Part shown: positions 1 to 31,805 of the stretch, piece after piece | Layout: the number at the start of each line of letters is the position of its first letter | Position numbering within the stretch: position 1 is the stretch's first letter | Assembly: GCA_041657425.1 (NCBI GenBank) | Contig: JBBABY010000006.1 | Location: forward strand, 36,152 to 67,956 | Reading direction: 5' to 3' | Source of the DNA: an archaeon | Lineage (GTDB): Archaea > Iainarchaeota > Iainarchaeia > Iainarchaeales > CSSED10-239 | DNA: 31,805 nt | Position numbers and translations under genes: made by a program | Notes under the pieces: generated by a model | Seen by the model: the letters and a program-made list of their open reading frames with translations, nothing else | Told to the model about the DNA's origin: nothing | Databases searched by the model: none

Positions 1-354
1 ATTCCAGATAATAAAAGAATACATCGTTTAGAAATAATTATAAAAAGAAGAATTGAAGAACACTTTAAAAAGCGGTTTAAAATTATAGAACAGGAAAGAC
101 ATAGATTAATTAGAACTGGTATATTATTAGTGATTCTAGGGGTAATCATACTAACCGTAAAATACTCTACAGAAGAATTTTTTAAAAACTTAGGATTAGA
201 AATTCCACATATGCTATTAGAACCAATTAGTTGGTTTTTATTTTGGGAAGGGTCTTATTTGATGTTTTTTGAAGCAAGATCAAATAAACACGAATACAAT
301 TTTTATAAAAAAATTTCAAGAGCAAAAATTACTTTTACAAATAATGATTATTAA
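1..354 (+). CDS. 3' end of a CDS entering from upstream of the window; hypothetical membrane protein
   Basis: Frame 1 is open from base 1 (IPDNKRIHRLEIIIKRR...) to the TAA at 352-354. The ORF-track start at 130 is only the first in-frame GTG. Two hydrophobic segments (GILLVILGVIILTV, ISWFLFWEGSYLMFF). No family recognised. Confidence 0.5.
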   Translation: MPDNKRIHRLEIIIKRRIEEHFKKRFKIIEQERHRLIRTGILLVILGVIILTVKYSTEEFFKNLGLEIPHMLLEPISWFLFWEGSYLMFFEARSNKHEYNFYKKISRAKITFTNNDY

Positions 355-373
355 AAAAGGAGAATGAAAGAAT

Positions 374-820
374 ATGTTTGATTTAAAAAAAATAGTAGTT
401 GTGTTTTCTTTAGTATTGTTAATAGGCACAATTTATGCAGATGTAGATGGCTTATTTGATGATCCAAAAGATGCAAAAGAACAATATAATAGCCAAATGA
501 ATGGATTGCCTAGTTCTTTAAAAAATTTTATAGGTAATGAGAAAATCTTACTAAACATTATAGACGGGGAAAATGTTAAGTCAATAACTTTAGTTTTTAA
601 AGATGCGGTGCTTGATAGTTATTATTTAGATAATTCTGTTTCTCCAACATTAATAGTAAATGTTCCAAAAGAAACCGCAAATAGAATACTTGAAAGTAAT
701 AACAAAATTCAAGAATTAAAAATTGCATTAAAGACAAAAGAAATAACTTACAATTCAGTTGGTTTCTTTAAAAAAATAAAGTTTGGTTTTGCAAGATTTG
801 CTTTAAACTTTGTAAAATAA
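374..820 (+). CDS. hypothetical secreted or membrane-anchored protein (N-terminal signal/anchor)
   Basis: 148-aa ORF with N-terminal hydrophobic segment IVVVFSLVLLIGTIYA. GGAGA lies about 10 nt upstream of the ATG. No family recognised. Confidence 0.55.
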   Translation: MFDLKKIVVVFSLVLLIGTIYADVDGLFDDPKDAKEQYNSQMNGLPSSLKNFIGNEKILLNIIDGENVKSITLVFKDAVLDSYYLDNSVSPTLIVNVPKETANRILESNNKIQELKIALKTKEITYNSVGFFKKIKFGFARFALNFVK

Positions 821-830
821 GTAAAATATT

Positions 831-993
831 TGGGGACACTGGGATTTGAACCCAGGTCAACAGGTATCTCCTTTTTGTATCTAAGATAATTCTTAGCATA
901 CCTGTATCTTTTCAGTCATCTGTTTCTAAAAACATCCTGCACACTCCAAAAAACTGGAGCCCGTTAGGCTAGACCGGACTACCCTATGTCCCC
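831..993 (-). tRNA. tRNA-Trp (anticodon CCA) interrupted by an 88-nt intron at the canonical 37/38 position; CCA tail not encoded
   Basis: Hand-folded on the minus strand.
- Acceptor stem: GGGGACA/TGTCCCC, 7 bp.
- U8, A9.
- D-arm: GGGT-AGTCCGGTCTA-GCCT, with A14, G18G19 and A21.
- Anticodon stem: ACGGG/CCTGT.
- Anticodon loop: CU-CCA-G[intron]A.
- Variable loop: 4 nt, TGAC.
- T-arm: CTGGG-TTCAAAT-CCCAG.
- Discriminator: A73, as expected for archaeal tRNA-Trp.
Exons are 954-993 and 831-865. Confidence 0.9.
866..953 (-). other. tRNA-Trp intron (88 nt) with a canonical helix-bulge-helix-bulge-helix splice motif
   Basis: - Central 4-bp helix: C32U33C34C35 pairs with intron GGAG (intron nt 83-86).
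- Two 3-nt bulges flank it: A36-G37-U(i1) and A(i87)-U(i88)-A38.
- Outer helix: UUUUUG (i2-7) with CAAAAA (i77-82).
Cutting between the 2nd and 3rd nucleotide of each bulge gives exactly the 37/38 junction. The intron also has an internal hairpin CUAAGA-AUUA-UCUUAG. Confidence 0.8.
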
Positions 994-1091
994 TTAAGAT
1001 ATATAATTTATATTAAAAAATCTTTATATACCTGTTGCTTTTTCTTTAAAACAAAAACAATATAAAATAATGTTGGGATAATATATACGAG

Positions 1092-2087
1092 ATGATTTTA
1101 AACTATTCACACTGCTTTTCAGTTACTGACAGTAACCAGAAAGCAAATTTTGACCAAAGTAAGATTGGTGCTACAGAGGATTATAATTTAATTACTCATG
1201 GGCATAGCGATCATATATCTATAACTCCTCAAAAGATATTTACTACAAAAGAAACAAGTGCATTAATTAATTTAAGCACACAGAAAACTTTAGATTATGA
1301 GTTTGTTAATGGTCAAACTATTGACTTAACAGATAATATCCAGATGCAAGCATTAAATGCAGGACACATTTTAGGCAGTAAGATGTTTTACTTAGAAAGT
1401 AAAAACAAATCTCTTCTTTACACAGGAGATTTTAGAACACAGGATTCTCTTCTCTTAAGTGGAGCAAAGCCAATTGAAACAGACATACTTGTTCTAGAAA
1501 CCACTTTTGGAAAAAAAGAATTTGTTTTTCCAGAAAGAGAAAAAACATATCTTGACTTTGCAGAAAAGATTTCAAAGGATATAAATTCCGGTAAGCTTGT
1601 CCTCATAGGGGCATACTCGCTTGGTAAATCCCAAGAAATAATTAAGTTTGTTAATGAATATTTAGGAGAAACTCCAATCGTTACAAAGAAAGGATTTGAT
1701 TATTCAAAGGTTTATGAGGATTTTGATGTGTTTCTTGGAAACTATGATCTCCTTGATCATAACACAGACACACACAACATCTTAATTGTTCCAATGAATC
1801 TAATCAATGCGGATTTAATAAAAAGTTTAGAACACCAACAGAATAGAAAAGTCGCAAGTTACCTAGCAACAGGTTGGAATCATTATAAGTCAGGCAGATG
1901 TATTCCAATTTCAGATCATTGTGATTATCATGACCTTTTAGAATTTGTAAAAGCCACAAAAGCAAAAAAAGTATTTACAATGCATGGCTTTGCAGATGAG
2001 TTTTCAAAAACCATTTCAAAAGAATTAAGCATTTGGTCAAGACCAATAAAAGACCTTAACCAGATATCAATACATGATTTTTTATAA
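1092..2087 (+). CDS. metallo-beta-lactamase-fold, beta-CASP-type nuclease (short aCPSF-like / ligase-associated-exonuclease-like)
   Basis: - HxHxDH motif: ITHGHSDH.
- Later MBL motifs: NAGHILGS and YTGDFR.
- beta-CASP-like motifs: A (VLETTFG), B (SDHCDYHDL), C (TMHGF).
The 331-aa length fits the short beta-CASP nucleases. Confidence 0.7.
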   Translation: MILNYSHCFSVTDSNQKANFDQSKIGATEDYNLITHGHSDHISITPQKIFTTKETSALINLSTQKTLDYEFVNGQTIDLTDNIQMQALNAGHILGSKMFYLESKNKSLLYTGDFRTQDSLLLSGAKPIETDILVLETTFGKKEFVFPEREKTYLDFAEKISKDINSGKLVLIGAYSLGKSQEIIKFVNEYLGETPIVTKKGFDYSKVYEDFDVFLGNYDLLDHNTDTHNILIVPMNLINADLIKSLEHQQNRKVASYLATGWNHYKSGRCIPISDHCDYHDLLEFVKATKAKKVFTMHGFADEFSKTISKELSIWSRPIKDLNQISIHDFL

Positions 2088-2106
2088 AAATAAAAAAAAG
2101 AAAGAT

Positions 2107-2634
2107 TTAGAATAATTTTGCATTAAAGTCTTCTAGTTTCTGTGTTTCGTTTCTATCGTCTGTTCTTGATTTAAGAATAATTGAAAGTTCTTGAAGTGTT
2201 TCTTTAAAGTCAATTAAGTTAAGTGAACCTTCTTTATATCTATTAATTAAAGTGGCGTAGATTTCTGCTTGTCTTTTCTTTCCATAGGCAGTCTTAACAA
2301 GATTGTCTTGATTTAATAATTCAGTAAGAACATCAATCTTTTGTGTTTCAACAACTAATTCTTGTCTTTTATCTCTAAGGTTTGTCAACTGTCTTTCAGT
2401 TGCTCCTCTTTTCTTATAATCAATTGCCATTTGTCCATACTTTTCAATGTCTTCGTTTAATTTAGATTTGTCTGTGTATTTTTCTAAATTAAGATTTGCT
2501 CTTTTAGTAATAATTAATGCAAGATCCATTCTTGGTGTTTTTTCCATTACAGGAATTGCATTGAAGTTTTTATTTTCGTCTTCTTTAATTGTGTTTTTTT
2601 TACTACTAAATATTTCTTTTAAATTAAATGCCAT
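2107..2634 (-). CDS. hypothetical coiled-coil protein, co-directional and immediately downstream of the secretion-type ATPase
   Basis: The ORF track starts at a GTG (2643) that lies inside AAGGTGA. The ATG at 2634 sits 5 nt after GGTGA and is the more likely start. Highly charged, helical-looking, no TM segment, no recognised family. Confidence 0.55.
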   Translation of the reverse strand: MAFNLKEIFSSKKNTIKEDENKNFNAIPVMEKTPRMDLALIITKRANLNLEKYTDKSKLNEDIEKYGQMAIDYKKRGATERQLTNLRDKRQELVVETQKIDVLTELLNQDNLVKTAYGKKRQAEIYATLINRYKEGSLNLIDFKETLQELSIILKSRTDDRNETQKLEDFNAKLF

Positions 2635-2689
2635 GTTTTTCACCTTTTTTGTATATATAATATTTACAATATATATTTAATAAATCTAT

Positions 2690-4087
2690 TTATTTATTAA
2701 GAATTGTCTTATATTCAAATTCTGGACTGTGAATAACCGTTTTTAATTTTTCTCTAGTAATGTTTGGTTGATTTTTACATATTTCTTCTAAAATTCTAGA
2801 TCTATATTCTACAATACTTTTAAATTGGTTTTTAGAGATGTTTGCAATCTCGCAAAGTTTTTCTGCAAAATGCGAGGACATAATGTTAGTAGTAGTTGAT
2901 GATATTCCTGAATCTTGATAGATGTGATTTAGACTAATATTTCCCATTTTTGTAATTTCTGTAATTTGTGAAATTTTTCTAGTTAATTTTTCATTAATTA
3001 TTTTTTTATTTAATATTATTATTATATCTAATAATATAATATTTGATTCAGAAATTTCCATAGGTTTGTTTAAGAGTTTACTAACTGTGTCTTCGCTATT
3101 GTTTGAGTGTATTGTTGCAAAACAACCATTATGTCCAGTGTCCATTGCTACAAACAGTCCTTGAACTTCTTTTCCTCTAACTTCTCCTATAATAATCCTG
3201 TCTGGTCTCATTCTCATAGTATTAATGGTTATATCAAATAAACTATTTTCATTTGAAATATCAGATAACAAAGATACAGAATCATCAAAATCACTAATGT
3301 TTACTTCTGCAGTATCTTCAATTAAAACAATTCTTTCATTTTTATTAATAAAATCCAATAAGACATTAAGGAAAGTGGTTTTTCCAGAACCGGTCCCTCC
3401 ACAAACAAAAACGTTTGCTGGTCTAATTTTAAATCCATCAATAATTGTCCAAAGATATGCTGCAGTATATGAATCTAAAGTTCCAGCATTAATAAGATCA
3501 ATAATCGTAAGTGGTTTTTTTGTAAATTTTCTAATAGTTATTGCTTGAAAATTACATACGTTTTTAGAAACAATATTTAATCTAGAACCCTCTGGTAATG
3601 CTCCATCTATAAATTCTCTTTTATTGAAATTTTTATTAACTGTGTTCATTAAGAGGTCAATAAATTCATCATATTCTTTGTCTGTAAAAGACACTCCAGT
3701 TAATTCTTTATTTTGATTTCTATCAATTATAAATACTTTATCTAAATTATTAATTATTATTTCTTCAATATCTTTTGATTCAAATAATTTGGTTAATTGC
3801 TTGTAGCCTATTTGGTAATTAACAAGATATTCTGAAAATTCAGAAGTTAAGAACTCCCCATAATGTTTTTTTTCTTGTATTATTGATTCTGGAGAACCAA
3901 TCTTTTTTTGTCTATTCAGTTTTGCAATTTCTTTAATTATTTGTTCGTTATCTAGATTTGCTTTTTTAAGAATATAAGGTTCTATATCTTTTATATTAAG
4001 AGTTTTTTTTTCTAGTTTCTCTAAAATCAAATTAAATTCTTTATTTAGATATAAATATTTTTTGGTAGTTGCCATCATTAATCCCAT
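2690..4087 (-). CDS. type II/IV secretion-system-family ATPase (VirB11 / ArlI(FlaI) / PilB-like hexameric ATPase)
   Basis: - Walker A: VCGGTGSGKTTFLN.
- Walker B / Asp box: RIVLIEDTAEV.
- RPDRIIIGEVRG.
- His box: DTGHNGCFATIHSN.
465 aa. Confidence 0.85.
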   Translation of the reverse strand: MGLMMATTKKYLYLNKEFNLILEKLEKKTLNIKDIEPYILKKANLDNEQIIKEIAKLNRQKKIGSPESIIQEKKHYGEFLTSEFSEYLVNYQIGYKQLTKLFESKDIEEIIINNLDKVFIIDRNQNKELTGVSFTDKEYDEFIDLLMNTVNKNFNKREFIDGALPEGSRLNIVSKNVCNFQAITIRKFTKKPLTIIDLINAGTLDSYTAAYLWTIIDGFKIRPANVFVCGGTGSGKTTFLNVLLDFINKNERIVLIEDTAEVNISDFDDSVSLLSDISNENSLFDITINTMRMRPDRIIIGEVRGKEVQGLFVAMDTGHNGCFATIHSNNSEDTVSKLLNKPMEISESNIILLDIIIILNKKIINEKLTRKISQITEITKMGNISLNHIYQDSGISSTTTNIMSSHFAEKLCEIANISKNQFKSIVEYRSRILEEICKNQPNITREKLKTVIHSPEFEYKTILNK

Positions 4088-4177
4088 TTAATTAAATATA
4101 ATTTTGAAGATGTATTTGTTTTTAAATGTTATTATTATTAATGATATTATATAGCTTTTATTTATAATCGTGAAAAT

Positions 4178-5062
4178 ATGGACAAAACAGAAAGAAGAGA
4201 AATATTTAGTGAAATTAGTAATAATAAAGTAAAAACTTATTTTTTATTTTTAGGTTTTTTTGTATTTATAATCGTTATTGCAATTGCTTTAAAGTATATT
4301 TTTAATTTTGCAGGTTTTGGAATACTTACAATTGCTGGAATTTTCGCAATTATCTACGGATTATTTGGTTATTTTGTAGGAGACAAGATTGTTCTTTTCA
4401 CAAGTGGTGCTCATGAAGCAGATGAAAAGAAATATGTTTTTCTTCATAATGTTGTTGAAGGTCTTTCCATTTCTGCAGGAATACCAAAACCTAAAGTCTA
4501 TATCATTGAAGATAAATCTCCAAATGCATTTGCAACAGGAAGAGACCCAGAACATTCCAGTCTTGCAGTAACAACAGGCCTTTTAGAAATAATGAATAGA
4601 CAAGAATTAGAGGGAGTTGTTGCTCACGAAATGTCACACATTCAAAACAGAGACATACAAGTAATGATGGTTACTTCAATTCTTTTTGGAATAGTTTCAA
4701 TTGTTTCAGATATTGCTTTAAGAGTTTTAATCTTTGGCGGCGGTGATGATTCAGACAATAAAAGCGTTGTTGGAATAATAATTGCAGTAGTTCTTTTGAT
4801 TCTTGCTCCACTTGTTGCAATGATGATTCAACTTGCAATCTCAAGAAACAGAGAATATTTAGCAGACAGCACAGGTGCAAAATTAACAAGATACCCAAAA
4901 GGCCTTGCAGATGCTTTAAAGAAAATAGCAGCCGCTCATGAGCCCGTAAAGAACGCAAGCAAAGGAACAGCTCATCTTTACATTGCTAATCCATTAGCAG
5001 ACGGTGGCCTTTCAGGACTATTCTCCACTCACCCACCAATACAAGAAAGAATAAAAGATTAG
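4178..5062 (+). CDS. htpX: HtpX-type M48 zinc metalloprotease (membrane)
   Basis: - HExxH: VAHEMSHIQNRD.
- Downstream REYLAD glutamate motif.
- Two N-terminal and two central TM segments.
- C-terminal STHPPIQERI.
294 aa, typical HtpX architecture. Confidence 0.9.
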   Translation: MDKTERREIFSEISNNKVKTYFLFLGFFVFIIVIAIALKYIFNFAGFGILTIAGIFAIIYGLFGYFVGDKIVLFTSGAHEADEKKYVFLHNVVEGLSISAGIPKPKVYIIEDKSPNAFATGRDPEHSSLAVTTGLLEIMNRQELEGVVAHEMSHIQNRDIQVMMVTSILFGIVSIVSDIALRVLIFGGGDDSDNKSVVGIIIAVVLLILAPLVAMMIQLAISRNREYLADSTGAKLTRYPKGLADALKKIAAAHEPVKNASKGTAHLYIANPLADGGLSGLFSTHPPIQERIKD

Positions 5063-5086
5063 AAGCAATGTAAGTGAGTAGAGAAT

Positions 5087-5653
5087 ATGGAATCTAAAAA
5101 ACAGATTTGTTCAATAACATTAAATTTATTTACAAGTAATGAAATAAATAAAAATTTAGCAATTGTTTCTAAAAAATTAAAAAAAGCAGATTCTATGCAG
5201 GAAAAATATCCTGAAAAAAGTTATCATTGTACAATAAAAGGAATTGCAAATTTTCAAGGAAAGCCAAATAAAAAAATAATTTCTGATTATATTAAAAAAG
5301 TTGATTTGATTATAGATAAAATTAAATCATTCGAAATAGAAGTAAAAAATATAAGTAATTTCCCAAATGTAGTTATTGCAAAAGCTTATTCTAAAGATAA
5401 GAAATTACAAAAATATCATAATCTATTTTGTAAAACTCTCCCGGGTCAATTTCCAGAGTTTGAGAAAAAGAATTATATTCCTCACATTACAATGATGCAC
5501 ATCGTTTCTGATTCAAAGAAATTATTAGAAGAAGTAAAAAAATATAAAAATCAAGATTTTGGAAAGATGATTATTAAGGAAATACAATTAGTAAGCTATT
5601 ATCCTTCTTTTTCTGGGAAATATAAAATTATAAAAAGATATAAATTAAAGTAG
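5087..5653 (+). CDS. 2H phosphoesterase superfamily protein (LigT / 2'-5' RNA ligase-like)
   Basis: Two H-x-T/S-x motifs at the expected spacing (YHCTIKG and PHITMMH). 188 aa is the typical LigT size. Confidence 0.65.
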   Translation: MESKKQICSITLNLFTSNEINKNLAIVSKKLKKADSMQEKYPEKSYHCTIKGIANFQGKPNKKIISDYIKKVDLIIDKIKSFEIEVKNISNFPNVVIAKAYSKDKKLQKYHNLFCKTLPGQFPEFEKKNYIPHITMMHIVSDSKKLLEEVKKYKNQDFGKMIIKEIQLVSYYPSFSGKYKIIKRYKLK

Positions 5654-5658
5654 ATTTC

Positions 5659-5691
5659 GCACTGGACAGCCACCCCCCCGAAAATACCCCC
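5659..5691 (+). repeat. copy A of a 33-nt C-rich intergenic motif (GCACTGGACAG-N12-AAATACCCCC)
   Basis: GCACTGGACAGCCACCCCCCCGAAAATACCCCC. 27/33 identical to 12012-12044 in the same orientation. Lies 88 nt upstream of the antitoxin ATG. Confidence 0.8.
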
Positions 5692-5752
5692 ACTTATTTT
5701 AACCTATAGTATATTGTCTAGGCAGATCATAAATACAAATATAAATGTGTTG

Positions 5753-5768
5753 CCACATAAATATGTGG
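5753..5768. promoter_or_regulatory. inverted repeat CCACATA-AA-TATGTGG abutting the SD of the TA operon; candidate antitoxin operator (or SD-proximal hairpin)
   Basis: Perfect 7-bp arms with a 2-nt spacer, directly followed by / overlapping GGTGAT (5768-5773), with the ATG at 5779. An A/T-rich TATA-like stretch (AAATATAAAT, 5738-5747) lies just upstream. Confidence 0.45.
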
Positions 5769-5778
5769 GTGATGACAT

Positions 5779-6000
5779 ATGCCAAATATGACTTTAAGTA
5801 TTTCACAAGAAATGTATGATAGAATGAAAAATTATTCTGAAATAAAATGGAGCGAAGTTGCAAGAAAAGGATTTAAACAAAAATTAGATCAAATGGAAAT
5901 GCTTGAAAATTTAAAAGAAGTAAAACAAGCAAGAAAGGAATTTGAAGAAGGAAAAGGAATTAAATATTCTGATTTAAAAAAGGAGATGGGCAGAAAGTGA
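5779..6000 (+). CDS. type II antitoxin-like protein (RHH/CopG-like N-terminus plus charged C-terminal tail)
   Basis: - 73 aa; N-terminus TLSISQEMYDRMK...WSEVARKGF resembles ribbon-helix-helix antitoxins.
- Its TGA stop overlaps the GTG start of the RelE/ParE-like gene (GTGA at 5997-6000).
- GGTGAT SD lies 5 nt upstream. Confidence 0.65.
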   Translation: MPNMTLSISQEMYDRMKNYSEIKWSEVARKGFKQKLDQMEMLENLKEVKQARKEFEEGKGIKYSDLKKEMGRK

Positions 6001-6485
6001 TTTTCGAAATTTATATTACTGAAAAACATAAAAAGTTTCTAAAATCATTAGACAAAAAGATTGAAGATCAGATATTTAAAAAAATAGATCAATTAATAGA
6101 AAACCCAGATATAGGTAAACCACTAACAAATGAATTAAAGGGTTGTAGAAGTTTACATATTGGTAATTATAGAGTAATATATGAAATAAAAGAAGATCAA
6201 ATTTATATTTTGAGTGTTGGCCATAGAAAAAATATATACACCTATTTTAATCCAGATAAAAATGAAGAATTTACAACTGCTTTAAAATCACCAGATATGA
6301 AGTTATTTTATATAACTGCAGGAAAAGACACTAATAATAAGAAATTCATAAAGTTCATAAAAGATAAATTAGATGAATATGAAACAATAGAAGATATTGA
6401 ATATTGTAAGAAAGCAAGAAAACAAATAAAGAATGGAAAATTACTTACACACGAACAATTAATGAAAGATTTAAAATTGAAATAA
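5997..6485 (+). CDS. RelE/ParE-family toxin domain (about 85 aa) fused to a roughly 77-aa C-terminal extension homologous to the antitoxin tail
   Basis: The N-terminal part is typical of RelE/ParE and normally ends the protein: FLKSLDKKIEDQIFKKIDQLIENPDIGKPL...LKGCRSLHIGNYRVIYEIKEDQIYILSVGHRKNIY. Here 77 more residues follow. Residues 122-162 align without gaps to antitoxin residues 33-73 (15/41 identical). Confidence 0.75.
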   Translation: MIFEIYITEKHKKFLKSLDKKIEDQIFKKIDQLIENPDIGKPLTNELKGCRSLHIGNYRVIYEIKEDQIYILSVGHRKNIYTYFNPDKNEEFTTALKSPDMKLFYITAGKDTNNKKFIKFIKDKLDEYETIEDIEYCKKARKQIKNGKLLTHEQLMKDLKLK

Positions 6486-6487
6486 AC

Positions 6488-7567
6488 ATGTCTCAAGAAA
6501 TATATGATATAGTTGATCAGATGGTTAATGGTTACAATAGAAATCAAGTGTTTATTTCTAGATTAAAGACTTTTGATATAGCTAGTAAAGTTAATCCTTA
6601 CAATTCAGAAGAAAAACTAATTGAATCAATCGCTATAGATAGCAAGATTAATCTTAAAGTAGGGGGAGTGGATTCAGGCTTTGTTTCTAAGCAACTTAAT
6701 TTTGCAAATATTACAATCATCAAAGACTATGGTGTTTATTTTGAATACCAAGATGGAGAATTAAAAGACTACAAGTATTTTCCATTTCAATATAATCTTC
6801 CAAAACCTTATCTCTCTAGTTCCTCTCTTGAGCTTGAAGAAATAATGTGGAACACCTCAATTTTACGATTAGGAAAAGAATTAGATGCAACCTCACTAAT
6901 TCTTGGACAGACTGCTCCTCAACTTCTTTTGCTTGATGGTTCAATTATCCCACAATATATTAACAAGCCAACAAAGGATTGTCCAGAGAAAAAGAAATAT
7001 ACTTCTTTAATTTCAAAGTTTCAAAGTCTTTACAAAGAGGCAAGAGATAGAAAAATATTCTTGGCAGGTTGTATAGAAGACTGTAGAGCAAGTCGTTTCT
7101 TCACAGTCTTAAAAGATGAAGTCTTTCAAGATAAATCAATTGAGTTTGAATTATTTGATTCTTTCCTTGTCTTTTCAATCCTAGAGGAAAACCAAAGAAC
7201 AGGTATCTTCAAATATTCCAAGGATCCAAAGTCTCATCCAATCCTTGCAGATTTTCCTGAAGACATAAGAGATAATCTTTATTGTTGTTACTTGAAGCTT
7301 TCCAATCATGATTATCCACTAAGAATTGAGTTTATTTACTTTAAGGAGTTTGGATTGTCTCTCAAAAACTACACAGAAGAGCTAGTTAAGATGATATCAA
7401 GCATCTCTTCTTTCAACAAAACCTATACCTACCCTTCAGTTCTAGTTGAAGCAGACTTAAGAAGCAGATTAACAATCCAAGAGATAGATCTAATAACAAA
7501 CAAGATTCTAGAAAAGACAAGAAACTATGGCTTTAGAGTCCCAAGAAGAGAGTCTAGATTATTCTAG
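6488..7567 (+). CDS. nurA: NurA-domain (RNase H-like fold) nuclease, stand-alone
   Basis: - 359 aa, with the two acidic beta-strand motifs remembered from NurA: KVGGVDSGF (D62) and PQLLLLDGSIIPQY (D150).
- The size matches crenarchaeal/euryarchaeal NurA.
- The start ATG is 2 nt after the toxin stop, with no SD, implying translational coupling.
The assignment is from motif memory only. Confidence 0.6.
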   Translation: MSQEIYDIVDQMVNGYNRNQVFISRLKTFDIASKVNPYNSEEKLIESIAIDSKINLKVGGVDSGFVSKQLNFANITIIKDYGVYFEYQDGELKDYKYFPFQYNLPKPYLSSSSLELEEIMWNTSILRLGKELDATSLILGQTAPQLLLLDGSIIPQYINKPTKDCPEKKKYTSLISKFQSLYKEARDRKIFLAGCIEDCRASRFFTVLKDEVFQDKSIEFELFDSFLVFSILEENQRTGIFKYSKDPKSHPILADFPEDIRDNLYCCYLKLSNHDYPLRIEFIYFKEFGLSLKNYTEELVKMISSISSFNKTYTYPSVLVEADLRSRLTIQEIDLITNKILEKTRNYGFRVPRRESRLF

Positions 7568-15092: not shown

Positions 15093-16127
15093 ATGAAAAA
15101 AATATTAATTTGTTCTTGGCTTGCTGGAGAGTTATTTACAAATAAATCTGCGGGCGGTTCAGAATATAGATCTTATCTTCTATTTAATGAAATTAATAAA
15201 TTCCATAGATATAATATCTCGTTTATAGTTAAAGGACCCAAAGAAGAAAATAGAAAAATAAACGGAGTAAATGTCAATTTTTGTAAAAATAACTTATTTT
15301 CAGCAACAAGCACTTTCAATAATAAAATTATATCTCAAGATGTCTTTGCAGGTTTTGCAATAAATCGCATAATGCCTTGGTTTTACGCACTAGCAAAATT
15401 AAATAATAAAAAAACAATTTATTTTTTAACTTGTGATGCAGATGTGGGTATTGGTCTTGAGAATGTTCCTCAATATTATAAATATCTTCCAAAAGTAATA
15501 TTTTTATTAACCGACACATTTATTGCACAAAATAAAACCCAATATGATATTCTAAAAGATAAATATAAAAATAAACAAATATATTTACTAAAGAACCCTT
15601 GCAAGATTAAACCCGTAAAATATAAAGATGGGCAGTATATCTTGTGGGTTGGAAGAAATGACAAGACAAAGGGCATAGATATATTAAAAAAAGTAATTTT
15701 AAAAAATCCAGAAAAGAAATTTAAAATAATAGGAATAACGGAAAACGAATTGAGCATTAAAAATTCTAAAAACCTAGAGGTGCTTGGGCGCATAGACCAA
15801 AAGAATATTAACAAATATTATTTTGATTGTAGTTTTCTTATAAATACTTCCAAGATAGAAGGTTTCCCAAATATTTTCTTACAATCATTTTCAAATAAAA
15901 AGCCAATAATAAGTTACAGAACAAATCCAGATGACTTTTTTGAAAAAAGTCACGGTGGGTTTTGTGCTAATGGGGATATAAATCAATTTCAAAAGTATAT
16001 AGATCAATTCTATAAAAATAAATTCGAGATTAAAAAAAAAGGCATAAACGGATACAATTATATAAAAAAAGAGCATAATATAAAAAAGATATCTAAAGAA
16101 CTAAGGGAAATATTGAACAAAATATGA
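15093..16127 (+). CDS. GT-B fold glycosyltransferase (GT4-like), paralogue of 20981..22003
   Basis: C-terminal GT-B block ILWVGRNDKTKGIDIL...SKIEGFPNIFLQSFSNKKPIIS. Roughly 40% identical by eye to 20981..22003 along the whole length. Confidence 0.75.
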   Translation: MKKILICSWLAGELFTNKSAGGSEYRSYLLFNEINKFHRYNISFIVKGPKEENRKINGVNVNFCKNNLFSATSTFNNKIISQDVFAGFAINRIMPWFYALAKLNNKKTIYFLTCDADVGIGLENVPQYYKYLPKVIFLLTDTFIAQNKTQYDILKDKYKNKQIYLLKNPCKIKPVKYKDGQYILWVGRNDKTKGIDILKKVILKNPEKKFKIIGITENELSIKNSKNLEVLGRIDQKNINKYYFDCSFLINTSKIEGFPNIFLQSFSNKKPIISYRTNPDDFFEKSHGGFCANGDINQFQKYIDQFYKNKFEIKKKGINGYNYIKKEHNIKKISKELREILNKI

Positions 16128-17197
16128 AAACTATTTTATTTTGGGGTGCAAAAGAATATCCAATAGGTTATAAGTATTCTGATAATCTTGCAGGCGGTAT
16201 TGAAACCGCATTTCAAAGAATAATTTATAGTTTAAAACATAAATTAAAGATTAAAGTAATAACTAGAAAGTTTAAAGAACAACCAAATTTGGAAGTACAA
16301 GATAATGTGGGAATAATAAGAGTATCAACGCCTTCTTTCTTTAAGGGGTTTTTCTATAATTTTAATTCTTTTTTGTATTTACTATTTCGCAAAAGAGATT
16401 ACGATACTATTGTTTGTTCTGGAATAATGTCTGCTTTTTTTGCTGGGGCCTTAAAATTAATTAAGTTTAATAAATTCAGACTCTATTGCAGATGGGATAC
16501 TCCCGCATATATTTCTAAAACCAAATTACTCTATCCTTTAGAAAAATTAACTTATTCTCTCTTTGTGGATAGATTTTTATTAAAAGCAGAATTTGAAGCA
16601 CAAAGAATAAAAAAGTTATATTCTTTAAAGAAATTAAATTATACAGTAGTTGGATTTGGCATAGATTATAAGTCTCCCAATTCTCAGAAATTAAATACAA
16701 TTAGAAAAATTGCATATATCGGGAGATTAGATCAAATAAAGAATATATTTATAATGATAGATACGTTTTCTAAATTAAATAATAATTTAGAATTAAATAT
16801 ATATGGAGATGGGCCGCTAAAAAATAGAATGATAGCGCACATTAAAAAAAGAAATTTAAAAAACGTAAAATATCATGGTTTTGTTTCTGATGTAAAAGCA
16901 AAATTACAAGAAAATGATTGTTTAATTTTGTTATCAAAAACAGAAGGCCTACCAAATATCATTTTGGAAGCAATGATATTAAAAAAACCAATAATTATGT
17001 CAGATATCGGATTGTTTAGTAAAGATATAATCTACGTCGTTAGATTAAATGATTCAAAAACCATGGCAAAAGAAATACAGCAATATCTTAATAATAAACA
17101 ATTACAAGAAAAACTAGTAAATAACGCAAATAATTATTGTCTTAAAAATTTTAATTTTGATAAGATGTTAGATAATTATGAGAATGTATTAAAGTAA
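16124..17197 (+). CDS. GT4-family glycosyltransferase
   Basis: E-x7-E motif TEGLPNIILEAMILKKPIIMSD preceded by IAYIGRLDQIKN. ATGA start/stop overlap with the upstream gene. Confidence 0.75.
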   Translation: MKTILFWGAKEYPIGYKYSDNLAGGIETAFQRIIYSLKHKLKIKVITRKFKEQPNLEVQDNVGIIRVSTPSFFKGFFYNFNSFLYLLFRKRDYDTIVCSGIMSAFFAGALKLIKFNKFRLYCRWDTPAYISKTKLLYPLEKLTYSLFVDRFLLKAEFEAQRIKKLYSLKKLNYTVVGFGIDYKSPNSQKLNTIRKIAYIGRLDQIKNIFIMIDTFSKLNNNLELNIYGDGPLKNRMIAHIKKRNLKNVKYHGFVSDVKAKLQENDCLILLSKTEGLPNIILEAMILKKPIIMSDIGLFSKDIIYVVRLNDSKTMAKEIQQYLNNKQLQEKLVNNANNYCLKNFNFDKMLDNYENVLK

Positions 17198-17247
17198 TAA
17201 CAAATTAATATTTAAACTGTTGTTTACAAATATATTTGGGGGATTAT

Positions 17248-18216
17248 ATGAAATATTTAATTACAGGTTGTGCTGGTTTTGTAGGATATCATTTAGTTAA
17301 AAAGTTATTTGATGAGCAAAAAGATATAGAAATAGTTGGTGTCGATGATTTGAATAATTATTATAGTCCGAAGGTTAAAAAAAAGAGATTAAATCAATTA
17401 AAAAAAGATGCCAGATTTAAATTTTACAAAATGGACATTTCAAAATTTGAAAGTTTGTATAAAATTATTGAAACCGAAAGAATAGAGGTTATTGTTCATT
17501 TAGCAGCTCAAGCAGGAGTACGTTATTCTTTAGAAAATCCTTGGGTGTATGAAAAAACAAATTGTATGGGCACATTAAATATTTTTGAATCTGCAAAAAG
17601 ATTAGGTATAAAAAAAGTGATATATGCTTCTTCTGCATCAGTTTATGGAAATTTAGATGGCAATTGGTCTGAAGACAAACCATTAAATGACCCTATTTCA
17701 TTGTATGCGGCAACAAAACTCCATGATGAACAAATTGCAAGAGTGTATTATAATTTATTTGGATTTAAAAGTATAGGTTTAAGATTTTTTACGGCATATG
17801 GAGAGTATGGTAGGCCAGATATGGCATTTTGGACATTTACAAAAAATATTCTTAATGATAAACCAATAGACGTATATAATAATGGAGACATGGAAAGAGA
17901 TTTCACTTATATTTCAGATATAATTGATGGAGTAATCAAAGCCATAAATTATGATTGTGATTATGAAATATTTAATTTAAGTGGTGGTAAAGAACATAAT
18001 TTAAAATATATAATAGAATGTATTGAAAAAGAGTCAAAGAAACAAGCAATAAGAAATTATATGCCAATTCAATTAGGTGATATAAAGAAAACATCTGCAG
18101 ATATTACAAAAGCAAGGACTTTATTGGGGTATTCTCCTAAAATTTCAATAGAAGAAGGAATACACAAATATGTATCTTGGTTTAAGAAAAATAAGAAGTG
18201 GATTGATAAATTGTAA
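17248..18216 (+). CDS. NAD-dependent nucleotide-sugar epimerase (SDR family; UDP-glucuronate/UDP-sugar 4-epimerase-like)
   Basis: Rossmann motif ITGCAGFVGYH, catalytic YAATK, and SSASVYG. The ATG at 17248 (GGGGGAT SD 3 nt upstream) is preferred over the TTG at 17236 given in the ORF track. Confidence 0.85.
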   Translation: MKYLITGCAGFVGYHLVKKLFDEQKDIEIVGVDDLNNYYSPKVKKKRLNQLKKDARFKFYKMDISKFESLYKIIETERIEVIVHLAAQAGVRYSLENPWVYEKTNCMGTLNIFESAKRLGIKKVIYASSASVYGNLDGNWSEDKPLNDPISLYAATKLHDEQIARVYYNLFGFKSIGLRFFTAYGEYGRPDMAFWTFTKNILNDKPIDVYNNGDMERDFTYISDIIDGVIKAINYDCDYEIFNLSGGKEHNLKYIIECIEKESKKQAIRNYMPIQLGDIKKTSADITKARTLLGYSPKISIEEGIHKYVSWFKKNKKWIDKL

Positions 18217-18225
18217 TTTTGTGGG

Positions 18226-19506
18226 TTGAATATTTTGAGAACGCAAATATTAAAATTGGCTGCAGAAGTTACAGGTAAGAGATTTTTTAATAATTATACA
18301 GAGATTATGTCTACAAATAACAATAAACAACTTACCAGTAAGTATTTGCATTTAATATTTGAAAATTCAAAACAAAACCAATTTTACAAGTCAAAAAATG
18401 TAAATAAATTATCAGATTATCCGATATTAACTAAAGATATAATTAGAAAAGAATATTTGCCATTATATGTAAGCAAACAATACCCAGACATTGTAAAAAA
18501 CACATCTGGAGGATCTACTGGAGAACCTGTTTTAATATATCAAGATAGAAATTATATTGATTGGAGCTATGCAACCACAATGTATTATCTTCAAGATATA
18601 AGAAAAGTAAATGCATTTTGTAAAAAAGTAATTTTGTGGGGTTCTGAAAAAGATATATTTAGACAAATGAATCTTAAAGGAAAAATATATAATTTTCTTA
18701 ATAATCAAATATTTCTTAATTCTTTTATGATGGATTACGATACTATTAAGAAGTATATTTCAATAATTAACAGACAAAAACCAATTTTTTTAAAAGGCTA
18801 TGCAGGATCTCTGTACGAGGTTGCAAAAGTAATAAATAAAGAAAACATACAAGTATATTCCCCGAGATTTATATATTCTTCAGCAGAAGAGTTAAAGGAC
18901 TTTATGAGAAAAGAAATAGAAGATGCATTTCATTCTTCAGTTTATGATTTTTATGGATCAAGAGAGGTTAGTGCAATTGCTGCAGAAGTAAATACAAATG
19001 AATACCTTGCATTTTCATTTGATAATTTTGTGGAAATATTAGATGATAATAATGAAGAAGTTGCTCCTGGAGAAGAGGGAAGAGTAATAATTACTAATTT
19101 ACACAACAATTATTTTCCAATAATAAGATATGAGATTGGAGACGCCGCAATTAAAGGAGAATTCAATAAAGAATATAATCTTCCAACTTTAAAAAAAATA
19201 ACTGGGAGAACAACTGATCATTTTAAAACAGAGGAAGGCAAGATAATACATGGAGAATATTTCACTCATTTATTTTATTTTAGAGAATGGGTTGATTTAT
19301 TTCAAATAGTTCAAAATTCCATTGCCAATATTACAATTTTTGTGGTTTTAAATGATGGGAAAGAACCAAATGAAAAGGATAAAGAAGATATTGATTCAAA
19401 AATCAAAATGGTTATGGGAGAAAATATAATTATAGATTGGAAATTTGTAAGTTCAATTCCTAAAACAAAACAAGGAAAACACAGATATACAATGTCAAAT
19501 ATTTAA
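18226..19506 (+). CDS. adenylate-forming enzyme, PaaK / coenzyme F390 synthetase / CapK-like
   Basis: TSGGSTGEP nucleotide-binding loop, a YGSRE block, and RYEIGD near the hinge are typical of this ANL-superfamily subgroup found in capsule loci. The start codon is uncertain: TTG at 18226, with the next in-frame ATG at 18307. Confidence 0.65.
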   Translation: MNILRTQILKLAAEVTGKRFFNNYTEIMSTNNNKQLTSKYLHLIFENSKQNQFYKSKNVNKLSDYPILTKDIIRKEYLPLYVSKQYPDIVKNTSGGSTGEPVLIYQDRNYIDWSYATTMYYLQDIRKVNAFCKKVILWGSEKDIFRQMNLKGKIYNFLNNQIFLNSFMMDYDTIKKYISIINRQKPIFLKGYAGSLYEVAKVINKENIQVYSPRFIYSSAEELKDFMRKEIEDAFHSSVYDFYGSREVSAIAAEVNTNEYLAFSFDNFVEILDDNNEEVAPGEEGRVIITNLHNNYFPIIRYEIGDAAIKGEFNKEYNLPTLKKITGRTTDHFKTEEGKIIHGEYFTHLFYFREWVDLFQIVQNSIANITIFVVLNDGKEPNEKDKEDIDSKIKMVMGENIIIDWKFVSSIPKTKQGKHRYTMSNI

Positions 19507-19517
19507 AAGGTACATTT

Positions 19518-20978
19518 ATGTTAGAAAATAAAACAATAGTTATGATAGAAGGATTAAAGAAATATCCTGATTTTTTATTTGTTGGACTAAATTTTCCTGA
19601 GTTTAAAAACAAATTAAAAAATACAAAAGTTGATGAATTTTATAATCAATTAAGAAACGGATTATACGAGTACGGTCTTGATAAAAAAAATTTCAATAAA
19701 AAACAATGGAATCCATTTAAGATTTATATAAAATCAGGGAATACAATTGTGATTAAACCAAATTACGTATTAGATATAAATAGGACAGGAACAATTGATT
19801 CTTTGATAACTCATACAGCATATCTCAAATTTATATTGGACTATTCAATTTTAGCATTAAATGGTAATGGCAAGATTGTTATTTGTGATGCCCCTCTTCA
19901 AAGTTGTAATTTCGATAATTTAATAAAACTACAAAAAACGGATAAATTAATTTCTTTATATAAAAAAGAATATTCAAATATAAAATTTGAATTATTAGAT
20001 TTAAGAAAAACAGTATTTGAGAAGAATCATTTTAATATTTCTCAAAAACAGAAATCAGGAGATAAAAGTGGTTATTACTTAATTAATGTAAAATCAAATA
20101 GTTTTTTAGAAGAAGTAACAGAAAATAATGACAGTTTTAGAGTTACAAATTATAATCCTGATTTGATGCAGAAACATCACAAAAGAGGGACTCACGAATA
20201 TTTAGTAAGTAAAACCATTTTAGATGCAGATATTATTTTCAATGTTCCAAAATTAAAAACGCACATAAAATCTGGGTTAACTGGCGCATTAAAGAATTTT
20301 ATAGGTATGAATGGTCACAAAGAATATTTACCACATCACAGATTGGGTTCTCCAAAGGAGGATGGAGATCAGTATATTAATAAAAGTCTTATTAAAAAAG
20401 AATATAGTAAACTTGCAGATTGGTTTTATAGGAATTATAACCATTTATCAAAAATTCAAAGAAAATTTACGGTTTTTGCGTTGAGTTCTTTATTTGTATT
20501 AAGTAAAATAACATCTAAAGATAAAACTTTAGATGGTGGGTGGTCAGGAAATGACACCATTTGGAGAACAATTTTAGATTTAAATAACATTCTTTATTTT
20601 TATAATACAAAAACAAGAAGATTTAAAAAAAAGCAAGTCAGAGAAGTATTTACTATTGTTGATGGACTTATTTGTGGAGAAAACAATGGGCCACTAAATC
20701 CAGAAGATAAGTTTTGTGGAATTACAATAATTGGAGAAAACCCTGTATTAATTGATGCAATGATTGCAAAACTAATGGGGTATGATATAAAAAAAATTAA
20801 GCAAGTATATTGTGGGTATTATGATGATAAATCAAGACTATCTCCAAAAAGATTAAAAAATATTAATGACGAGCAAATAATTTTAATAAATAAAACAAAA
20901 AAATTTAAAAAAATAAAGGAAATTTACGCTCTCAATTTTATACTTCCAGAATATTGGAGAGATGCTAAAGAGAAATAG
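19518..20978 (+). CDS. DUF362-like protein
   Basis: IVIKPNYV near the N-terminus and FNVPKLKTHIKSGLTGALKNFIG match the two conserved blocks remembered for DUF362. 486 aa. Confidence 0.55.
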   Translation: MLENKTIVMIEGLKKYPDFLFVGLNFPEFKNKLKNTKVDEFYNQLRNGLYEYGLDKKNFNKKQWNPFKIYIKSGNTIVIKPNYVLDINRTGTIDSLITHTAYLKFILDYSILALNGNGKIVICDAPLQSCNFDNLIKLQKTDKLISLYKKEYSNIKFELLDLRKTVFEKNHFNISQKQKSGDKSGYYLINVKSNSFLEEVTENNDSFRVTNYNPDLMQKHHKRGTHEYLVSKTILDADIIFNVPKLKTHIKSGLTGALKNFIGMNGHKEYLPHHRLGSPKEDGDQYINKSLIKKEYSKLADWFYRNYNHLSKIQRKFTVFALSSLFVLSKITSKDKTLDGGWSGNDTIWRTILDLNNILYFYNTKTRRFKKKQVREVFTIVDGLICGENNGPLNPEDKFCGITIIGENPVLIDAMIAKLMGYDIKKIKQVYCGYYDDKSRLSPKRLKNINDEQIILINKTKKFKKIKEIYALNFILPEYWRDAKEK

Positions 20979-20980
20979 TT

Positions 20981-22003
20981 ATGCAAAAGATACTTGTAAT
21001 CTGTCCACAAATTGGAAAGATATTAGAAGGAAAACCCGCTGGTGGCGCAGAGGGCCGTGCATTAATGATATTTAGAAATTATAAAAATACCAGATTTTTG
21101 ATAAGTTCTAAGAAGAAATCAAAAAATAATAAATCTCAAAATAAATTTATATATATTAAAAATACAATTTCTGACTTTAACAATATTGCTTCTGTAATTA
21201 AACAATCAGATATTATTTTGTTTTTTGCATTATCTAAATTTTCGTATATTTATTTTTATTTAGCAAAATTATATAATAAAAAAATTATATATTTTATTGC
21301 TAGTAATGCAGATGTTGGATTGTACTTAAAAGAATCTTCTTTTTATTACAGGTATGTTCCCAAATTAGTATTTCCTATAGTTGATATATTTATTTGTCAA
21401 ACAGAGTTACAAAAAAAACAGTTGAAATATAACAAGCCAACTTATGTTCTCCCAAATCCAACAAATATAACAAAAGTAATAAAACACAATAATCCAAATT
21501 ATATATTGTGGATTGGAAGAAATAACAAAGTTAAAGGGGTAGATATTTTAGAAAAAACCATAAAGCAATTGCCAGATATTAAATTTAAAATAATTGGAGT
21601 AAAAAGTAAAATATTAGAATCATATAAAAATATTGAAACATTAGGTAGAATTAATCCAAATAAGATGCCAAAATATTTTAATTCTGCTGTGCTTTACATT
21701 AATACCTCTTATTCTGAAGGTTACTCTAACACAACTCTTGAAGCATTCTCAAATAAAACGCCCGTAATTAGTTATTCTGCTAATCCAGATAACCTTTTAG
21801 AGAAGAGCAACGGCGGATATTGCGCAAATGGAGACTTACAGAAATTTATTAGTTTAATTAAAGAGAATTATTTTAAAAAAGACAAACTTAAAAAAATGGG
21901 CGAATCTGGATATTTATATATTAAAAATAATAATAATTTAAAAACAATAAAAAATAAAATAGAAGATATATTTTACAAAAACAACATAAAACTGGAGAAA
22001 TAA
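20981..22003 (+). CDS. GT-B fold glycosyltransferase (GT4-like), paralogue of 15093..16127
   Basis: ILWIGRNNKVKGVDIL...SYSEGYSNTTLEAFSNKTPVIS...GGYCANGDL parallels ILWVGRNDKTKGIDIL...GGFCANGDI of 15093..16127. Confidence 0.75.
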   Translation: MQKILVICPQIGKILEGKPAGGAEGRALMIFRNYKNTRFLISSKKKSKNNKSQNKFIYIKNTISDFNNIASVIKQSDIILFFALSKFSYIYFYLAKLYNKKIIYFIASNADVGLYLKESSFYYRYVPKLVFPIVDIFICQTELQKKQLKYNKPTYVLPNPTNITKVIKHNNPNYILWIGRNNKVKGVDILEKTIKQLPDIKFKIIGVKSKILESYKNIETLGRINPNKMPKYFNSAVLYINTSYSEGYSNTTLEAFSNKTPVISYSANPDNLLEKSNGGYCANGDLQKFISLIKENYFKKDKLKKMGESGYLYIKNNNNLKTIKNKIEDIFYKNNIKLEK

Positions 22004-23334
22004 TGAAACAATATAATTTATTTAGACTAGATGATGTTTGTGATAAAATGCCAAATTATCAGAACGTGTTTAAATTTATTAAATTATTAAATAAATATAA
22101 TATAAAACCACTAATGGGGGTCATCCCTGCAGTCAAAGATGAATTAATTATAGATCAAAAATCAACATTTAAAATCAAAGAACTAGAACCATTTATTAAA
22201 AAGAATCAAATTATAATTGCATTACATGGATATGAACACAAATATAGTTATGGAAATAAAGGAATATTGAAATTAAATAGTAAAAGTGAGTTTTCAGGAT
22301 TAAATTTTAATTCTCAGAGTCAAAAAATAAAAAGTGCATTGTCTATTTTAAAAAAAGAACTAGCTATAACTCCTAAATATTTTTTTGCCCCTTCTCACAA
22401 TTATGATGAAAATACTCTGGCAGTTTTAAAAGAATATAATTTGATTAACGTAGATGGAATTTCCTTGTATCCATTTGAATATCTTGGTGTAAAACATATC
22501 CCCCAACAAAAAAACCAACTTAATCCAAAATTGGACCTGTTTAAAAACGGAATTTTTGTTAATCATTTTCATCCAGATGAAATTACAACGACTAAATTAA
22601 TAGAAATTGAAAAATTTTGTAAAGAACATAAAAGCACACTAATTAACTTTGACGATTTAGATAATATTAATATCTCTAGAAATTCATTTGAGAATAGTTG
22701 TTTTGTAAAATATAAGGGCGCAACAGGAACTTTGGAAAAGATAAAATATCCAATTGATAAGATAAAGAAATTTGGATTTTATAATTTAGTTGCTGGTTTG
22801 ATAAAAAAAGAGAAATTAAAAAAAGAATGTCAAAAATATAAATTTAATAAATGGCATATAAATCCAATAGAATTAAGGCCATATGCCCTTGATTGTGTTA
22901 AAGAAGTAAATAAAATTATTTCTAAAGAAAAATTAACATCTGTTTATGAAATTGGTTGTGGTCTTGGAGAGATATTAAATAAAATAAAGGCAAAGATTAG
23001 AGTAGGGTACGATATAGAACCAGAAGTATTAATTGCTGGCGCTCAGAAATTTAAAAAAATTATATTTAATTATGGGAGTTTCAATGATATCAAAAATAAA
23101 AATATAGACGTTTTGATTACTGTAAACTTTATTCATGAAATAAAACCATCAATTTTGAAAAAATATTACGCAAATTTAATAAAGTATAATCGAATTAAGT
23201 ACATTGCTGTAGATTCAGTTAACTATAAGTACAATCATAATTTCAAACAGATATTGCCAAGAGAATATAAGTTGGTTTTTAAGAGCAAGGTATTTGAAAA
23301 TAATAGAACAATACAAATATACGGTAAAAAATGA
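22003..23334 (+). CDS. two-domain protein: DUF2334/polysaccharide-deacetylase-like N-terminus plus class I SAM-methyltransferase-like C-terminus
   Basis: - N-terminus: FRLDDVCDKM...PLMGVIPA...ALHGYEHKY.
- C-terminus: glycine-rich SAM motif VYEIGCGLGEILNK and a downstream acidic strand (VGYDIE).
- One-base TAATG overlap with the upstream gene. Confidence 0.55.
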   Translation: MKQYNLFRLDDVCDKMPNYQNVFKFIKLLNKYNIKPLMGVIPAVKDELIIDQKSTFKIKELEPFIKKNQIIIALHGYEHKYSYGNKGILKLNSKSEFSGLNFNSQSQKIKSALSILKKELAITPKYFFAPSHNYDENTLAVLKEYNLINVDGISLYPFEYLGVKHIPQQKNQLNPKLDLFKNGIFVNHFHPDEITTTKLIEIEKFCKEHKSTLINFDDLDNINISRNSFENSCFVKYKGATGTLEKIKYPIDKIKKFGFYNLVAGLIKKEKLKKECQKYKFNKWHINPIELRPYALDCVKEVNKIISKEKLTSVYEIGCGLGEILNKIKAKIRVGYDIEPEVLIAGAQKFKKIIFNYGSFNDIKNKNIDVLITVNFIHEIKPSILKKYYANLIKYNRIKYIAVDSVNYKYNHNFKQILPREYKLVFKSKVFENNRTIQIYGKK

Positions 23335-24269
23335 AAACAACAGTCGTATCCATAATCATACCAACAAGGAATAGAAAAGTTTTTCTTAAAGAAGCAATAG
23401 ATAGTGTTCTTTCTCAGACTTATAAAAATATAGAATTAATAATTACTGATGATAATTCAACAGATGGCACAGAAGAGTTTGTTAAGGATTACCTAAAGAA
23501 TAAAAAGATAAATTATAAATTTGTAAAGAACAAGAAATATCTTCCTGGTCCAAACGGCAATAAAAATAACGGTTTTGATTACATGACAGGAGAATTAATT
23601 GCAATATTGGATGATGATGATAAACTGTTTCCTCAAGCAATTCAATGGTTAGTTAGAACTTATTATAAAACAGGATATCGGCAAATTATTGCAGATCAGA
23701 TATATTCTAGTAATAATAAAGTTGCAGGAATATCAAATGTTAAAGGCAATATAATTACGTTTAAAGATGTTTTAACTGATCAAATCTCTGGTCATTTTAC
23801 GGGGTTATTTCATAAATCGTTATTAGGTAATAAAAGATTTGATGATAGACAGTGGGGTGCTGAATGTAATTTGTGGTGGCATTTTAATAAAGAAGAGGAT
23901 ATGTATTATCTTAATAAAACTGTATATTGGTATAGAATTCATCAAGGCAGTGTGTGTTTTAAATTAGATAATATCCCCCGAAGAATTATAAATTACAAAA
24001 ATACAATTAAAGATTTTAGTCAAGACTTTTTAAAATATAACCCTCAAAAGTTAGGTCAAAGCTATTTTAGTTTATCTTTATTATATGCTATTGAGAAGGA
24101 GTATAAAAATGCAAAAAAAAGTTACACACTTAGTAGAAAATATCTTGGATTTAATGTAATTAATTTAATTAAATATGTTATTTGTTTACACACACCACGA
24201 AAACTATTTTCTAAATTATTTAATATTAAAGAAAAAGTTAATTTTTATTTAAGAGAAATGCTCAATTAA
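23331..24269 (+). CDS. GT2-family (GT-A fold) glycosyltransferase
   Basis: VSIIIPTRNR, ITDDNSTDGT and ILDDDDKL (DxD) motifs. ATGA overlap with the upstream gene. Confidence 0.85.
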   Translation: MKTTVVSIIIPTRNRKVFLKEAIDSVLSQTYKNIELIITDDNSTDGTEEFVKDYLKNKKINYKFVKNKKYLPGPNGNKNNGFDYMTGELIAILDDDDKLFPQAIQWLVRTYYKTGYRQIIADQIYSSNNKVAGISNVKGNIITFKDVLTDQISGHFTGLFHKSLLGNKRFDDRQWGAECNLWWHFNKEEDMYYLNKTVYWYRIHQGSVCFKLDNIPRRIINYKNTIKDFSQDFLKYNPQKLGQSYFSLSLLYAIEKEYKNAKKSYTLSRKYLGFNVINLIKYVICLHTPRKLFSKLFNIKEKVNFYLREMLN

Positions 24270-24350
24270 ACAAATACACATTCGTGTTTCTTATTTCCTA
24301 TATTTACTTTTATTCCGTTTCTTTTAAATTCTTTTGCAATCTTTTTTTAA

Positions 24351-25661
24351 TTATATTAATTTTGCTTTTGGCATTATCATTCCCGGCATTAATGCTGAAC
24401 CAAAGAACTTTTGCTCTTTTGAAAGATAAATGTCTTTAAAGATGGTTTTACAGTTTCCTGTAAAGTTAAGGTTAGTAATTGTGTTATTATATTTTCCATT
24501 TATAATTTCTTTTCCTGAGTTGATTACAAGAGAGAATTCTCCATTTGTCATATTACTTGTGTGTATTCCCATAACGTCGTAGATGTATATCCCTTTTTTG
24601 GTTTTGGAAATGATGTCTTTAAGTTTTTCTTTTCCTGGAGTAACAATAAGATTTGTAAAGTCGCAAGAAACTGGAGAATAAATGCTTTCTCTAAATCCAT
24701 TCCCGGTTTGTTTTTTTCCAGAAAGAACAGAATATTCTTGATCGTAAATAGAAGTTGCAAATTTTCCGTTATCAATAATATTTTTCTTATTTGTCTTAAA
24801 TCCTTCATCATCAAGAGTTTCAGATCCTCCAAAGTAATCTATGTGTGGATTTTCTGTGATTGTTAAGTTTTTTGAAAAAATTGTTTTTCCAAGATACTCG
24901 GAAAGATATGTTTGTTTCTTAAACATAAGTTCTCCAATTGTGGGGTGAACAATAAAATCAGAGATAATACTTGCACTTGCATCTGGACTAAAGATAAGCG
25001 TGTATTCTCCTTTAGTTCCTTGAACTGGATTTAATGTACTGTTTGCATTAACTTTTGCTTTATTTATTGTTGTAGTGATATCTATGTCTTTAGCTTTAGT
25101 AAAAACTTGTGATTCTCCACCACTTGATGGTTTTTTGTCTTGTGTGTTTACTTGTGTGCTAAAGATGGCAGTTCCAACTGTTTCTTCTTTAGAAGTATGT
25201 GGATTAATATAAAATCCATAACTTTTTCTTGCACCAAAATGTCCTTCATAGGATTTAAAGTATTTATCTTTTGTAAGATTTTTCTTAATTTCATTAAATT
25301 TCTCAGAAATATCAAAATCAATTATTTCTTTGTCTTGTTTTATTTTGATTGAGGATTTATCACTTCCAAATTCTCCAATTTTGATTCCTTTTTTCAATTT
25401 TGCAATTTTCTTTGCTTTTTCAATTGCTTCTTTTATGTTTTTTTCTGTGATGGTTGTAATTGTCGTGTAACCAGAATATCCATTAACAATTGCTCTAACA
25501 AAAAGTCCAGATGATTCTTGATTACTAACTTTTGAAATGTCAAATTTCAAGAACCTAACATTATTAGAATAATTATCTTCAAATATAAACTCTACATTTT
25601 CTTTTTTTGCAATTCTTTGACATAAGTCAAAAATATCTTTATTCATGTTTAGTTCCTCCAA
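24351..25661 (-). CDS. pmbA: PmbA/TldE-family protein (non-catalytic partner of TldD)
   Basis: 436 aa with TldD/PmbA-family architecture but no HExxxH. Overlaps the 3' end of the upstream tldD-like gene by 23 nt on the same strand. Confidence 0.75.
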   Translation of the reverse strand: MEELNMNKDIFDLCQRIAKKENVEFIFEDNYSNNVRFLKFDISKVSNQESSGLFVRAIVNGYSGYTTITTITEKNIKEAIEKAKKIAKLKKGIKIGEFGSDKSSIKIKQDKEIIDFDISEKFNEIKKNLTKDKYFKSYEGHFGARKSYGFYINPHTSKEETVGTAIFSTQVNTQDKKPSSGGESQVFTKAKDIDITTTINKAKVNANSTLNPVQGTKGEYTLIFSPDASASIISDFIVHPTIGELMFKKQTYLSEYLGKTIFSKNLTITENPHIDYFGGSETLDDEGFKTNKKNIIDNGKFATSIYDQEYSVLSGKKQTGNGFRESIYSPVSCDFTNLIVTPGKEKLKDIISKTKKGIYIYDVMGIHTSNMTNGEFSLVINSGKEIINGKYNNTITNLNFTGNCKTIFKDIYLSKEQKFFGSALMPGMIMPKAKLI

Positions 25662-27027
25662 TCACTGCATTGTCAATCTTTAAGTGCGGGCCAGAACCAG
25701 AAACAAAAGCAGTTTGTCCTTCTTTACCACAAAATCCAAAACCAAACTCTCCAACTTTGTTTGTAACTGCAGAGACATTCTTCAGATAATCAAGAATGTT
25801 TCCTGAAATGGATGCTTGTTTAAATGTTCCAATAATTTTTCCTTGTTTATATTGATAAGCTTTCTTAATTCCAAACATGAAAGTTCCCACACTAGGATCT
25901 ACTTGTCCTCCAGCAAATCCGTCAAGTAAATATCCATTGAAGTCTTTAACAACAGAATCAAGTTTTTCTCTTCCTTCTAAAAAGTAGGTATTACTCATTC
26001 TAACAATTGGTTTACAATTAAAGCTTTCTGCTCTAGCTGAACCGTTTGATTTTTTTCCAAGAATTGTCGCAGATTCAATATCTGTTAAGTAATCATTAAC
26101 AACACCTTTCTTAACAATTATTTTCTCTCTTGCTTTGATTCCTTCATCATCATAACTAAAGTGCCCAAATTCATTTAATAGAGGATTATCAACAATATTT
26201 ATTTCTTTATTTTCACTTAATACTTGTCCGATCTTAAGAACAGAAGAATCATTAACTACAGCATCTGCTTCGCTAGCGTGACCAATTGCTTCGTGTGCTA
26301 AAAGGTCAACAAGATTAGGAGTGAGTATAATTTCTGCTTTGATTGCAGGACAAGCTTTTGCCTTAAGTAATTCAGAAACGTTATTTACATTTTTCTTTGC
26401 TAAATTTTCAAGTTTTCTAAAATCTAATTTTTCAAGACCACCAGTTTCTCCAAATCTTTCCATATAATTTTCTGTAGTGTTTCCAGATTTTCCAGTAATT
26501 GAACTATAGAAGATTACATGTGGATCATCTTGATAAACAAAAGAATCAGGATTAATAAAATATTTTTGTTTGATTTTCTCAAGATAAATAACATTTGATT
26601 GTAATATCTTGTAATTTACTTTGGATTTTAAGATATTATTATTAATTTCCATTAACTCTTTGACTTTCTTTTCCAGAGGAAGTTCTTCAAAGTCTTTAAA
26701 TTTAGTTTTTACTAGTGAGTTGTTTTCTGCCCAGTTTTTAAATTTCGTTTTTGTTGAGATTTTAAGAGTCGATTTGATACAGTCATCGATTATTTGCTTA
26801 TAATTCTCAGGATTGGTTGTTGAACAAAACCCAAGTTTTCCTTTTTCTAATATTCTTATACCAACACCAGTAACTTCATTAAGATTAATTTCTTTAATTA
26901 TTTTATTTTCAATAGAAATACGATTGGTTTTAGTGGTTTCAAGTCTAACATCATAGTAATCAAGATTTTTAGATTTAAGATAACTATTAATATTCTCTAA
27001 AATGCTCTCAAAATTAGTATTCTTCAT
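25639..27027 (-). CDS. tldD: TldD-family metalloprotease
   Basis: HExxxH motif in LLAHEAIGHASEAD. The C-terminal glycine-rich block (GFCGKEGQTAFVSGSGPHLKI) is typical of TldD. 462 aa. Confidence 0.85.
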   Translation of the reverse strand: MKNTNFESILENINSYLKSKNLDYYDVRLETTKTNRISIENKIIKEINLNEVTGVGIRILEKGKLGFCSTTNPENYKQIIDDCIKSTLKISTKTKFKNWAENNSLVKTKFKDFEELPLEKKVKELMEINNNILKSKVNYKILQSNVIYLEKIKQKYFINPDSFVYQDDPHVIFYSSITGKSGNTTENYMERFGETGGLEKLDFRKLENLAKKNVNNVSELLKAKACPAIKAEIILTPNLVDLLAHEAIGHASEADAVVNDSSVLKIGQVLSENKEINIVDNPLLNEFGHFSYDDEGIKAREKIIVKKGVVNDYLTDIESATILGKKSNGSARAESFNCKPIVRMSNTYFLEGREKLDSVVKDFNGYLLDGFAGGQVDPSVGTFMFGIKKAYQYKQGKIIGTFKQASISGNILDYLKNVSAVTNKVGEFGFGFCGKEGQTAFVSGSGPHLKIDNAVIGGTKHE

Positions 27028-27106
27028 AAATATAATATAATAGAAAGTATTTATATTCTTAATTTAATTATATAATATAAGCAAAAACAAAAATTACGAA
27101 AATAAA

Positions 27107-27607
27107 ATGTTCAAACGAAAAAAGATTTCATTTAAGGATACTCTTTTAACAAAGAAAAAGACAGATCCCTTACATGCAATATACTATCAGTTGGTAAGCT
27201 ATTCCTTATTTTATGGAAATAAGATGTTTCTAAAATATGCAAGTTTAGGAATAATAGGAACATTAGTTGATTTTGCAATTCTTTTAGCATTAACAGAATT
27301 TGCAGGAATAAATTATATTTTATCTTCAATAATAGGAATAATAATCGGAATTTATGTAAATTATCTTTTAAATAAAAAATATATCGTTAGAGAAAGAGGA
27401 TATAAGCAAGAAAAGATTAACTTTTGGTTTGCTTTTGCATATTTCTTTACTTCTTTTTTAAGTATTGTTTTTGCAATAATGTTCATGATAGTTTTAGTTG
27501 AATATTACTCAATAGGATATTTTCTTGCAAATGTTATAGCATCTTTTGTTTTTTTCTTAATAAGATACTTTGCTCATAGGGTTCTTTTTAAGAGATTCGG
27601 GCATTAG
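27107..27607 (+). CDS. GtrA-like membrane protein
   Basis: LKYASLGIIGTLVDFAILLALTEFAGINYILSSIIGIIIGIYVNYLLNKKYIV is the GtrA signature, and there are four TM segments. The true start may be the internal Met at 27224. Confidence 0.7.
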   Translation: MFKRKKISFKDTLLTKKKTDPLHAIYYQLVSYSLFYGNKMFLKYASLGIIGTLVDFAILLALTEFAGINYILSSIIGIIIGIYVNYLLNKKYIVRERGYKQEKINFWFAFAYFFTSFLSIVFAIMFMIVLVEYYSIGYFLANVIASFVFFLIRYFAHRVLFKRFGH

Positions 27608-27676
27608 GGTAATCTTTATATACTCTTTTTATTATATAATATTTTAGTAATAATTATATTTACAGGGTGTAAAAAA

Positions 27677-29020
27677 ATGGAAATATTAACAAGCGATAGA
27701 GGAAAATTAATTAAAGTTTTAAAAACAAAAGGAAAAGATAAAATTCAATATCTTGGCCACATTGTAAATATTTCTGGAAACGAATTAACAGTAAAACTTG
27801 AAGATAATGGTTATAATATTTCTATAACTCTCGATAAAGATGTAACTTATGAAATACTTGCAGAAAGAAAAGAACTTGGTAAAACTCATAAGCTTGAGAT
27901 TAAACAAAACCCAAAGTTGCCTTCAGTGTGCTTAGTGGCAACAGGTGGAACAATAGGAACTCATGTTGATTATAAGACTGGCGGAGTAAACATGTCAAGA
28001 ACTCCAGAGGAAATCCTTTCAACAGTTCCTGAATTACTTGAAGTTGTTAATATTAAAAAGATAGTTCCTGCAATTCAGAAAGCAAGTGAAGATATTTGTT
28101 ATAAAGATTGGCAAGTAATTGCTAAAGCAGTTTATGAGCAATTAATCGATCCAGAGATTGATGGAATAATTATTTCTCACGGAACAGACACTTTAGCTTG
28201 GACAGGAACAGTTCTTTCTTTCATGATTCAAAATATAAATAAACCAATTTTGATGGTTGGTGCTCAGAGATCTCCAGACAGGGCCAGTTTTGATGGCGCT
28301 ATGAATCTTGTGTGCGCAGCTCATTTCATTAAGGAAAAGATGCCCGGCGTTTATACAGTAATGCACGGGTCAATTAGCGATGATTTCTGTCATATAATAA
28401 AAGCAGTAAAGTCCCGAAAGATGCACAGCTCAAGAAGAGATTCTTTTAAAGCAGTTAATGATACTCCAGTTGCAAGAGTATTCTCAAATGGCCAAATTGA
28501 ATATTTAAAGGACAAAAAGTTATTTGTAATACCTAAAGAAAAACCAAAGTTAGATGTTTCTTATTCAGACACAGTAACAATACTAAAAGCATATCCTAAT
28601 TCTAATCCAGAAGTTATTGATTGGTATATTAATAAAGGATATAAAGGAATAATTATTGAAGGAACAGGTTTAGGTCACTGCCCAACAGATGATGAAACAA
28701 AAAAGCTTTCAGATCCAACAAAAGACTGGTTACCATATATTGAAAAAGCAACAAAGAAAGGAATAATCGTAATAATGACCACTCAATGTTTGTTTGGGAG
28801 AGTAAACGGTAATGTTTATTCTAATCTTAGAAACATAACAAAAGCAGGGGCAGAATACTTAGATCAGCACGATATGCTTCCAGAGGTTGCATACATTAAA
28901 TTATCAATTGCTCTTGGGAGATTTAAAACAAGAGAAGAAATAATGAAGTTCATGGAAAAGAATCTAGCAGGAGAAATTTCAAAAAAAGAAGTTCCTGCAG
29001 ATTTTGATGGTTTTGAATAG
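27677..29020 (+). CDS. gatD: Glu-tRNA(Gln) amidotransferase subunit D (archaeal, asparaginase-like)
   Basis: N-terminal small beta domain, then the asparaginase motifs VATGGTIG and ISHGTDTLAWTG. 447 aa. gatE is on the same strand nearby. Confidence 0.9.
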   Translation: MEILTSDRGKLIKVLKTKGKDKIQYLGHIVNISGNELTVKLEDNGYNISITLDKDVTYEILAERKELGKTHKLEIKQNPKLPSVCLVATGGTIGTHVDYKTGGVNMSRTPEEILSTVPELLEVVNIKKIVPAIQKASEDICYKDWQVIAKAVYEQLIDPEIDGIIISHGTDTLAWTGTVLSFMIQNINKPILMVGAQRSPDRASFDGAMNLVCAAHFIKEKMPGVYTVMHGSISDDFCHIIKAVKSRKMHSSRRDSFKAVNDTPVARVFSNGQIEYLKDKKLFVIPKEKPKLDVSYSDTVTILKAYPNSNPEVIDWYINKGYKGIIIEGTGLGHCPTDDETKKLSDPTKDWLPYIEKATKKGIIVIMTTQCLFGRVNGNVYSNLRNITKAGAEYLDQHDMLPEVAYIKLSIALGRFKTREEIMKFMEKNLAGEISKKEVPADFDGFE

Positions 29021-29035
29021 AAGTGAAAAAAAGCA

Positions 29036-30379
29036 ATGCAAACACTAAAAGAAACAGAGAAAATAGAATTAAAAAAATCAACCTCTGAATTAAAAGAAGC
29101 GATGATATCTATTTGTGCAATTCTAACTAAAAATAAATCTGGCCAACTATATTTTGGGATTAAAGATAATGGAGAAATAATCGGTCAAGAAATTGGCAAA
29201 GATACTTTAAGAGATATTGCTAGTGAAATCTCTAGAGCGATTGAACCAAAGATTCATCCAATAGTTAAAAAAGTTATATTGAATAAAAAGAATTGTATAG
29301 TTGTGGAGTTTTCAGGAAATTCCAATTTCTATTTTGCATACGGCAGAGCTTACATTCGTGTAAGTGATCAAAATCAGCAATTAGATATTGAAAATTTAAA
29401 AGAAAGGATTATTAGTCAGAGTAATGTTATTTGGGATAAACAATCTTCAAATAGAGTAGTTAAAGATGTAAACACAACTCAACTAAGAACATTTATAAAA
29501 AAAGCAAATCAAACAGAAAAAATAAATTTTAAATTTACAAATTCAAAAGAAGTATTAAATAAATTACATTTATTAAATAAACAAAAATTATCAAATGCAG
29601 GAATGGTATTATTTTCAAAGACCGCAAATATTGAATTACAATGTGCAGTTTTTAAGACAAAAGAAAAATCTGATTTTCTAGATATTGATTTAAAGAAAGG
29701 AAATATTTTTGAATTAATAGATTTTTCTAAAAAATATCTTTTTGAGCATTTAAACTGGAGAGCAGATTTAACAAAAACTAATAGAGTAGAAGAATTAGAA
29801 ATCCCTGAAAGAGCATTATTCGAAGCAATAATTAATTCTTTTTGTCACAAAGATTATACCATTAGTAAAAGTAACGAGATTGCCATCTACCCAGATAGAG
29901 TAGAGATTTATAATCCTGGCAAATTTCCTAAAGAATATTCCATAAATGATTATCTTTCTGGAAAAGGCAAATCCATTTTAAGAAATCCAGATATTGCTCA
30001 AGTTTTATATTATTTTGATTACATAGAGAATTGGGGTTCTGGGCTTAGAAGAATAAATGAATATTGTAAAGTACAGAAAATAAAAGTAGAATATAGATTA
30101 GAACCGAACGGATTATCCATAATATTTTATCGGCTAAATGTCTCTGTAAATGAAGGTGTAAATGAAGGTGTAAATGAAGGTGTAAAATTTACAAAAACAG
30201 AATTACAAATTATTAATACATTAATAAAAAATAAATTTATAACTTATGAAGAATTATCTAAAAAGTTAAAATTAAGTTCTGCGACAGTATTTAGAAATAT
30301 ATTTATATTAAAAAATCAAAACAAAATTAAAAGAATTGGTTCAGATAAAAATGGTTATTGGCAAGTATTAAAAAAATGA
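29036..30379 (+). CDS. AlbA_2 (Schlafen-core) / HATPase_c_4 / C-terminal wHTH protein ('RecG-like putative transcriptional regulator' architecture)
   Basis: - N-terminus ETEKIELKKSTSELKEAMISICAILTKNKSGQLYFGIKDNGEIIG is the AlbA_2 pattern.
- ERALFEAIINSFCHKDY...IYPDRVEIYNPGKFP...RNPDIAQVL...IENWGSGLRRI is the HATPase_c_4 pattern.
- The C-terminal TKTELQIINTLIKNKFITYEELSKKLKLSSATVFRNIFILKNQNKIKRIG is a wHTH. Confidence 0.8.
   Translation: MQTLKETEKIELKKSTSELKEAMISICAILTKNKSGQLYFGIKDNGEIIGQEIGKDTLRDIASEISRAIEPKIHPIVKKVILNKKNCIVVEFSGNSNFYFAYGRAYIRVSDQNQQLDIENLKERIISQSNVIWDKQSSNRVVKDVNTTQLRTFIKKANQTEKINFKFTNSKEVLNKLHLLNKQKLSNAGMVLFSKTANIELQCAVFKTKEKSDFLDIDLKKGNIFELIDFSKKYLFEHLNWRADLTKTNRVEELEIPERALFEAIINSFCHKDYTISKSNEIAIYPDRVEIYNPGKFPKEYSINDYLSGKGKSILRNPDIAQVLYYFDYIENWGSGLRRINEYCKVQKIKVEYRLEPNGLSIIFYRLNVSVNEGVNEGVNEGVKFTKTELQIINTLIKNKFITYEELSKKLKLSSATVFRNIFILKNQNKIKRIGSDKNGYWQVLKK
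30146..30186 (+). repeat. perfect 12-nt tandem repeat (GTAAATGAAGGT x3 plus a partial 4th) encoding VNEG-VNEG-VNEG in the linker before the wHTH
   Basis: Read directly: gtaaatgaaggt gtaaatgaaggt gtaaatgaaggt gtaaa. In frame within 29036..30379. Confidence 0.9.
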
Positions 30380-30390
30380 AGTGAAAATTT

Positions 30391-31805
30391 ATGAAATTAC
30401 AAGATATAGAAAATATTGATTACAAAAAGACAGGGTTATGTTGTGGTTTAGAAATACATCAACAATTAGATACAAATAAACTTTTTTGTAAATGTAAATC
30501 TAAATTAATAAAAGATGGAACAAAACCAGACAGAATAATAAAACGAAAACTAAGGGCCGTTTATTCAGAGACTGGAGAATTTGATGAAACTGCGTTAATG
30601 GAACAGAAGAAAGCAAAGACAAACATTTATTATTTTTATAATTCTTGTAACTGTCTAGTGGACGCGGATTGTCAACCACCAATAAGAACAAGCCCTGATG
30701 CACTAAAGATTGCGGTTATTATTTCCAGTCTTACAAATTCTCATTTGGTTGACAAATCAATAGTTATGAGAAAGCAAGTAATTGATGGGTCAAATGTTTC
30801 TGGTTTTCAAAGAACAATGATGATTTCAACTGATGGCCATCTTGATTTTGATTTTGGGAAAATACGAATTGATAAGATTCTTTTAGAAGAAGATGCTGCA
30901 AGAGCAATTGAAAGAAAAGAAACTGAAGTCATTTATTCTTTAGATCGTTTAGGCATACCATTAATTGAAATGGTAGTTTGGCATGATATGCACACACCCG
31001 AAGACACAAAGAAAGTTGCACTATTTATTGGACAACTTTTCAGAACCACTGGCAAAGTGAAAAGAGGACTTGGTTCAATTCGTCAGGACATTAATATTTC
31101 AATAGCTGGCGGTTCAAGAGTAGAAGTAAAAGGGTGTCAGGATCTTGATATGATTCCAGAGATTATAAGACGAGAAATTCTAAGACAAATAAATCTTTTA
31201 GAAATTAAAGATGAATTAAAGAAAAGAAAAATTATTGAAATTAAATTAAAAGAAAAAGATCTAACGAGTATTTTTAAACAAACAGAATCAAAAGCAATCA
31301 AAACTGCATTAGATCAGAAAAAAGAAATTTTTGGATTTTCCGTTTCTAGTTTTTCAGGAATTTTAGGTACAGAAATTCAACCAAACAGAAGAGTAGGAAC
31401 TGAACTTGCAAGTATTCTAAAAGCAAAAACTACATTAAAAGGATTGTTTCATTGCGATGAACTTCCAAATTATGGAATAACAGAAGCAGAGGTTGTAAAG
31501 ATAAAGCAAGAGCTAAAAGTAGCAGATAAAGATTCGTATATTATAGTTATGTGTGATAAAAAAGAAATACAATGTGTTAGAGAGATATTAGAAGAAAGAT
31601 TGAATCAATTAATAATTGCAATTCCAAAAGAAACAAGGCTAGTAAATGTCGAAGGAAACACAGAATATCAAAGACCGCTTTCGATTGGAGGCACAAGAAT
31701 GTATCCGGAAACAGATCTTCTACCAATTGTTTTTACTGAAGAACTATTAAAAGAAGCAAAACAAGAAATGCCTTTGTCTTTAGATGAGAGAAAAGTGCTT
31801 TATGA
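30391..31805 (+). CDS. gatE: Glu-tRNA(Gln) amidotransferase subunit E, 5' part (runs off the window end)
   Basis: It is not in the ORF track because no stop is reached. Translation MKLQDIENIDYKKTGLCCGLEIHQQLDTNKLFCKCKS... carries the GatE/GatB N-terminal signature (GLEIHxQL). The frame is open to base 31805. GTGAAA SD-like sequence lies upstream. Confidence 0.9.
   Translation, partial: MKLQDIENIDYKKTGLCCGLEIHQQLDTNKLFCKCKSKLIKDGTKPDRIIKRKLRAVYSETGEFDETALMEQKKAKTNIYYFYNSCNCLVDADCQPPIRTSPDALKIAVIISSLTNSHLVDKSIVMRKQVIDGSNVSGFQRTMMISTDGHLDFDFGKIRIDKILLEEDAARAIERKETEVIYSLDRLGIPLIEMVVWHDMHTPEDTKKVALFIGQLFRTTGKVKRGLGSIRQDINISIAGGSRVEVKGCQDLDMIPEIIRREILRQINLLEIKDELKKRKIIEIKLKEKDLTSIFKQTESKAIKTALDQKKEIFGFSVSSFSGILGTEIQPNRRVGTELASILKAKTTLKGLFHCDELPNYGITEAEVVKIKQELKVADKDSYIIVMCDKKEIQCVREILEERLNQLIIAIPKETRLVNVEGNTEYQRPLSIGGTRMYPETDLLPIVFTEELLKEAKQEMPLSLDERKVLY

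What the first reader, a model, noticed from the sequence alone, without database searches (positions are those of the whole stretch)
5753..7567. Stand-alone NurA nuclease as the third, translationally coupled cistron of an RHH / RelE-ParE toxin-antitoxin operon
Seen directly:
- The antitoxin stop and the toxin start overlap (GTGA, 5997-6000).
- The NurA-like ATG (6488) is 2 nt after the toxin stop and has no SD of its own.
- A 7-2-7 inverted repeat (5753-5768) abuts the operon's SD, like an autoregulatory operator.

Established knowledge: archaeal NurA normally works with the HerA ATPase and is usually encoded with herA, mre11 and rad50 for DNA end resection.

Here there is no HerA/Mre11/Rad50 anywhere in 31.8 kb. 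The only ATPase nearby is VirB11/PilB-like, not HerA. The nuclease is instead wired to a TA pair inside an accessory-looking block.

Inference: this is a TA-gated or TA-stabilised DNA nuclease effector (defence, abortive-infection-like or addiction function) rather than housekeeping NurA. I cannot tell from the sequence whether this architecture has been described.
Basis: partly seen in the sequence, partly recalled or inferred. Interest (0 to 1): 0.72.

Follow-up and report, generated by a model that had tools for sequence, protein, structure and literature searches.

The report
RelBE toxin-antitoxin cassette upstream of nurA
A small RelE-type toxin-antitoxin cassette sits directly in front of the DNA-repair nuclease gene nurA in a group of tiny DPANN archaea; the layout is real and recurrent, but the nuclease looks like the lineage's ordinary NurA rather than a toxin-gated weapon.

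Summary
The three genes are an RHH_12 antitoxin (5779-6000), a RelE-family toxin (5997-6485) and a true NurA (6488-7567). No HerA, Mre11 or Rad50 lies in the window or 6.5 kb beyond it.

The organism is an Iainarchaeota (Diapherotrites) archaeon of the Forterrea clade.

- **NurA is the ordinary gene.** It is the clade's single, syntenic nurA (HtpX-nurA-wHTH-membrane protein-beta-propeller).
- **The sister clade is canonical.** There the orthologue sits just upstream of herA, with rad50 4-10 kb away.
- **The toxin is a fusion.** It is RelE (residues 1-84) plus a conserved 78-residue extension whose end is homologous to an RHH_12 antitoxin tail.
- **The layout recurs.** RHH-RelE-nurA occurs in several species and many metagenomes.
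- **The parts are separable.** Relatives keep nurA after losing the cassette. One lineage has nurA-HtpX-RHH-RelE. Two near-identical Forterrea strains differ only by the RHH cassette.

Best reading: an autoregulated relBE cassette lodged upstream of housekeeping nurA, probably co-transcribing it.

Unexplained: toxin-antitoxin pairs of several families sit next to nurA across the phylum far more often than at other gene junctions. Whether this clade has HerA elsewhere could not be tested.

The parts
5656..5691 (+). Dispersed ~36-nt intergenic element (TTCGCACTGGACAGCCACCCCCCCGAAAATACCCCC) marking the 5' edge of the cassette region.
   Evidence: There is a second copy at 12009-12045. Copies also lie upstream of the cassette in L010, L013 and L014, and in L011 and L090. 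Window and variant contig L090 are identical up to its end, then diverge.
5745..5768 (.). Operator-like palindromic half-sites ATGTG / CACAT / ATGTG.
   Evidence: This is the only ATGTG-N2-14-CACAT site in the window (expected 0.29). Equivalent half-sites precede the RHH gene in L010, L013, L014 and L024. Repressor binding is inferred.
5779..6000 (+). RHH_12-family antitoxin, 73 aa: N-terminal ribbon-helix-helix plus a C-terminal toxin-binding-type tail.
   Evidence: PF26688 is on record for this protein. It gives a weak VapB_Sulfo NCBIfam hit. Homologues pair with RelE, PemK and PIN toxins.
5997..6248 (+). RelE-type mRNA-interferase toxin domain (residues 1-84 of the 162-aa ORF). The GTG start overlaps the antitoxin stop, and AAGGAG lies at 5980-5985.
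   Evidence: PF05016, E 1e-16. TIGR02385 RelE_StbE above its cut-off. The profile matches solved RelE toxins 2khe, 3g5o, 4fxe, 3bpq and 1wmi over residues 1-82 only. R59, H76, R77, K78 and Y81 are invariant.
6249..6485 (+). Conserved C-terminal extension of the toxin (residues 85-162). Its last ~40-55 residues are homologous to the C-terminal half of RHH_12 antitoxins.
   Evidence: BLASTP against the L021 remnant gives E 1e-7, and against L024 RHH E 3e-4. It also resembles the window's own antitoxin tail. Eight 90%-identity clusters carry the fusion. dN/dS is 0.18-0.31. AF2 predicts helices at pLDDT below 50.
6488..7567 (+). NurA nuclease, 359 aa. Invariant residues include D62 (GVDSG), E118, D150 (DGS), E197/D198, H250 and D323, plus the C-terminal RRxxRxF tail.
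   Evidence: PF09376, 34.8 bits. AF2 model pLDDT 91, pTM 0.88. The best structural matches are Sso NurA 2ygk (E 5e-11), Tko HerA-NurA 9x1l/9x1n/9x1m, Pfu NurA 3tal/3taz/3tai, and TM1739 1zup, a putative RNase H-like nuclease.
7568..7595 (+). T-rich tract after the nurA stop codon, a possible archaeal terminator at the end of the unit.
   Evidence: Read directly from the sequence. The next gene starts 364 nt later. Terminator function is inferred.

Best explanation
This is a chromosomal relBE-type type II toxin-antitoxin cassette lodged in a variable spacer directly upstream of the lineage's ordinary nurA gene.

**Components (shown).** An RHH_12 antitoxin, a RelE-family mRNA interferase fused to an antitoxin-like tail, and a true NurA.

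**Mechanism (inferred from established type II TA biology).**
- The RHH antitoxin dimer, alone or with toxin, binds the ATGTG/CACAT operator next to the TATA box and represses its own operon.
- The antitoxin tail neutralises RelE.
- When the antitoxin is depleted, RelE cleaves mRNA on the ribosome and the promoter is derepressed.

**nurA (inferred).** It starts 2 nt after the toxin stop and has only a degenerate TATA at -27. It is therefore probably read through from the cassette promoter and translated by reinitiation, which would make its expression stress-responsive.

**NurA function (inferred).** NurA itself is the conserved 5'-3' end-resection nuclease. It most likely still works with a HerA encoded elsewhere in the genome.

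**Persistence (inferred).** The association persists by vertical inheritance and recombination of a presence/absence polymorphism, not because NurA needs the cassette.
For: **NurA is a genuine, ordinary NurA.**
- Fold and Pfam membership.
- One NurA locus per clade genome in the GTDB scan.
- Conserved synteny HtpX-nurA-151 aa-110 aa-beta-propeller.
- In the sister clade the orthologue lies 0-6 kb upstream of herA in 54 loci (52 of the 64 GTDB loci), with rad50 downstream in 43 of 66.
- Invariant catalytic-type residues and the C-terminal RRxxRxF tail are shared by both clades.
- dN/dS of NurA is 0.10-0.13.

**The cassette is a relBE-type TA.** See; operator conservation.

**The cassette and nurA are separable.**
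- L002/L003 (89% NurA identity) keep only a 30-38-codon tail remnant.
- L004/L011 keep a 44-aa RHH stub.
- L024 and L007 (96.7% nt identity in nurA) differ by a clean replacement of the spacer, with or without RHH.
- L094/L095 have the order nurA-HtpX-RHH-RelE110.

**Read-through is plausible.** The L002 -27 box is TTTAAAAA, whereas cassette-bearing loci have TTAATGAA or TTATTGAA.

**Precedents.**
- The yafNO TA lies inside the SOS-regulated dinB operon and is transcribed from the dinB promoter (PMC2814082).
- NurA alone is a feeble ssDNA nuclease and needs HerA for dsDNA (PMC12977600).
Against: - HerA could not be shown to exist in any genome of this clade. It is absent within +-10 kb in all 20 or so loci.
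- TA modules lie next to nurA far more often than expected across the phylum. A pure 'accidental neighbour' view does not explain this.
- The toxin extension abutting nurA is under purifying selection, so something about the junction is functional.
- Co-transcription and translational coupling are not demonstrated. nurA lacks a Shine-Dalgarno motif even without the cassette, so it may be a leaderless transcript from an internal promoter.
Confidence: 0.6

Rival explanations
1. Functional three-part module. In this clade NurA has been uncoupled from HerA and recruited as a TA-controlled DNA nuclease for stress, abortive-infection or addiction. The cassette gates its expression, and the antitoxin-like extension of RelE (or the RHH) contacts or regulates NurA.
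For: - Loss of herA/rad50 linkage coincides with the gain of RHH/RelE linkage at the base of the clade.
- The arrangement, with the same 2-nt junction, is kept in all 23 contigs read for P0244 (seven distinct places shown), while the spacer upstream of RHH varies.
- The extension has dN/dS 0.18-0.31.
- In Forterrea, a full-length RHH overlaps the nurA start by ATGA with no toxin between.
- TA modules are enriched at nurA junctions phylum-wide.
Against: - NurA is retained intact without any cassette in many clade members, and even in a near-identical strain.
- The cassette persists away from nurA in L094.
- There are no PADLOC hits and no relatives in viral contigs.
- The clade NurA keeps all residues shared with herA-linked NurA.
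- Characterised NurA is nearly inactive without HerA (PMC12977600).
Confidence: 0.2
2. The RHH protein is primarily a dedicated transcriptional regulator of nurA. RelE is a secondary passenger that inserted into, or recombined with, an older RHH-nurA pair.
For: - RHH alone abuts nurA in L024, and RHH fragments do so in L021, L011 and L004.
- In L023 the order is RelE88-RHH91-nurA.
- The window's RelE extension looks like the remains of an RHH gene that once abutted nurA.
Against: - The tails of the 'orphan' RHH proteins are of the same type as those of RelE-partnered antitoxins in L014 and L094. This suggests orphaned antitoxins.
- RHH is dispensable: L007 and about 9 other loci have none.
- The 44-aa stubs in L004/L011 lack the operator.
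Confidence: 0.12
3. Pure coincidence. The cassette landed next to nurA once, and nothing about nurA matters. The junction is tight only because these genomes are compact.
For: - The HtpX-nurA spacer also takes up unrelated inserts: LigT, a Hint/intein-like ORF, a 413-aa Glug protein and a 494-aa ORF.
- The assembly branches at the dispersed repeat.
Against: - At least 7 independent TA types lie at nurA junctions, against 3-5 in 1,425 other junctions (Fisher p about 5e-5).
- The cassette or its remnants occur across the whole clade, including its deepest branches.
Confidence: 0.08

Closest known systems
Archaeal HerA-NurA end-resection nuclease (S. solfataricus 2YGK; T. kodakarensis 9X1L; P. 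furiosus 3TAL)
   Same: Same fold, with solved NurA structures as the best structural matches. Pfam NurA scores above its threshold. Acidic residues are conserved at the GVDSG and DGS motifs. The sister-clade orthologue lies next to herA and near rad50.
   Different: In this clade nurA is not next to herA, mre11 or rad50 within +-10 kb. It follows HtpX and a TA cassette instead. Sequence is too diverged for PDB sequence searches to find NurA.
relBE type II toxin-antitoxin systems, including archaeal aRelE-aRelB (P. horikoshii 1WMI) and M. jannaschii RelBE (3BPQ)
   Same: An upstream small antitoxin overlaps a RelE-fold toxin. RelE-type residues are conserved near the C-terminus of the domain (HRKxxY). 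A palindromic operator lies at the promoter.
   Different: The antitoxin is an RHH_12-type protein. The toxin carries a conserved 78-aa extension ending in an antitoxin-like tail. A 359-aa nuclease gene follows 2 nt after the toxin.
E. coli dinB-yafN-yafO-yafP operon (TA module embedded in a DNA-damage operon)
   Same: A RelE-superfamily TA pair shares an operon with a DNA-repair enzyme and is transcribed with it (PMC2814082).
   Different: There the repair gene is upstream and the SOS promoter drives the TA. Here the TA is upstream and would drive the repair gene. No damage-responsive regulator was identified.
Three-gene TA operons (M. tuberculosis HigBA-SecB chaperone TAC; paaR-paaA-parE; E. 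coli mazEF-mazG and relBEF) - from my own knowledge
   Same: A third cistron is packed tightly behind a toxin-antitoxin pair.
   Different: In those systems the third protein regulates or assists the TA pair. Here the third gene is a conserved housekeeping-type nuclease that survives loss of the TA.
Fused, cis-neutralised toxins (CapRel-SJ46, EzeT) - from my own knowledge
   Same: A toxin domain is covalently joined to an antitoxin-like segment.
   Different: A separate full antitoxin is also present. Cis-inhibition is untested, and AF2 gave no confident docking.

Membership tests
NurA nuclease family (PF09376) | Profile match above the curated threshold. | tested here: met
   34.8 bits against a gathering score of 21, covering 2-249 of 254 model positions. 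All 120 listed homologues but one carry PF09376.
NurA nuclease family (PF09376) | RNase H-like / PIWI-like NurA fold. | tested here: met
   AF2 model pLDDT 91. The top Foldseek hit is 2ygk_A Sso NurA (E 5.4e-11, TM 0.60/0.66), followed by Tko and Pfu NurA and the putative nuclease TM1739.
NurA nuclease family (PF09376) | Conserved catalytic acidic residues (first-strand Asp, equivalent to Tko D49). | tested here: inconclusive
   D62 (GVDSG, first core strand), E118, D150, E197/D198, H250 and D323 are invariant in 18 sequences. Residue-by-residue superposition on a solved active site was not available.
NurA nuclease family (PF09376) | Encoded with, and acting with, the HerA ATPase. | tested here: not met
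   There is no HerA within +-10 kb in any locus of this clade. It is adjacent in the sister clade. Presence elsewhere in the genome could not be tested.
Type II TA, RelBE/ParDE superfamily | Toxin with RelE/ParE fold. | tested here: met
   PF05016, E 1e-16. TIGR02385, 43.6 bits against a cut-off of 27.9. The profile matches solved RelE toxins. The AF2 RelE domain is confident.
Type II TA, RelBE/ParDE superfamily | Small DNA-binding antitoxin immediately upstream, with overlapping genes. | tested here: met
   73-aa RHH_12 protein and the GTGA overlap.
Type II TA, RelBE/ParDE superfamily | Autoregulatory palindromic operator. | tested here: inconclusive
   ATGTG/CACAT half-sites are conserved in five orthologous promoters. 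Binding was not tested.
Type II TA, RelBE/ParDE superfamily | Toxicity, and neutralisation by the antitoxin. | not testable with these tools
   Needs expression assays.
Tripartite TA systems (third component required) | The third gene co-occurs obligatorily with the TA pair. | tested here: not met
   nurA occurs without the cassette (L002, L006, L007, L016-L020, L022, L025). The cassette is separated from nurA in L094.
Known anti-phage defence systems (PADLOC-DB v2) | Match to a defence-system protein model. | tested here: not met
   No hit for RHH, RelE162 or NurA at E <= 0.01.

The most novel reading that the evidence does not exclude
In Iainarchaeota, nurA is a preferred partner or docking site for type II toxin-antitoxin modules.

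- Pairs with RelE, two MazF/PemK types and three PIN types lie immediately beside nurA in 13 of 87 loci.
- Only 3-5 lie at 1,425 other junctions.
- In the Forterrea clade nurA has left herA/rad50 and is wired behind an RHH/RelE cassette whose toxin carries an antitoxin-like tail.

This would mean TA modules control, or are controlled by, the DNA end-resection nuclease. NurA would act as a TA-gated DNA-degrading output in stress or virus defence.
Probability: 0.15. Interest if true: 0.7.

Novelty: new variant of a known kind. Interest (0 to 1): 0.42.

Why it matters
If the ordinary reading holds, this is a tidy example of a selfish TA cassette capturing the transcription of a DNA-repair gene in a minimal-genome archaeon. 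It mirrors dinB-yafNO in E. coli.

The phylum-wide clustering of unrelated TA modules beside nurA is more interesting, as is a RelE fused to an antitoxin-like tail. If functional, they would link toxin-antitoxin switches to double-strand-break processing in archaea.

They would also raise the question of how NurA works when its gene is unlinked from, or perhaps lacks, HerA.

Tried and rejected
1. **HerA in this clade's genomes.**
   - The HerA homologue search was saturated by sister-clade sequences (3,580 hits, best 120 shown).
   - The 50%-representative search gave 150 representatives. The 10 most AT-rich ones tested were Aenigmarchaeota, Promethearchaeia or unnamed short contigs.
   - The Forterrea paper and its supplements say nothing about repair genes.
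   - The question stays open.
2. **PDB sequence-profile search for NurA.** It returned only spurious yeast PCNA hits. The fold search was needed instead.
3. **AF2 of RelE162.** The extension came out at low confidence, giving no information on cis-docking.
4. **Viral origin.** No NurA relative was found in IMG/VR.
5. **Integration at a tRNA.** There is none next to nurA.
6. **Extending the contig upstream.** This returned only a variant contig that branches at a dispersed repeat.
7. **The 7-2-7 repeat as statistically special.** Rejected and replaced by the conservation argument.
8. **The extension as a separately translated protein.** Rejected, because the internal Met110 is not conserved.
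9. **The T2SSE ATPase upstream as a HerA substitute.** Rejected. It is FlaI/VirB11-like and absent from that position in L006 and L007.
Full report
**Observation**

The sequence shows exactly what was described.
- ORF 5779-6000 (73 aa) ends in a TGA that overlaps the GTG start of ORF 5997-6485 (162 aa).
- That ORF ends in TAA at 6483-6485, 2 nt before the ATG of ORF 6488-7567 (359 aa).
- CCACATA-AA-TATGTGG (5753-5768) abuts GGTGAT and the first ATG.

Profile searches identify the three products.
- The 162-aa protein is ParE_toxin/RelE (PF05016, E 1e-16, residues 7-81 only). It also passes NCBIfam RelE_StbE (43.6 bits against 27.9).
- The 359-aa protein is NurA (PF09376, 34.8 bits against 21).
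- The 73-aa protein carries PF26688 RHH_12 in the precomputed annotation.

None of the other ORFs of the window has a HerA, Mre11 or Rad50 domain. The same holds for 6.5 kb past the 3' end. The only ATPase nearby is FlaI/VirB11-like. GC content is 25-34% throughout, so the locus is not compositionally foreign.

**NurA is a real NurA**

An AF2 model built on 18 homologues is confident (pLDDT 91, pTM 0.88). Its best structural matches are:
- S. solfataricus NurA 2YGK (E 5e-11, TM 0.60/0.66);
- the NurA chains of the T. kodakarensis HerA-NurA complexes;
- P. furiosus NurA;
- TM1739, a putative RNase H-like nuclease of T. maritima (all).

D62 (GVDSG), E118, D150 (DGS), E197/D198, H250, D323 and a C-terminal RRxxRxF tail are invariant. 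Sequence-only searches of the PDB miss NurA entirely.

**Who carries it, and where**

Homologues are all from Iainarchaeota (Diapherotrites) metagenome-assembled genomes. They fall into two groups.

*Sister clade (32-42% identity to the window NurA).*
- nurA lies on the same strand 0-6 kb upstream of herA in 54 loci, 52 of them among the 64 GTDB loci.
- rad50 lies 4-10 kb downstream in 43 of 66 loci.
- This is the canonical repair neighbourhood.

*The window's clade (52-100% identity).*
- It includes the complete genome of Candidatus Forterrea multitransposorum (L024).
- No locus has herA or rad50 within +-10 kb.
- Instead the synteny is beta-CASP nuclease ... HtpX - [variable spacer] - nurA - 151-aa wHTH protein - 110-aa membrane protein - beta-propeller.
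- Each genome of this clade appears once among the 80 best GTDB loci, which argues for a single-copy orthologue. The 40 weaker matches were not shown, so this is not proof.

**The toxin is a fusion**

Only residues 1-84 match RelE toxins. This holds for the Pfam match, the solved RelE structures (2khe, 3g5o, 4fxe, 3bpq, 1wmi) and the confident part of the AF2 model.

Residues 85-162 are a distinct extension.
- They are present in eight 90%-identity clusters at 70-99% identity.
- The last 40-55 residues are homologous to the C-terminal half of RHH_12 antitoxins:
  - E 1e-7 against the 48-aa remnant that abuts nurA in L021;
  - E 3e-4 against the Forterrea RHH;
  - 37% identity to the window's own antitoxin tail.
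- In L023, the deepest branch, the order is RelE88 - RHH91 - nurA.

The simplest history is therefore an RHH-RelE pair followed by a second RHH gene abutting nurA. The toxin's stop codon was then lost and the two reading frames fused.

The extension is not decaying. Its dN/dS is 0.18-0.31. Its dS is about half that of the RelE domain or NurA. This hints at an added nucleotide-level constraint, such as nurA expression signals, or at recent recombination.

**Recurrence and separability**

The RHH73-RelE162-nurA arrangement, with the same 2-nt junction, occurs in:
- L010, L013 and L014 (NurA 73-79% identical);
- all 23 contigs read for P0244, while the spacer between HtpX and RHH varies.

The adjacency is therefore not a one-off.

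The parts nevertheless separate freely.
- L002/L003 (89% NurA identity) retain only a 30-38-codon tail remnant.
- L004/L005/L011 retain a 44-aa RHH stub, 2 nt before nurA.
- About nine loci have nothing.
- L094/L095 have the order nurA-HtpX-RHH80-RelE110.
- Forterrea L024 and the near-identical L007 (96.7% nt identity in nurA) differ by a clean replacement of the HtpX-nurA spacer:
  - L024 has 317 nt carrying the operator and a full RHH that overlaps nurA by ATGA;
  - L007 has an unrelated 115 nt.

On a rough neighbour-joining tree the cassette states are scattered over the whole clade. The association is therefore old but facultative, as expected of a TA cassette kept as a presence/absence polymorphism. 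NurA never depends on it.

**Regulation**

A 7-nt-arm palindrome is not unusual in this AT-rich DNA (33 found, about 37 expected). However, ATGTG-N4-CACAT at 5745-5758 is the only such site in the window (expected 0.29). ATGTG...CACAT half-sites also precede the RHH gene in L010, L013, L014 and L024. This supports an RHH operator next to a TATA-like box.

nurA has no Shine-Dalgarno motif. That is also true where the cassette is absent, so nurA may normally be leaderless.

The -27 position differs between states. It reads TTTAAAAA in L002, where the cassette is lost. It reads TTAATGAA or TTATTGAA in cassette-bearing loci, where it is constrained by the toxin tail's coding sequence. This fits, but does not prove, dependence on read-through from the cassette promoter.

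**An unexplained enrichment**

Across 87 loci (1.29 Mb, 1,588 gene junctions), TA modules lie directly beside nurA in 13 loci.
- RelE in the window's clade.
- RHH_12+PemK in L008.
- An RHH-like antitoxin plus MazF-like toxin in L038, L040, L064 and L075.
- PIN pairs in L009, L028 and L045.

An unbiased Pfam scan covered all small same-strand gene pairs more than 700 nt from nurA. It found only one HicAB, one PIN and one ParE module, plus two edge fragments.

Fisher's exact test gives p = 5e-10 for loci. Counting about seven independent acquisitions gives p = 5e-5.

Two caveats apply. The background is only the 20 kb around nurA, not whole genomes. The number of independent events is an estimate.

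The nurA-herA spacer of the sister clade also collects other small genes: a HAD-like hydrolase, a Zn-ribbon protein and NYN domains. It may simply be a permissive insertion site.

**Verdict**

*Best explanation (about 0.6).* This is an autoregulated relBE-type cassette with a fused toxin, sitting upstream of the lineage's ordinary nurA and probably co-transcribing it. The closest precedent is the dinB-yafNO operon of E. coli (PMC2814082). NurA most likely still works with a HerA encoded elsewhere. Two observations point that way:
- Characterised NurA is nearly inactive alone (PMC12977600).
- The clade keeps the C-terminal tail it shares with herA-linked NurA.

This last step is inference.

It is weakened by the free separability of nurA and the cassette, and by the absence of any match to known defence models or viral contigs.

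*Decisive missing datum.* Whether the complete Forterrea genome encodes HerA.

Noticed in passing
window 5656-5691 and 12009-12045; L090 20-31(-) and 6031-6042; L011 3878-3889(-); L010 1074, L013 9155, L014 9205: A dispersed ~36-nt intergenic element (TTCGCACTGGACAG..CCCCCCGAAAATACCCCC) lies 45-100 nt upstream of start codons. Contig L090, from the same sample as L001, is identical to the window up to the element's end and then continues into different genes. The element therefore marks an assembly or recombination breakpoint.
   Followed up: partly
window 831-993 (-): A 163-nt tRNA match (Rfam RF00005, 43 bits), presumably intron-containing. ARAGORN did not report it.
   Followed up: no
window 12081-12917 (+): The Bro-N domain protein matches the PADLOC candidate defence family PDC-S13 over its full length (E 6.5e-124). 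Homologues occupy the same position in L004 and L005.
   Followed up: no
window 29036-30379 (+): A 447-aa protein combines AlbA_2/Schlafen, HATPase_c_4 and a C-terminal wHTH. It gives weak PADLOC hits to SIR2-PNTD 'Aga' and CasR/Csa3-type models.
   Followed up: no
window 8535-8942 (-) and 8948-9184 (-): A retropepsin-like aspartyl protease (135 aa) is paired with a 78-aa ORF. It gives a weak match to PADLOC candidate PDC-M08B. The pair is absent from the closest relative, L002.
   Followed up: no
window 1092-2087 (+): A beta-CASP metallo-beta-lactamase resembles the 'ligase-associated DNA damage response exonuclease' (TIGR04122, 139 bits, below its cut-off). It is conserved a few genes upstream of nurA throughout the clade.
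   Followed up: no
L026-L089 (sister clade), between nurA and herA: The nurA-herA spacer is a variable zone. It holds a ~225-aa HAD-like hydrolase (29 loci), a ~76-aa CxxC...CxxC zinc-ribbon protein often overlapping herA (10 loci), NYN-domain proteins and TA pairs.
   Followed up: partly
L041, L047, L057, L074, L080 (herA); L004 6348-7772: Several sister-clade HerA genes carry inteins (850-1,700 aa products). L004 has a free-standing 474-aa Hint/intein-like ORF between HtpX and the RHH stub, and it clusters with those inteins.
   Followed up: no
L094 about 3300-3560: A GC-rich, structured-looking stretch sits in the 460-nt gap upstream of nurA in an otherwise AT-rich genome. It has no Rfam match at gathering threshold.
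   Followed up: no
window 6249-6485: Synonymous divergence of the toxin extension (dS 0.6-0.9) is about half that of the RelE domain and of nurA (1.1-1.4). This suggests overlapping nucleotide-level constraint or recent gene conversion.
   Followed up: partly
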